Assembly: GCA_963997635.1 (NCBI GenBank)
Contig: CAXEND010000002.1
Location: forward strand, 52,848 to 116,847
Length of the DNA stretch: 64,000 nt
Source: an uncultured Rhodospirillaceae bacterium
GTDB lineage: Bacteria > Pseudomonadota > Alphaproteobacteria > UBA828
Reading direction: 5' to 3'
Both the position numbers and the translations under genes were made by a program. This document shows, one piece after another, positions 1 through 64,000 of the stretch (within the stretch, counting starts at the first letter, position 1; each line of letters opens with the position of its first letter). The notes under the pieces were generated by a model, which was not told where the DNA came from, did not search any database, and worked only from the letters and a program-made list of their open reading frames with translations.

Positions 1-807
1 TCTATATGTATTAAAAGGGCTTTCGGTAGCTAAATCATTCTTAGTCAATTTTCTACCCAGTTTTACTTTACCACCCGTAATCGAGTAAATTACGGTAGGG
101 TCAGACTGTAGTAGCATGTTAAGTCTGAGTCGATTTAAAAATACTGCAGAGATTATTGGCCTCTCGTTTTCACGGCCAGTCTCCATCTCTATAATAGATG
201 CCATAATAACTGCATCTGCTGGTTTTTTATAAGGCAAATTTTCTTTTCGATCTTTCCATAATTCTTTAAGAGTATTATTCATTGCAATCTTCATACGATC
301 AATGATTGATTGCCGCGAATCACCAAATTGAAAACTATATGTCTCAGGTAAAAGCGACCCCTCTTCGGGAACCTCGAATACATCCCCAACTAAAGCTTTA
401 TTCAAAATTATCTGTTTAATCACGGCATCACTGGTTATGCCCTCAGTAAAGGTTATATTTCTTCTAACAACATCACCTCCTTCAATTTTTAGCATTACAT
501 CGTGTGCTGATATTCCCTTGTCAAATTTATATTCACCTGCTTTTAATTGCCCGCTAACTCCATTAATCCAGACTCCATAGGTAAAAATATATGCGTTAGA
601 TATTACTCCAGATGAAGATAGATTTTCAGCAATCTCCTCAGTACCTATTCCAGGAGTAATAACAAATGTCTTTGGCTGTTCAAGGGGGCCAGGTTGTTTA
701 AACTCGTTAATGATATATAGATAAGCAGCAAGTAGACAGAAAAGACTAGTACTAACGAACCCAAAAAATAATATAAAAAAAATCTTACGTCTTAGAAGTA
801 TTTTCAT
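1..807 (-). CDS. mltG: Endolytic murein transglycosylase MltG/YceG family. The N-terminal 269 codons are present and the C-terminus runs off the left edge.
   Basis: Not in the ORF track because it is open at the window edge. My minus-strand translation from the ATG at 805-807 gives MKILLRRKIFFILFFGFVSTSLFCLLAAYLYIINEFKQPGPLEQPKTFVITPGIGTEEIAENLSSSGVI..., and near position 1 ...NMLLQSDPTVIYSITGGKVKLGRKLTKNDLATESPFNTYR. It has an N-terminal TM anchor plus LQSDPTVIY and SP(F/Y)NTY motifs typical of YceG/MltG. It lies directly downstream of fabF. Confidence 0.85.
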   Translation of the reverse strand, partial: MKILLRRKIFFILFFGFVSTSLFCLLAAYLYIINEFKQPGPLEQPKTFVITPGIGTEEIAENLSSSGVISNAYIFTYGVWINGVSGQLKAGEYKFDKGISAHDVMLKIEGGDVVRRNITFTEGITSDAVIKQIILNKALVGDVFEVPEEGSLLPETYSFQFGDSRQSIIDRMKIAMNNTLKELWKDRKENLPYKKPADAVIMASIIEMETGRENERPIISAVFLNRLRLNMLLQSDPTVIYSITGGKVKLGRKLTKNDLATESPFNTYR

Positions 808-814
808 ACTAAGG

Positions 815-2074
815 TCATTCGTAAGCGCTTACAATCACCGTTGCATTGGTTCCACCAAAACCAAAAGAGTTTGACAAGGCATGTCGAACTTTTCGTTCCT
901 TAGCTTTATGAGGAACAAGATCAATATCACAACCATCTGAAGGATTTTCGAGGTTTAATGTTGGCGGGACTATTCCATGCTTAATTGCCAGAATACAGAA
1001 TATCAGTTCCACAGCACCAGCTGCTCCTAGCAAATGTCCGATAGAACTTTTTGTCGATGACATAGATATTGAGTATGCTGAATCGCCAAAGAGTCTCTTC
1101 ACCGCCCCTAACTCAATCTCATCACCTAAAGGCGTCGATGTTCCATGGGCATTTATATAATCAATATTTTCTGGGTTTAATTGAGCACGCTTCAAAGCAG
1201 ACTTCATAGAACGAAAGCCACCACTTCCGTCTGCTGCTGGGGCTGTTACATGATGGGCATCGCCGCTCATTCCATAGCCGGTTACTTCAGCATAAATTTT
1301 AGCTCCACGTCTTTTTGCATGTTCAAGTTCCTCTAATACGACTACACCAGATCCATCACCCATTACGAATCCATCTCTGTCTTTATCCCATGGTCTTGAA
1401 GCCTTTGTCGGTGTGTCATTATAATTAGTGCTTAAAGCCCTAGCCGCAGAGAACCCTGTAACTCCTAATCTGCATACTCCAGCTTCTGCACCCCCTGCGA
1501 TCATGACATCAGCATCATCAAACATTATCAACCGAGAAGCATCCCCTATAGCATGAGCACCAGTTGAACACGCAGTTACTACTGCATGATTTGGTCCACG
1601 AAATCCATGCTTAATAGAAACGTGTCCAGATGCTAAATTTATAAGGCTTGACGGAATAAAAAATGGGCTTAAACGACGTGGCCCTTTCTCATTAACTAAT
1701 ATTGCTCCCTGCTCAATTGCACGCAGTCCACCAATTCCAGAACCTATCATTACCCCTGTTCGGTCTTTTTGCTCATCCCGTTCTGGACTCCAACCTGAGT
1801 CTTCTATAGCTCCTGCAGCAGCACCTAGTGCATAGATAATAAAATCATCCATCTTCCGGACATCTTTTGCTGGCATATAGTTTTCAGGATTAAATTTCCC
1901 CGAGCCGTCTCCTCGCGGTACTTGGGCAGCAATTTTGCATGGTAAATCTGAAATATCGAAAGTTTCAATTTTAGCAACGCCAGAATTGCCTTCAATTAGT
2001 CTATTCCAGCTCTCACTAACTCCATCTGCAAGCGGAGTTACCGCACCTAGTCCCGTAACTACAACTCTTCTCAC
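815..2074 (-). CDS. fabF: 3-oxoacyl-ACP synthase II (KAS II)
   Basis: 419 aa. Active-site Cys context VTACSTGAHAIG, His motifs NAHGTSTPLGD and GHLLGAAG, C-terminal NSFGFGGTN. GTG start preceded by AGGGGA. Confidence 0.95.
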   Translation of the reverse strand: MRRVVVTGLGAVTPLADGVSESWNRLIEGNSGVAKIETFDISDLPCKIAAQVPRGDGSGKFNPENYMPAKDVRKMDDFIIYALGAAAGAIEDSGWSPERDEQKDRTGVMIGSGIGGLRAIEQGAILVNEKGPRRLSPFFIPSSLINLASGHVSIKHGFRGPNHAVVTACSTGAHAIGDASRLIMFDDADVMIAGGAEAGVCRLGVTGFSAARALSTNYNDTPTKASRPWDKDRDGFVMGDGSGVVVLEELEHAKRRGAKIYAEVTGYGMSGDAHHVTAPAADGSGGFRSMKSALKRAQLNPENIDYINAHGTSTPLGDEIELGAVKRLFGDSAYSISMSSTKSSIGHLLGAAGAVELIFCILAIKHGIVPPTLNLENPSDGCDIDLVPHKAKERKVRHALSNSFGFGGTNATVIVSAYE

Positions 2075-2163
2075 GGCATAGTTTCCCCTAAAACACTATA
2101 ACCTTAAATGACTCTCATCAAATTCATCTTGAACACTGTCGCAAGAAGTCCTGCATAAAGCGG

Positions 2164-2400
2164 TCAGGAAATCTGCTCAATAAAATTGATAGCGTCCTTA
2201 ACCGTAAGGATTTTTTCTGCGGCATCATCTGGGATTTCACACCCGAACTCCTCCTCAAAGGCCATAACCAATTCTACGGTATCTAGGCTATCAGCACCAA
2301 GATCATCAATAAAACTCGCACCTTCAGTTACTTTTTCTTCGTCGACACCAAGGTGCTCGACTACAATTTTTTTTACACGGGCAGCGATATCATCACTCAT
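2164..2400 (-). CDS. acpP: Acyl carrier protein
   Basis: 78 aa with the phosphopantetheine attachment motif [19 protein letters not shown]. Sits between fabG and fabF. Confidence 0.97.
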
Positions 2401-2615
2401 CGAAAATTCCCTCGGGCTATAATCTGTTGTTTGGGTGGCCTATAACTTATAGGCCTAATTACGAATCACTTAGCTAGCCTATATTCATATTAATAAACAA
2501 AATTCAAGACTGCAATATAGACTAACCGCGCGGTTGGTAGCACAATTTAAAACGTTTGGCCATATGTCTGAACTATGTGATACATATTTTTAATTTTATT
2601 CAAGTCAATTTTGGC

Positions 2616-3353
2616 TCAAATCATAGCCATTCCGCCATTTATGTGCAAAGTTTGTCCAGTTATATAGGATGATTCCTCACTGGCTAAATACAAACAACCA
2701 GCAGCAACATCTGCAGGTGTGCCGAATCGGCCAGTTGGGATAAGAGCCCTTAACTTCTCAACTTGTTCATCAGTTAAAACATCTGTCATGGGTGTTTCTA
2801 TGAATCCAGGGGCTATACAGTTTACCGTTACCCCACGGCTAGCAACCTCAGCAGCTAAAGCTTTGGCCATACCTGTTAACCCTGCCTTAGATGCTGCATA
2901 GTTTGATTGACCCGGGTTTCCGGTTGAGCCAACTACAGAGGTTATGAAAATTAGACGTCCCCAACGATTTTTCATCATGCCTTTAAGACTTGCCCTTGCC
3001 AAACTAAATCCAGTGTTTAAATTGAGATTTATAACATTCGACCAATCATCATCCTTCATTCTTAGCATCAAATTATCACGTGTTATTCCCGCACAATGAA
3101 CTAAAATATCTACACCACCAAGAATGCTCTGTGCTTGCTCTAATAAAGTATTTGCTGCTTCATGGTCAGCTAAATTACATGGAATTGCATGTGCTTGCCC
3201 GCCTAATTCATCGCAAAACTCTGCAAGTTTATCCTGGCGTGTGCCAGAAACACCAATTATTGCACCATTTTCATGCAAGGACCTTGCTATAGCTGCACCA
3301 ATTGCTCCAGATGCACCGGTTATTAATGCACCCTTACCACTCAAATTAAACAT
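2616..3353 (-). CDS. fabG: 3-oxoacyl-ACP reductase
   Basis: Classical SDR with TGASGAIGAAIA Rossmann motif, NAG-like CAGI and catalytic YAASKAG. The track ORF starts at TTG 3368, but the ATG at 3351-3353 (MFNLSGK...) matches usual FabG N-termini. Confidence 0.93.
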   Translation of the reverse strand: MFNLSGKGALITGASGAIGAAIARSLHENGAIIGVSGTRQDKLAEFCDELGGQAHAIPCNLADHEAANTLLEQAQSILGGVDILVHCAGITRDNLMLRMKDDDWSNVINLNLNTGFSLARASLKGMMKNRWGRLIFITSVVGSTGNPGQSNYAASKAGLTGMAKALAAEVASRGVTVNCIAPGFIETPMTDVLTDEQVEKLRALIPTGRFGTPADVAAGCLYLASEESSYITGQTLHINGGMAMI

Positions 3354-3435
3354 ATAAAACCTTCCCAAACAGAAAATTTAATAGAAAACCCCGAATCATT
3401 CTTAGCTGAACTAAAATCATCTAAAGTGTAATTTT

Positions 3436-4380
3436 CTATCTTATATCACTTAAAAAATTACGTATATCCTCTGGTAATGAAATGGTCTTAGTTTTTAAGC
3501 TAGGAGCAATTCTCTTGCATAAACCACTCAAAACATTACCAGGACCAATCTCGATTATCTCTGTGATTTTACAGTTTTTAATATATTCTATTCCTTCACG
3601 CCAACGCACCCTGTCTGTAACTTGCTTAACTAACAGCTGGCGAAGCTTTTCTTCAGACTGCTCTGAAGTAGCAGTAACATTATTTACAATCGGCACTAAA
3701 GGTTTATTTAAATTTACAGTTTTTAGTGCATTATCCATTTTCTCTGCTGCAGATATCATCAGAGAACAGTGAAATGGGGCACTGACAGGTAAATTTACTG
3801 CTCGCTTTACCCCCAATTCTTTTGCTATAGTTATTGCATACTCAATGGCTACACGATTACCACTTAAAACTACCTGGCCGGGTGCATTATCATTGGCTAT
3901 TTCGCAAACTCCCTTAATACTTGACTTTAATGCTATTTCTTCAGCTACTGCCATGTCTGTTCCAATTAATGCAGCCATTCCGCCCTCACCAACCGGCACA
4001 GCAGATTGCATTGCCTCACCTCGTAATCTTAAAAGTTTCGCTGCATCAGATATTTCCAATGCATTAGCTGCTACTAATGCAGAATATTCACCTAAAGAAT
4101 GACCAGCTACAAAGCTCACAAGATTGTCTATAGAATAACCACTTTCTGTCTCAATAGCCCTTAGAATAGCTATAGAAGTAGCCATCAGAGCCGGTTGAGC
4201 ATTAACGGTGAGCCTTAAATTCTCTTCAGAACCATTAAAAATTAAATCAGATAAGTTTTCACCTAAAGCCTCATCAACTATTCGGAAAACATCAGCAGCT
4301 TCAGGATAATTGTCATAAACTTTCCTTCCCATACCAATTATTTGTGATCCTTGGCCAGGAAATATAAATGCTCTACCCAT
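3436..4380 (-). CDS. fabD: Malonyl-CoA:ACP transacylase
   Basis: 314 aa. N-terminal FIFPGQGSQ and active-site GHSLGEYSAL. In fabD-fabG-acpP-fabF order. Confidence 0.93.
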   Translation of the reverse strand: MGRAFIFPGQGSQIIGMGRKVYDNYPEAADVFRIVDEALGENLSDLIFNGSEENLRLTVNAQPALMATSIAILRAIETESGYSIDNLVSFVAGHSLGEYSALVAANALEISDAAKLLRLRGEAMQSAVPVGEGGMAALIGTDMAVAEEIALKSSIKGVCEIANDNAPGQVVLSGNRVAIEYAITIAKELGVKRAVNLPVSAPFHCSLMISAAEKMDNALKTVNLNKPLVPIVNNVTATSEQSEEKLRQLLVKQVTDRVRWREGIEYIKNCKITEIIEIGPGNVLSGLCKRIAPSLKTKTISLPEDIRNFLSDIR

Positions 4381-4502
4381 TTGAACTTAACCTATAAATA
4401 TTATTATCTAAATAAGCTATTTTTAATCATTTAATACTACTATATAATTATGATAATCTGTAGCATTAGTAATCATAACACAAACATTGAAGTTAACGGT
4501 AC

Positions 4503-4530
4503 TTGCACCTCAGAATTATTTGAGTATAGT
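4503..4530 (+). promoter_or_regulatory. Candidate sigma70-type promoter for the rpsF-rpsR-(membrane)-rplI unit
   Basis: TTGCAC (4503-4508), a 16-nt spacer, then TATAGT (4525-4530), about 87 nt upstream of the rpsF ATG. Chance matches are common in AT-rich DNA. Confidence 0.3.
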
Positions 4531-4616
4531 GCGGCGCTTTAAAGCATTAAAATATAGTATTAATGGGCAAAATTAAAATCAGCCTATATACATAAAATAG
4601 AAGGGAACGGCTTATT

Positions 4617-5027
4617 ATGCCGCTCTATGAAAATACATTTATAGCTCGACCAGATGTTTCCACCCAACGAGTCGAAACATTAGGAGAAGAGTTTGATAAA
4701 GTTATCCAAGAAGCTGGAGGCCGTGTTGCCAGCACAGAAAATTGGGGTCTGCGTAATCTAACCTATAAGATTAAAAAAAATCGCAAAGGATATTACGTCC
4801 ACATGCGTATTGACGCACCAGCAGAGGCTATAGCTGAAATGGAAAGAAACATGAGGCTAAACGAAGATATAATTCGTTATTTAACTATTAAAGTTGAAGC
4901 CTTGGAAACTGAACCATCAGCAATGATGCAATCGCGTTCACGTGAAGGTAGAAATGAACGCAGGGTATCTGAAGAGGAACATGACACAGCAGATATTAGT
5001 AACAATTCAGACCAAAACGACGCATAA
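4617..5027 (+). CDS. rpsF: 30S ribosomal protein S6
   Basis: MPLYENTFIARPDVS...NWGLRNLTYKIKKNRKGYYV is a typical S6 core, followed by a charged C-terminal tail. Followed by rpsR. Confidence 0.93.
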   Translation: MPLYENTFIARPDVSTQRVETLGEEFDKVIQEAGGRVASTENWGLRNLTYKIKKNRKGYYVHMRIDAPAEAIAEMERNMRLNEDIIRYLTIKVEALETEPSAMMQSRSREGRNERRVSEEEHDTADISNNSDQNDA

Positions 5028-5048
5028 AGGTAACCAATAGAGCAAAAA

Positions 5049-5390
5049 ATGGAAAATGAAGTAATTTCTTCTGAAGAAGACAACTACGATAAACGCCCTA
5101 ACCAAAGATATGGTAATCAGCGCACATCAAATACATTGAGTCAAAATGTCCCAATGGTAGCTTTTCCTCGCCGTCCTTTTTTTCGTAGGAAAAAATCCTG
5201 CCCTTTCAGTGGTGAACATGCACCCAAAATTGACTATAAGGATATCAAAGTTCTACAAAGATTTATATCTGAACGGGGTAAAATTGTACCAAGTCGAATA
5301 ACGGCAGTATCAGCAAAAAAACAAAGGGAACTAGCTCGTGCAATTAAAAGAGCACGCCATTTGGGTCTCCTCCCTTATGTAGTGCAGTAA
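5049..5390 (+). CDS. rpsR: 30S ribosomal protein S18 (start uncertain)
   Basis: Core [67 protein letters not shown]. The canonical S18 part begins near the internal ATG at 5154 ([10 protein letters not shown]). The first 35 codons of the track ORF may not be translated. Confidence 0.9.
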
Positions 5391-5417
5391 AACAAATGGT
5401 GGCGGCTAAGAGTTTAG

Positions 5418-6353
5418 ATGCCCGCTAGGAATCTCATTGCTATAGGAGCCGGCCTCACCTCAGCACTTCTATTTGCAGCAATAACAACAGGCCATCCTCT
5501 GGCTATGTTAGTAGTCCCTTTCTCTATGCTTCCTTTATTCCTAATTGGCTTAAGCAGTGGAGTTACTACAACAATAATATCTCTTGTAGTCGCAACTATA
5601 GTAGTTGCATCTATTTGTGGTTTTATAGGGGGGATCATTTATGTTGCAGCAGAAGCTGTCCCAGCGTTCGCAATCTCGAAACACCTAAAAAGTTTTAGCA
5701 ACAAAGGAAACAATCAATACTCACGTGCACCTGCCAGTAAACTGATAAGCTACATAACAGGTTATGCTTCTATTTTACTAATTCTAATTTTTGTGAGTTC
5801 TTTAGGCCTTGAAGGTGGATTTATAGGAATGGTGGAACGCCAATTAAACATGGCTTTAGAACCACTGATTTCCAACAATCTTAACTCAGAGGAGTCCATA
5901 AAGAATCTAGCTTCCCAGATTGCTAGATTAGCCCCAGGAACAATGACGGCTTGGTGGCTTGCTATCACACTTATTAGCCTCGGTATATCTCAAGCTCTCC
6001 TTAAAAGATTTAGTAATATTTATGTTTTTAATCTAAATTTAGCGTATGCAAAGAATCCATATTGGATCGTTTTTGGGCTTGCTATCTCATTGGTTATTGG
6101 ACTTATTAGCGATGGACTAGCTGGAATAATTGGATGGAATTTATTTCAAGTTTTAATTGTTCCTTTTATCTTCGTAGGACTTATGGTAATTCATTTACTT
6201 TGCAAAGGTTGGGCACCAGGCCCTTTATTTATCGGCGTATTTTATTTAATTATGTTTGTTCGAGGATGGCCAATGTTTCTAGTCGCTATCCTTGGATTCT
6301 TTGAACAATGGGTTAAACTAAGAGATCGGCTTGGGGCGGCAAACTCAACCTAG
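5418..6353 (+). CDS. Polytopic inner-membrane protein of unknown function (DUF2232-like)
   Basis: 311 aa and strongly hydrophobic, with at least 7 predicted TM stretches. Its position between rpsR and rplI is, as far as I recall, common in alphaproteobacteria. Confidence 0.6.
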   Translation: MPARNLIAIGAGLTSALLFAAITTGHPLAMLVVPFSMLPLFLIGLSSGVTTTIISLVVATIVVASICGFIGGIIYVAAEAVPAFAISKHLKSFSNKGNNQYSRAPASKLISYITGYASILLILIFVSSLGLEGGFIGMVERQLNMALEPLISNNLNSEESIKNLASQIARLAPGTMTAWWLAITLISLGISQALLKRFSNIYVFNLNLAYAKNPYWIVFGLAISLVIGLISDGLAGIIGWNLFQVLIVPFIFVGLMVIHLLCKGWAPGPLFIGVFYLIMFVRGWPMFLVAILGFFEQWVKLRDRLGAANST

Positions 6354-6363
6354 GAGATATAAA

Positions 6364-7050
6364 ATGGAAATTATCCTACTTGAACGCATAGAAAAATTAG
6401 GACAAATGGGAGATACTGTGAGAGTTAAAGATGGGTATGCACGAAATTTCTTGCTACCCCAGAAAAAAGCTCTACTAGCAACATCTGAAAATAAAACTCG
6501 TTTTGAAACGGAAAAAGAAGCATTACAACGTATCAACGACGACAAACGAGGAATAGCTGAGTCAGCAGCAAAATTATTAAATGGAAAAGACTTTATTCTT
6601 ATTAGACAAGCTGGTGATACAATGCAGCTTTTCGGGTCTGTAACAGCCCGAGATATCTCTACTAGCATCAGTGAGACAGGAGTTTCTGTAAAGCGTCAAC
6701 AAATTAAGTTAGATATACCAATCAAGACACTAGGGCTTCATAATGTATCCATAGTTCTACACCCAGAAGTAATTATTTCTGTAAAAATAAATGTAGCACG
6801 ATCTAAAGAAGAAGCAGAAATTCAAATTAAGGGGGGTACTGTTACTTCAGAACTAGAAAATGAGAAACAAAATAATATTGTAGACAAAGAAATTTTTGAT
6901 AATGAACAAATAGCTGCAGATGCTGAAGAAAAGCTTTCCGATAATCAAAATTTAGAGCAAAATGAAAATAAAATAAATGTAAATGGAGCTCATGAAGAAT
7001 CAATCAGTGAAACCGACGGAGCACCCAGCCAAACTCATGACCCAAAATAG
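6364..7050 (+). CDS. rplI: 50S ribosomal protein L9 with a long acidic/Asn-rich C-terminal tail
   Basis: MEIILLERIEKLGQMGDTVRVKDGYARNFLLPQKKA is the canonical L9 N-terminus. ATG at 6364 is preceded by AGGAGA (6352-6357). The track ORF start at 6331 is an upstream extension. Confidence 0.92.
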   Translation: MEIILLERIEKLGQMGDTVRVKDGYARNFLLPQKKALLATSENKTRFETEKEALQRINDDKRGIAESAAKLLNGKDFILIRQAGDTMQLFGSVTARDISTSISETGVSVKRQQIKLDIPIKTLGLHNVSIVLHPEVIISVKINVARSKEEAEIQIKGGTVTSELENEKQNNIVDKEIFDNEQIAADAEEKLSDNQNLEQNENKINVNGAHEESISETDGAPSQTHDPK

Positions 7051-7090
7051 ATATTTCTCTATTGCAAGATAGCCTGAGGAATTCTTAATA

Positions 7091-8308
7091 ATGCTATTAG
7101 GACTACTTCTTAAAAAGTTAATGCAATTCGGGACCCTCAGGGTAATAGATCACAGTGGGAAAAGTCACGAATATAAAGGTGAGGACGGCCCATTAGTGAC
7201 AATTCGTCTTCATAATCATTCACTTAACAGAAAAATATTTTTTAATCCTAGGCTTGCTGTTGGTGAGGCCTATATGGAAGGATCTCTAACGATAGAGGAT
7301 GGAGCAAATATTCATGACCTACTCGACCTAGTGGGAGCAAATTTACATAAACTTGATGATCTGAAAATAATGCGTGTTAGGAATCGAATAGCTAGAATTT
7401 TAAGACCCATACAGCAACATAACCCTTTAGGTATAGCACGCAAGAATGTAGCTCATCATTATGACTTATCCGACGAGTTGTTTGATTTATTTCTTGATCC
7501 AGATCGTCAGTATTCATGTGCATATTTTGACTCACCGAATAGCAGTTTAGAACAAGCTCAACAGGCAAAAAAACGACACTTAGCCTCAAAGTTAGTTCTT
7601 AATGAACCTGGATTAAAGACTCTCGACATAGGATCAGGTTGGGGAGGACTCGGCATATACCTACATCAAGAAACCGGTGCAAATGTAACCGGGCTAACAC
7701 TTTCAGTAGAACAACAAAAATATGCTCAAAACAGGGCAAAGCAGCTCGGGATAGATAAAAATGTCCAATTCTTTCTTCGAGATTATCGTGAAGATAAGGG
7801 TCCTTACGATAGAATTGTGTCAGTAGGAATGTTTGAGCATGTAGGCGTAAAACACTATGGTGAATTCTTTGAGAAACTTAAGTCTCTCCTTAAGGATGAT
7901 GGTATAGCAGTTATTCATACTATAGCTCGATGGGACGGCCCAAGTGTTACTAACCCTTGGTTACGAAAATATATCTTCCCTGGTGGTTACTGTCCTTCAA
8001 TGTCAGAAGTCTTCGCTGCGTTAGAACAAACTGGATTAAAGGTTTTAGATGTAGAAATGTTACGCCTTCACTACGCAGAAACTCTTAGACATTGGGCACG
8101 AAATTTCTCAGCAAACAGGGAAAAAATAAAAGAAATATATGATGAGCGCTTTTGCCGAATGTGGGAATTTTATCTAGCAGGTTCAGAAATGGCATTTCGA
8201 CGCCAAGACCATATGGTTGCTCAACTACAAATCTCCCGTAATCAAGAAGCCGCTCCTTTAACACGCGAATACATGGTTGATTGGGAACGTAAACACCAAA
8301 TAAATTGA
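7091..8308 (+). CDS. cfa: Cyclopropane-fatty-acyl-phospholipid synthase family SAM-dependent methyltransferase
   Basis: 405 aa. HYDLSDELFDLFLDPDRQYSCAYF, SAM motif I LDIGSGWGGLGIYL and C-terminal WEFYLAGSEMAFR are all hallmarks of the CFA synthase / mycolic acid methyltransferase family. Confidence 0.8.
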   Translation: MLLGLLLKKLMQFGTLRVIDHSGKSHEYKGEDGPLVTIRLHNHSLNRKIFFNPRLAVGEAYMEGSLTIEDGANIHDLLDLVGANLHKLDDLKIMRVRNRIARILRPIQQHNPLGIARKNVAHHYDLSDELFDLFLDPDRQYSCAYFDSPNSSLEQAQQAKKRHLASKLVLNEPGLKTLDIGSGWGGLGIYLHQETGANVTGLTLSVEQQKYAQNRAKQLGIDKNVQFFLRDYREDKGPYDRIVSVGMFEHVGVKHYGEFFEKLKSLLKDDGIAVIHTIARWDGPSVTNPWLRKYIFPGGYCPSMSEVFAALEQTGLKVLDVEMLRLHYAETLRHWARNFSANREKIKEIYDERFCRMWEFYLAGSEMAFRRQDHMVAQLQISRNQEAAPLTREYMVDWERKHQIN

Positions 8309-8330
8309 TAATGGTAACAAGCAATTATAT

Positions 8331-8350
8331 AAACTAGCATTGCTAGTTTT
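8331..8350 (+). terminator. Putative intrinsic terminator after cfa
   Basis: Perfect 8-bp stem AAACTAGC / GCTAGTTT with a 3-nt loop (ATT), running into T-rich TTTTATT, 23 nt after the cfa stop. Confidence 0.4.
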
Positions 8351-8539
8351 ATTAAACTCAATAAAGTTACTAACAATTAATTAGCTAATACACAAAACAA
8401 ATAATTCATTAAACCAATACACTTAATAGAGTTATCCCCATTATTAAGGTAATTATTTTAATATTATTGTTGCACAAAATTTCAAACATACGATTCATAT
8501 ACTTTTCGAAGCTGCTCTACCGCGCTAAAACATATAATC

Positions 8540-10045
8540 ATGGCAATGCAAACAAAATTAGATAATGCCCCCATTGTAGAAGAGGCAACCAATGAGGATT
8601 ACCGTTCTCTTCCTAGTAATCTTGAGGTAGAGCAAGCACTTTTAGGTGCTATCCTTGTAAATAACGAAGCAGCAAATCAGGTATCAGGGTTTCTAAATGG
8701 CCATCATTTCTTTTTACCTGTTCATGGACGCATATTTGAAGCAATTCGAACAATTATCGATAGAGGGCAGATAGCCAGTCCAGTAACTCTTAAACATTTT
8801 TTTGATAAGGATGATGATCTGGCTAATGTTGGCGGTTCAAAATATCTAGCTCGACTCGCTGGATCAGCTATAACAATTATTAATTCTGAAAATTACGGAC
8901 GTATTATTCATGATCTAGCTCTTCGTCGAGCTTTAGTAACGATTGGGGAAGAAGTAGTTAATGAAGCCTTTGATGGATCAGTTGAAGAGACAGCCTCCAT
9001 ACAAATTGAAGCTGCAGAACAAAAACTCTACAAACTTGCAGAAGAAGGGGATAGCGAAGGTGGGTTCCAAACCTTTAGTAGTTCTCTTTCTAGAGCTGTA
9101 AACCGAATTGAATCAGCATACAAGCGTGATGGAAATATGGTTGGAGTTCCAACAGGCCTAACTGACTTAGATAAACTTTTAGGAGGATTTCATCCTTCTG
9201 ACCTTGTAATAATTGCTGGTAGACCTGGGATGGGTAAAACAGCACTGGCAACAAATTTAGGTTATAATGCAGCAAAAAGTTTTAAAGAAGAGCCAAACAA
9301 AAATGATATTAATAAAGTTGTCAATGGTGCCCGTGTCGGTTTTTTTAGTTTGGAAATGTCAGCAGAACAACTAGCGACTCGTATACTTGCTGAAAAAACA
9401 GGAGTGTCTTCAGAAAAATTAAGACGGGGCGAGGTAAGTAATGATGATTTTGGAAAAATCGTGCAAGCCAGTCAAGAAATTGAGGCTCTACCGTTTTATA
9501 TTGATGACACACCTGAATTAACTGTTCCCAGTCTAAGGGCTAGATCTAGAAGGCTAAAAAGGCAGAATGGGCTTGATCTAATCATAGTAGACTATCTCCA
9601 ACTAATGAGGCCAACTTCAAGTAGACGTTTAAATAACAGAGTGCAAGAAGTTACAGAAATAACAATGGGTCTCAAAGCACTGGCTAAAGAGTTGAACGTT
9701 CCGGTTGTTGCACTTTCTCAATTGTCCCGAGCAGTTGAACAGAGAGAAGATAAAAGACCACAACTTTCTGATCTTCGAGAGTCAGGCTCTATAGAACAAG
9801 ATGCTGATGTTGTTATGTTTGTATATCGAGAACAATATTACCTAGCTCGGCAGCAACCTACCGAAGGCACTATAGAACACCAAGAGTGGCAAGAACAAAT
9901 GGCTCGTGTTCACAACGTAGCAGAGACCATAGTCGCCAAACAAAGACACGGTCCGACTGGAAAAGTTTCTCTATATTTCAATGAATTCTTGACACAATTT
10001 GCAGATCTAGACACACAGCACGATGCATCCACACAACATAATTAA
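8540..10045 (+). CDS. dnaB: Replicative DNA helicase
   Basis: 501 aa. N-terminal PSNLEVEQALLGAIL, Walker A GRPGMGKTALA, Walker B IIVDYLQLM, and SQLSR / RESGSIEQDADVV motifs. Confidence 0.96.
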   Translation: MAMQTKLDNAPIVEEATNEDYRSLPSNLEVEQALLGAILVNNEAANQVSGFLNGHHFFLPVHGRIFEAIRTIIDRGQIASPVTLKHFFDKDDDLANVGGSKYLARLAGSAITIINSENYGRIIHDLALRRALVTIGEEVVNEAFDGSVEETASIQIEAAEQKLYKLAEEGDSEGGFQTFSSSLSRAVNRIESAYKRDGNMVGVPTGLTDLDKLLGGFHPSDLVIIAGRPGMGKTALATNLGYNAAKSFKEEPNKNDINKVVNGARVGFFSLEMSAEQLATRILAEKTGVSSEKLRRGEVSNDDFGKIVQASQEIEALPFYIDDTPELTVPSLRARSRRLKRQNGLDLIIVDYLQLMRPTSSRRLNNRVQEVTEITMGLKALAKELNVPVVALSQLSRAVEQREDKRPQLSDLRESGSIEQDADVVMFVYREQYYLARQQPTEGTIEHQEWQEQMARVHNVAETIVAKQRHGPTGKVSLYFNEFLTQFADLDTQHDASTQHN

Positions 10046-10064
10046 TTTTCAGTAGAGTAGCCCG

Positions 10065-11198
10065 ATGCCCCAAACAGAGGGGATACAAAACACAACCTTG
10101 TTTATAGACTCAGTGTCTATAAAAGATAATTGGCAAACTTTGAATTTAAAAAGTATGCCAGCTGCTACTGCTGCGGTTGTAAAGTCTGACGCATATGGTC
10201 TTGGTGCAAATAAAATTATTCCTCTATTAATTACAGTTGGTTGTAATACATTTTTTGTGGCAACAATAGAGGAGGCTCTTAATGCAAGATACTTAACTAA
10301 ACAAGCAGAAGTTTATGTGCTTTTCGGGAATAATACATTAGAAGAAGCAGAAGTATGTCTGGAGAATAATATAACACCCGTCCTAAACCACTTAGGGCAG
10401 ATCGAAATCTGGCGTAAAGCCTTAAAAATAAACAATGAAGCACGATTAGAAACCAAAAAATCAAAGGCTTGGCTTCATTTTGATACTGGGATGACAAGAC
10501 TAGGTATACCAAAACAGGAATTAGAAAAAATTAGGAATAATCCAACAATTGTTAATAACCTAAATATTTCTGGTATAATGAGTCACCTTGCTTGTTCTGA
10601 CATTGTTAACCACTCGACAAATTATGAACAGCTAACTCACTTTAATCACTTAAGATTATGGATGAATACACAATTTGATACTTATTTAAATTGGAGCTTA
10701 GCCAATTCTTCTGGAATATTTCTTGGTAAAGAGTATCACTTCGATATTACTAGACCTGGAGCATCAATATACGGTATTAATCCACAGCTAGATCAAAAAA
10801 ATATAATGAAAGATGTTGTTCGTTTACAAGCAAAAATACTCCAAGTACAACGCGTTGACACTAATCAGACCGTTGGTTATGGTGGAACCTACACGGTTAA
10901 AAAACCCGGAAGAATTGCCACTATAGGATTAGGTTACGCTGACGGGTATTTTAGGGCAGCCAGTGGTTCTGCCCAAGTCTATATTAGAGATTTTCGTATA
11001 CCAGTTGTTGGCCGTATTTCGATGGATTTAATCACATTAGACATAACAGATGTTCCAGAGAAAGACTCTCATGTAGGGTCAATTGTTGATGTTATTGGCC
11101 CTAATTATTCTGTCGACAAGTTAGCCCAAGACTCGGGAACAATCGGATACGAGATCCTTACCTCCCTAGGTAAACGTTATAAACGTATTTGGCTCTAA
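10065..11198 (+). CDS. alr: Alanine racemase
   Basis: 377 aa. PLP-lysine context AVVKSDAYGLG, and YGGTY...GYADGY and RISMDL motifs. dnaB-alr adjacency is classical. Confidence 0.9.
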   Translation: MPQTEGIQNTTLFIDSVSIKDNWQTLNLKSMPAATAAVVKSDAYGLGANKIIPLLITVGCNTFFVATIEEALNARYLTKQAEVYVLFGNNTLEEAEVCLENNITPVLNHLGQIEIWRKALKINNEARLETKKSKAWLHFDTGMTRLGIPKQELEKIRNNPTIVNNLNISGIMSHLACSDIVNHSTNYEQLTHFNHLRLWMNTQFDTYLNWSLANSSGIFLGKEYHFDITRPGASIYGINPQLDQKNIMKDVVRLQAKILQVQRVDTNQTVGYGGTYTVKKPGRIATIGLGYADGYFRAASGSAQVYIRDFRIPVVGRISMDLITLDITDVPEKDSHVGSIVDVIGPNYSVDKLAQDSGTIGYEILTSLGKRYKRIWL

Positions 11199-11199
11199 A

Positions 11200-11988
11200 T
11201 TGATGAATATTTATAATAATCCAGCTGCAACTCTTGGTCGTGGGTTTTTTAATTTATTGGAAACAATAGGTCGTATTTCAATTTTTACTGCAATAAGTAT
11301 ATCTCATTGTTTCCGCCCACGTTTTTACCCCATGCTAATTGTCAGACAGATGGCAGAGGTTGGATATTATTCTCTTCCTGTTGTAGGCCTCACAGGTATT
11401 TTCGCAGGTATGGTTCTAGCATTACAGAGTTATACAGGTTTTTCTAGATTTGCTGCTGAAAGTGCAATACCTGCTGTTGTGGTTCTTTCTATAACTAGAG
11501 AATTAGGTCCAGTACTTGCTGGACTAATGGTAGCAGGCAGAGTTGGTGCAGCCATGGCAGCAGAAATAGGAACAATGAGAGTAACAGAGCAAATAGACGC
11601 CCTTACAACTTTGTCAACAAACCCCTTCAAATACCTTATAGCCCCCAGATTAATAGCTGGTACAATTACTCTTCCGTTACTTGTAATTGTTGCGGATATA
11701 ATAGGTGTATTAGGGGGGTATTTAGTTAGCGTATACAAACTTGGATTTAACTCTGATGCATACATAACAAATACTTTTGAATTCCTACAAACTATGGATG
11801 TAGTATCCGGCCTAGTGAAGGCAGCTGTCTTTGGCTTTCTTATCACCCTTATGGGCTGCTATCATGGTTATCATAGTCGTGGAGGTGCTCAGGGTGTTGG
11901 TTCAGCTACGACAAATGCTGTAGTTTCTGGAGCAATACTTGTTTTAATCTTCAACTATATTATTACGGAAGCATTTTTCTCCCAATGA
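11200..11988 (+). CDS. mlaE: MlaE-family ABC transporter permease (phospholipid/lipid asymmetry type)
   Basis: 262 aa and multi-TM. ITRELGPVLAGLMVAGRVGAAMAAEIGTMRVTEQIDAL is the conserved MlaE/TTG2B signature. Start is TTG 11200 or ATG 11203. Confidence 0.88.
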   Translation: MMNIYNNPAATLGRGFFNLLETIGRISIFTAISISHCFRPRFYPMLIVRQMAEVGYYSLPVVGLTGIFAGMVLALQSYTGFSRFAAESAIPAVVVLSITRELGPVLAGLMVAGRVGAAMAAEIGTMRVTEQIDALTTLSTNPFKYLIAPRLIAGTITLPLLVIVADIIGVLGGYLVSVYKLGFNSDAYITNTFEFLQTMDVVSGLVKAAVFGFLITLMGCYHGYHSRGGAQGVGSATTNAVVSGAILVLIFNYIITEAFFSQ

Positions 11989-12779
11989 CAAAAAGCTCTG
12001 AGAAAAATAACTCGATTAAGCTCTCGATAAAAGGTCTATCTAAGACCTTTGGTAATAAAATAGTTCTTAATGATTTAAACTTAGACGTCAATAAAGGTGA
12101 GTCACTAGTCGTCATAGGTGGATCTGGAACAGGAAAATCAGTAATGCTCAAATGTATTCTCGGTTTGATGAAACCAGAATCAGGTTCAGTACATGTTGAA
12201 GGGCAAGAAATAACTAGTATGAAATTTAGAGATCGTGAAAAATTAATACAAAAATTTGGAATGTTATTCCAAGGTGCGGCTCTTTTTGACAGCATTCCTG
12301 TCTGGGAAAACGTGGCATTTGGATTAATTCAAGGTAAAAAAGTTGGCAAAAAAGAAGCCCGTGAAATAGCATACGAAAAACTATCTTCCGTAGGATTGAG
12401 TTCTGATGTTGGTAATCTTTATCACTCTGAACTATCTGGAGGCATGCAAAAAAGGGTGGCCCTTGCTCGAGCGATTGCTACAGAACCAGAGATAATTTTT
12501 TTTGATGAGCCCACAACTGGTCTTGATCCTATAATGGCTGATGTAATTAATGACTTAATAATAAAAATATCAAAGGAAACGGGGACCACAACGCTTAGTA
12601 TTACTCACGACATGGCTAGTGCTCGAAAAATTGCTGATAGAATTGCAATGATATATAAAGGAAAAATAATTTGGGACGGATCAGTTGATAACCTCGAAAC
12701 TAGTAATAATGAATATGTAGATCAATTTGTTAATGGCCGAGCCGAAGGCCCAATTAAAACTTTAACTACAAATACTTAA
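11985..12779 (+). CDS. mlaF: MlaF-type ABC transporter ATP-binding protein
   Basis: Walker A GGSGTGKS, signature LSGGMQKRVALARA, Walker B IIFFDEPTTGLD. Overlaps mlaE by 4 nt. Confidence 0.9.
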   Translation: MTKSSEKNNSIKLSIKGLSKTFGNKIVLNDLNLDVNKGESLVVIGGSGTGKSVMLKCILGLMKPESGSVHVEGQEITSMKFRDREKLIQKFGMLFQGAALFDSIPVWENVAFGLIQGKKVGKKEAREIAYEKLSSVGLSSDVGNLYHSELSGGMQKRVALARAIATEPEIIFFDEPTTGLDPIMADVINDLIIKISKETGTTTLSITHDMASARKIADRIAMIYKGKIIWDGSVDNLETSNNEYVDQFVNGRAEGPIKTLTTNT

Positions 12780-12826
12780 CCCTATTTATCCTGAAATTGG
12801 AGGGTTAACCAGTTTGGAGTATAGCC

Positions 12827-14218
12827 TTGGCAAAAAATAAACAGAACTTTGTATGTCAATCTTGTGGAAGTTCCTATCATCAATGGACTGGCCGATGTGA
12901 TTCATGTGATGGTTGGAATACATTGGTTGAAGAAATTATTTCTGAAAAACCTCCCAAAGGGCTTGGTGAACGTGAAGGGAAAAAAATTGAAATCTCCGAT
13001 TTAAGAATCACATCGGATAAGCAGGAAAGGTTTTTCACAGAGATTCAGGAACTCGATAGAGTATTCGGAGGTGGACTGGTGCCTGGCTCTGCAATTTTAG
13101 TTGCTGGTGATCCTGGCATTGGAAAATCTACACTATTACTTCAAGCAATAGCGGCAGTCTCAAAATTTAATAAATCTGTAATTTACGTTTCAGGGGAGGA
13201 AGGGAAGGAACAAATTCGTCTGAGAGCTAAAAGACTAAATCTTGATGAATCCTCGGTAAAACTAGCGACAGCTACTGATGTAAGAAATATACTTTCTAGC
13301 CTTAAAGCAAATCCAACTGAAGTAGTAGTAATTGATTCAATACAAACGATGTATTTGGATACCCTTGATGCAAGTCCAGGTAGTGTTAGCCAAGTAAGAG
13401 CAGCTGCACAAGAGTTTATTAGATATGGGAAAGAATCTGGTACTGTAATTTTACTCGTTGGGCACGTTACTAAAGACGGGCAAATTGCCGGGCCAAGAAT
13501 ATTGGAACATATGGTTGACACAGTTCTTTACTTTGAGGGAGATCGAGGTCACCAGTTTAGAATTGTTAGATCAATCAAGAATCGTTTTGGTCCAGCAGAC
13601 GAGATTGGTGTTTTTGAGATGACGAGCCAAGGATTAACCGAAGTAAAAAACCCATCTTCAGTGTTTCTGAATGGATTGAAAGCTCCTCCTTATGGAACTG
13701 TAGTTTTTGCAGGAATAGAAGGCACTAGGCCAGTATTAATGGAAATACAAGCACTTGTTTCACCAGGGGGGGCCGGGAATCCAAGAAGAGCTGTACTAGG
13801 TTGGGACTCTAATCGTCTTTCAATGATACTTGCTGTTTTAGAGCGTAATACTGGTCATTCCTTCTTAACAAATGATATTTACCTGAATGTTGTTGGAGGC
13901 TTAAAGATCAAAGAACCCGCCGCAGATTTAGCAATAGCAGCTGCAATTATGTCATCAATAAATAGTGTGCCACTTAATCCAGAAACTGTAGTTTTTGGTG
14001 AGATAGGTCTTTCTGGGGAGATTAGACCTATAGCCCAAAGCTCCACCCGCTTAAAAGAAGCCAAAAAGCTTGGGTTTATAAATGCAATCGTTCCATCTAG
14101 AACAACTGATAAAAAACTAACTGGAATATCTGGTGTAAAGATTAAATCTATTAATCAAATTACCGAACTTCCATCCCTTTTCAAGATACAAACTACGAAA
14201 CAGGAGATGCATGACTGA
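12827..14218 (+). CDS. radA: DNA repair protein RadA/Sms
   Basis: N-terminal zinc finger CQSCGSSYHQWTGRCDSCDGWN, Walker A GDPGIGKST, KNRFG motif and a Lon-like C-terminal domain. TTG start. Confidence 0.95.
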   Translation: MAKNKQNFVCQSCGSSYHQWTGRCDSCDGWNTLVEEIISEKPPKGLGEREGKKIEISDLRITSDKQERFFTEIQELDRVFGGGLVPGSAILVAGDPGIGKSTLLLQAIAAVSKFNKSVIYVSGEEGKEQIRLRAKRLNLDESSVKLATATDVRNILSSLKANPTEVVVIDSIQTMYLDTLDASPGSVSQVRAAAQEFIRYGKESGTVILLVGHVTKDGQIAGPRILEHMVDTVLYFEGDRGHQFRIVRSIKNRFGPADEIGVFEMTSQGLTEVKNPSSVFLNGLKAPPYGTVVFAGIEGTRPVLMEIQALVSPGGAGNPRRAVLGWDSNRLSMILAVLERNTGHSFLTNDIYLNVVGGLKIKEPAADLAIAAAIMSSINSVPLNPETVVFGEIGLSGEIRPIAQSSTRLKEAKKLGFINAIVPSRTTDKKLTGISGVKIKSINQITELPSLFKIQTTKQEMHD

Positions 14219-14837
14219 ACTACCCATCAATTTGATTGATATTGGCGTTGCAATCATTCTTTTGATTTCAGGACTGCTAGCTTTTTCGCGAGGAGTTGTT
14301 CGTGAAACTCTTGGTATAGGCTCTTGGATTGGTGCAACTATAGCAACCGTTTATGGTTTTCATTATTTACGTCCAATAGCCCGTGATTTAATCGATAGTC
14401 AACTAATTGCAGATGCATCTGCAGGAGCTGCTATTTTTGTTATATCCTTAGTCGTATTCACAATTTTAACTCAACTTATAGCAGGACGAATACAAAAGAG
14501 TAGACTTGGAGCTTTGGATCGAATGCTTGGAATTGTGTTTGGTTTATTTCGAGGTGCACTGTTAGTATGTCTTGCCCAAATGATGTTTGTTTGGGCTGTA
14601 GCAGAAGAAGATAAACCTTCATGGGTCGACCAAGCGATCACAATGCCGTATATCATACACGGTGCAGATTTGATTCGTTCAATAGTTCCGCATAAAACTT
14701 TGCATGAAGCCCAAAAACGAGTTAAAGCAACAGGAGATGGAATCAGGAAGGCAAAAGAAGCAGATAAAAACAGAAGAGATGCTGAAGAAAAATTTGAAAA
14801 AGCAACAGAGGAACTGAAACCTAATAATGAAGAATGA
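14211..14837 (+). CDS. cvpA: CvpA-family (colicin V production) membrane protein
   Basis: 208 aa with four hydrophobic segments and a charged C-terminal tail. Conserved radA-cvpA-purF order. Overlaps radA by 8 nt. Confidence 0.75.
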   Translation: MTELPINLIDIGVAIILLISGLLAFSRGVVRETLGIGSWIGATIATVYGFHYLRPIARDLIDSQLIADASAGAAIFVISLVVFTILTQLIAGRIQKSRLGALDRMLGIVFGLFRGALLVCLAQMMFVWAVAEEDKPSWVDQAITMPYIIHGADLIRSIVPHKTLHEAQKRVKATGDGIRKAKEADKNRRDAEEKFEKATEELKPNNEE

Positions 14838-14894
14838 TTCAAAAAATACTTTCATCTCCTCCATTAATCTATTTTCTATTATCGGGTAATTACA

Positions 14895-16346
14895 ATGTCC
14901 AGTGATCATTTACAAAAGGATAAGTTTCACGAAGAATGTGGTGTTTTCGGGGTTTTCGGGCACCCTGAAGCAGCAGCACATACTGCACTTGGTTTACATG
15001 CCCTCCAACATCGAGGGCAAGAGTCATGTGGCATAGTAACCAGTGATAGCGAAATGTTTCACAGTCATCGTGCCACCGGTAAAGTTGGAGATAATTTCAG
15101 TGATGCTAGTGTAATTAAAAAATTACCTGGTTACTCAGCAATTGGGCACAATAGGTATTCTACTACTGGTCCGAATGAGGAGAGAAACATTCAACCAATG
15201 TTTGCTGATTATGCCTTTGGAGGTTTTGCTTTAGCTCACAATGGTAATCTTACGAACGCTGTTCAACTTAGATGTGACCTAATGGACAAAGGTAGTATAT
15301 TCAATTCAACTTCTGATACAGAAACGTTAATTCATCTTGTAGCTCTTAGCCCTCAAATCAACGTTATCGATAAACTGGTAGATGCTACTAGTAAAGTTGT
15401 TGGAGCTTATTCTTTAGTAGCATTAACAAGTGATATGCTTATAGGAATGCGTGATCCGTTTGGAATAAGACCTCTTGTTTTAGGTCAACTTGATGATGCA
15501 TGGCTTTTAGCTTCCGAGTCAGTTGCTTTTGACATAATTGGTGCAAATTTAATTAGAGAGATTAAGCCTGGCGAAATGATTGTTATTACAGAAAATGGGC
15601 TGAAAAGTTACCATCCATTCACAGTACAAAAACAAAGATTTTGTATTTTTGAATATGTTTATTTTTCTAGACCTGATAGTGAGGTAGAAGGATCGAGTGT
15701 ATACAATGTGAGAAAGCGCATTGGGCAAGAGCTTGCTCAAGAATCACCCGTAGACGCAGACGTTGTTGTTCCAGTCCCAGATTCAGGGGTTCCTGCAGCT
15801 ATTGGGTATGCAGAAGCAGCAAGCATTCCCTTTGAGCTTGGTATAATAAGAAACCACTATGTTGGCCGCACATTTATTGAGCCTTCAGATCAAATTCGTC
15901 ACTTGGGAGTTAAACTTAAACATAATGCAAATTCTGGCACCCTTAAGGGAAAAAAAGTAGTATTAGTTGATGATAGTATTGTTAGAGGAACAACTTCTAC
16001 CAAGATTGTAGAGATGGTTAGAAATGCTGGAGCTGCTGAAGTACATATGCGTATAGCTAGTCCACCAACAACTCACTCTTGCTTTTATGGTGTTGATACT
16101 CCCGAAAGAAAGCAACTTTTTGCTGCTCAACATAATTCTCTAGAAATGGCAAAAATAATTGGAGTTGATTCTTTATCATATATTTCTATTGATGGACTCT
16201 ACAGGGCTTGTGGAGAAAACAACCGAAATAATTCTTTCCCTCAATTCTGTGATGCATGCTTTACAGGTGAATATCCAATTGCTCTAAGTGATCATGACGA
16301 AGGCCACACTCCAGCACAACTATCATTACTTACAGAAAGTCGCTAG
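14895..16346 (+). CDS. purF: Amidophosphoribosyltransferase
   Basis: Ntn-type N-terminus ...ECGVFGVFG, PRPP-binding VVLVDDSIVRGTTS, and Cys residues consistent with the 4Fe-4S type (SCFYG..., FCDACFTGEYP). Confidence 0.95.
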   Translation: MSSDHLQKDKFHEECGVFGVFGHPEAAAHTALGLHALQHRGQESCGIVTSDSEMFHSHRATGKVGDNFSDASVIKKLPGYSAIGHNRYSTTGPNEERNIQPMFADYAFGGFALAHNGNLTNAVQLRCDLMDKGSIFNSTSDTETLIHLVALSPQINVIDKLVDATSKVVGAYSLVALTSDMLIGMRDPFGIRPLVLGQLDDAWLLASESVAFDIIGANLIREIKPGEMIVITENGLKSYHPFTVQKQRFCIFEYVYFSRPDSEVEGSSVYNVRKRIGQELAQESPVDADVVVPVPDSGVPAAIGYAEAASIPFELGIIRNHYVGRTFIEPSDQIRHLGVKLKHNANSGTLKGKKVVLVDDSIVRGTTSTKIVEMVRNAGAAEVHMRIASPPTTHSCFYGVDTPERKQLFAAQHNSLEMAKIIGVDSLSYISIDGLYRACGENNRNNSFPQFCDACFTGEYPIALSDHDEGHTPAQLSLLTESR

Positions 16347-16349
16347 TTT

Positions 16350-17066
16350 ATGACTAAAAAGCTGGATGGACGCATAGCTCTGATCACCGGAGCCTCGCGA
16401 GGAATAGGTGCAGCAGTTGCAAAACGTTTTGCTAAAGAAGGAGCACACCTAGTTTTAACTGCTCGCTCTACAAATGCTCTAGAAGAGTTAGACGACTATA
16501 TTAGGTCTAGGGGTGGGAAACGACCAACTCTTGTCCCATTTGATTTAAATGATGGTGATCAAATCGACCTTCTTGGGTCAGCATTACATGAGAGATTCAA
16601 AAAACTTGATGTTTTAGTTTCTAACGCAGGAATTTTAGGTGGTCTTCGTCCATTAGGACATTATTCTCCCAAAATGTGGGATGAGACAATTAACGTTAAT
16701 CTTACTTCAAATTGGCGTTTAATTAGAAGCCTTGATCCTTTACTTCGTGCTTCAAATTCTGGAAGAGCTTTGTTTGTAACTTCTGGCATAACGAAAGCTA
16801 ACGGAAGACCATATTGGGGGCCATATGCCGCAAGTAAATCTGCCCTTGAGACCTTGATTAGAACTTGGGCTTCAGAGCTTGAACGCACTAAAGTCAAAGT
16901 CAACCTGATTGACCCCGGACCTGTAGCAACAAAAATGCGAGCAGAAGCATTTCCTGGCGAAGATCAGAAAAAAATTAACCAGCCAGATGATATCGTTAAT
17001 ACATTTGTTGAATTAAGTACAACTGAAAATGATATTCATGGGCAGAGAGTTGAAATATCAGTCTGA
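16350..17066 (+). CDS. Short-chain dehydrogenase/reductase (YciK-like)
   Basis: ITGASRGIGAAVA Rossmann motif, NAGI, catalytic YAASKSAL. Confidence 0.8.
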   Translation: MTKKLDGRIALITGASRGIGAAVAKRFAKEGAHLVLTARSTNALEELDDYIRSRGGKRPTLVPFDLNDGDQIDLLGSALHERFKKLDVLVSNAGILGGLRPLGHYSPKMWDETINVNLTSNWRLIRSLDPLLRASNSGRALFVTSGITKANGRPYWGPYAASKSALETLIRTWASELERTKVKVNLIDPGPVATKMRAEAFPGEDQKKINQPDDIVNTFVELSTTENDIHGQRVEISV

Positions 17067-17068
17067 CC

Positions 17069-18424
17069 TCATTTAACATAGGGGTTTTTCCCTTTTTTTA
17101 AATTAATGCGTATGGGAACCCCAAGAAGATTGAACTCATCTCTCAAACTATTTACTAGATAACGTAAGTAACTTTCAGGTAATTCTGTAGGGAGATTGCA
17201 AAATATAGTAAAAGTTGGTGGTCTGGACTTAACCTGAGTTATATATCTCATTTTTATTCTACGGCCTGCCGAAAGTGGCGGAGGATGATGTTCTAATGTC
17301 ATTGCTAGCCATTGATTTAATTCTGCTGTTTTGATTCTTTGATTCCAACACCTATGTGCATCCAATACAGCCGGCATTAATAACTCAATACCATTTCCAC
17401 TAAGAGCTGAAAGGGGAATGATAGAAATACCTTTTGCTTGAGAAAGAGTTCTAGAAATCAAATTATTATAACCTAATAGTTGATTCTTAGAATTTTTAAC
17501 GCAATCCCATTTATTTAACACTATAAGTGGGGCACGACCCTCGCTTATTGCAAGCGAAGCAATAGAAAAATCTTGTTTTGATGGCTCTACAGATCCATCA
17601 AACATAATAATTACTACCTCAGACTTGCCCAGAGATCGCCTGGCATCAGCAGCAGACAACTTTTCTATTCCATCAACTACTTTTGCACGGCGACGAAGAC
17701 CTGCAGTATCAACAAGCTGAATTATCCTTCCCATATAATCCCACTCTACTGATACTGAGTCTCTTGTAAGGCCAGATTCTGGGCCCGTAATAGATCTTTC
17801 CTCCCCTAGAATTCTATTTAGAAGTGTTGATTTACCTACGTTTGGACGACCAACAATTGATATTTTCAGTGATGGTAATGATTTTTTCTTTTTATCCAAC
17901 TTTGAACTATCTACATCACAATCAAAGTTTTCCCTAAAGCAAGATGATAATACATCGTGTAAATCACTAAGCCCTTCAGCGTGTTCCGCAGAAATTGGTA
18001 TTGGGCATCCAAATCCTAAACCCCAAGCATCTGGTATAGATAAATCCCCAGATGTCCCCTCACACTTTGTTAAAACTAGAATAGTTTTTTTACCACTTTC
18101 ATGCATCATTTTTGCTATATGCTGGTCGAAAGGGGTTACGCCCAATCGTCCATCAACTAACATCAAAATAATGTCAGCCGTATGAATGGCAGTTTTTGTT
18201 TGATCCATGATTCTTGATGCAAAACTCTCACTATTTGAATCGTCCAATCCAGCGGTATCGATTATACGAAAATTTAGATTACCAAGCCGTGCATCACCTT
18301 CCCTTCTATCACGTGTTACACCCGGTATGTCTTTTATAATAGCCGCCCGTCGTTGGACTAGACGGTTGAATAGTGTTGATTTACCTACGTTAGGTCTACC
18401 TATTAAAGCTACTGTGATTGACAT
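17069..18424 (-). CDS. der: Ribosome-associated GTPase Der/EngA
   Basis: Two tandem G domains, each with GRPNVGKST, DTAG and (T/N)K.(E/D) motifs, plus a C-terminal KH-like domain. Confidence 0.95.
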   Translation of the reverse strand: MSITVALIGRPNVGKSTLFNRLVQRRAAIIKDIPGVTRDRREGDARLGNLNFRIIDTAGLDDSNSESFASRIMDQTKTAIHTADIILMLVDGRLGVTPFDQHIAKMMHESGKKTILVLTKCEGTSGDLSIPDAWGLGFGCPIPISAEHAEGLSDLHDVLSSCFRENFDCDVDSSKLDKKKKSLPSLKISIVGRPNVGKSTLLNRILGEERSITGPESGLTRDSVSVEWDYMGRIIQLVDTAGLRRRAKVVDGIEKLSAADARRSLGKSEVVIIMFDGSVEPSKQDFSIASLAISEGRAPLIVLNKWDCVKNSKNQLLGYNNLISRTLSQAKGISIIPLSALSGNGIELLMPAVLDAHRCWNQRIKTAELNQWLAMTLEHHPPPLSAGRRIKMRYITQVKSRPPTFTIFCNLPTELPESYLRYLVNSLRDEFNLLGVPIRINLKKGKNPYVK

Positions 18425-18444
18425 TGGTGAGCCCCAAAGCAGTA

Positions 18445-19773
18445 TTATCGGAGTGCATATATTTTAGCCTGATCAGTAAGCACAAAAATTGTTTCATCTG
18501 CAACAATCGGCGGAAGGCTAATGGCATCAGGGACAACAACCCTACCGAGATATCGGCCGTCATAAGGTGAAATTACAACTGCAACTCCAGCAGAACTAGT
18601 AAGTAGCAATCGATCATTTATTAGAATGGGACCACTCCACTTTATAGATTCTTCCTTCCTCTCAGGATCTGCGTGCCTAGGTAAGGATTTAACCCATCTA
18701 ATTTTTCCAGTTTTCCTCACCAAACATACCACCTCACCTTCAAGAGTTACCACGTAAAGAAAGTCTCCGGCTACCCAAGGTGTATTGACACCTGCTAAAT
18801 CATGCTCCCAGACACGTGAACCTGAGCGAAGATCAATAGCCACAAGGTGACTTCCATGACTGATTATGAAAGCTAATCCCCTATCTATTATTGGACTACC
18901 ATTAATATCATTGAATGTAGAAATACTGCTTGTAAGTTGATTTTGATTACCCAATGCATCAGACCAAATAATACGACCGTTTTTTATACTTAAAGCAGTT
19001 ATTTCACCAGAAGAATAAGGCACTAAAACAATATCCCCTGCTATTGCAGGACTAGCCCCACCAAGCAAACCTGCTGGTTCTGAAATTCCAGCATGGCTCC
19101 ATAATTTTTTTCCACTACGACCGTCAAGTGCCCAGATTTGATTATCTAGACTAATTGCAAATACCTTTTTGTCTGCAACAACTGGTGCCGTTCTAAAAGG
19201 AATACCTGTATTAAAACGCCAAATTATTTGGCCTGTTTTTGCATTCAGTGCAAGAATCTCTCCAAAACCAGTAGAGGCAAAAATCCTTCCTCTAGAATAA
19301 GCTAAACCACCGCCAAAGCCACTTTCTTTATCTTCATATTCAGGTTTAGGGTTATAGCTCCACAAAAGTACCCCAGAATCTGTTGAAAAGCTGTAAATAA
19401 GTCCTTTAGAATCTGTTGCAAATATTTTTTCTCCAGCCACAACAGGTGTTGATAAAATTTGAGTCTTTGTATCTGACGGCGAACCAAATTTAGTGTTCCA
19501 AAAAATACTTGGATTGTTTGAAGCAGAGAGATGATGCATAGCACGGTCAGGATAACCCCCCGTCTGTGGCCATTCTTTATTTATATAAGGCTTCGGTAAT
19601 CTAATAGGTAAATCAGAAACAGTTGGGTCAGGCTGTATTACTGAGGACTGTAACAATACAGATATACGTTTTCCAGGTAGTGGCGGATCCTCTGGCTCTC
19701 CCATCCATTCCCCACATGCATATAATAAAAAACAAACAGGTATTATTATTGTGAAAATATAGACAGTTCGCAT
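18445..19773 (-). CDS. bamB: Outer-membrane protein assembly factor BamB (PQQ-like beta-propeller lipoprotein)
   Basis: Repeated beta-propeller blades (G.l.ald..tG...W). Lipobox LLYAC after MRTVYIFTIIIPVCF. I prefer the ATG at 19773 over the track's TTG at 19794. yfgM-bamB-der order as in E. coli. Confidence 0.8.
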   Translation of the reverse strand: MRTVYIFTIIIPVCFLLYACGEWMGEPEDPPLPGKRISVLLQSSVIQPDPTVSDLPIRLPKPYINKEWPQTGGYPDRAMHHLSASNNPSIFWNTKFGSPSDTKTQILSTPVVAGEKIFATDSKGLIYSFSTDSGVLLWSYNPKPEYEDKESGFGGGLAYSRGRIFASTGFGEILALNAKTGQIIWRFNTGIPFRTAPVVADKKVFAISLDNQIWALDGRSGKKLWSHAGISEPAGLLGGASPAIAGDIVLVPYSSGEITALSIKNGRIIWSDALGNQNQLTSSISTFNDINGSPIIDRGLAFIISHGSHLVAIDLRSGSRVWEHDLAGVNTPWVAGDFLYVVTLEGEVVCLVRKTGKIRWVKSLPRHADPERKEESIKWSGPILINDRLLLTSSAGVAVVISPYDGRYLGRVVVPDAISLPPIVADETIFVLTDQAKIYALR

Positions 19774-19800
19774 ACTTTTATCCTGTTGGTTCAAAGATAT

Positions 19801-20454
19801 TCACTTATCAGTGCCAAGCACAGCTAAAATTTGAGCTGCCCTATCTTTTAACCCTTCTGGAGCAGAAGCATCAAGAGTAAGTGCACTCAGTAACTCGCGT
19901 GCATGATCTTTCTTACCAGCTTTAATAGCCGAAAGTGCCAGTGTTTCTTGAGCCATAGGTCTCCATATATTGCCCTCTAAAAGTATAGGTGCTAATTTTT
20001 CATTTATCTGCCTAAAATCTAAAGTGTCTAAGAGTAGATCCGAAGATATGTAGATTGCTAAATCTCTATAAATCTTTGGGACATCTGTATTCGCAGCAAT
20101 TACATCATAAGTTTCCAAAGCCCCTGCCAGATTTTCATCTGATAAATATGCTTCTGCAGCTCGGAACTGTGAAAAGATCAAATAAGCTGGATCATCTGAA
20201 GATTTTGCAAGTTCAAGATACATTTCAGCAGCATCGGAAGGTTTCCCTTCTTCTAGAGCCTTAAATGCATCATGAAAGATTTCAGCTTGTTCAAGTTTCC
20301 TCGTTTCAGCGGCATCACGAACCAAAACAAAAGCAATTACTATACCAATAATAATTATAATTATTGCAGCTAGCGGCCATCGCCCCCAACGCCATAATTT
20401 TTTTAACCTATCCTGTTTAAGTGCGTCTTCAATATCGTGAAAAATATCAGCCAA
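19801..20454 (-). CDS. YfgM-like membrane-anchored TPR-like protein
   Basis: 217 aa with a single N-terminal TM (WPLAAIIIIIIGIVIAFVLV) followed by a helical TPR-like domain. Positioned immediately upstream of bamB-der. TTG start with GGAG upstream. Confidence 0.6.
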   Translation of the reverse strand: MADIFHDIEDALKQDRLKKLWRWGRWPLAAIIIIIIGIVIAFVLVRDAAETRKLEQAEIFHDAFKALEEGKPSDAAEMYLELAKSSDDPAYLIFSQFRAAEAYLSDENLAGALETYDVIAANTDVPKIYRDLAIYISSDLLLDTLDFRQINEKLAPILLEGNIWRPMAQETLALSAIKAGKKDHARELLSALTLDASAPEGLKDRAAQILAVLGTDK

Positions 20455-20753
20455 TTTACAATCTCCGCTGAAAGAGTTCCATAAGAAATAGAGAGTTATA
20501 GCATTGTAAATTGAAGGTAGCCAATGAAACCGATAAAAAAACTACAGGCGAGTTATAGCCAAATAGTCACTCCTTTATTCAACAAATTAACCTGTGTCAT
20601 ATACTAGTTTGAAAGCAACTAGTTATTCTATACCTGATTCTCAACTTTCCAGCTCAAAATACCACAATTCACACATTTCAGTTTCACAAAAATTTAAGTG
20701 CTGGCTTAACACAAATATAGTCTATTTAAGAGATCAATATGTCGGAATAATTT

Positions 20754-21155
20754 TTAAGCTGCATCTTCCTCAACTTTAGGCTTATTATGTATATATGCTA
20801 TTGAGTAATGCCTTGCACAATATGGCTTTGACTCAACTGCAGGATCGCCACAAAAATGAAAATCCGCCTCACCTGGATGTCCAATCGGCCACTGGCAACA
20901 CATTCCAGTTCGATTAATTGGTAGAACACGTGGTTGGCTTCTCGTTTTTACTACCGTTTTTCTTACGGACTTAGCTGGTCTTCTTGTAATTCCTCTTCGA
21001 ATAGGAGATGGTCTTGAAGGTAGCTCAAGCCGGTGGGCTTTACCAACTACAGAATTCTTAGAAACTCCGATCTGCTTTCCAATTTCTGCAGTGGTAAGAC
21101 CTTCATCCCACAATCTGCGTAGGTTATCAACTCGCTCAGGAGTCCAAGTCGTCAT
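20754..21155 (-). CDS. gcrA: GcrA-family cell-cycle regulator (short form, 133 aa)
   Basis: MTTWTPERVDNLRRLWDEGLTTAEIGKQIGVSKNSVVGKAHRLELPSRPSPI plus C-terminal CQWPIGHPGEADFHFCG...YCARH. Both are characteristic of alphaproteobacterial GcrA. AGGAGGG RBS. Confidence 0.85.
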   Translation of the reverse strand: MTTWTPERVDNLRRLWDEGLTTAEIGKQIGVSKNSVVGKAHRLELPSRPSPIRRGITRRPAKSVRKTVVKTRSQPRVLPINRTGMCCQWPIGHPGEADFHFCGDPAVESKPYCARHYSIAYIHNKPKVEEDAA

Positions 21156-21436
21156 TTTACCCTCCTTTTAACATTAAGAACGGTGGCCCATCGTAACTAA
21201 TACCCAAAGGGCGCACAATCAGTAGTGCCTTTCCGACAGCAACCCTCAACATACAGTATTAACCGCTATAAGCAAGTGTTGAATTCACAAAATTTGTCAA
21301 TATATTGTAAAAAATTAACACAGGGTAAAATTTATATTTATTTCAAAGTCTTATTAAAATAATAAATAAACAAAAAGGCCATTTAAATTTGTTTTTGTTA
21401 GATTCAATTGAACAATTTGGAAGACTTTTTATTTTA

Positions 21437-22531
21437 TTATTTGCTATTCAACCATTTATATATATGGCCTAGCCACTTTTCCCTAATACCATTTCGTTCT
21501 AGATAGAGCTCATGACGAGCACCTTTATAAAATATAGATCTACAATTAATAATTTTACTACATAATTTAAGGCTGTCTTCTGGAACGACTAAAACATCAA
21601 TTTCTGGAATAGTCATTAATATTTTAGTTTTTGTATTTGGCAAAACACTACTATTAAAAATTCGTTTTCTGGAATTCACATAGTTATTAAACCACATAAG
21701 AGTAACCCCATACGACTTCCTAGTGTGTTCTAAAGACCGCCTCCATTTTTGCTTAAGAAATGAACGTTCAGAGTCAGATGTATTCTGATTATCATTAGCA
21801 GCATAATTTATATCATCAATCCATTCATTATTTCCTGGTGCATACCACCACCCTAAACCCAATGTTGATGCAAAGCCTGCAACAAAGGAACTAAGTCCAT
21901 GAGGGAATAATCCTGTTTTGACAGTTATCATAGGAGCTGAAAGAACAGCTCTATCTATAGCCACTTGTCCAGAGCTAAGAAGACCAAGTAGTATATGTGC
22001 GCCCATAGAATGGGCAAAAATTATAGGGGGCATATGATCTTCATATACTACTATCTGTGAAATAAATTTTTTTATATCATCTTGATCATTTTTAAAGTTT
22101 GTTCCGGCTCTATTGTAGTCCGTTAAAGCGTGATCAGAACCTCCTTGTCCATGCCAATCCATTATCCATACATTGTAATTATTTTGATTAAAGTCATTGA
22201 TTAACTCAAAATAACCTTCAATAAACTCCGATTGGCCTGGAGCAATGACTATTGTTCCTCTAGACTCATCCACTAATGAAAAGCCATAGCGTAAAGAATA
22301 TCCATGATCAGAGATAAAATAATCAAATTTAAAATTATTTTGGGGTAAAGCAATTGATGTCAAGCTCTTCTGAAGATTCGCATCGTAAGTAAGATTACTG
22401 GTTTTAATAACTTCCGTTGGAGGAGAGCAAGATGCAATAAATAATAATAGAGATAGCCCAAAAAGAGTTAGACCTAGATTAACTGAGTGGCACCGCCTTA
22501 CCTTTAACGTACTAACAAAGCCAACAAGCAA
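21437..22531 (-). CDS. Alpha/beta hydrolase, probable lipoprotein (lysophospholipase/monoglyceride-lipase-like)
   Basis: Signal peptide with lipobox LLFIASC, nucleophile elbow AHSMGAH (GxSxG). 364 aa. Confidence 0.75.
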   Translation of the reverse strand: MLVGFVSTLKVRRCHSVNLGLTLFGLSLLLFIASCSPPTEVIKTSNLTYDANLQKSLTSIALPQNNFKFDYFISDHGYSLRYGFSLVDESRGTIVIAPGQSEFIEGYFELINDFNQNNYNVWIMDWHGQGGSDHALTDYNRAGTNFKNDQDDIKKFISQIVVYEDHMPPIIFAHSMGAHILLGLLSSGQVAIDRAVLSAPMITVKTGLFPHGLSSFVAGFASTLGLGWWYAPGNNEWIDDINYAANDNQNTSDSERSFLKQKWRRSLEHTRKSYGVTLMWFNNYVNSRKRIFNSSVLPNTKTKILMTIPEIDVLVVPEDSLKLCSKIINCRSIFYKGARHELYLERNGIREKWLGHIYKWLNSK

Positions 22532-22661
22532 TTTAACCCCCCTTTAACCTAATTCTGTATACCTAGATTAAACCAACTGTCATGATATTCATTTTTTCTG
22601 TTATTTTAAAATTTTTTTTCAAAAAATGGGCTGTAAATCTATTATATTTCGTTAGTTAGTT

Positions 22662-23573
22662 TTATGTATTTTTGGTACTCCTTGCACCTAGATTAATAAG
22701 AGCGAGGCTAATAAAAAGAAGAACAACAGCCGCCCAAACCCATATACTTAAGGAATCAGAGAAAATTACCCATGACCAGATCAAACCTGCGGCTACAATA
22801 ACATAATTTATTTGTGCGTAAAAAAGTCCGCTAGTACGTTTGACAATTTCAAAAAAACACATATAGACAATTACCCATACAAAAGATGCCCAGATCGTGC
22901 TTCCAATTGCTTGCCAACCATAATTACCAAAAAAATGGAGACCATCTTGTGCAAGTGTAACTGGAAATAAAATCAAAGAAGCTACAAGCATCGTGCCAGC
23001 AGCTAGGCTAAATGTCTCAGCTTCCGGTGGCCTAAGAAGAACTATAAAAGCATTGTTTGCCCCACAGGCAATTGGCACAAGTAGACAAAAAATTACCCAA
23101 ATTTCTGCTCCTGAAATAGGTAAACTGCTACTAGGTATAACTATTAACAATACACTCCCAAATCCAATAACTACTCCCAAAATACTCACCAGGCGAAGTT
23201 TGTCGGTCTTTATTAATAGCGACATCACATATGTACTGGCTGGAATAAGTGCTACTGATAAAGTGATTACGCCTGGAGGCAATTTATCTGCAACAACATT
23301 GAAAACAACAAGTGGTGTTAACATCCCCAGAACAGCACAAAAGACAAAGACTTTAATATTATTCCAGCTAAACCTAGGCACATTATTTGTAATAAAACAG
23401 ATAATTAATAAAATCATTGAACCCAAAAACATTTGCCAGAAAACATAAGAAAAATATGGCATGCCAGATTCAAATGAAAATAGGTTAGCAGCAAAAATAC
23501 TACCAAAAGTGACACCTCCTATTAGAACGAGCAAGCTGGGTAGAAAAAGACTCTTAATATTACTTTCATTCAT
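22662..23573 (-). CDS. DMT superfamily (EamA-like) transporter
   Basis: 303 aa with about 10 hydrophobic helices arranged as two EamA-like halves. Confidence 0.8.
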   Translation of the reverse strand: MNESNIKSLFLPSLLVLIGGVTFGSIFAANLFSFESGMPYFSYVFWQMFLGSMILLIICFITNNVPRFSWNNIKVFVFCAVLGMLTPLVVFNVVADKLPPGVITLSVALIPASTYVMSLLIKTDKLRLVSILGVVIGFGSVLLIVIPSSSLPISGAEIWVIFCLLVPIACGANNAFIVLLRPPEAETFSLAAGTMLVASLILFPVTLAQDGLHFFGNYGWQAIGSTIWASFVWVIVYMCFFEIVKRTSGLFYAQINYVIVAAGLIWSWVIFSDSLSIWVWAAVVLLFISLALINLGARSTKNT

Positions 23574-23694
23574 TTAAGGTCTCACTATTAAATATAGTTG
23601 CATAATATCTATTGATTCCCTTTGCTAGATCTAACCTAGATGATTACCATATTTATAAGTTCATTTAAGAAAAAAATTACAGGGTTAATTGATA

Positions 23695-25914
23695 ATGACA
23701 AGTAGTTCTATACCTATTATTGGCTATACTGACAAACTATCAGCTCGTCCTGGAGAAACAATAGCCTTTAAGGTTAGTTGTTCCAGTCCACAAAAATATT
23801 ACGCAAATCTAGTAAGGGTAATTTCATGTGACCCTAATCCAAAAGGGCCTGGCATTCAGGAAGAAAAATTAGAGTCCAATTTTGATGGTGTTTATCAAGG
23901 AAAACCACAAAACATTTGCCTTGGCTCAGCAATCAGAGTTACAGAAACTAATTCACTAGACACCCTTAAGTCCTTTACTTTAATTGCGACTATCTGGCCA
24001 ACTAGACCTCAAGCAGGCTTACAAGGAATAATTACACGTAGAGAAGTAAAGGGTAATAGTGGTTTCGGGTTAGCTATAAATACTAAAGGGGCATGTGCTA
24101 TTTTAGGCGGATTGGAAATTTCTGTTGGTATGCCCCTTATAGAAAGACGATGGTATAGGATATGGATGAGTTATAATTCCTCAACAGGAACTGTTACGGT
24201 AGGGCAAAAACCACTTTCTAAACAAATTGATGCTGAGGATGAAGGTTTTTGTGAGGCTGTAACTAAAGTAAAGAATAACTTTATTGGTTCAGGAGATCTA
24301 TTAATAGCAGCTTTTCGAGGTGAGCCTAGAAGTGCCCATTATAATGGAAAGATTGAAAGTCCCATAATTCTCGAAACGGCCATTAATGAGAAAAAAATGT
24401 CTTTAATGACATTAAATGAACTTCAAAAAATAGCATTTGCTTATTGGGACTTTTCTCAAGAAATTAGTAGTCCCAACATAATAGATTCTGGACCTCATGG
24501 TCTTGATGGTTACATAGAAAACCTACCCACGAGGGCTATGACTAGTTCAGAGTGGGATAATAGTTCACATGACTGGACAAAAAAAACCCAACATTACTCA
24601 GCTATTCATTTTCATGAAGATGACATATACGATTGTGGGTGGAATACGGATTTCGTTTTTACTGTACCAGATGAATTTAAAAGCGGAATTTACGCAGCTC
24701 GACTTGAAACAGATTCTGGGGAGAAGGAGATGGTTCCCTTCTTCGTTCCGGCAAAGAAAAATAAGCCTCAATCCCGAATATGTATTCTAATTCCTACGTT
24801 TACATACATAGTCTATGGAAATATTTCACGAGGAAATTCAACTTATAAAGATGATGGATCATTGGCCAAAAAAATAAAAGACTGGGGTGCATGGCCATAT
24901 AATTGTGATGAACATAAAGAGTTTGGTTTATCTACATATAACGATCATACTGATGGAAGTGGTATTTGTACCGCTTCTTTTCTACGACCAATTATCACTA
25001 TGAGAACGGCAACAGTTTCTTACCCAGATGTACCAGGGTCGGGTTTGCGGCATTTCGCAGCTGATGCACACCTATGGTTTTGGCTTGAAAAAATGGGCTA
25101 TGACTTTGACATCATAACAGATCATGAACTACACCATGAAGGTATTAACTCAATAAAAAATTATGACATTGTAATGACACCTTCACACCCAGAATATCAC
25201 ACAACGGAGACTCTTGATGCACTTCAAGCCTATATAGAAGAAGGTGGTCACTTTATGTACTTAGGAGGAAATGGTTTTTATTGGAAAGTGGCTCTTAATA
25301 AAAATTTTCCTGGTGCTGTTGAAATTCGTCGTGCTGAAGGTGGTATTAGACTATGGGCTTCAGAGCCTGGCGAGTACTATAATGCATTTGATGGTACTTA
25401 CGGAGGTATGTGGCGAAGAAATGGTCGTCCTCCACAAAATTTATGCGGCATTGGTTTTACTGCTCAAGGAAAACATTTTGGAGATCCTTATCGTCGCACT
25501 GCGGCCTCGCGAGACCCCTTATACGCATGGATTTTTGAAGGAATAAAAGATGATATTATAGGAAATTTTGGATTATCAGGGGGTGGTGCAGCAGGTTTTG
25601 AACTTGACCGTGCTGATGTAAAATTAGGAACCCCTCTTAATGCTGTTGTTTTAGCAACCTCTGAAGGTCACGGTAAGCATTTTGGACTAGTACCAGAAGA
25701 AATTCTTATGACCAATATGTTAGCTTGGAACGGCGAGCCTTATGATGACCTCATCCGTGCTGATATTGTTTATTTTGATACACCAAAGGGTGGAGCAGTT
25801 TTTGCTGTAGGCTCAATTACTTATTGTGGATCTCTGCCTTACAATAATTGCAAGAACAACATCTCGCAGCTCACCAAAAATGTGATCGATAGATTTCTAA
25901 AAGAAAAAAATTAA
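23695..25914 (+). CDS. N,N-dimethylformamidase large-subunit-like protein (LamG-like N-domain plus DUF6605-type C-domain)
   Basis: About 740 aa. The segments IIGYTDKLSARPGETIAFKVS, AHYNGKIESP, HFHEDDIYDCGWNTDFVFTVPDEFKSGIY, LSTYNDHTDGSG, SHPEYHT, GGGAAGFELDR and NNISQLTKNVIDRF closely parallel the Paracoccus/Methylobacterium DMFase large subunit as I remember it. Start is ATG 23695 (the track uses TTG 23689). Confidence 0.7.
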   Translation: MTSSSIPIIGYTDKLSARPGETIAFKVSCSSPQKYYANLVRVISCDPNPKGPGIQEEKLESNFDGVYQGKPQNICLGSAIRVTETNSLDTLKSFTLIATIWPTRPQAGLQGIITRREVKGNSGFGLAINTKGACAILGGLEISVGMPLIERRWYRIWMSYNSSTGTVTVGQKPLSKQIDAEDEGFCEAVTKVKNNFIGSGDLLIAAFRGEPRSAHYNGKIESPIILETAINEKKMSLMTLNELQKIAFAYWDFSQEISSPNIIDSGPHGLDGYIENLPTRAMTSSEWDNSSHDWTKKTQHYSAIHFHEDDIYDCGWNTDFVFTVPDEFKSGIYAARLETDSGEKEMVPFFVPAKKNKPQSRICILIPTFTYIVYGNISRGNSTYKDDGSLAKKIKDWGAWPYNCDEHKEFGLSTYNDHTDGSGICTASFLRPIITMRTATVSYPDVPGSGLRHFAADAHLWFWLEKMGYDFDIITDHELHHEGINSIKNYDIVMTPSHPEYHTTETLDALQAYIEEGGHFMYLGGNGFYWKVALNKNFPGAVEIRRAEGGIRLWASEPGEYYNAFDGTYGGMWRRNGRPPQNLCGIGFTAQGKHFGDPYRRTAASRDPLYAWIFEGIKDDIIGNFGLSGGGAAGFELDRADVKLGTPLNAVVLATSEGHGKHFGLVPEEILMTNMLAWNGEPYDDLIRADIVYFDTPKGGAVFAVGSITYCGSLPYNNCKNNISQLTKNVIDRFLKEKN

Positions 25915-25921
25915 TAATTAC

Positions 25922-26752
25922 TTAATCAAAAAAGATAAATGTGCGACTTTCAATACTCAGTCTTTCAGGTGCGTTCAGCGTACTTGTGGGGTCTTCAAAA
26001 GCACTGTGAGCAGTAAAACGAGCTCGCCCATCCTTCTCAGAATCATAACCTTTAAATAGGAGAACTTCGCTGGAGGTCATGTATGGGAAGAAAAACCACT
26101 CATGCAATGGATTATGACGAACTTGGTAAAACTCGCCTTTTCTATTTGGTAAAACTAACTGTGTAACAACAAAATCCTTTTGGGACAAACTTCTTGAATT
26201 ACAAATAGCAAGTGGTAACTTTCTCACAACTCCCTTGATTGGCCTCCATACCTGCACAACTGCAAATCTGGAACTTAAAAGTTTCGAAGATTTAGCTCTT
26301 GGAAGTAGATCAATTACTCTTTTAGTTGCAGAACTTTCTGTATAATCATTGTGTACAACTTGGACTGGTTCTCTTGCTTTTTCTTTTAATCTCTGATTAT
26401 CATCAGAAGTTCGGATTGTATGATCAAACACATGCACAAATGAAGCCCCAGTTATATTTTTTACCAAATCATGGATTTCTTTTGAGTATTCTTTCTTAAC
26501 TTCATTGGCATTAAAATAATTAGTTACCATTGTCTCATGTCTACACAAAACAAATCCATCATTATCTAAATTAAATTTATAAGCTGGGGCACGTCCATTA
26601 AAAATATTCATCAACTGAGAATCATAAGATGCCCTTCTATCAGACAAAGATTTTCCAGGTTCATCTTGATAAGTGATTGGGTATAATTCTTGCCTTGAAA
26701 CGTATGTTAATGGGGCTTTGACGCTATTTAACGTAATGGATTCATCAGCCAA
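25922..26752 (-). CDS. CmcJ/NvfI-like (AsaB/GA4-desaturase-like) putative hydroxylase/oxidoreductase
   Basis: 276 aa. FDHTIR...VQVVHNDYT pattern and overall length recall the CmcJ/NvfI family. Assignment is from memory only. TTG start. Confidence 0.5.
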   Translation of the reverse strand: MADESITLNSVKAPLTYVSRQELYPITYQDEPGKSLSDRRASYDSQLMNIFNGRAPAYKFNLDNDGFVLCRHETMVTNYFNANEVKKEYSKEIHDLVKNITGASFVHVFDHTIRTSDDNQRLKEKAREPVQVVHNDYTESSATKRVIDLLPRAKSSKLLSSRFAVVQVWRPIKGVVRKLPLAICNSRSLSQKDFVVTQLVLPNRKGEFYQVRHNPLHEWFFFPYMTSSEVLLFKGYDSEKDGRARFTAHSAFEDPTSTLNAPERLSIESRTFIFFD

Positions 26753-26928
26753 GGAATTTTTCCATTTATTTTAAAGGTTAATTATCATTTATAAATTAAA
26801 AAATTACCTCCGGATATAATAATTTTAATACGCTGTAGACTTTCCAAGAATTAGATGATTTGTTTTAAACAAGAATCAATAAACTTTTTTTAAATATATA
26901 CAGTAATACACTCATTGGGAGACACAAA

Positions 26929-27297
26929 ATGATTGGCTATGCAACGCTTGGAACAAACGACCTAGAACGAGCCAGATATTTTTATGATAATCTATTTGAT
27001 ATTATAGGTGCCAAAAGGTCTGGAGAGTCAGATCGACACACACTCTGGCAAGCCCCATCTGGAGGATCCAAACTTGGTGTTTACATCCCTTTTGATAAAA
27101 AACCAGCCACTAATGGTAATGGGTCTATGGTAGGAATTCATGTTGAAAGCATTGAGATGGTTGATGCACTTCATACTAGAGCCCTTGAGCTGGGGGCATC
27201 AGATGAAGGAACGGGGTTACGTGTCGAAGGTAAATATTATATGGGTTATTTCAGAGATTTAGATGGTAATAAACTTAATTTATTTACAGTGATATAA
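26929..27297 (+). CDS. VOC-family (glyoxalase/bleomycin-resistance/dioxygenase fold) protein
   Basis: 122 aa. N-terminal IGYATLGTNDLERARYFYD and C-terminal GYFRDLDGNKLNLF are typical of small VOC proteins. Confidence 0.75.
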   Translation: MIGYATLGTNDLERARYFYDNLFDIIGAKRSGESDRHTLWQAPSGGSKLGVYIPFDKKPATNGNGSMVGIHVESIEMVDALHTRALELGASDEGTGLRVEGKYYMGYFRDLDGNKLNLFTVI

Positions 27298-27357
27298 ACA
27301 AGGGTTAGGGGTTTTATTTATAATAGTAGCTAAAGAAAGAGAGATTATTAACCGTTT

Positions 27358-28410
27358 CTATATGCGCCAACGCAATTGAGGTGACAATCTGTCTGTATTT
27401 AGATGGTTTTTAATTGTATTGAGTCGAATTAAATTGGAAGACTGGAAATCTTCTCCAATCAAATGCTTTATGGGAGTAATTCCCTTAATTAATTCATATA
27501 TAGTTTCATCAAGAGAGGATTGAGGTTGATGGTCAGGTGCTATCTTTTTAAACAAATCAAAGTTGACTTTATAGGAACGTTTATCTGGTTGTATAGATTG
27601 ATTTAACTCGAGCTCAACATCGCTGATCTTCTCCACAACAGCCTCAGCCAATTGTCTTAATGTATAATTCCAGTTATTGGACCCAACATTGACCACTAAG
27701 TGAGGTGATTCTTGTCTAAAACCTCTTGCAATCGCCCATTCTATTGCTCTAGCCATATCCTTTATATTTATTAACGGTCGCCAAGATTTGCCATTACTCG
27801 GAACAACTACTTTTCCATTAATCATTGCTGATGCTACAAAACTATTCAGAACTAAGTCTAATCTTAATCTTTCACTCATTCCACATGCTGTTGCAAAGCG
27901 TAAAGAAGTTGCTATCGTTCCAGGTGCAAGTTTAATATTAGCGAGAACTTCTTCAACGGCCACCTTTGATCTGGCATACGCAGTGAGTGGATTTAAATTG
28001 TCGTTTTCTTTCTTTGAAGCAACACCTGCCGTACCATATATACTACAACTCGAAGCAAAAACTATTGTTTTATCTGAAAGGGCTCCAAAATCCTTAACCA
28101 GTTTTCCTAAGGCAAGATGATTAATTTCATCTGTAATTTTATCAAAATTATTACTTATTGGATCATTAGAGATAGCACTAAGTAGAATAAGAGTGTCAAA
28201 ACCCCTACAGATCTTAACATCAATATCCCTGATATCTTTAAAAATTTGTTGATCGCAATAGGTATCTCCCAGTCGATCATTTGTTGTTATACAAGAAGAA
28301 AAATAACCTGTGTCTAAGCCTACTATTTCAGAATTAGTTAGAGTCGTCTTAAGGTATTTACAAACAATAGGTCCTATATAGCCCAGATTTCCAATAACTA
28401 GGATTTTCAT
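27358..28410 (-). CDS. NAD-dependent epimerase/dehydratase family protein
   Basis: MKILVIGNLGYIGP (GxxGxxG) and catalytic YARSK (YxxxK). 350 aa extended SDR. Confidence 0.8.
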   Translation of the reverse strand: MKILVIGNLGYIGPIVCKYLKTTLTNSEIVGLDTGYFSSCITTNDRLGDTYCDQQIFKDIRDIDVKICRGFDTLILLSAISNDPISNNFDKITDEINHLALGKLVKDFGALSDKTIVFASSCSIYGTAGVASKKENDNLNPLTAYARSKVAVEEVLANIKLAPGTIATSLRFATACGMSERLRLDLVLNSFVASAMINGKVVVPSNGKSWRPLINIKDMARAIEWAIARGFRQESPHLVVNVGSNNWNYTLRQLAEAVVEKISDVELELNQSIQPDKRSYKVNFDLFKKIAPDHQPQSSLDETIYELIKGITPIKHLIGEDFQSSNLIRLNTIKNHLNTDRLSPQLRWRI

Positions 28411-28487
28411 ATCTACTTCCTTATTTCAGGTAAGTCTCTTTGACCATACCAGAGCTAAAACCACACTTTTAAAACACAATGACAGTT

Positions 28488-30008
28488 TTAACTATTCATA
28501 TATGCATTGGCTACACGAAGAACTGTTGCATCGTCCATCCATCTTCCAGTTAACATTAGACCAATTGGTAAATCTGAGACATTCCTACATGGCACACTGA
28601 TGGATGGGTGACCACTCAAATCAAAAGGTGCCGTATTATGGATCATGTTTAAGGCATTATTAACATAAGTAAGCCTGTCATTATCAACAGATGGTTGAAT
28701 TGAGTGTGCCTTTTGTGGTGTAGTAGGCATTAATAATATATCGTAATTTTCTAACGCATGATTATATTCTGATGTCAGTTCACGTGACATATTCTGTGCT
28801 CGAGCATAGAACGCTCCTTGATATTGCTCACGCATATAATGCCCAACCAAAAGCCCTAATTTCGTAGTTGGTGAAAAATCACTTCCATTAGTCTGAATTG
28901 CGCGCAACATATGAGTCATAAATCGAGGATTATATAACCCTTTAGTTTGGTAAATGAATCCACCACGATATAAATTGTCAGTAGCACCCTCTATAGCCAA
29001 TGCTGTCCATATAGCAGGGCCGCGACGGTGAAAAGGGATTGAGATATTTTCTACTTTTGCTCCAAGTTTTTTAAAGTAGTTTGCCGCAGACCTTACTGTA
29101 TCATCAACCTCTGCTGAAGAAACATCTGGGTGGTTAAATCCTTCTTCTACAACTCCAATCTTCAAACCTTCTACACCACTTTCTAGCTCCGAATAGTAAT
29201 TCTGTGGTTTGAAGTCATCTGGTTGACGTGGGTCACAACAAGTTTCATCTTTACCTGCGAGTACTGTTAATAGAAGTGCACAATCCGAAACGGTTTTAGT
29301 CATAGGGCCTACATGGTCAATTGTAAGATCAAAGCCTGCAATTCCCGTATAAGGAATCAATCCGTGACTAGGCTTAAGACCAACAGTACCCGTCCAAGCG
29401 GCAGGTATACGAATAGACCCCCCTTGATCCCCACCTAAAGCTAAATCTACAATATCTGTAGCTACAGCTATGGCAGATCCAGATGATGAGCCTCCTGGGT
29501 GATATTCAGGGTCGATCGGGTTTTTTGCTGGTCCATAAGTACTTGTATGACCCACACCTGCAAACCCAAAGTCGTCAGTAGAGAGAATATGAGTTATTTC
29601 ACCACCAGCCCTAATCAATCGCTTGACTACAGTAGCATCAATATCTGGGGTATAATCATAAAGAAGTCTTGATGCACATGTCATAGGTATACCAGCCACA
29701 GAGATAGTATCTTTTATACCAATTTTTTTCCCACTTAGTGGTCCAGATATACTTTCCGAGGATCTAACACTACAGGTTCTTACAATCCCATTATAAGGGT
29801 CATCAACTGGTTCTGGGCGAGGGCCTACTTGCCGAATCGCTGATACTAATTCACGAGAAGGATCCGGGTATTGATCAAGAACGTCGTAAGTTTCAATAAC
29901 TCCATTAACAAGAGTGGAGTAATCTTCCAGCTCAGACTCCGTTAGATCAAGAAAGTAGCGGTCACTCAGATCACGAAGATTTTCCTTTGATGGCCTTCGA
30001 ATAGTCAT
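28488..30008 (-). CDS. Amidase-signature (AS) family amidase
   Basis: KDTISVAGIPMT (catalytic Lys), GGSSSGSA and GGSIRIPAA (Ser-cisSer) motifs. The ATG at 30008 (MTIRRPS...) is preceded by AGGA, so the track start at 30059 is probably too long. Confidence 0.88.
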   Translation of the reverse strand: MTIRRPSKENLRDLSDRYFLDLTESELEDYSTLVNGVIETYDVLDQYPDPSRELVSAIRQVGPRPEPVDDPYNGIVRTCSVRSSESISGPLSGKKIGIKDTISVAGIPMTCASRLLYDYTPDIDATVVKRLIRAGGEITHILSTDDFGFAGVGHTSTYGPAKNPIDPEYHPGGSSSGSAIAVATDIVDLALGGDQGGSIRIPAAWTGTVGLKPSHGLIPYTGIAGFDLTIDHVGPMTKTVSDCALLLTVLAGKDETCCDPRQPDDFKPQNYYSELESGVEGLKIGVVEEGFNHPDVSSAEVDDTVRSAANYFKKLGAKVENISIPFHRRGPAIWTALAIEGATDNLYRGGFIYQTKGLYNPRFMTHMLRAIQTNGSDFSPTTKLGLLVGHYMREQYQGAFYARAQNMSRELTSEYNHALENYDILLMPTTPQKAHSIQPSVDNDRLTYVNNALNMIHNTAPFDLSGHPSISVPCRNVSDLPIGLMLTGRWMDDATVLRVANAYMNS

Positions 30009-30137
30009 TTTTTTTCCTATATAAAAGTTGCGAGCGTCATTTAACTTGCTAACACACACTAAATGTATGTTTTTATTTGAAGATCATACCTCTTTTTCCA
30101 CTCTCAAATGACAACAATAAGTTAGTTATAGGCTCAA

Positions 30138-32006
30138 CTAGAACGCTTTTGCCGACCCTTCCCTATACTTGTTAGATGGCACGAAACCAGTCATCTGGGG
30201 TGCTCGTGCGTCAGAGACCCAGAGCTCTCTGTCGGGGTGCATGCCAGCCCCGAATACGGCTGAGACAGCCGAACGTCGCATCCTGTTTAGTAGACGTGTA
30301 TCTGCATCACCAATTGCCGGGTGAGTGCCACCATTATCCGCCACCGCTTTGTCCCAGCTTGCCTTGCGGGAGGAAAGTGTTGAGTTATTGTCGAGCTGTA
30401 AACAGTTTATTTCGTTACTATTCAGATCAACAACTATGTCGTCGCCATCCTCAATATAGGCAATCGGTCCCCCAAGTGCGGCTTCTGGGCCAACATGACC
30501 GATCACTAGACCGACAGAACCGCCAGAGAATCGTGCATCAGTCATTAGGCCCACCACGATCTCTTTCTGTCGGCACAACGTGGTTATACGCGAAGTAGAG
30601 TCGAGCATTTCTGGCATACCTGGTGCGCCACTTGGGCCTTCGTAGCGGACGATAATCATATCGTTATTTTCAAAGACCTCCGATTGGTTCTCAAGTGCGT
30701 TAAGTAGTTCCGCTTCGCTGTTGAAGACCCGTGCTTTACCAGTAAAAATATTATTCTCAAGTCCACCTTCGAGACCTGCGAGTTTCAGCACAGCACTAAA
30801 CTCTGGCGACAAATTTCCACCAAGCACGCGGAGACCGCCCGTCGGCTTGAAGGGTTTCTCTACAGAGTAAATGACCTCACCATCTGGCACTGGTGGATCA
30901 AGACGTACGATCTGTTCCGTTAAAGTTTCACCTGTGCAGGTCATGGCTTCACCGTTTAGCAGTCCAGCTTCGAGAAGTTCCTTGACTATAACCTGAATGC
31001 CACCCTTCTCGTCGATGTCAACCATCGAATATTTCCCAAATGGCCGTGCGTTGATAAGCACTGGCACCACGTGTTGCGAAAGGTAGTTGAACTCCTCTGG
31101 CGACATGATGTCTTTCTTGAAGCTACTAAAGCCCGCAGCACGGGCAATCTCTGGGCCGTGCAATAGAACATTGGTCGACCCACCTACGGCCATGGCAACA
31201 ATCATTGCATTGCGAATCGAATCGCGATTGACAATCTTACGCGGTGAGAGATCCTTGGATATCAGTGCATCAAGATAGGATACCAACTCGTCTGGATACT
31301 GCTCCATACGCCGCGGGTCATCCGATGGTGGAGAGACCATGTGAAGTGGCTCCATACCGACGACGGCGATAAAGGTCTGCATTGTGTTGTAAGTGAACAT
31401 GCCCCCACAGCTTCCATAGCCTGGGCACGCCTCGCAAGCGACGCGTTTCTTCATCTCTTCATCGGAGCTCCCAGCGACTTGAAATCCAGTTATGATGTCG
31501 ATCGGCTCTTTGGTGACAGAGTCAAGACCTGGGCGGATCGGCCCATCCGACATAATTATCGAAGGGCGGTCGTGTTCGAGCAAGGCTGCCAGCGTGCCTA
31601 CTGGCGGCTTGTCACAGGCCACTATAGCAATAGTACCTTCCAGTCCGCTGGCACTGAGATGTTCGGTTATTGTATCGTTTGTGACTTCGCGGCCAATTAG
31701 CGAATACCGCATTTCACGCGTGCCGTTGCGCATGCCATCGGAGGTCGCAACAGAATATTCTGGTTGTACTAAACGCACGCGCATCTGTCCTTCATTCTGT
31801 CCAATTCGTTTGCGTAGACATTCCTGAATTCTCTCGACCTTGCGTTGCACTCCCAAATAACACTGGGAATCTCCCTTGTTACCCACGACGCCGACCGATG
31901 GTTCGTGAATGAGTTCGATATCGGTACCCAGTTCCCGTGCTATTCCGAACGTCTGTGCGTTACGCCCTGGATTGTTGTCGAAAAGAACTGTTCTAAAATT
32001 TCGCAC
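30138..32006 (-). CDS. IlvD/Edd-family dehydratase (divergent, 622 aa), compositionally foreign
   Basis: VACDKPPVG, DGPIRPG, CPGYGSCGGMFTYNTMQ, GGSTN, RFSGGS and GPEAALGGPIA match dihydroxy-acid / sugar-acid dehydratase motifs. GTG start preceded by GGGGAG. GC is clearly higher than in the neighbours, and the gene carries many long antisense shadow ORFs. Confidence 0.85.
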   Translation of the reverse strand: MRNFRTVLFDNNPGRNAQTFGIARELGTDIELIHEPSVGVVGNKGDSQCYLGVQRKVERIQECLRKRIGQNEGQMRVRLVQPEYSVATSDGMRNGTREMRYSLIGREVTNDTITEHLSASGLEGTIAIVACDKPPVGTLAALLEHDRPSIIMSDGPIRPGLDSVTKEPIDIITGFQVAGSSDEEMKKRVACEACPGYGSCGGMFTYNTMQTFIAVVGMEPLHMVSPPSDDPRRMEQYPDELVSYLDALISKDLSPRKIVNRDSIRNAMIVAMAVGGSTNVLLHGPEIARAAGFSSFKKDIMSPEEFNYLSQHVVPVLINARPFGKYSMVDIDEKGGIQVIVKELLEAGLLNGEAMTCTGETLTEQIVRLDPPVPDGEVIYSVEKPFKPTGGLRVLGGNLSPEFSAVLKLAGLEGGLENNIFTGKARVFNSEAELLNALENQSEVFENNDMIIVRYEGPSGAPGMPEMLDSTSRITTLCRQKEIVVGLMTDARFSGGSVGLVIGHVGPEAALGGPIAYIEDGDDIVVDLNSNEINCLQLDNNSTLSSRKASWDKAVADNGGTHPAIGDADTRLLNRMRRSAVSAVFGAGMHPDRELWVSDARAPQMTGFVPSNKYREGSAKAF

Positions 32007-32105
32007 GACTTATACTCCCCAAAGAATTAGTCTTAAATTTTAAATCTAAGTTAATTTATAGAAATATTTCCCACTCTAAAACATTATTGAATTTATTTCG
32101 CCCAT

Positions 32106-33650
32106 CTACTCCCACTCAATAGTACCCGGCGGTTTACTCGTAACGTCATACACTACTCTATTAATACCACGCACCTCATTAACAATTCTGTTGGCAACTC
32201 GACCAAGAAACTCCATATCAAATGCATAAAAGTCTGCAGTCATACCATCAGTTGAAGTAATTGCCCTTAGGGCACATACGTTATCATAAGTACGAGCATC
32301 ACCCATAACACCTACTGCTCTAACAGGCAAAAGAACTACAAATGCCTGCCAAATTTTATCATATAAGTTAGCTTTACGAATTTCCTCGAGAAAAATCATA
32401 TCCGCACTACGAAGAATATTTGCTTTTTCTCTCGTAACTGCACCAGGAATTCTGATAGCTAGCCCTGGACCAGGAAAAGGATGACGTCCAACCAACGCTT
32501 CAGATAATCCTAGTTGTCTTCCCAGTTCTCTAACCTCATCTTTAAACAGCTCCCGAACTGGTTCAACTAATTTTAGATTCATGCGCTCTGGGAGACCACC
32601 AACATTATGATGAGATTTTATTACAGCACTTGGACCTGCAACTGATACACTCTCAATTACATCTGGGTACAAGGTTCCTTGAGCAAGAAAATCTGCTCCA
32701 CCAGCCTCTTTTGCAGCACGTTCAAAAACATCTATAAATGTTGATCCAATTATTTTTCTTTTTTCTTCTGGGTCCGTAACACCTTTAAGGTTTTCGAAAA
32801 ACTCGTCTGCTGCATCTACAATTATTAAACGTAAATTATATTTTTCTCTAAATAATGCTACAACCTCATTTACTTCTCCATGCCTCAAAAGCCCTGAGTC
32901 TACAAATACACAGGTTAATTGATCACCTACAGCTTCGTTCAATAAAGCAGCAACGACACTTGAGTCTACTCCGCCAGAAAGGCCACAAATTACATTGCCT
33001 TTACCAACTTGTTCCTGAATAGATACTTTCGCACGATCCTTAAACTCCGACATTGTCCAGTTTCCCGAACACTTAGCAATTCGTTGCACGAAATTTCGGA
33101 TAATAGCAGCACCATCTGGCGTATGAATTACCTCTGGATGAAATTGGACACCATAGAATTTATTTTTTTCGTCTGCAGTGGCAGCATATGGAGCTCCATC
33201 AGAACATGCAACAACCGAAAAGCCAGGAGGTAAAGATGTAACTCGATCTCCATGGCTCATCCAAACAGTTTGCTTGCTCCCCACTTTCCAAACACCCTCA
33301 AACAATTCACAAGATGCAGTAATATCAATTAGAGCTCGACCAAACTCTCGCTCATCAGCATTCTCAACATTACCTCCCATTGCTTCACACATGATTTGTT
33401 GGCCATAGCAAATACCGAGAATTGGAATACCACTTTTAAATATTTCAGGTCTTGGCCTTGGTGCTTTTGATTGGGTTACTGAAGCAGGCCCACCTGATAA
33501 AATGACAGCAGAGGGGTTAAAAGAATTAATCTCCTCCATATCGGATGTATAGGGGCGTATCTCACAATACACCCCAGCCTCACGAACGCGCCTCGCTATT
33601 AATTGGGTAACCTGAGACCCAAAATCCAAAATTAGTACACGCTCTTCCAT
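32106..33650 (-). CDS. guaA: GMP synthase (glutamine-hydrolysing)
   Basis: GATase Cys context [11 protein letters not shown]-loop [11 protein letters not shown]-terminal KPPGTIEWE. Confidence 0.97.
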
Positions 33651-33763
33651 GCTGTGTCTCAGTTTTTTTTAAATTACAGCACCAATCATCTTGCTTAAAC
33701 TACTATACACAAGATATCAGGGAGCTCTTGGTCATTAAATAAAGTATTCAAACTATGATTTGT

Positions 33764-34285
33764 TTACCAATTTGATTCTTCCTCAAGAAGCACTTGCTTA
33801 TCAGCGTTTTCTTTATATCTTGCTATGGCCTTTTTTAACTTAGAAGTTTCCTTGCAAATATTTCCACAGATATTTTTAAGAGTCTTCAAGTGCTCCTGAG
33901 CTTTTTCTAAATTACCAATTAAAAGATAAGCCCTACCTATATATTCATTCGCCCCTTTATGTTTTGGGTTTATTGCAAGGGCTTTAGCATAATGATCAAA
34001 GGCTGGATCTAGTTGTCCTGATTTACGATAGGCGAATGCTAAAAAGTTCTGTGCATCAGCATTTTGAGAATCTGCTTTAACTGCTTCCTTCAAATGGCTT
34101 ATAGCTTCGGACCAATCAGCATTATCTATAGCAGTTATGCCTTTTGCAAGGTTTGCTTCTTTGGGTGGACCATCATCCTGAGTAGTTCCTGCTGCATTAA
34201 CATGTTCAGAAGAAAGTAGTATTGAACCAAATATTAAAGCTATTGCAAAACAAGTAGTCCAAAATAAATTCATTATAGCCTCCAT
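33764..34285 (-). CDS. Secreted TPR-repeat protein
   Basis: Signal peptide (LFWTTCFAIALIFGSILLSSEHVNA) followed by 3-4 TPR-like repeats (A..NLAFAYRKSGQLDPAFDHYAKALAINP...). Confidence 0.7.
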   Translation of the reverse strand: MEAIMNLFWTTCFAIALIFGSILLSSEHVNAAGTTQDDGPPKEANLAKGITAIDNADWSEAISHLKEAVKADSQNADAQNFLAFAYRKSGQLDPAFDHYAKALAINPKHKGANEYIGRAYLLIGNLEKAQEHLKTLKNICGNICKETSKLKKAIARYKENADKQVLLEEESNW

Positions 34286-34362
34286 AGAATTATAGGTATC
34301 CCAATATACACCTTTTTATGTGAATTTTATACGATAAATAACACACCTAAACAAAACATAAT

Positions 34363-35826
34363 CTAATTGGGCTGCTGGTAATTTGGTGGCTCACGTTGGA
34401 TTGTGACGTCGTGCACATGACTTTCTCTAAGCCCAGCACCAGATATTTTAATAAAATTACACTGATAGTGCATTGAATCAATTGTTGCACTTCCTGTATA
34501 ACCCATAGCCGCTCTAAGCCCACCTACTAACTGATGAATGATTGCCGCTACTGGACCTTTGAACGGCACCCTTCCCTCAATACCCTCTGGAACTAGTTTT
34601 AAGGAATTATTTATCTCTTCCTGAAAATATCTATCCGCTGAACCACGGGCCATTGCACCAATAGATCCCATTCCACGATACAGCTTATATGAGCGTCCCT
34701 GATATAAAAAAACTTCCCCTGGGCTTTCTTCTGTCCCTGCTAAAAGTGAGCCAATCATTGCACAAGATGCACCTGCGGCTATTGCCTTTGCAAGGTCTCC
34801 TGAATACTTAATTCCTCCATCGGCTATAACAGGGATCTTATGTTTTTTAGCTACTGCAACACAATCAAATAGAGCTGTAAGCTGAGGAACACCTACACCA
34901 GCTACCACTCTTGTGGTGCATATAGAGCCTGGTCCAATACCAACTTTGATAGAATCTGCGCCAGCTTCTATCAAAGACTTTGCACCATCTGCTGTAGCGA
35001 CATTCCCTGCAAGGATTTGTGCCTGATTATTATATTTTTTTATTTCTGCAACGATCTTAGAAACTCCGTCACTATGACCATGGGCAGTATCAACAACGAC
35101 TAAATCACATCCTGCATCAATTAAAGCCTTAGCTCTTGATAAACCATTCTCACCTACACCTGTGGCTGCACTAACTCGTAATCGCCCATGTGTATCTTTA
35201 CAAGCATTGGGAAACTTCTCTGCACGTTCAATGTCACGGACGGTAACCAAACCAACACATTTATAATTTGAATCAACTACTAATAATTTTTCTATTCTAT
35301 GCTTGTGCAGAAGTGTTTTAGCATGATCTCTATCTGCACCTTCTAAAATGGTTACAAGATTATTACATGTCATCACTTCTCTTATAGGTTGAGTAAGATC
35401 TGTCACAAATCTCACATCCCTATTTGTCAGTATGCCAACTAGCTTTCCGTTGCCATCTTCAACTACAGGGATACCTGATATACCATGCTCCTCCTTTAGC
35501 CTTATTGCATCAATAACAGGCCTGTCAGGTGATATAGTAAGCGGATTTATAACCATTCCAGCTTCCGCTTTTTTAACTTTACGCACTTCATCAGCCTGAA
35601 CAGAGATATCCATATTTTTATGAATAACACCTATGCCACCTGCTTGGGCAACAGCAATTGCTAGCCTGCTCTCAGTAACTGTGTCCATGGCGGCAGAAAG
35701 GATAGGGATCCCAAGTTGAATATTTTTCGTTACGTACGTAGCTGTATCTGCTTCTGCTGGCAACACCTTTGATGCAGCAGGCTCCAGAAGCACATCATCA
35801 AAAGTCAGTCCTTCTCGCATATTCAT
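34363..35826 (-). CDS. guaB: IMP dehydrogenase
   Basis: [10 protein letters not shown], a CBS pair, catalytic [11 protein letters not shown], and [15 protein letters not shown] lies 5 nt upstream of the ATG at 35826, so the track start at 35856 is an extension. Confidence 0.95.
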
Positions 35827-35896
35827 AATATCCTCCTGCTGAATATTGCCGCGCACTATACACCAAACTACAGCTTCGCCAAGCTATCATAAAAAA

Positions 35897-36616
35897 TTAA
35901 TGTCTCGGCTGCCGAAAACCTTTAGCAACAACATACTCTTCGGCAGAGCCCGAGCGGCTTGAAGGTGGTTTAGCATGCTTAACCCTATCAAATTGTGACT
36001 TAAGTTCATGTAAAAGGCTGGATTCTGTCCCACCTTTAAATACTTTTGTAACAAAAATACCTCCAGGCGCCAGTATTTGGGTTGCTATTTCTGCAGCAGC
36101 TTCAGCTAAGGTGATAACTCTTAAGTGGTCAGTCGAAGCATGGCCTGTAGATCGCGCTGCCATATCACTCAAAACCACGTCCGCAGGCCTTTTCTGTATG
36201 TCCATGATTTTATCAATTGTTTTGGCATCACTCACATCCAATTGCAAAAATGTTACCGAACCAATCGGATCTATAAATTGTGTATCAACTCCTATTACAT
36301 TTCCTCGCCTGCCTACCTTTTGAGATGCTATCTGGCTCCACCCACCAGGAGCAGCACCAAGATCAACAACCGTATTACCCGACGCAAATATTTTAAATTT
36401 ATCATCAAGTTCTATCAGCTTGAAAGCTGCTCTTGATCTATATCCATTTTCTTTAGCAGCAAGAACATATGGATCATTTAACTGTCGTTGTAACCAGCGT
36501 ATGGATGATTGAGGTCTGCCACCTCCTCTGACTAAAACAGACTTTCTTCTGCGACCTCCAGAAGCACTTATTGATCGTCCTGTATTTCTCCCTTTTGGTT
36601 TTTCTCCTCGACTCAA
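35897..36616 (-). CDS. rlmE: 23S rRNA (uridine2552-2'-O)-methyltransferase RlmE/FtsJ
   Basis: WLQRQLNDPYV, YRSRAAFKL, SAM motif VVDLGAAPGGWSQ, and DMA...G. TTG start overlapping the ppx stop (TTGA). Confidence 0.9.
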   Translation of the reverse strand: MSRGEKPKGRNTGRSISASGGRRRKSVLVRGGGRPQSSIRWLQRQLNDPYVLAAKENGYRSRAAFKLIELDDKFKIFASGNTVVDLGAAPGGWSQIASQKVGRRGNVIGVDTQFIDPIGSVTFLQLDVSDAKTIDKIMDIQKRPADVVLSDMAARSTGHASTDHLRVITLAEAAAEIATQILAPGGIFVTKVFKGGTESSLLHELKSQFDRVKHAKPPSSRSGSAEEYVVAKGFRQPRH

Positions 36617-37605
36617 ATCAACTCTCCCTCATTGTGCAATAATTCATATAAGACACCTTCTCTAAGGCCTCTATCAGCAGCAACAAGCTTATTAACCGAT
36701 AAGCTTGAAACTACTCCCATAAGAATTGCACAACCGGCTAAAAGTATGTCACCTCTACCTTTTCCTACACAAGGTAATGTAGAGAGATCTTGATAATTCA
36801 TTTTTAATAATCGTTGGATAGTTTCCCTTACCTCATTAAAGGGAATACTTAAACCATCAACCCTGTCATGGTTAAATTGCTTTAACCCAAGAAATATGCT
36901 AGCTATTGTAGTAGCAGTTCCTGACGTGCCAATTACCTGAATTTCAGAGCCCTCTGAAAGTTTGTTGACAGCATTTTCTATAATAAATTCATGTGCTGCA
37001 TTAGATGATTCTTCTACCATTTTATTAAAAGAAAATAATTCACCACTGTATCTTTCTGTCAGTGTAACTACTCCTATATCTAGAGAGATCCATGATTTAA
37101 GGTTTAAAGAGCTTGGATCTACCCATAATAATTCTGTACTTCCTCCACCAATATCAATAATTAATGTATTTATGTGAGACTTGCTAACCAAAGATCTACA
37201 ACTAAGATAAGCCAATCGAGCTTCTTCTTGCGGACTTATCACCTCAATCTTGATACCAGTAGAATTTTCTACACACCTAAGAAATTTCTTAACGTTTGAA
37301 GCACGACGGCATGCAGCTGTGGCTACTGCTCTTAAATTCTTTACAGAGTGAGATTCTAATCGTTGCACACAAACTTTTAAAACTGAGATTGTACGCTCTA
37401 TAGCTTTATCGGATAAAAGTCCAGTACTATCAAGACCATCACCAAGCCTTACAATTCTTGAGAATGAGTCAATTTTCAAAAATCCAGAATCAACCTTTTG
37501 GCCAATTAACATTCGACAATTATTTGTTCCAATGTCTATGGCTCCGTATAGATTATTTGAATAACAGTTGTTTTGATTAATAAGCATAGCAACAACTAAC
37601 TTCAT
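36613..37605 (-). CDS. ppx: Ppx/GppA-family phosphatase (short, N-terminal two-domain form)
   Basis: AIDIGTNNCRML, DIGGGSTEL and GTSGTATT are ASKHA-fold motifs of exopolyphosphatase/GppA. 330 aa. Confidence 0.8.
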   Translation of the reverse strand: MKLVVAMLINQNNCYSNNLYGAIDIGTNNCRMLIGQKVDSGFLKIDSFSRIVRLGDGLDSTGLLSDKAIERTISVLKVCVQRLESHSVKNLRAVATAACRRASNVKKFLRCVENSTGIKIEVISPQEEARLAYLSCRSLVSKSHINTLIIDIGGGSTELLWVDPSSLNLKSWISLDIGVVTLTERYSGELFSFNKMVEESSNAAHEFIIENAVNKLSEGSEIQVIGTSGTATTIASIFLGLKQFNHDRVDGLSIPFNEVRETIQRLLKMNYQDLSTLPCVGKGRGDILLAGCAILMGVVSSLSVNKLVAADRGLREGVLYELLHNEGELI

Positions 37606-37747
37606 CTTTTATAAATATCAACATCTGGTTACTAAGCTATTTATAATGAAAGTTAACAGATAGTGCACTAGTTCAATACTATTTTTGGCTGGTAAAGTGT
37701 TGACTTCTCTTAATCAGCACCGTATTTCGCATGTATCCATTTTTGAC

Positions 37748-37821
37748 TGGGGGATCGTCTAATGGTAGGACAATTGACTCTGACTCAATAAATCTAGGTT
37801 CGAACCCTAGTCCCCCAACCA
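37748..37821 (+). tRNA. tRNA-Gln (anticodon CUG)
   Basis: Hand-folded cloverleaf. Acceptor TGGGGGA/TCCCCCA, D arm GTCT-AATGGTA-GGAC, anticodon stem ATTGA/TCAAT with loop CTCTGAC (CTG at 34-36), T arm CTAGG-TTCGAAC-CCTAG, discriminator A and encoded CCA. Confidence 0.9.
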
Positions 37822-37901
37822 AAACATAACCCTAGGAAAGAAATCGCTTCACAAAATGTTTGGAATGATAAATTGCTGAAAAATTTAAAATACCAGAATA
37901 A

Positions 37902-38909
37902 TTGTTTGCCAAAACAAAAATGAAACAATGTTGGATCATCAGTGAAGGTGCTGCCGGAATGGAAAATCAGGCACTTGGGCTTACAAATGCACTTGGGATA
38001 AAACCCATTTGTATTCGAATACCAAAGCCACCCTTACACAATTTAATACCCCCGCATCTACAATTTCGAGATCAACTGATTAGGATATTAAAAGAGCATG
38101 CTCCAAAAGAAATTTCCAACGTCAAAGATCCCTCTATTGTTATCAGCTGTGGGCATAAATCTGTGGCTTACTCTATAGCCTTACGAAGGAAAGCTCGAGG
38201 AGAAACACATACTATCCACATTCAAAACCCAAGAGTAAACTTGAGATTTTTTGATCTGATAATTGCTCCAAAACATGATAAAATTAAAGGTAAAAATGTT
38301 ATTACAACTAATGGGGCTATTCACAATATTACAAAGCCAAAACTTGATATAGCAAAGAAACAATTTTCTAACGCGTTTAACCCTCTAGAAAAACCCATAA
38401 TTCTAGCACTGATTGGAGGATCATCTAAAAGATTTGTTTTTGATGTCCAAGCCGCAAAAAAAATTGGAAAAGAACTTAGAAGTATCACGTTAAAAAAAAG
38501 AGGGAGCTTAATAGCTACTACATCAAGGCGGACAAGCAAAGGCGTACAAGAAGTCCTTAAAAATGAACTAAGAGGGGTTCCAGGCTCAATCTGGACTGGG
38601 GAAGGTAAAAACCCATTCCTAGGGTATTTGGCTCATGCTGATTATATCTTAGTTACTTGCGATTCCATCACCATGACTTCAGAAGCCGTGGCAACGGGTA
38701 AACCTGTCTATATCCTTAATTTAGAAGGGCGCGGATCCGCAAGGTTTAAGGAATTTCATGCTACGTTTTCAGAAGCTGGGTATATAAGGTGGTATAAGGG
38801 TGATCTTAGCGACTGGAACTATGTTATCCCTACTGAAACAGAGCTTGCAGCTGAAAAAACAAAAAATTTTCTTGGACATAAACTACTTGACTTGCAACAA
38901 GGCCTTTAG
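37902..38909 (+). CDS. ELM1/DUF1022-family protein (mitochondrial-fission ELM1-like, glycosyltransferase-like fold)
   Basis: N-terminus CWIISEGAAGMENQALGLTNALG matches the family signature I recall (W.isDGkaG.enQ..GLaeAL). About 330 aa. The start may be the ATG at 37920. Confidence 0.65.
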   Translation: MFAKTKMKQCWIISEGAAGMENQALGLTNALGIKPICIRIPKPPLHNLIPPHLQFRDQLIRILKEHAPKEISNVKDPSIVISCGHKSVAYSIALRRKARGETHTIHIQNPRVNLRFFDLIIAPKHDKIKGKNVITTNGAIHNITKPKLDIAKKQFSNAFNPLEKPIILALIGGSSKRFVFDVQAAKKIGKELRSITLKKRGSLIATTSRRTSKGVQEVLKNELRGVPGSIWTGEGKNPFLGYLAHADYILVTCDSITMTSEAVATGKPVYILNLEGRGSARFKEFHATFSEAGYIRWYKGDLSDWNYVIPTETELAAEKTKNFLGHKLLDLQQGL

Positions 38910-38959
38910 CTTCTTAAAGTATAAACAAGATTCGATTTTATCTATTCAGATTTATAAGA

Positions 38960-39898
38960 ATGCATAATACCCACCGTACAAAAGTTCTAATCATTGGATC
39001 AGGCCCAGCAGGTTATACAGCGGCAATCTATGCCGCTAGGGCAAACCTTGAACCAATTCTAGTTCAAGGTCTAGAACCAGGAGGACAACTTACAATTACT
39101 ACAGATGTAGAAAATTACCCAGGTTTTTCAGATGTAATTCAGGGACCATGGTTGATGGATCAAATGCGCGAACAAGCTGAAAAAGTTGGAACAAAGCTCG
39201 TTTCAGACCTCATACAGAGTGTAGATTTTTCAAAGAGACCCTTTAATTGTATTGCTGACTCCGGAGACTTATTTATTGGTGAAACTATTATTATCTGTAC
39301 TGGAGCCCAAGCAAAATGGTTGGGCATTTCAACTGAGAAAAAGTATATGGGTTTTGGTGTTTCTGCGTGTGCAACGTGTGATGGCTTTTTCTACAAGGAT
39401 AAAAATGTAGCAGTAATAGGGGGTGGCAATACCGCAGTTGAGGAAGCTTTATATCTCACAAATCACGCAAAAAAAGTCACCTTAATTCATCGAAGGAATA
39501 GCCTTAAGGCAGAAAAAATTCTTCAGGATAGATTATTTGCAAACAATAAGATCGAAATCGTTTGGAATCACATTTTAGAAGAAATAAAAGGTAAAAAGCA
39601 GCCAAAAAGTGTTAACAGTATCCTGATAAAATCAACAGAAACTGGTAAAATTCAGGATTTAAATATTGAAGGAGTATTTATTGCTATCGGGCATAGACCC
39701 AACACAGATATTTTTCGTGGCCATCTAGAAATGGACGATGAAGGCTATATATTAACTTCACCCGATAGTACTGCTACAAGCGTCCCTGGTATTTTTGCTG
39801 CAGGTGATGTCCAAGATAAAATTTATCGCCAAGCAGTTACAGCAGCTGGTACTGGTTGCATGAGTGCTCTAGAAGCAGAAAAATTTTATTCAGGCTAG
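38960..39898 (+). CDS. trxB: Thioredoxin-disulfide reductase
   Basis: IIGSGPAGYTAAIYAAR, redox-active CATCDG, GGGNTAVEEALYL, GDVQD. Confidence 0.95.
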   Translation: MHNTHRTKVLIIGSGPAGYTAAIYAARANLEPILVQGLEPGGQLTITTDVENYPGFSDVIQGPWLMDQMREQAEKVGTKLVSDLIQSVDFSKRPFNCIADSGDLFIGETIIICTGAQAKWLGISTEKKYMGFGVSACATCDGFFYKDKNVAVIGGGNTAVEEALYLTNHAKKVTLIHRRNSLKAEKILQDRLFANNKIEIVWNHILEEIKGKKQPKSVNSILIKSTETGKIQDLNIEGVFIAIGHRPNTDIFRGHLEMDDEGYILTSPDSTATSVPGIFAAGDVQDKIYRQAVTAAGTGCMSALEAEKFYSG

Positions 39899-39947
39899 TA
39901 TAAAATTATTACCTGAAAAGTAGACTTAGATAAGGTCAACAAACTTC

Positions 39948-40838
39948 ATGGACTGGAACAAAATAAAAATTTTCCGTGCCGTTGCTATAGCTGGCAGTTT
40001 TACTGCTGCTGGAAAAGATTTAAATCTTAGCCAATCTTCAGTAAGTCGCCAAATTTTAAGTCTTGAAGAACAACTTGGAATAACTTTATTTCATCGTCAC
40101 TCACGTGGTCTTGCACTAACTGAACAAGGAGAACTTTTGTTTGAAACTGCACAAGATGTCTTTTCAAAAGTTTCTTTAACAAAATCAGCGATTAAGGAAG
40201 GTAGAGATCGTCCACGTGGCCAACTTGTTGTAACCGCGACAGTTACATTTGCATCTATATGGCTTGCCCCCAGATTAAGGGATTTTCGAATTGCATATCC
40301 AGAAATCGATCTAACTTTGTTAGCCAGTGATACACCCCTTGACCTTAGTATGGGGGAAGCAGACGTTGCTGTTCGTATTGGGCCTCTTCGTCAGCCAGAT
40401 CTTATTCAACGACACCTGATGAAGTTCAATCATCATATTTATGCCTCCCCAAGGTATATTGAAGAATATGGTCCTATCAGTTCAATTGAAGAACTAAAGA
40501 AACACCAGATTATAGTTTATAATAGAGGGCCCCTTACTCCTCTTATTGACCCTTTTTGGATTCTACAACTTGATGAAAAAAATTCTTATATTCCAAGAGC
40601 AGCTTTAGAAGTTAATAATATATACTGTATGGTTCAAGCTGTTGAGAGCGGATTAGGTATTGCTGGGCTACCGGATTATTCTGTTCATGATCATGCTAGA
40701 ATCACAAGAATTCTGCCAAATGTTCAAGGGCCAAGTATAGACACATATTTTGTCTACCCTGAAGAGCTGAGGCATTCAAAACGTATAGATGTTTTTCGTG
40801 ATTTTTTATTAAAGCAATTATCAGATTGGGAATATTAG
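39948..40838 (+). CDS. LysR-family transcriptional regulator
   Basis: N-terminal HTH FRAVAIAGSFTAAGKDLNLSQSSVSRQILSLEEQLGITLFHR plus a LysR substrate-binding domain. 296 aa. Confidence 0.9.
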   Translation: MDWNKIKIFRAVAIAGSFTAAGKDLNLSQSSVSRQILSLEEQLGITLFHRHSRGLALTEQGELLFETAQDVFSKVSLTKSAIKEGRDRPRGQLVVTATVTFASIWLAPRLRDFRIAYPEIDLTLLASDTPLDLSMGEADVAVRIGPLRQPDLIQRHLMKFNHHIYASPRYIEEYGPISSIEELKKHQIIVYNRGPLTPLIDPFWILQLDEKNSYIPRAALEVNNIYCMVQAVESGLGIAGLPDYSVHDHARITRILPNVQGPSIDTYFVYPEELRHSKRIDVFRDFLLKQLSDWEY

Positions 40839-41124
40839 TATTTTATAGCAATTATCCCAGTGATTAGGTACAGCATAAATTTTATTACTCAATGTTTAAG
40901 ATTGATATGCATTTAATGCATATCAGGGATCTCAAATTTTGTGTAGAAAAATTCTAATAAATTATTATGTTCTCCACAATATCGTTAAATATTACAAATA
41001 TTCTAATATTTGGACGGTTTAGCGTCAGTCTCCCTCGACTTACGCCCCTCTGGATTAATAATATTTAAATTCAGAGGGATAAGGGGTAATTTGACACTGC
41101 CCCATATTCTAGATGCCTCCCTAT

Positions 41125-41886
41125 CTAGCTGGGGCCAAACGAACCCTCGTTTGGCCCCTCTGATTTCAAAATGCTGATCAAGTTTTCCATTTGAGTAAAT
41201 GTGGTTGCACCTGCCATACGCATGGCAGAGACGTCACCTTTTATATATGATGAATTACTCTCAGGGATATAAGCTAGAACATGCATACCTGCTGTTATTG
41301 CAGCAGATACTCCAGCTAAACTATCTTCTATTACTATTATTTCATGTTGCTCAGCATTCATTTTTTTTGCTGCATACAAAAATAAATCTGGACTTGGTTT
41401 TCCTTGTTTTACTTGTTCAGCAGAAAACACAGCACCTGAAAAATACTTCAACAAACCAGTAACACTGAGACTTAATTTAATTTTTTCTAAGTCTGAATTT
41501 GATGCAACACAAATTGGATTATCTATACTTTCAAGTACATTCCTTATACCTTCAACAGGTTTAAGCTGCCGATCAAATGCATGCATTGTTTTGTAATGGT
41601 ATTGAATTAAAAAATTATCACCTAAGTCTACACTATAATTGTTTTTCACCCATTGAACTACTGCATCCATTGTAAAACCATGAAACTCTCTTTGACAAAT
41701 TCTCGGCTTCATTGTGATGCCTCTATCGCCCAGCAAAGATGAAATTACTTCTGCTGCTATTGGCTCGCTATCAACTAACACTCCATCACAATCAAATATG
41801 ATGAGAGGTTTTCTTGTAGGAAGGAGTTTATTTGAATAAAGATTCACTCTCCCTACCTCTATATAGTCCTGAAACAAATTCAGCAT
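41125..41886 (-). CDS. HAD-IA family hydrolase (beta-phosphoglucomutase/phosphatase-like); start uncertain
   Basis: Motif I IIFDCDGVLVDSEP, motif II VASNS, motif III/IV K...IEDSLAGV. The track ORF start at 41925 overlaps msrP by 98 nt. Internal starts (ATG 41886, GTG 41847) are more plausible. Confidence 0.8.
   Translation of the reverse strand: MLNLFQDYIEVGRVNLYSNKLLPTRKPLIIFDCDGVLVDSEPIAAEVISSLLGDRGITMKPRICQREFHGFTMDAVVQWVKNNYSVDLGDNFLIQYHYKTMHAFDRQLKPVEGIRNVLESIDNPICVASNSDLEKIKLSLSVTGLLKYFSGAVFSAEQVKQGKPSPDLFLYAAKKMNAEQHEIIVIEDSLAGVSAAITAGMHVLAYIPESNSSYIKGDVSAMRMAGATTFTQMENLISILKSEGPNEGSFGPS
41131..41158. terminator. Strong GC-rich hairpin at the convergent LysR/HAD junction (possible bidirectional terminator or part of a structured RNA)
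   Basis: Perfect 12-bp stem GGGGCCAAACGA / TCGTTTGGCCCC with a 4-nt loop (ACCC). On the + strand it is followed by TCTGATTTC. It overlaps the last 11 codons of the minus-strand HAD gene. Confidence 0.4.
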
Positions 41887-42814
41887 AACCATTATATAAT
41901 TTGGTGGTTCGAATCTCCTTTCCATTTGGACCTAGAAACTCTTCTGTTGACTGAGACCATCTTGCATGTGGAACAGCTCCTGCTACATTTGCCCAGAAAC
42001 CGTATTCATTTCCTGCAATACTCTCCCAGAAAGATATTGGCCTTTCAGCAGAGAAAGTAAATTTAGTTATTGCCTTGATATGCTTAAACCCATATTTCCA
42101 AGGTACAGCAAGACGAAGTGGGGCTCCATTTTGTTTTGGTATAGGCTTTCCATAATAACCTGTAGCAATAAAAGCCAAATCATGTGCAGCTTCATCAATA
42201 GCTAAACCTTCTAAATAAGGCCACGGATACCAAAATTGTCTCTGGCCAAGTGCTAAGTCAAGATTCATAAAGCTTTCCATTATAAGATATTTTGCAGAAC
42301 CTAAGGGTGCTGCATAATCCAATAAATTACGCAGAGGAAAACCACTATAGGGAATAGCAATTGACCAACGTTCGACACATCTGTGACGATATAAACGTTC
42401 TTCAAGAGGCATCATACGAATTAAATCGTCTACATCTAAGAGTTTTTCTTTTTCGACTAGGCCATTAATTAATATTTGCCAAGGATGAACAGTTAATTTC
42501 TGTGCAAGAGGCCAAATTTTTTTGTGAGAGCCAAACTCATAATAATTATTATATTTTGTAGCAATTTCTTCGGGGGTTATTGGCCTATCAATTTTATATT
42601 TACTATTTCTTGGAACAGGGTAAAACTTAGTTCCCTCTCTATAGGATGCGTTTGCTACCCCTGATTTCATTCCATAATGTGGTATTATTGAGCTGGTTAA
42701 AAGTGCACCAGAATACCCTAAATTCTTTAATATAGAACGCCGGCTATAGAAAATATCCTGCGGTGTAGCTTCGCGTTCAGGAATTTCCCAATTTTTTCTT
42801 ATGCGTATTAGCAA
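41828..42814 (-). CDS. msrP: Protein-methionine-sulfoxide reductase catalytic subunit MsrP (YedY, Moco enzyme)
   Basis: N-terminus with Tat-like SRRSILKNLG, and YYEFG, NGAPLRLAVPWKYGFK and RW motifs typical of the sulfite-oxidase-fold YedY/MsrP. TTG start. Confidence 0.88.
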   Translation of the reverse strand: MLIRIRKNWEIPEREATPQDIFYSRRSILKNLGYSGALLTSSIIPHYGMKSGVANASYREGTKFYPVPRNSKYKIDRPITPEEIATKYNNYYEFGSHKKIWPLAQKLTVHPWQILINGLVEKEKLLDVDDLIRMMPLEERLYRHRCVERWSIAIPYSGFPLRNLLDYAAPLGSAKYLIMESFMNLDLALGQRQFWYPWPYLEGLAIDEAAHDLAFIATGYYGKPIPKQNGAPLRLAVPWKYGFKHIKAITKFTFSAERPISFWESIAGNEYGFWANVAGAVPHARWSQSTEEFLGPNGKEIRTTKLYNGYAEFVSGLYRGRESESLFK

Positions 42815-42855
42815 GCATTCAATCCAGTGAATTTAACAAATAGTTAATATGTTTA

Positions 42856-44085
<1,230 letters not shown>

Positions 44086-44223
44086 TTAAATTTGATTTAA
44101 CTTAATCCAAAAATGTGTTCAAGAAAATCTTGGATAAAAATTTTTAACTTCAAAATCAAATAATATATCAACGTTGTGTTAAAATGGCTTTAATTATAAA
44201 TATACATAACTTATATCCAAAAA

Positions 44224-46371
44224 ATGTCGACAAATAATCTAGTATCATTAGATAGAGAAATTAGTAAGCTTTCTCAGGAAAAATTTAGAGTTTTTTCTGA
44301 TTTTGCACCTGCTGGTGATCAACCCAAAGCAATAAAAGAACTGACCTCGGGCCTTTATAAAGGAGCCCATAACAAAGTTCTTCTGGGTGTTACAGGCTCT
44401 GGAAAAACATTTACTATGGCTAATGTGATAGAAAATCTACAAAGGCCAACCCTTATTCTCGCACCTAATAAAACTCTTGCCGCACAGCTTTTTGGCGAAA
44501 TGAGAAGCTTCTTCCCAAATAATGCCGTCGAATATTTTGTTTCTTATTACGACTATTATCAGCCTGAAGCGTATGTGCCACGCACAGACACTTATATTGA
44601 AAAAGATGCATCAATAAATGAACAAATTGACCGCATGAGACATTCTGCCACTAGAGCTCTTATTGAACGAAGAGACGTAATAGTCGTTGCCTCTGTATCT
44701 TGTATCTTTGGTATAGGTTCTCTCGAAACTTATTCATTGATGACAATTTATATAAATAAAAAAGAAAACTTAAAACAAGAAAAACTAGTTCGTAAACTAG
44801 TTGAATTACAATATCGCAGGAATCAAGGCCCACTAGAAAGAGGAGATTTCCGTGTGATGGGAGATATTATAGAGATCTTTCCAGCTCACTCAGAAGACAG
44901 AGCTTGGCGTATTTCAATGTTTGGTGACGAAGTAGAAGAAATTTCTGAATTTGATCCCTTAACAGGACAGAAAACAGAAGATCTAAATGACATAAAAATA
45001 TATCCAAACAGTCACTACGTAACTCCTCGTCCAACTATTCAACAAGCAATAAAAGAAATCAAGAAAGAGCTTAATGAAACACTAAAAGTCTTAAATTCAA
45101 AAAATAAATTATTGGAGTCTCAACGTCTCGAAGAAAGAACAACTTTTGATATAGAAATGATGAATACTACCGGAAGTTGTGCTGGCATTGAAAACTACTC
45201 GCGTTATCTCACTGGTCGGTTACCTGGTCAACCACCACCTACTTTATTCGAATATCTCCCAAATGATGGATTATTAATCGTTGATGAAAGTCATGTTGCT
45301 GTTCCCCAGTTAAGAGGAATGTATAGAGGAGATTTTAAACGCAAATCAACTTTGGCAGAGTTTGGGTTTCGTTTACCATCATGCGTGGACAATAGACCCC
45401 TTAAGTTTGAAGAATGGGATCAAATGCGTCCACAGACAATTTTCGTTTCTGCCACTCCTGGTGATTGGGAGCTGGGACTTACAGATGGAGTTTTTACTGA
45501 ACAACTTATACGTCCAACTGGCTTGGTAGATCCGTTGTGTATTTTGAGACCAGTTGACAATCAAGTCGATGATTTGATTGCTGAATGTATGGAAGCTGCA
45601 TCGACAAATCACCGAGTTTTAGTTACCACCCTTACTAAGCGGATGGCAGAAGACTTAACTGAATACATGCACGAGTCTGGAATAAATGTAAGATATATGC
45701 ATTCTGACGTAGACACGCTGGAACGTATTGAAATAATCAGAGATTTACGTCTTGGTGTTTTTAACGTGTTAATTGGCATCAATTTACTGCGTGAAGGTTT
45801 AGATATTCCAGAATGTAACACAGTTGCCATACTTGACGCTGACAAAGAGGGGTTTCTTAGATCTCGCACCTCATTAATACAAACAATAGGCCGTGCAGCA
45901 CGAAATATAAACGGAAAAGTCCTTTTATATGCCGATAAATTAACAGGCTCTCTAGAGGCAGCAATCGATGAAACAGAACGTCGACGCAATAAACAAAGGA
46001 CTTACAATAGCGAAAACAATATTAAACCTGAGACAATTCGTAAATCCGTGGAAGATATATTAAAAGATGCATATGAAGTTGATAGTGATAAATCAACTGT
46101 AAAGGCTGAAGATGAATATATTGGGGGCAACTTGGATTCTCATATTAAAAGCCTCGAAAGAAAAATGAAAAATGCTGCGGCAGAGTTGGAATTTGAAAAT
46201 GCTGCACAAATAAGAGACGAAATACGAAAACTTCAAGAGAAAGATCTTGGTTTTATTCAACAGACTGATATTAAATCAAATTTAAGACCACTTGGACGAA
46301 GTCGCTCTGGAGTTCCTGGGACACGTGCTAAAAAAAACAAAACATCAAAGAGAAAGAAAAATAAAATCTAG
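44224..46371 (+). CDS. uvrB: Excinuclease ABC subunit B
   Basis: Walker [27 protein letters not shown] box (VDESHV), helicase motifs, a C-terminal UVR domain ([14 protein letters not shown]) and a Lys-rich tail. Confidence 0.97.
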
Positions 46372-46409
46372 TTATCTCCTTATATGCAAAAAAATGGTAT
46401 TTATAAACA

Positions 46410-47174
46410 ATGACTAATCATCCAAAGATAGTATTAATAACAGGAGCAGCTGTCAGAATTGGTAAATGGATAGCCGAATCAATGGCAAGTGATGGGTGGT
46501 CTGTTGCTCTTCATTGCAATACAAATTATAAGGCAGCCGAGAATTTAGCTGAGAAGATTAGAGGACAAGGGGGTATAGCTGAAGTATTCCGTGCTAACCT
46601 TGCATGTGAAGATGATGTCGAAAAACTGATACCACAAGTTGTCCAATCAATGGCTCCAATTAGTTGCCTAATCAATAATGCCTCTACTTTTGAGTATGAC
46701 TCATCAGAAAGTGCGACACGCTCTTCTTGGGATCTTCATATGGAAGTTAACTTAAGAGCACCTTTCGTTCTCTCACAAAATTTCTCAAAGATATCTAATA
46801 GAACTACCCAAGGAATAATTATAAATATCTTGGATCAACGGGTTTGGAACATTACCCCTCACTATATCACTTATACACTTAGTAAGTCTGGACTCTGGGT
46901 GTTAACACAAAGCCTTGCACTCGATCTTGCACCGCATATTCGAGTAAACGCTATTGGACCAGGGCCAGTGCTGCCTAATCAACGCCAAACCAATTATGAC
47001 TTTAATAAACAATGGGAAAATACACCTTTAAAAAGGCAGATTTCCAGTGAAGAAATAACAAATACAGTTAAATATATTTTAAATACACCATCCCTGACAG
47101 GGCAAATGTTAGCTATTGACAGTGGACAACATCTTGGATGGTCAATGCCAGCAACATCGGAGTTAGTTGAATGA
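46410..47174 (+). CDS. SDR-family oxidoreductase, pteridine-reductase/FolM-like by context
   Basis: ITGAAVRIGKWIA and catalytic YTLSKSGL. Translationally coupled (ATGA overlap) to the folB-like gene. Confidence 0.75.
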   Translation: MTNHPKIVLITGAAVRIGKWIAESMASDGWSVALHCNTNYKAAENLAEKIRGQGGIAEVFRANLACEDDVEKLIPQVVQSMAPISCLINNASTFEYDSSESATRSSWDLHMEVNLRAPFVLSQNFSKISNRTTQGIIINILDQRVWNITPHYITYTLSKSGLWVLTQSLALDLAPHIRVNAIGPGPVLPNQRQTNYDFNKQWENTPLKRQISSEEITNTVKYILNTPSLTGQMLAIDSGQHLGWSMPATSELVE

Positions 47175-47566
47175 ATAACTTTAGAGATAATACATCTCTA
47201 GATTTAAACTATGGACAAATTATCATTAAAAATTTAATTGTTCCTTGGTCTATTGGTGTATTTTCATATGAAAAAAATAAACCTCAAAGGGTAAGAATAA
47301 ATCTAACTTTAAAGACAAATTGGGAAGTGAATAATCTACAAGATAAAATTGAAAAAGTTGTAAGCTATTCCGATATTGTAGAAGGAATAAAGTCTTTATC
47401 AGTTAATGGACATATTAATTTAGTTGAAACACTTGCAAAAAATATTGCTGATTTATGTCTAGATGACGCACGAATCTATAAGGTTTGTATAACTATCGAA
47501 AAGCTTGATGTTTATGAAAATGTTGAAAGTGTTGGTATACAAGCCGAGTTCTCTAGAAAATATTAA
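47171..47566 (+). CDS. folB: Dihydroneopterin aldolase family protein
   Basis: 131 aa. IIIKNLIVPWSIGVFSYEKNKPQRVRINLTL ... SYSDIVEGI ... LVETLA pattern of the FolB tunnelling-fold family. Confidence 0.75.
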   Translation: MNNFRDNTSLDLNYGQIIIKNLIVPWSIGVFSYEKNKPQRVRINLTLKTNWEVNNLQDKIEKVVSYSDIVEGIKSLSVNGHINLVETLAKNIADLCLDDARIYKVCITIEKLDVYENVESVGIQAEFSRKY

Positions 47567-47670
47567 ATTAAACAATAAAAGATAATTAAAAGGTTCACAT
47601 CACAATATAAATATTGCTATAGGGTAAATATAATCTTTCATAAGCCAAAAATCTGAAGGGATAAACTATT

Positions 47671-49368
47671 ATGGTTGCAGATCAACACGTAAAACCTCTT
47701 AGCGATATCGAAATTGCTCGGAATGCTCAAAAAAAACCCATTCAGGAAATAGCATCAAAAAAACTTGGCATTGATACTTCAAATTTAATTCCTTATGGCC
47801 ATGATAAGGCTAAAGTTTCACTCAAATATATAGATAGTCTCAGTGAAAACCCTGAGGGTAAACTTATACTTGTTACTGCAATCAGCCCGACCCCAGCAGG
47901 CGAAGGTAAAACTACAACTACAGTTGGTTTAGGCGATGGCCTGAATCGTATAGGTAAAAAATCAATTATTTGTTTGCGTGAACCCAGTCTTGGACCATGC
48001 TTCGGAATGAAAGGGGGAGCAGCAGGTGGGGGATATGCCCAAGTTGTTCCAATGGAAGATATAAACCTCCATTTCACTGGGGATTTCCATGCAATAGGAG
48101 TTGCAAATAACCTTTTAGCTGCTTTAGTTGACAACCATATATATTGGGGAAATTCTGCTGGTATTGACCCAAGACGCGTCACTTGGAGGCGTGTAGTTGA
48201 TATGAATGATAGAGCCCTTCGTTCTATTGTTTCATCCCTTGGAGGAGTTGCAAACGGATTTCCGCGAGAGGACGGATTCGACATAACTGTAGCTTCAGAA
48301 GTTATGGCAATTTTTTGCCTTGCCCAAAACCTTGATGATCTCAAAAGCCGATTGGGAAACATAGTTGTTGGTTATACAAGAGACAGACAACCAGTTCGTG
48401 CATCTTCAATAAATGCCGAGGGTGCCATGACAACTCTTCTCAAAGACGCTCTACAACCAAATTTAGTTCAAACCCTAGAAAATAACCCAGCATTTGTTCA
48501 TGGTGGTCCTTTTGCAAATATAGCACATGGCTGCAACTCAGTACTTGCCACAAAAACTGCCCTAAAACTAGCTGATTATGTTGTAACTGAGGCTGGATTT
48601 GGTGCTGATTTAGGAGCAGAAAAATTCTTTGATATAAAATGTAGAAAAGCAGGTCTTTCTCCAGACTGTGCGGTAATTGTAGCAACAATTCGAGCACTCA
48701 AAATGCACGGAGGCGTGGCAAAAAATGATCTTGGATCAGAAAATGTTGATGCAGTTAAAAATGGCATGAAAAATCTCCAACGACATATTGAAAATGTTGC
48801 TAAATTTGGAGTGCCAGTTGTAGTTGCTATAAATCGATTTTCTGCAGATACAGATAGTGAGAGAAATGTAGTAATTGATGGCTGTAAGGCTTTAAATATA
48901 GAAGCTATAGAATGCGATCACTGGGCTCTCGGCAGTGAAGGTACAGAAGAACTTGCATCTAAAGTTGCTGAAATTGCAGATTCAGGTAAAAGTGATTTTA
49001 ATGTTCTCTATGATGATAACAAGAGCCTCTGGGAAAAAATCAATATAGTTGCAAAAAGTATTTATCATGCAAATGAGGTAACCGCTGACAGTAAAGTACA
49101 AAAACAACTCAATGACATTGAAGGCCAAGGTTTTGGTAAGTTACCTATATGCATAGCAAAAACACAATATAGTTTTTCAACTAACCCTGACTTAAAAGGT
49201 GCCCCCTCAAATCATACTGTACCCGTAAGGGAAGTTAGATTGTCAAGTGGTGCCGAATTTCTTGTTGTAATCTGCGGGGAAATTATGACCATGCCAGGCT
49301 TACCTAGAGTGCCTGCAGCAAATTCAATAAGTGTTGATAAATCAAATAATATCGTTGGGTTATTTTAA
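47671..49368 (+). CDS. fhs: Formate--tetrahydrofolate ligase
   Basis: SDIEIA, P-loop-like [35 protein letters not shown], and C-terminal MTMPGLP. Confidence 0.96.
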
Positions 49369-49385
49369 AGTCATTATAATCTCAA

Positions 49386-50441
49386 TCACGGGAGTACTTT
49401 TCTGACGCGAAACTCAGAAAAAAGACTAAGAAACATCTCCTCTGTATCTACTATCTCAGTAAACCCCCTATCTATTCGCTTGGCATCAGACATTAATACA
49501 TCCCAACTTGTATCCATATTGAAGTCAAAGTATGGCCAACCTGCTGTCTTGTCGTAAGGGAGCCTTAAAAGATTGTTTTTCTCAACTATTTGCTCCCAAA
49601 TTCTTCCTTTATCAGGCATGACGTCAGATGATATAATACGCTGCGGTTGTCCAACCTCCATACCAAAATGAGCAGCCCAATCTGACCATACGTTAATATA
49701 TCTGAAACCATCTCCATTTGTGATATTAAATATCTCATTTCCTGCATTTTGACTTGTTGCAGCCCACACAGTCATTCGAGCCAATAATCCAGAATCCGTA
49801 ACCTGATTAATTGCTTCAAAGCCACCTATCTCACCAGGATATTTCAATGGCATTCCGAGCTCTTTAGAAATAGCCGCATATACACCAAAACACATTATTA
49901 AATTCATTGGATTTCCAACAGCAAAACCACAAACTGCCTCTGGCCTCAAAACAGACCATGTCCAATTTTTCCCTTTTTGAAATTCGATCAAAAAATCTTC
50001 TTGGTCATAGTAAAAATTTGGTGGCATATGGCGAGAGTCACTCTCAAAGGCGGGTGTTTTAAACGGACCTAACTGACGTCCATATGCCTTGCTACCCTCC
50101 TGTAGAACTACACGCTGCAAATCTTTAGAAATATTAGATATGGCCTCAACGGGATTTGCAACAAGTAGTTTATTTGGCTCCGTATTTGTAGCATCTATAC
50201 CTCCATGTAATGCACAACAGAATACGTGAGTAATATCACTTAGAGATGAAAATTTATTTTCAGTTTGTTTCATATCAAGTAAATCGCATGATATGTATTT
50301 AGCTTTTTTTGCCATTTCTTGATCTGGTTCACGCCTCGAAACAGCAGTAATGTCCCAATCTTCAAGGGTGGAAAGATGATTGATCAAGTTGCGGCCAATT
50401 ACACCCAACCCCCCGATAACCAGAGCTTTATTTTTTGCCAT
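49386..50441 (-). CDS. Extended SDR of the PRISE type (progesterone-5beta-reductase / iridoid-synthase-like enone reductase)
   Basis: ALVIGGLGVIGRNL Rossmann motif, PPNFYYDQED motif, WSVLRPEAVCGFA, and NITNGD...W. The pattern matches bacterial homologues of plant P5betaR as I recall them. Lies 35 nt downstream of the monooxygenase reductase gene on the same strand. Confidence 0.7.
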   Translation of the reverse strand: MAKNKALVIGGLGVIGRNLINHLSTLEDWDITAVSRREPDQEMAKKAKYISCDLLDMKQTENKFSSLSDITHVFCCALHGGIDATNTEPNKLLVANPVEAISNISKDLQRVVLQEGSKAYGRQLGPFKTPAFESDSRHMPPNFYYDQEDFLIEFQKGKNWTWSVLRPEAVCGFAVGNPMNLIMCFGVYAAISKELGMPLKYPGEIGGFEAINQVTDSGLLARMTVWAATSQNAGNEIFNITNGDGFRYINVWSDWAAHFGMEVGQPQRIISSDVMPDKGRIWEQIVEKNNLLRLPYDKTAGWPYFDFNMDTSWDVLMSDAKRIDRGFTEIVDTEEMFLSLFSEFRVRKVLP

Positions 50442-50476
50442 ATCTCTTCCTCCCTTTAATTAAATTATTCTTAAGT

Positions 50477-51484
50477 CTAATAAAATTGGTCATAACGGAT
50501 ATTTTCTATTGGGACTTGACGTTCTATGATCAAACCTCTACGCAAACTTTCTATCATCTGTGGTGGGCCAGCCATATAATAATCAAAACTTTTATAAACT
50601 TCTTTGCCCTCAAAACTCTCAAATAAAAATTTGTCCAGCATACCCTTATTGCCTGTCCAGCTTGATTCTGGTTCAGAAACAATATTACTGTATATAATTT
50701 CTGCAGAGGAACGAATGGTATCTACCACATAATCTTTATGTATAATATCTCTTGATGTTCGGCATCCATAATAAAGCCTCAAGGAAGACTGTGCTAAGGT
50801 TTTTTTGTAATATCCAGAGGCAATAGATAGCATTGCGCCAATACCAGCCCCTCCAGCCAAACAAATAATGGGGCGTTCACTATTGATCCTGAGCCATGCA
50901 TGGCCATAAGGTCCATCGATAATAATTTGATCTCCTATGGCTGCTCTATCAAAAAACCAAAATGTTCCCTTGCCGCCTTTCACTCGTTTTACAATAAAAC
51001 ACCAATAACCATCTGAATTAACCATATTACTCATCGATAAAGCACGTACACCTTCTACACCCGGCAAATTTAATAAAGCATACTGACCGGGTAAAAATTT
51101 TGGCGGTGTATATGAAAAAAACTTAAATTCTGCCATATCATGAGTCAGGTGCGTAATCTTGACTAATTTGGCAGCAAACTTTTTTGGAGGATCAATTTCT
51201 TTGTCAACAGAGTTTGTTCTAATTTTAATCCTACAATCGCTAGTTGGCCTAGTCTGACAACCTAGCATCCGTTGTTTCTTCTTATCTCTTGGATTAATAG
51301 CAGGAGCATCTAGCCAGAGTTGCTCAACTGTGCCTGATAAAAGCTGATATCGGCACATTCCACATGATCCTACGTTACATTCATAAGGAAACCCTAAACC
51401 CTCACGAAGAGCAGCACGAAGAAGAGTATCGTCTTGATCACATAAATAACTTGATTCTTCTGTTTCAATAGTAATTCGAGGCAT
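50477..51484 (-). CDS. Soluble di-iron monooxygenase NADH:ferredoxin oxidoreductase component (TmoF/IsoF-like)
   Basis: N-terminal plant-type 2Fe-2S domain (CNVGSCGMC...GC), then an FNR-like FAD domain (RALSMS) and NAD domain (CLAGGAGIGAM). 335 aa. Confidence 0.88.
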   Translation of the reverse strand: MPRITIETEESSYLCDQDDTLLRAALREGLGFPYECNVGSCGMCRYQLLSGTVEQLWLDAPAINPRDKKKQRMLGCQTRPTSDCRIKIRTNSVDKEIDPPKKFAAKLVKITHLTHDMAEFKFFSYTPPKFLPGQYALLNLPGVEGVRALSMSNMVNSDGYWCFIVKRVKGGKGTFWFFDRAAIGDQIIIDGPYGHAWLRINSERPIICLAGGAGIGAMLSIASGYYKKTLAQSSLRLYYGCRTSRDIIHKDYVVDTIRSSAEIIYSNIVSEPESSWTGNKGMLDKFLFESFEGKEVYKSFDYYMAGPPQMIESLRRGLIIERQVPIENIRYDQFY

Positions 51485-51504
51485 TACAGGAGCTCATTTC
51501 ATCG

Positions 51505-52491
51505 TTAAAGCCCTATTGATTGCCGCCATTCTTTAACAGCAATTTTAGCTTCAGAGGATGCTTCAGGACTATCAGGTAAACCATCACAATAGAGCTCAAT
51601 GGCCGAATCTCCTAATGGTTCCCATTTTTTTATCCACTCCTCAAGGATAGTTCTATTACCTTCTATATTAAGTGCAAATTCTACTAATGCCTTGGTCCAT
51701 CTTCTAGATCTTTCACTATCCAGCATCTGAGCATCATTTAGTAAAGCCAATAACATATCTCCGTTACGCCTAGATGCTTTCCCCAGCTGACGAATAAATG
51801 CTTCATCTATAGCTGGCTTAGCTATTAAATTAAGGGCTACAAAATGCTCTGCCCAATCATAAGTAACGAGCGTACGTTCCATTAACTTCCGAAAGCCCTG
51901 CCAAGAAGGATCCTTTTCCCAACGATTTCTTTCTTGCCCACCAAAATCAAGATTCGCAAATGACTTTTGCAGTTCTTTTGTTCTGTAGGAGATACGGGAT
52001 ATCCAACGCAATTGATCTGCAGCCTGTAACATTGCACAATTCTCTATCGTGCTAGCAGGCACCATTTGTACTAGATACGCTGAGCCCATTTGCATAGTAT
52101 GTATGAGATATCTAGCTGGTGTATAAGATTTTGCTAAACATTCTAACCAATCTTTCCCATACCCAGTATCATGCTCGTTTCGGTTATGCTCATCAAGCAA
52201 TCCATCAACATAGGTTTCTTGGCCATCCTGCTTAATATTATAAGTTCTGTATACTAATTCATCTGGGTCACGAAAAGCATCCCAATCTTCATGTTTTAAT
52301 GGACTTTGATTTCGATATTTAAGGTACCATTTATTCATATCTATATTTGGAGATAATGCCCATGGCATGTCACCGTCAGTACTCCAAAGGAGATTAGTCG
52401 AAACAATCTCATACTCGCTTGGCCTTCTACGTTGACCTGCCAAGTGACTCCATGTTTTTAATGGTTTCAATTCATTTGAATCATTTGCCAA
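51505..52491 (-). CDS. Soluble di-iron monooxygenase hydroxylase beta subunit (TmoE/IsoE-like)
   Basis: 328 aa all-helical protein of ferritin-like length without EXXH ligands. Its position and size match TmoE (327 aa). TTG start with AGGAGG 6 nt upstream. Confidence 0.85.
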   Translation of the reverse strand: MANDSNELKPLKTWSHLAGQRRRPSEYEIVSTNLLWSTDGDMPWALSPNIDMNKWYLKYRNQSPLKHEDWDAFRDPDELVYRTYNIKQDGQETYVDGLLDEHNRNEHDTGYGKDWLECLAKSYTPARYLIHTMQMGSAYLVQMVPASTIENCAMLQAADQLRWISRISYRTKELQKSFANLDFGGQERNRWEKDPSWQGFRKLMERTLVTYDWAEHFVALNLIAKPAIDEAFIRQLGKASRRNGDMLLALLNDAQMLDSERSRRWTKALVEFALNIEGNRTILEEWIKKWEPLGDSAIELYCDGLPDSPEASSEAKIAVKEWRQSIGL

Positions 52492-52521
52492 ATGTAAGCC
52501 TCCTTTTTAAGTCCTTTTATT

Positions 52522-52821
52522 TCAGAGACTTCGCTCCAAAAAAAACCTTATCTGATTATCCGTAGTTTCTACACGGCCGGAGAAGGACGTAAGATCAAGT
52601 TCGAGCTCAGTAATTGAAAAAGGGCGGCCCATATATTTGCTGAGAGTTTCCTTACGAATGATACATTCACCTTCTGTCTCAATTCTTACATATGATACTT
52701 TATCGTCAATCACAAATTTTCTACCTGGATTATCTTCTTGAATTGCTTCTATAACAGCATCAGCCACTTCACCTGTTCGTAAAACTGGCCCTACAGAATT
52801 ACTACGCTCATTATCAGTCAC
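52522..52821 (-). CDS. Monooxygenase effector/coupling protein (TmoD/MmoB/DmpM family)
   Basis: 99 aa. VGPVLRTGEVADAVIEAIQEDNPG...SYVRIETEGECII...GRPFSITELELDLTSFSGR...IRF parallels T4MO TmoD as I recall it. GTG start with AGGAGA. Confidence 0.88.
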   Translation of the reverse strand: MTDNERSNSVGPVLRTGEVADAVIEAIQEDNPGRKFVIDDKVSYVRIETEGECIIRKETLSKYMGRPFSITELELDLTSFSGRVETTDNQIRFFLERSL

Positions 52822-52841
52822 AAAGTTCTCCTAACTTTGAT

Positions 52842-53177
52842 TTAAGCTAATGTGAATTTAGGCTCTATCCCTTTTGTATCAACAAAAATATCTTCACCAT
52901 CAACACGTACTGGGTATTTTGCTACTTCGGCATGGGTGGGATTGATTCCTTCTCCACTTGATACATCAAACTGCCATAGATGCATACTACACGTTAAAAC
53001 CTTTCCCTCAAGACTACCATTTACCAACTCTACTTCTTGATGCGGACAAATAGACTGAATGGCATGTATGCTCCCATCATCCAAATGAATCAACAATACT
53101 TCTGTACCGCTTACCTCGAAGTTCTCCATTTCCCCTTGCCAGAGATCATCAAGACTACATACTCTCTCGAATGCCAT
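52842..53177 (-). CDS. Rieske-type [2Fe-2S] ferredoxin (TmoC/IsoC-like)
   Basis: 111 aa. CPHQ (CxH) and CSMHLWQF (CxxH) ligand motifs. MAFERVCSLDDLWQGEMENFE resembles the TmoC N-terminus. Confidence 0.9.
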   Translation of the reverse strand: MAFERVCSLDDLWQGEMENFEVSGTEVLLIHLDDGSIHAIQSICPHQEVELVNGSLEGKVLTCSMHLWQFDVSSGEGINPTHAEVAKYPVRVDGEDIFVDTKGIEPKFTLA

Positions 53178-53182
53178 GATAA

Positions 53183-53458
53183 TTAACTTTCAGGATCAGA
53201 AAAATATACATCTACACAATCATACATAATTAAACCTGCTTCACCGACAGTTATATCCCCTCTTAATGGTGGCTGATCGTCAGTATCAGAGGTTTTTCTG
53301 ACCCTAAGAACCTTTCCAGGTTGGTCCTTAACATGAATACCTATAGAGTGAGAAGCACAATTCATAGCTAATTGCGTGATTGTCTCTCCCACATCTGTTT
53401 CTACAACTTTAACATGGCAGTCATATTGGAAACGTGAAAGAATCGGAAATTTATCCAT
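53183..53458 (-). CDS. Hydroxylase gamma subunit, TmoB-like
   Basis: 91 aa. FPI...F..D..VKVV..D...TI.QLA.....H...........LRVRK....PL..D.TV.EAGL....VDVYF follows the T4MO TmoB pattern. Confidence 0.8.
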   Translation of the reverse strand: MDKFPILSRFQYDCHVKVVETDVGETITQLAMNCASHSIGIHVKDQPGKVLRVRKTSDTDDQPPLRGDITVGEAGLIMYDCVDVYFSDPES

Positions 53459-53467
53459 TCTTAAATC

Positions 53468-54964
53468 TTACTCGGCTGCAGCAGATCTAAAACCTTCGAT
53501 CCACTGATAATTGTAACCATCCCGACCACCTTCGCTTACAACACCTATTCCCATATACTTCAAAACTCCATCGAGATCAGGTGGTTGAATTTCACCAGAA
53601 TACATTCTGTCAACAATTGTCTCGTGATCCTTATATCTATTTGGGTCTGTAGTGAAGATCCACCTACAAGGTTCAGTACAAAAATTGTATCGCCTACCTT
53701 CATGTTCAAACTGATATGGACGAGCTTTCCAAGCCTTCCCAGGACGATTCGAAATAGGGATTTGACACATGTTACAAATAATCGGGACACATTCAGGATG
53801 AGTTTTTTCCTCCCGATCAGCTAGAAGATTTTCTGTTATTACATCCCAGTATGTTCCATAGCTATCATTCCATCCTGGGTATTTTTTCTCCAACCATTGG
53901 CGTTCTTTAGGGCCTACAGCTCCTGGCGGATTCCACCAAACTGTTGGTCTCCAAGACCATATACCACCTTGCTGACAATGATGATGATTTTCTATATCGT
54001 CAAGGAAATGCTGCCAATACCATGGCTTTGCTAAACCTAAATCCTCTACTTGCCTAACATACTGACGATTTACCCATTCATGCATAAATTCCTTGAAAGA
54101 CATGTGACGTTGTTCGAGTGGAATATAATAATCCATCGGTATGCCAACTGAGACAGAAAAAAGTCTCCAAACGCGCCAAAAAGCAATATCTAATATTTTC
54201 TGAGCATCCTCTTTGTAACCGTTTCTAACCATAATTTCGATTGTAGGTGTACCTAGTTGGGCATGACGTGCTTCATCTGATTGAATACTTGTAATAAGAT
54301 TTGAAAATGTGAAATCTCCCATATTAGCAGCATCTGTAGAAAGCCCAATCATTTGCAAGTTTGTTAAACCTGTTTCAAAGGCAAAAGATACCATCAAAGA
54401 TCCTGTTACAGCATCCCTACACATCATTATATCGTCCATAGCATGACGACCGCCTATAACCGCCCAATTATTAGTGTGAGCTGCCTCATGAGCCCAATCA
54501 TATTGCCTATCACGGTGAACTAATTCATGAGGAAAAAACAACTGCAACTGAGCGTGCCTCATTTCATCGAGCATACCAAAGGTAGCCATGTTACGCATAG
54601 ATGGTGAAGGCCCAAATCTGACCATACGAGCCTGAAACTGGCATGCCTGATATTCAGTTAACGCTACTGTACCGTAATGAAGTTTGAGTACGCTTGCCCA
54701 ACCTTCACAAGCCTGATCGTAAAAACGCGAACGAGATAATGCAGCTTTTACAGAATAAGCCGAGCCATCTTTTTCTCTCTGTGTTCTAACATATTCACGA
54801 AAAGATACCTTGTATGGCTCATCGAATGTTTCCCATTCATCTATAGGTATTTGATATGGGTCACTCATGGTAGGAGGAAACAAATTTTCCTGAGAAACAT
54901 ATGTAGGAGTCCAATTAGTATCACGTGCTATGTCGTACCACTCATTACGCTCTAATAAAGCCAA
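53468..54964 (-). CDS. Soluble di-iron monooxygenase hydroxylase alpha subunit (TmoA/IsoA/XamoA-type, group 2 SDIMO)
   Basis: 498 aa. Di-iron ligands E104 (ALTEY), E134/H137 (LDEMRHAQ), E197 (FETG), E231/H234 (SDEARHAQ) and T201. High similarity by eye to T4MO TmoA along the whole length. TTG start with GGGAGG upstream. Confidence 0.93.
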   Translation of the reverse strand: MALLERNEWYDIARDTNWTPTYVSQENLFPPTMSDPYQIPIDEWETFDEPYKVSFREYVRTQREKDGSAYSVKAALSRSRFYDQACEGWASVLKLHYGTVALTEYQACQFQARMVRFGPSPSMRNMATFGMLDEMRHAQLQLFFPHELVHRDRQYDWAHEAAHTNNWAVIGGRHAMDDIMMCRDAVTGSLMVSFAFETGLTNLQMIGLSTDAANMGDFTFSNLITSIQSDEARHAQLGTPTIEIMVRNGYKEDAQKILDIAFWRVWRLFSVSVGIPMDYYIPLEQRHMSFKEFMHEWVNRQYVRQVEDLGLAKPWYWQHFLDDIENHHHCQQGGIWSWRPTVWWNPPGAVGPKERQWLEKKYPGWNDSYGTYWDVITENLLADREEKTHPECVPIICNMCQIPISNRPGKAWKARPYQFEHEGRRYNFCTEPCRWIFTTDPNRYKDHETIVDRMYSGEIQPPDLDGVLKYMGIGVVSEGGRDGYNYQWIEGFRSAAAE

Positions 54965-55627
54965 TTAAACCTCCCTACTTAGTACTAGATTAAGTATGCT
55001 AGAAAAATAACTTACTAAAAATGGCATCAGCAAAATTATCTCTTTTTGGGATTATTTTTATATATTGAAACATGTTATAGTTAACGAGACAAATTTAAAA
55101 ACATATCGATTTCATTATATAGTGATTATAAATTTATTTCTAGAAAACTAAATTGTATTATAGAAAAAGTGTTGACATTATTACGTATTCCTGCATTCCC
55201 CCAATATAAGTTTGCTCTTTAAAGAGGAATATTGTTCACAATACTACCTTCTTATTGTCTTCAGTAGACTAATTAAGCGTGAAATTTGTAATATTTTTAT
55301 GTTTTACTTGCTTGCAATAAAAAAAACATTATATTTCAATAACTTATAAATTATGCCTAATTTTTAGGCACTTCGGTTTAAGGCTATGATTTCCAGTTAC
55401 CTAAGGGCAACTTGCCCTACTTCCCCACAGGGTTATCCACAAGCTCAGTGGAAACCAAAATCTACCTTTCTAATACTTGTAAAGGTATCATGGAAGTATC
55501 TGATTCTACATGATTGATTACTAAATACTAGCACATTGACTGAGACCCTTCTTTGGGCAAATCTAGATAGGGCTAGTTCAACAGACCAATATTTAGGTTA
55601 ATAAAAAAATACTTTAAGAGATACCAA

Positions 55628-57511
55628 TTGAATCTATTGAATTTAGAAAATGGAATAAAAATTATTAAAGAAGCCAGGAAAACAACAGCTCATTCTCCTG
55701 GAGTTTACCGTATGATTAATTCTAATGAAGATGTTCTATATGTTGGCAAAGCAAAAAGCCTGACTAAGAGACTAGGTAGCTATACAAATACTAAGTCTTT
55801 ACCATATAGATTATGTCGTATGGTAGCTTCAACTGTTAAAGTTGAAGTAATAATTACTGAAAGTGAGGTTGAAGCATTACTGCTTGAGAGTAGTTTAATT
55901 AAAACCCTGAAACCAAAATATAATATTGTTTTAAGAGATGATAAATCTTTTCCATATATTCTAATTACATCAAATCATAAATATCCTCGTATAATGAAGT
56001 TTCGAGGCTCAAGGTCAAAAAATGGAAAATACTTTGGGCCTTTTGCATCTGCATCTGCAGTTTCCCAAACGCTTAATACTCTTCATAGAGCTTTTCCTCT
56101 GAGATCTTGTTCTGATAGTATTTTTAAAAACCGTAATCGTCCTTGTTTAGAGTATCAAATTAAAAGATGTTCAGCACCATGTGTAGGTCGTATTTCATCA
56201 GAAGATTATGAAAAATTAGTTAAAGAAGCTGCTGATTTTCTCCGCGGTTCTTCGCAAGAGGCACAAAAAAGGCTTAGCAGACAAATGACTCAAGCTAGTG
56301 AAAATCTTGAATTTGAAACTGCTGCCTCATATAGAGATAGAATTAGAGCATTAGCACACATTCAGGCACAACAAATCGAAAATTTATACAAGCTTGGAAA
56401 TGTTGATGTAATTGCGATAAATCAATTAGCTGGGCAAAGCTGTGTTCAAGTTTTCTTCTATCGTGGGGGCCATAGTTATGGCAATCGCTCATATTTTCCT
56501 CGTCACTCTGAGGACTCTTCTATGGCAGAGGTGTTATATGCTTTTATTAGTCAATTCTACTCAGATAAAAATGCACCAAATACTATACTTATTAATGTAA
56601 ACCTACCCGAATCAGAACTTATTGTTGAAGCATTATCATCTAAAAGTAATTTCAAGGTCCAGATTCAAAAGCCAATTAGAGGAAATAAACGAAAGCTGAT
56701 AGATGATGTATCTAGAAATGCCAGTGAGGCTCTTAGTAGAAAGTTAGCAGAAAGTGCATCTCATAGATCATTGGTAAATCAACTAGGAAAAACTCTCCAA
56801 ATGTCAAAAACACCCGAAAGAATTGAGGTGTACGACAATAGCCATATTTCAGGTGATAATGCTGTTGGATGTGTCATTGTAGTTGGTTCTAGTGGCTTTG
56901 AAAAAAAAGCTTATCGTAAATACAATATTAAGGGTAATAGAAGTGAACTAAATAATAATAAAAAAATACTAGGAGATGATTATAGTATGCTCAAAGAGGT
57001 CTTAAACCGGAGATTCTCAAAATTGAAATCAGAAAAAAATTCTGTGAATTACACTGGTGTTTGGCCCGACCTTTGCTTGATCGATGGTGGCCCAGGACAC
57101 CTATCAGTTGCTGAGTCTACCCTGAAAACATTAAATATTAGTAAAGTTAAAGTCGCTGCTGTTGCAAAGGGTCGAGATAGAAATGCAGGTAAAGAAACTA
57201 TATATATAAGCGACCAAGAGCCTATTGCATTACCTCAGAAAGATCCAGTTTTGTACTTTGTTCAACGGATAAGAGATGAAGCTCACAGATTTGCAATAAA
57301 CACTCATAGAAGCAGGAGGAATAGGTCAACACTAAAATCTGCACTAGATGAAATTCCAGGTATAGGGGCAGCTAGAAAAAGGGCTTTACTGAATCACTTC
57401 GGTTCAACTCGAGTAATTTCAAGTGTAGGAGTAAAGGATTTAGAACAAGTAGAAGGAGTATCGAAAAAAATTGCACTATTAATTTATGGATATTTTCATG
57501 ACAAGTATTGA
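55628..57511 (+). CDS. uvrC: Excinuclease ABC subunit C
   Basis: GIY-YIG (GVYRMINSNEDVLYVGKAKSL), UVR domain (LEFETAASYRDRIRAL), RNase H-like endonuclease domain, and a C-terminal (HhH)2. TTG start. Confidence 0.95.
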   Translation: MNLLNLENGIKIIKEARKTTAHSPGVYRMINSNEDVLYVGKAKSLTKRLGSYTNTKSLPYRLCRMVASTVKVEVIITESEVEALLLESSLIKTLKPKYNIVLRDDKSFPYILITSNHKYPRIMKFRGSRSKNGKYFGPFASASAVSQTLNTLHRAFPLRSCSDSIFKNRNRPCLEYQIKRCSAPCVGRISSEDYEKLVKEAADFLRGSSQEAQKRLSRQMTQASENLEFETAASYRDRIRALAHIQAQQIENLYKLGNVDVIAINQLAGQSCVQVFFYRGGHSYGNRSYFPRHSEDSSMAEVLYAFISQFYSDKNAPNTILINVNLPESELIVEALSSKSNFKVQIQKPIRGNKRKLIDDVSRNASEALSRKLAESASHRSLVNQLGKTLQMSKTPERIEVYDNSHISGDNAVGCVIVVGSSGFEKKAYRKYNIKGNRSELNNNKKILGDDYSMLKEVLNRRFSKLKSEKNSVNYTGVWPDLCLIDGGPGHLSVAESTLKTLNISKVKVAAVAKGRDRNAGKETIYISDQEPIALPQKDPVLYFVQRIRDEAHRFAINTHRSRRNRSTLKSALDEIPGIGAARKRALLNHFGSTRVISSVGVKDLEQVEGVSKKIALLIYGYFHDKY

Positions 57512-57533
57512 TTTCTTAAGGCATAAAAAATAA

Positions 57534-58130
57534 ATGACAACAATCCCCAATATTCTGACATTTTCTCGAGTTCTATCTATACCAGTTATTGTTGGAACTT
57601 TTTATATCCCATTCCCTTTAGGAATATGGATAACATTCGGAGTATTTTGTGCAGCTGCGTTAACAGATTTTCTTGATGGTTGGCTAGCTCGTCACTTAGA
57701 CCAAATAACTAGATTTGGTCAAATCTTTGACCCTATAGCAGACAAATTATTGGTGGCAACGACTCTTATCCTACTTCTAGCCGACTCTCGAATTTCTGAA
57801 GTTGCTGTCGTGACAATCCTTACAAGGGAAATATTTGTTGCTGGTATTAGGGAGAGCCTTGCAAAAAATATTTCTATTCCTGTCTCTAAACTATCTAAAT
57901 GGAAAACAGCTGGACAATTAATTGCAATAGCTATTTTGCTTCTTGCTCCAGCTGTGTCTAACGAAGAAAATAACCCTTTGCAATTAACAGGAGAATCTCT
58001 TTTATGGGTAGTTGCAATAATTACATGGATAACTGCTTTACCCTATATGAAAACAGCACACCAAAATCTATCAAAAAAATTGAAAAACAATCATCAGATA
58101 AGTGTAAACGGTAAAGATATTAATGACTAA
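57534..58130 (+). CDS. pgsA: CDP-diacylglycerol--glycerol-3-phosphate 3-phosphatidyltransferase
   Basis: CDP-alcohol phosphatidyltransferase motif DFLDGWLARHLDQITRFGQIFDPIADK. Multi-TM. uvrC-pgsA adjacency is typical of alphaproteobacteria. Confidence 0.9.
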   Translation: MTTIPNILTFSRVLSIPVIVGTFYIPFPLGIWITFGVFCAAALTDFLDGWLARHLDQITRFGQIFDPIADKLLVATTLILLLADSRISEVAVVTILTREIFVAGIRESLAKNISIPVSKLSKWKTAGQLIAIAILLLAPAVSNEENNPLQLTGESLLWVVAIITWITALPYMKTAHQNLSKKLKNNHQISVNGKDIND

Positions 58131-58665
58131 AACTAAAGTTATAGGGATCGCTGGCTATAGTGGAAGCGGAAAAACTACCTTAATATCAGGTCTAGTGAAA
58201 ATATTAAATTCATTTAATATCGAAGCTGGCACAATTAAACACACACATCACAATCTAGATATTTTTCCAGAGAATCATATTTCTGATTTTTTAATGAATT
58301 CTGGCATAAGCGAAGTTATGGTTGCAAATGAAGAGTATTTTGCGATTAATCGCTTGCTAGGCTCTAAAAACGCTTCAAATGTATACGAATTTATTAATAC
58401 ACGTTCATCATGTGATATTTTGTTAATAGAAGGCTTCAAGCACCAACCATTTCCAAAAATTGAGATTTGGAATGGAAGTATACAAAGTGTATTCTTAGCA
58501 GCAGCTGATCCTTATATAGTTGCTATTGCAGCAAAATGCATTGATCATAATAAATTACCATTAGGCCTTAACTTAAAAATTCTTGACCTTGATGATCACC
58601 AAGCTATAGCTGAATTTATCTGCTGTTACTCTGGGTTGACAATAAAAGAATACGAGCAAGTTTAA
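58123..58665 (+). CDS. mobB: Molybdopterin-guanine dinucleotide biosynthesis adapter protein MobB
   Basis: P-loop IGIAGYSGSGKTTLI and LIEGFK motif. 180 aa. Overlaps pgsA by 8 nt. Confidence 0.8.
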   Translation: MTKTKVIGIAGYSGSGKTTLISGLVKILNSFNIEAGTIKHTHHNLDIFPENHISDFLMNSGISEVMVANEEYFAINRLLGSKNASNVYEFINTRSSCDILLIEGFKHQPFPKIEIWNGSIQSVFLAAADPYIVAIAAKCIDHNKLPLGLNLKILDLDDHQAIAEFICCYSGLTIKEYEQV

Positions 58666-58666
58666 T

Positions 58667-59938
58667 ATGGCACAACTTAATGACGACTGCTTTGCTTTTG
58701 GAAATGCTCTTAAGCCAGCCACTGAGGCTCTTTCCCATATTGAGACAACGGTAAAACCTATAACAGAAATTGAGTATGTTCCCCTTTCTATGGCGACTGC
58801 AAGAGTACTTGCAAAACCTGTAATCTCAGAAATCAACGTGCCGCCTCACGATAATGCTGCTGTTGATGGCTATGCTGTTTATTTTGAGGACCTTAACCCA
58901 AGTAAAGAAACACGATTAAAACTTTCAGGAGAATCAAGTGCTGGTCACCCTTACTATGACACAATGAATCATGGCACAACTATACAAGTTTTTACTGGTG
59001 CAGCATTAATACAAAATGAGCAAGGGGAAGTAGCAGATACAATATTCATGCAGGAAGATTGTCGTCTAGAAGGTGATGAAGTTATTTTTCCACCAGGTAT
59101 CAATCGTGGGGCTAATAAAAGAAAAACTGGAGAAGATATAAAGGTAGGAGATAAAATTTTGTCACCAGGTGTACGACTGCGGCCTCAAGATATAGGAATA
59201 GCTGCAGCAGCTGGATTAACTAAATTACCTGTTTTTAAAAAACTTAGGGTAGCTATTTTCTCTACAGGCGATGAAATTTATGACCCAGGCAAAATACTTC
59301 CTAAAGGAGCAATATACGACTCCAACAGATATACAATTTATCACCTCTTAGAGAATTTAGGCTGTATACCCACTGATCTTGGAATTATCAAAGATAATGA
59401 AGAAGTACTTCGTGATGCGTTTCATTCTGCAATTCAAACAAACGATGTAATTTTAACCTCCGGCGGCATGTCTACCGGGAGAGAAGACCATGTAAAATCT
59501 GTTGTGGAGGCACTCGGTAAGATTCATTTTTGGAGACTCGCCATTAGACCAGGACGTCCCATCGCTATTGGTCAAATTTCTCAAGTTCCATTTATTGGAC
59601 TTCCAGGGAATCCTGTTGCTGTATTAGTTACTTTTTTACTTTTTGCACGTCCACTTTTACTACGATTAGGCGGTTGCAATGAAACGAAGCCAAATAAATA
59701 TCCAGTCAAGGTATCTTTTGATTATAAAAAAAAGAAAGGCCGGAGAGAATGGATGAGGGTTAAATTAGCAATAAATAGCTCAAATGAACTCAACTTAGTA
59801 AAATATCGTCGAGATGGAGCTGGCATCCTGTCTTCTACAGTATTTGCAGATGGTTTGATGGAAATTGAAGAAGGTATTACAGATCTAAAAGTCGGTGATT
59901 TAGCAAGTTTTATTCCTTTTAATGAGATTTTAAGATGA
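58667..59938 (+). CDS. moeA: Molybdopterin molybdotransferase MoeA
   Basis: AVDGYAV, STGDEI, TSGGMSTGREDHV and GLPGNPVA motifs. 423 aa. Confidence 0.9.
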   Translation: MAQLNDDCFAFGNALKPATEALSHIETTVKPITEIEYVPLSMATARVLAKPVISEINVPPHDNAAVDGYAVYFEDLNPSKETRLKLSGESSAGHPYYDTMNHGTTIQVFTGAALIQNEQGEVADTIFMQEDCRLEGDEVIFPPGINRGANKRKTGEDIKVGDKILSPGVRLRPQDIGIAAAAGLTKLPVFKKLRVAIFSTGDEIYDPGKILPKGAIYDSNRYTIYHLLENLGCIPTDLGIIKDNEEVLRDAFHSAIQTNDVILTSGGMSTGREDHVKSVVEALGKIHFWRLAIRPGRPIAIGQISQVPFIGLPGNPVAVLVTFLLFARPLLLRLGGCNETKPNKYPVKVSFDYKKKKGRREWMRVKLAINSSNELNLVKYRRDGAGILSSTVFADGLMEIEEGITDLKVGDLASFIPFNEILR

Positions 59939-60192
59939 GAATACTATATTTTGCCTGGATAAGAGAGAGAGTTGGTTGTGAAAGTGAAGAAATTACACTG
60001 CCTCAAAATGTCAGTACAGTTCAAGATCTCATAAACTGGCTTTCAAACCAAGGATCAGGCTATCAAACGGCATTCGGTGACTTAAAAATCGTTAGGGTAG
60101 CAGTAAACATGGAATTTTCAGATTTTGATCACTGTATTAACAATGAAGATGAAGTGGCATTTTTTCCACCAGTTACAGGTGGAGGTATTTAG
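59935..60192 (+). CDS. moaD: Molybdopterin synthase sulfur-carrier subunit MoaD (C-terminus GGGI)
   Basis: 85 aa ubiquitin-like protein, MRILYFAWIRERVG...EVAFFPPVTGGGI. Overlaps the moeA stop (ATGA) and is followed by moaE. Confidence 0.85.
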   Translation: MRILYFAWIRERVGCESEEITLPQNVSTVQDLINWLSNQGSGYQTAFGDLKIVRVAVNMEFSDFDHCINNEDEVAFFPPVTGGGI

Positions 60193-60202
60193 GAGAAACT
60201 TT

Positions 60203-60685
60203 TTGATTAGGGTACAATTAGAGGACTTCGATCCAGGAATTGAAATAGATAATTTATCAGCCGATAATTATCATATTGGCGGTATTTCGTCTTTCGTTGG
60301 TTTAGTTAGGGATATGTATAATGATCATAAGTTGATTTCTATGACACTTGAGCATTATCCAAAAATGACTGAAAAAATGCTGGAAGAAATACAATCTGAA
60401 GCTTTCAAACGTTGGTCTCTAGAAGGGTGCTTGATCATTCATAGGTATGGGCAACTAAATCCGGGTGAGAAGATAGTAATGGTTGCAACAGCAAGTTTAC
60501 ACAGACAGGATTCTTTAGAATCCTGTGCCTTCCTAATCGATTGGCTGAAAACTAAAGCCCCATTTTGGAAACTAGAGCACTCAACAGAATGCGACAATGG
60601 GAAATGGGTAGAGGCTAAAGAAGACGATAACATTGCAACAAGAAAATGGGACAAAATTATACCTAATAAAGCAAGAGATATATAA
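60203..60685 (+). CDS. moaE: Molybdopterin synthase catalytic subunit MoaE
   Basis: GGISSFVGLVRD...LEHYPKM...IIHRYGQLNPGEKIVMVATASLHR...APFWK. TTG at 60203 is preceded by AGGAGA (60191-60196). The track start at 60125 would overlap moaD by 68 nt. Confidence 0.85.
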   Translation: MIRVQLEDFDPGIEIDNLSADNYHIGGISSFVGLVRDMYNDHKLISMTLEHYPKMTEKMLEEIQSEAFKRWSLEGCLIIHRYGQLNPGEKIVMVATASLHRQDSLESCAFLIDWLKTKAPFWKLEHSTECDNGKWVEAKEDDNIATRKWDKIIPNKARDI

Positions 60686-60693
60686 AAAATATT

Positions 60694-61572
60694 TTATTTT
60701 CCTCTAACCTCTTCATCATAATCTTGGATCAATTGACGGGTTATTGTTCCCACCCCAAAATTTAGATCATCAATTTGACCTACAGGAGTTACCTCTGCAG
60801 CAGTACCTGTCAAAAACACCTCATCTGCCGTTTTTAAGTGGTTTGGATATATAACACTCTCAACCACCTCATACCCACGTTTTCTAGCTAACTCCATAAC
60901 AGTTCTTCTAGTTATACCATCCAAAAAACAATCTGGAATTGGAGTATGAATAACACCGTCTTGTACTATAAATATATTTGCACCAGTTGCCTCAGCGATT
61001 TGTCCTCTCCAATCTAACATTAGTGCATCATGGTAGCCCTCAGCTTCTGCTTCATGTTTAGAAAGTGTACAGATCATATATAAACCAGCTGCCTTAGCTT
61101 TAACTGGTGCAGTATTAGGATCAGGCCGCCTCCAACGGGATGTTTTTAATTTTATTCCTTTTTGTCTTGCTAGCTCTCCGAAATAAGCTGGCCATGGCCA
61201 TGCAGCTATTGCAACATGTATCCTAGTTTCTTGAGCTGAAACACCCATTTGCTCGGGGCCTCGCCAAGCAACTGGCCTAACATAGCCATCATCAATATCT
61301 TCAGCAATTACAACTTCTTTAGTGGCTCTGTTAATTTCTTCAATAGTGTAGGGGATTTCAAAACCAAGTTCTGCAGCAGATTCACATAACCTAGAACTGT
61401 GTTCACTAAGTTTATAAACCTGTCCTGAATAGACACGCTCTCCTTCAAATACACAACTAGCATAGTGCAGTGCATGACTTAAAACATGAAGTCGAGCGTC
61501 TCGCCATGGAATCAACCCTCCATTAAACCAGATTTGTCCATCACGATCATCATAAGGTACAAGTTCTGTCAT
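60694..61572 (-). CDS. ilvE: Branched-chain-amino-acid aminotransferase (fold type IV)
   Basis: HALHYASCVFEGERVY, PLP-Lys region KAKAAGLYM, and GITR..V. The ATG at 61572 (MTELVPYDDRDG) is preferred over TTG 61587. Confidence 0.9.
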   Translation of the reverse strand: MTELVPYDDRDGQIWFNGGLIPWRDARLHVLSHALHYASCVFEGERVYSGQVYKLSEHSSRLCESAAELGFEIPYTIEEINRATKEVVIAEDIDDGYVRPVAWRGPEQMGVSAQETRIHVAIAAWPWPAYFGELARQKGIKLKTSRWRRPDPNTAPVKAKAAGLYMICTLSKHEAEAEGYHDALMLDWRGQIAEATGANIFIVQDGVIHTPIPDCFLDGITRRTVMELARKRGYEVVESVIYPNHLKTADEVFLTGTAAEVTPVGQIDDLNFGVGTITRQLIQDYDEEVRGK

Positions 61573-61661
61573 AGATTTTCCATTCAATTTGATCCAATCA
61601 GAAACACATTAATTAAAAAAAGGGGTTGCATCCACTAGCATCGCACGGCATATCAGTCAAT

Positions 61662-62144
61662 ATGACTGACGTAAAGAATAATTCTAACCTACTTTTCCTT
61701 CGTGAAGATCAACTTTATGAGGGTATAGAGTTATTATTTTTTGCTTATAGAGACTTTATAGCTGAATGTGATAATATTTTATCAACTCATGGTCTTGGAA
61801 GGGCACATCATCGTGCAATTTACTTTATTGCCAGAAACCCCAATATTTCCATAACAGAGCTTTTGGAAATTTTACGGATTACTAAACAATCCCTATCACG
61901 AGTATTAACTGATTTAGCTGACAAAAAATATATAGTTAATACTCAATGCCAAATTGATAAGCGTCGTCGTATATTAAAAACCACCGATAAAGGACGTGAG
62001 TTAGAAGAAAGTCTAGCTAAATTACACAAAGACAAATTATCTCATACTTATAGGAAAGCTGGGGCAGAGGCAGTTATAGGTTATAGAAATGTTTTACTAG
62101 GTATAATTGATGATAAAGACCACAAGCGCTTTAAAAATAGGTAA
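61662..62144 (+). CDS. MarR-family transcriptional regulator (PetP-like position upstream of the ompR/envZ-like pair)
   Basis: Winged-helix region ISITELLEILRITKQSLSRVLTDLADKKYI...DKRRRILKTTDKGREL. The ATG at 61662 (MTDVKNN) is more likely than the track start at 61626. Confidence 0.8.
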   Translation: MTDVKNNSNLLFLREDQLYEGIELLFFAYRDFIAECDNILSTHGLGRAHHRAIYFIARNPNISITELLEILRITKQSLSRVLTDLADKKYIVNTQCQIDKRRRILKTTDKGRELEESLAKLHKDKLSHTYRKAGAEAVIGYRNVLLGIIDDKDHKRFKNR

Positions 62145-62176
62145 GCCATGGAAGGTGTTTAATTAACAATTTATAT

Positions 62177-62914
62177 ATGAAAAATATTGAAGCAATTAAT
62201 GCCAAGGCAGACGAAATAATAGCTAACCCTCATGTACTAGTAGTAGATGATGATGACCGGTTACGTGATCTTTTAAAAAGATATCTTGGCAATAATGGAT
62301 ACAGAGTCACAACTGCTTGCTCTGCGGCCGAAGCTCGCAAACATCTTACAGGTATGGAATTCGATATAATGATAGTTGACGTGATGATGCCAGGTGAAAG
62401 TGGGACAAGTCTAACTAAATCTCTGAGAATTAATAACAATGTTCCCATCCTGTTGTTAACAGCAATGGCAGAATCAGAAGACAGAATCTTAGGGCTTGAA
62501 AGTGGTGCTGATGATTATTTAACAAAACCATTTGAACCACGAGAGTTACTACTCCGTCTTGCAGGTATATTAAGAAGGGCGGAACAAAGCGTTAAAAAAC
62601 ACCAGATAGAGACTAAGCCTCTACATATCGGAAATTCTTTTTATGACCCAATCAATAATATATTGACAAAATCGGGTTATAAAGTTCGACTAACACGATC
62701 TGAGACAGACTTGCTCAATTTTTTTTCTAGACGTCCAAATGAAATCATTAATCGAGATGAATTATGTAAAAACCTTGGCATTTCTGCTACAGGCCGGGCA
62801 ATTGATGTACATATCACAAGATTAAGAAGAAAAATTGAGCCTAACCCTCATGACCCTAAATATCTAAAAACAATCTGGGGATCTGGTTATATTATGAGAC
62901 CAGATAGAGAATAA
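62177..62914 (+). CDS. OmpR-family response regulator
   Basis: Receiver domain (VVDDDDRLRDLL, DIMIVDVMMPGESG, KPF) plus a winged-helix output domain (LTRSETDLL...IDVHITRLRRKIE...IWGSGY). Confidence 0.92.
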   Translation: MKNIEAINAKADEIIANPHVLVVDDDDRLRDLLKRYLGNNGYRVTTACSAAEARKHLTGMEFDIMIVDVMMPGESGTSLTKSLRINNNVPILLLTAMAESEDRILGLESGADDYLTKPFEPRELLLRLAGILRRAEQSVKKHQIETKPLHIGNSFYDPINNILTKSGYKVRLTRSETDLLNFFSRRPNEIINRDELCKNLGISATGRAIDVHITRLRRKIEPNPHDPKYLKTIWGSGYIMRPDRE

Positions 62915-62915
62915 A

Positions 62916-64000
62916 ATGGCTTGGCTTAAACGTTTTGTACCTAGAGGTCTATTCTGGAGGTCATTACTAATTTTATTAGTCCCATTAGTTCTTTTACAGT
63001 GTGTAGTGGCATACATTTTTTATGAAAGACATTGGGACACAATTAGCAGACGTCTGGCACTCGGTATTGCCGGAGATATAGTATATGTCATGAGAGAGCT
63101 GCAACAAGAAGATAATAATTTAAAAAGAAGATGGATTCTTGAAACTGCCAGAAAAGAAATGCAAATTGATATTAACATGGAAGATGATGCTATTCTTCCA
63201 AATGTCGCTCCAGAATTAAGTTCCAGAATTATTGATAGAGTCTTACACGCAGCAATAGCTGAACGTCTATATTTTCCATTCCATATTGATACTAGGCGCA
63301 CAGATGGCAAACTCTCAATTCGTATACAACTCCAAAACGAAGTAATGAATGTTTTAACTCCAAGAAAAAGACTTGATAGCTCTACTACATATATTTTTGT
63401 ATTATGGATGGTAGGAACTTCACTCATCGTTGCAGCACTCGCAATTCTTTTTCTTCGCAATCAAATTCGTCCAATTCGACGCTTAGCAGATGCAGCTGAT
63501 GCCTTTGGAAAAGGTCAAGACGCTAAAAATTTTAAACCATCTGGAGCCAGGGAAATTCGTCAGGCTGCCAATGCATTTGTAAAAATGCGTGCAAGAATAA
63601 GGCGATATATAGATCAAAGGACAGAAATGTTAGCTGGAGTAAGCCATGATCTACGCACACCACTTACAAGAATGAAATTACAGCTTGCAATGCTAGAAAT
63701 TACGAATAAAGAAGAATCAAGAATCAAGGAAATAAGTGATGATATTGCTGAAATGGAACATATGATAGACGAATATCTATCCTTTGCACGCGGTCAAGAA
63801 GGAGAAGTGCCCGTAGACACTAACCTTAATGATATGCTCCAATTACTTGTGGAAGTAGCTAAAAAAAGTGGGACTAATATAAAATATATTGATGGTGGGC
63901 CGATACTAATACCTATACGTCCTCAAGCAATGAAAAGATGTTTAACAAACTTAATCGAAAACGCTGCACATTTTGGAAATGATGTTAGAATAACCTCCAA
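62916..64000 (+). CDS. EnvZ-like sensor histidine kinase. The N-terminal 361 codons are present and the gene continues past the right edge.
   Basis: Not in the ORF track. My translation from the ATG at 62916 gives MAWLKRFVPRGLFWRSLLILLVPLVLLQCVVAYIFYERHWD... It has two TM segments, a HAMP region (IRPIRRLADAADAFGKG) and the H-box EMLAGVSHDLRTPLTRMKLQ. The ATG lies 1 nt after the regulator's stop. Confidence 0.88.
   Translation, partial: MAWLKRFVPRGLFWRSLLILLVPLVLLQCVVAYIFYERHWDTISRRLALGIAGDIVYVMRELQQEDNNLKRRWILETARKEMQIDINMEDDAILPNVAPELSSRIIDRVLHAAIAERLYFPFHIDTRRTDGKLSIRIQLQNEVMNVLTPRKRLDSSTTYIFVLWMVGTSLIVAALAILFLRNQIRPIRRLADAADAFGKGQDAKNFKPSGAREIRQAANAFVKMRARIRRYIDQRTEMLAGVSHDLRTPLTRMKLQLAMLEITNKEESRIKEISDDIAEMEHMIDEYLSFARGQEGEVPVDTNLNDMLQLLVEVAKKSGTNIKYIDGGPILIPIRPQAMKRCLTNLIENAAHFGNDVRITS

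Follow-up and report, generated by a model that had tools for sequence, protein, structure and literature searches.

A four-component soluble di-iron monooxygenase (SDIMO) of the toluene monooxygenase (TMO) family and a PRISE-family enone reductase are encoded side by side in the 64-kb window (the whole stretch of DNA analyzed), and, judging from gene spacing, the locus is probably a seven-gene operon. The linkage of SDIMO and PRISE genes is conserved among relatives. The two enzymes likely constitute a conserved oxidation-then-reduction module, in which the SDIMO would act before the reductase. A TMO-family enzyme with a plant-type (PRISE) double-bond reductase as its constant partner is apparently a new pairing; no description of it was found in the literature, nor were reports of activity or substrate for any bacterial PRISE or member of the SDIMO alpha clade.

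Organization and Integrity of the Operon

The SDIMO genes are six minus-strand ORFs at 50477-54964, the coordinates given in the original prediction, and are separated, from alpha to the FNR-type reductase, by gaps of 9, 5, 20, 30 and 20 nt. The hydroxylase alpha subunit (TmoA/TouA-like; 53468..54964, 498 aa) has a TTG start after GGGAGG and contains PF02332 (1e-71) and a C-terminal YHS domain. It is followed by a TmoB-like gamma subunit (53183..53458, 91 aa; PF06234, E 4.8e-17), whose gene occupies this position in all loci of the clade, and by a TmoC-like, Rieske-type [2Fe-2S] ferredoxin (52842..53177, 111 aa; PF00355, E 4.8e-19) with CPH...CSMH cluster-ligand motifs. Next are an effector/coupling protein of the TmoD/MmoB/DmpM family (52522..52821, 99 aa; PF02406, E 1.1e-28), the TmoE-like hydroxylase beta subunit (51505..52491, 328 aa; PF02332, E 2e-68) and a TmoF-like NADH:ferredoxin oxidoreductase (50477..51484, 335 aa; Fer2 + FAD_binding_6 + NAD_binding_1). 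The last of these combines plant-type 2Fe-2S, FAD and NAD domains. The predicted complete operon in tmoABCDEF order was thereby confirmed, with all six genes full length and a Pfam family for each subunit. The enzyme is a group-2, TMO-type SDIMO with intact ligands: E104, E134, H137, E197, E231 and H234, plus T201, occur at the T4MO positions and carry the same numbers in an alignment with TouA (1T0Q). N202 and Q228 are also kept.

The seventh gene, co-oriented with the others and 35 nt 3′ of the reductase gene, encodes a PRISE-family extended SDR (49386..50441, minus strand, 351 aa; PF22917) that is predicted to be an NADPH-dependent 1,4-enone reductase. It has its own AAGGGAGG ribosome-binding site, and no terminator was found in the 35-nt gap. 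The protein matches iridoid synthase (5COA, E 6.8e-50) and P5betaR over its full length and keeps the catalytic Lys (EGSKAY) and Tyr (NFYYDQED) motifs. The claim that the SDIMO has no known partner was therefore incomplete, as this conserved gene had been missed. All seven ORFs are intact, and each has a ribosome-binding site.

The operon is separated from the divergent uvrC gene by a 663-nt intergenic region (54965..55627) that probably holds the operon promoter along with a conserved non-coding block. On the minus strand, TAGAAA-17-TATAAT at 55142..55114 most closely resembles a sigma-70 promoter, although such matches were no more numerous than in shuffled sequences. The block itself (55321-55518) is 80% identical to that of the related lineage L001, includes a perfect DnaA box at 55433-55441, and has no match in Rfam.

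Inheritance and Constraint

The operon is vertically inherited and under strong constraint. Its position between uvrC and fhs is common to three lineages (the window, L001 and L078) that range from 38 to 58% in GC content. Operon GC is 0.38-0.41, with a GC3 of 0.24-0.32 versus 0.21-0.28 for flanking genes, and the alpha phylogeny tracks UvrB relatives. Since the context recurs, the composition is host-like and the alpha and UvrB histories agree, the operon is considered to be resident rather than freshly acquired, as had been suggested. The organism that carries it is marine, uncultured and low in GC, and belongs to the Alphaproteobacteria.

When the window is compared with L001, no other protein of the region is as conserved as alpha (93% identity) and PRISE (90%); flanking housekeeping proteins share 60-86% (e.g., FTHFS, 86%; UvrB, 81%). 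Likewise, alpha shares 80-82% identity with its homologs in MAGs for which the UvrB figure is only about 70%, and the identical alpha protein occurs on eight contigs from independent assemblies. A decaying or recently transferred island devoid of current function is very improbable. The TmoF-like reductase, whose gene is part of the cluster only in the lineages of the window, L001 and L078, is admittedly less conserved than any other subunit (64% identity to L001) and has non-canonical cofactor motifs (FAD RALS rather than RxYS, and NAD GGAGIGA), and GC3 of the operon is slightly above that of flanking genes. Nevertheless, conservation exceeding that of the flanking housekeeping genes and recurring synteny effectively refute such a reading, and the intact reading frames and multiple independent assemblies also speak against it.

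Linkage of SDIMO and PRISE Genes

A PRISE gene lies directly 3′ of the SDIMO genes, with gaps of 16-40 nt, in at least 13 lineages spanning 38-70% GC (the window, L001, L003, L005, L007, L010, L011/L079, L032, L033, L055, L072, L073 and L078). Across these lineages PRISE identity is 77-90%, and the linked proteins form a tight orthogroup (78-89%); no SDIMO occurs near the 63% and 56% homologs. The flanks of the pair differ among lineages: uvrC/fhs in some, Abhydrolase_11 plus a 2OG oxygenase in others, and elsewhere an ABC importer plus Rieske and LigB dioxygenases. The association is not invariable. For instance, L080 has a 79% PRISE ortholog without an adjacent SDIMO, and PRISE is absent nearby in roughly two dozen loci of the alpha clade, mainly in a high-GC subclade.

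Phylogeny and Active-Site Pocket of the Alpha Subunit

The alpha subunit aligns end to end with TouA of ToMO (1T0Q, E 1.8e-197) and TmoA of T4MO (3DHG, E 5e-194). In the phylogeny, it falls in a discrete clade of uncultured marine Alphaproteobacteria (bootstrap 99) inside an uncharacterized part of the TMO group; that is, it does not nest in a characterized clade. The pocket is clade-specific, with V100, T103, Q106, F110, M176, V192, L200, L203 and M205 fixed. Positions 100, 103, 176 and 205, among other pocket sites, tune specificity in T4MO and ToMO.

The original "isoprene-monooxygenase-type" label and its emphasis on alkenes fared less well. Alpha shares only 43-45% identity with XamoA and with an enzyme annotated as IsoA, from which it branches apart, and it retains the aromatic-type residues Q141, F196, R183 and W266. 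Alkene monooxygenases carry D141 and V/L196 where aromatic TMOs carry Q141 and F196 (PMC12917321). In addition, epoxide-handling genes (isoGHIJ, epoxyalkane-CoM transferase, epoxide hydrolase, isomerase) are unlinked in all of about 45 related loci. These findings make it unlikely that the enzyme is an alkene or isoprene monooxygenase whose vinyl epoxide product, once rearranged, gives PRISE an alpha,beta-unsaturated ketone or aldehyde to reduce, even though such a glutathione- and CoM-independent route has several points in its favor. TMO-family enzymes do epoxidize alkenes, and the bulky F110 parallels M110 of alkene monooxygenases. An enone reductase would be chemically sensible after epoxide rearrangement, and the scheme needs none of the GST or CoM genes that the window lacks. 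Moreover, propene, isoprene and isobutene are listed as growth substrates in the TMO-family group (PMC11825192), and seawater isoprene is consumed by bacteria without iso genes (PMC9300024).

A canonical conversion of toluene or benzene to cresol or phenol, with the ring-cleavage pathway and regulator elsewhere in the genome and PRISE as an unrelated neighbor, is also given a low probability. ToMO and T4MO are the closest solved structures (about 57% identity), biogenic benzene and toluene are available in the sea (PMC9882975), and PRISE is missing near many clade loci. Against this, PRISE adjacency persists in several unrelated contexts with conservation near that of alpha, the nine specificity-tuning pocket positions have been re-fixed in the whole clade, and the window contains no meta- or ortho-cleavage genes.

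Genomic Context and Proposed Function

Pfam scans of the other ORFs in the 64-kb window revealed no extradiol or intradiol dioxygenase, GST or CoM enzymes (housekeeping only) and no sigma-54 activator, TmoST-like pair or FadL/TodX, so the predicted lack of canonical pathway genes, a dedicated regulator or a channel in the window holds. Regulators in the window are limited to a generic LysR, encoded about 10 kb downstream of the operon, and, 6-8 kb upstream of it, a MarR and an OmpR/HisKA pair.

Some relatives have other neighbors. The module in L011/L079 adjoins genes for Rieske ring-hydroxylating and LigB-type ring-cleavage dioxygenases, with an ABC importer upstream; in L009, an SBP gene and a SnoaL-like gene lie inside the operon; and sister-clade clusters adjoin isochorismatase/RutB-type amidohydrolases, an SBP, a purine-type permease and allophanate hydrolase. 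The dioxygenase genes next to the L011/L079 module accord with the favored reading, given below, of an aromatic substrate. The uptake and other accessory genes would fit an enzyme that hydroxylates a polar (hetero)aromatic taken up by active transport (hydroxypyridine/pyridone-like or polyphenolic). PRISE would then reduce an unsaturated lactam or keto-tautomer ring, giving a hydroxylate-then-dearomatize route that dispenses with a ring-cleavage dioxygenase. HpdABCDE and PmlABCDEF offer precedent for multicomponent di-iron monooxygenases acting on non-hydrocarbon, water-soluble N-heteroaromatics (PMC8313251), and reductive dearomatization of polyphenols by SDRs is exemplified by phloroglucinol reductase, as cited in bioRxiv 10.64898/2026.07.17.739263. 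Still, transporter genes are linked only sporadically and not at all in the window, the accessory genes belong to relatives with none in the window, and the likeness to Hpd and Pml is one of description rather than sequence, all of which makes this specialized role quite doubtful.

For the favored oxidation-then-reduction module, electrons would travel from NADH to the Fer2-FAD reductase and then via the Rieske ferredoxin to an (alpha-beta-gamma)2 hydroxylase, with the effector protein gating the activation of oxygen at its carboxylate-bridged di-iron site. One oxygen atom would be inserted into a small substrate. Since TMOs yield phenols and epoxides rather than enones, an extra step must be assumed before PRISE: the product, its tautomer, or a rearranged or further-oxidized form may be an alpha,beta-unsaturated carbonyl. 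PRISE would saturate the carbonyl-conjugated C=C of this compound with NADPH, thereby channeling it into metabolism or removing a reactive electrophile. The reductase is the best clue at hand to the downstream chemistry; members of its family act on 1,4-enones, among them small molecules like MVK, by reducing the activated C=C bond (PMC8778713). The substrate seems somewhat more likely to be a small aromatic or phenolic compound, perhaps a heteroaromatic one, than an alkene or toluene itself, and its source would most likely be marine dissolved or volatile organic matter.

Comparison with Known Systems

ToMO (TouABCDEF, Pseudomonas stutzeri OX1) and T4MO (TmoABCDEF, P. mendocina KR1) match the window in all six components and in their order, with alpha subunits of 498-500 aa that share the di-iron ligands, T201, N202, Q228, Q141, F196 and the YHS domain with the window protein. 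The latter differs at nine pocket or channel positions, by I100V, E/G103T, A106Q, A110F, F176M, L192V, F200L, M203L and F205M, as well as by E214N. Unlike those systems, the window operon has an appended PRISE gene and no linked phenol hydroxylase, meta-cleavage pathway, TouR/TmoST regulator or TodX/TbuX channel.

IsoABCDEF and XamoABCDEF (Xanthobacter Py2) also agree with the window in gene order and component types, but these alkene enzymes have D141, V/L196, T/N192 and A183 and always have epoxide-processing genes linked to them (isoGHIJ/aldH, a CoM pathway or aldehyde dehydrogenase) that the window operon lacks. HpdABCDE (2-hydroxypyridine 5-monooxygenase) and PmlABCDEF, compared by description, have different subunit orders and compositions.

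Bacterial VEP1 homologs were noted by Tarrio et al. without a proposed function (PMC3144213). Plant PRISE enzymes, represented by iridoid synthase of Catharanthus roseus (5COA), progesterone 5beta-reductase of Digitalis lanata (2V6G) and AtStR1/VEP1 (6EL3), show full-length homology to the window protein (E about 1e-49). A six-residue loop with the gate phenylalanines of plants (CrISY F149/F152, the "phenylalanine clamp") is deleted in the window PRISE, and substrate data from plants may therefore not transfer. Both share the glycine-rich NADPH-binding motif (GGLGVIG) and the catalytic Lys/Tyr motifs; what sets the window enzyme apart from its plant counterparts is its bacterial origin and its operon linkage with an SDIMO.

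Gene Content and Family of the Operon

Four-component soluble di-iron monooxygenases (SDIMOs) of the toluene-monooxygenase (TMO) type are group 2 of Leahy/Notomista and "group 1" of Holmes and Coleman. The operon considered here comprises seven minus-strand genes at 49386-54964, the first six of which are SDIMO genes. They encode, as identified by Pfam, an alpha subunit (53468-54964, 498 aa), a TmoB-like gamma subunit (53183-53458, 91 aa), a Rieske ferredoxin (52842-53177, 111 aa), an MmoB/DmpM effector (52522-52821, 99 aa), a beta subunit (51505-52491, 328 aa), and a Fer2-FAD-NAD reductase (50477-51484, 335 aa). Intergenic gaps are 9, 5, 20, 30, and 20 nt in gene order, and each gene has a separate ribosome-binding site. 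The original prediction had named these six genes, and the ORF map and Pfam agree with it on position, strand, and family; truncation, which it had raised as a possible refutation, is seen in none of the six subunits. The six-gene observation is confirmed and goes beyond chance. The order found, alpha, gamma (TmoB), Rieske ferredoxin, effector, beta, reductase, is the one that defines a TMO-type SDIMO (PMC11825192).

The alpha subunit aligns end-to-end with TouA of ToMO (1T0Q, E 1.8e-197) and TmoA of T4MO (3DHG, E 5e-194), while other SDIMOs of the PDB match far less well (phenol hydroxylase, 8e-44; sMMO, ~1e-12). These E-values and the tree described below place it in the TMO group and not with phenol hydroxylases or sMMO, and its highest identity among PDB and annotated plasmid proteins is ~57%. 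A multicomponent phenol hydroxylase with the gene order DmpK/L/M/N/O/P was considered as an alternative. DmpKLMNOP has neither TmoB nor a Rieske ferredoxin, whereas the window operon has both by Pfam, and the alpha subunit is 28% identical to DmpN, the phenol hydroxylase alpha; this assignment was rejected.

Phylogenetic Position of the Alpha Subunit

A neighbor-joining tree was built from 109 alpha subunits (495 columns, 200 bootstraps, outgroup DmpN), with TouA alone, without TmoA, representing the solved structures. Alkene monooxygenases are represented by XamoA and the IsoA-annotated ELW1 enzyme, and not by IsoA of Rhodococcus AD45. The window alpha falls within a 38-leaf clade (bootstrap 99) that consists solely of uncultured aquatic Alphaproteobacteria. 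This clade lies in turn within a 70-leaf assemblage (bootstrap 99) that also holds a Mycobacterium THAF192 plasmid enzyme, Reyranella- and Pseudonocardia-labelled proteins, and paralogous alpha' copies. To our knowledge, the assemblage has no characterized member. Classical TouA-type TMOs branch in later, and the window clade stands outside the characterized TouA-type subgroup. The last to join are dioxane-degrader-type enzymes, and XamoA with the IsoA-annotated enzyme (bootstraps 86 and 91), the latter pair only at the deepest in-group node (bootstrap 91). Nesting of the alpha subunit in a characterized clade, the outcome against which the original prediction had been staked, is not observed in this tree. 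Function is unknown for most TMO-group sequences (PMC11825192).

The Mycobacterium sp. THAF192 plasmid pTHAF192_b (locus L066), from a marine-aquarium isolate, carries a tmoABCDE cluster of the sister assemblage. It is flanked by genes for a RutB-like amidohydrolase, a purine-type permease, a molybdopterin enzyme annotated as acetylene hydratase, and an allophanate hydrolase, a context that suggests N-heterocycle rather than hydrocarbon metabolism.

Active Site and the Alkene-Monooxygenase Question

Alpha residues are numbered here as in TouA. Column-wise alignment to TouA (1T0Q) bears out the predicted di-iron ligands E104, E134, H137, E197, E231, and H234, which span two EX(28-36)EXXH motifs, and residue T201; all of these residues are invariant in the 38 clade members. 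N202 and Q228 are also in place in the window alpha. Where alkene and aromatic enzymes differ, the clade holds the aromatic-type residues Q141, R183, F196, and W266. Nine pocket positions (V100, T103, Q106, F110, M176, V192, L200, L203, and M205) and channel position N214 are fixed unlike those of classical TMOs; of these, positions 100, 103, 176, and 205 are known from engineering of T4MO/ToMO to govern specificity. Retention of the aromatic-type residues together with the re-fixing of nine pocket positions argues, at the level of sequence, for an enzyme that is TMO-like in chemistry and not tuned like a toluene enzyme.

The operon had been described as T4MO/isoprene-monooxygenase-type, and the isoprene part of this label is not supported. 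The alpha subunit is 43-45% identical to XamoA and the IsoA-annotated enzyme and does not cluster with IsoA/XamoA. In place of the D141 and V/L196 of an alkene-monooxygenase pocket, 38/38 clade members have Q141 and F196. No epoxide-processing genes (isoGHIJ/aldH or the epoxyalkane-CoM pathway) were found in the window or in the relatives' loci examined. The original interpretation is supported in part: a complete and resident TMO-type operon is borne out, the isoprene-type label is not, and the seventh gene had been missed.

Host, Residency, and Conservation

The window encodes GcrA, an alphaproteobacterial marker, and is otherwise made up of housekeeping genes (fabFGD, rpsF/R, rplI, dnaB, radA, purF, der, bamB, guaAB, trxB, uvrB/C, fhs, folB, and moa/moe/mob genes). 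UvrB identity drops from 100% to 80% (the lineage of locus L001, PAWF01000010.1) and then to ~70%, the nearest cultured genus being Parvibaculum at 69%; the host is therefore an uncultured, deeply branching lineage. A SAR116 host was considered and is not supported, as the UvrB relatives are MAGs labelled Alphaproteobacteria or "Rhodospirillaceae" and the nearest cultured one is Parvibaculum. The MAG containing L001 is titled "Gammaproteobacteria bacterium"; it shares >20 kb of synteny with the window at 60-93% protein identity, and its gammaproteobacterial label is probably wrong.

The arrangement uvrC...[operon]...fhs recurs in L001 (GC 38%, alpha 93% identical) and, with an extra Usp gene, in the lineage of loci L002/L078 (GC 57-58%, alpha 87%). 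Third-position GC (GC3) is 0.24-0.32 in the operon and 0.21-0.28 in flanking genes. The alpha clade is carried by the very MAGs that rank closest by UvrB (contigs of 1.79, 3.28, 4.06, and 3.56 Mb), in which alpha is 80-82% identical, compared with only ~70% for UvrB. Among all proteins of the region, alpha (93%) and the seventh gene's product (90%) rank highest in identity between the window and L001. The shared context, host-like GC3, and alpha distribution matching that of the UvrB relatives together support the earlier view that the operon is resident and not freshly acquired, and show it to be vertically inherited and strongly constrained. Vertical inheritance, conservation exceeding that of UvrB, and the fact that an open-ocean MAG of 38% GC keeps the operon in full, its own reductase included, suggest that it is important to the cell and not an accessory pollutant-degradation trait.

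Two other window genes deserve mention. An ILVD_EDD-family dehydratase gene (30138-32006, minus strand) has a GC of 0.51 and a GC3 of 0.51, all others checked having a GC3 of 0.15-0.32, and this compositional outlier is probably a recent acquisition within the core region. The plus-strand gene at 23689-25914 encodes 741 aa, with a C-terminal domain that resembles N,N-dimethylformamidase (DMFA2_C, E 2e-94). Genes for an EamA transporter and an amidase are close by, and the protein may have a bearing on how the host metabolizes small amides.

Upstream of alpha, the gap to uvrC contains a conserved non-coding block of ~200 nt (55321-55518) that is 80% identical to its L001 counterpart and includes the sole perfect DnaA box in the window, TTATCCACA at 55433-55441. 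The block has no Rfam match and no significant fold (z = -1.7). Given these results and the single DnaA box, a replication origin, riboswitch, or sRNA was rejected, and the block may be a control region of the operon. No Usp pseudogene was found in the 663-nt upstream gap, and no sigma-54 promoter was seen by eye in the upstream sequence.

The Seventh Gene and Its Linkage

After a gap of 35 nt, the reductase gene is followed downstream by the seventh gene (49386-50441, minus strand, 351 aa), which encodes an extended SDR of the progesterone 5beta-reductase/iridoid synthase-like (PRISE) family. The sequence AAGGGAGG precedes this gene, and the gap shows no terminator-like site. Domain PF22917 scores 69 bits against a cutoff of 27, and the protein matches iridoid synthase over its full length (5COA, E 6.8e-50, residues 3-349) as well as progesterone 5beta-reductases. 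Motifs kept are the catalytic Lys in EGSKAY (consensus GxKxY; K146 of Catharanthus roseus iridoid synthase, CrISY), the catalytic Tyr in NFYYDQED (consensus NFYY/H; CrISY Y178), and the N-terminal dinucleotide-binding GGLGVIG (consensus GxxGxxG); CrISY residue numbers were calculated from the chain offset.

In the window and in loci L001, L078, L003, L005, L007, L010, L011/L079, L032, L033, L055, L072, and L073 of related genomes, PRISE is the next gene after the SDIMO genes; the spacing is 16-40 nt, and the PRISE proteins are 77-90% identical. GC of these loci ranges from 38 to 70%, and their flanks are unrelated to one another. The linked proteins form a tight orthogroup (78-89%), and the next homologues (63% and 56%) have no SDIMO nearby; one locus, L080, has a 79% orthologue and no SDIMO in the sequence examined. 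Bacterial VEP1/PRISE homologues have been recorded with no role assigned (PMC3144213). Literature searches yielded no account of an SDIMO-PRISE pairing or of this clade in marine bacterioplankton.

Sequence inspection finds both the Rieske CxH...CxxH ligands and the reductase Fer2 cysteines (Cx4Cx2C...C). In the window reductase, RALS replaces the FAD motif RxYS and GGAGIGA the NAD motif GGxGxxP; both changes are common to L001, and the FAD motif is RAFS in L078. The reductase (50477-51484, minus strand) is the only window subunit with non-canonical cofactor motifs, and it is the least conserved SDIMO subunit. Only the window, L001, and L078 lineages have an FNR-type reductase gene inside the cluster. 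In most relatives the cluster lacks it, and PRISE therefore directly follows beta there. That PRISE might stand in for this missing reductase was rejected, since an SDR has no flavin or Fe-S center for one-electron transfer.

Gene Neighborhoods in Relatives

Neighborhoods in relatives were taken from precomputed gene calls, as naive six-frame ORF clustering was too noisy at 65-71% GC. In one subclade (L003, L007, L032, L055, L072, and L073), a 2OG/Fe(II) oxygenase gene comes directly after PRISE (L003:14556-15581, L072:8113-9153), its best PDB match being 9OVH, named "ethylene/succinate-forming enzyme" (E 9e-49). Upstream, this subclade also has a divergent Abhydrolase_11 gene (L072:2533-3162), which is followed by genes for a PaaK-like ligase, EamA exporters, and a gamma-glutamyl-amine-synthetase-like (GlnA-like) protein. 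As a clue to the pathway, the L003/L072 accessory genes were set aside: they match no known pathway, and none occurs in the window. An ABC importer precedes the module in L011/L079, with Rieske ring-hydroxylating and LigB-type dioxygenase genes after it, and in L009 the operon itself includes genes for a solute-binding protein and a SnoaL-like protein. These contexts are sporadic hints that the substrate may be aromatic and may be actively imported.

The operon of high-GC relatives consists of alpha-TmoB-Rieske-effector only, with no beta. Beta-less or paralogue loci are L008, L012-L023, L025, L026, L035, L063, L074/L075, L030:5259-10602, and L031:544-5881. A paralogous alpha'-TmoB'-beta set, with alpha' 65-68% identical, is present as well: L074/L075 have it at a separate location, L023 has it adjacent and divergent, and L030 and L031 have it in tandem, with alpha' and TmoB' fused into one protein of 605-612 aa. 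A single beta, ferredoxin, and effector apparently serve two alpha-gamma pairs in these relatives.

Proposed Function

By homology with T4MO/ToMO, electrons would pass from NADH through the reductase and Rieske ferredoxin to the di-iron hydroxylase, with gating by the effector. PRISE enzymes reduce carbonyl-conjugated C=C bonds, including those of small reactive enones (PMC8778713), which leads to a proposed oxidation-then-reduction module: the monooxygenase product would give rise to an enone or enal, which the predicted NADPH-dependent PRISE would saturate. The constant PRISE partner makes the substrate question testable, because whatever the monooxygenase makes from the substrate has to give rise to an alpha,beta-unsaturated carbonyl. 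Aromatic, phenolic, and heteroaromatic substrates in total are given a little less than an even chance, an alkene or diene is quite unlikely, and the remaining probability falls to something else.

A broader and rather unlikely reading is that SDIMO-PRISE is an unrecognized two-enzyme route by which an uncultured, order-level group of marine Alphaproteobacteria consumes a volatile or dissolved compound that is abundant in the sea. One candidate is isoprene or a different conjugated diene, which could be converted to an epoxide and then an enal prior to reduction; alternatively, a (hetero)aromatic could be hydroxylated and then reductively dearomatized. Glutathione, CoM, and ring-cleavage chemistry would all be dispensable in such a route, and its users would include genome-streamlined open-ocean members. 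Plants are believed to have acquired the PRISE/VEP1 family from Alphaproteobacteria, and the route, if true, would be the first physiological function assigned to a bacterial member of this family. Interest would be greater should the substrate prove to be an important marine volatile; in the case of a climate-relevant one (benzene, toluene, isoprene, or oxidation products), a sink organism and marker genes would be identified.

Comparison with Known Systems

The locus represents an uncharacterized TMO-family clade with a conserved PRISE partner. The window clade has Q141, R183, and F196; the corresponding residues of XamoA and the IsoA-like enzyme are D141, A183, and L/V196, in agreement with D147 and V202 of IsoA, which correspond to TouA positions 141 and 196 (PMC12917321). 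The "phenylalanine clamp" loop of the plant enzymes (CrISY F149/F152) is lost from the window PRISE through a six-residue deletion at exactly that point, a difference that bears on substrate preference and not on membership in the PRISE family.
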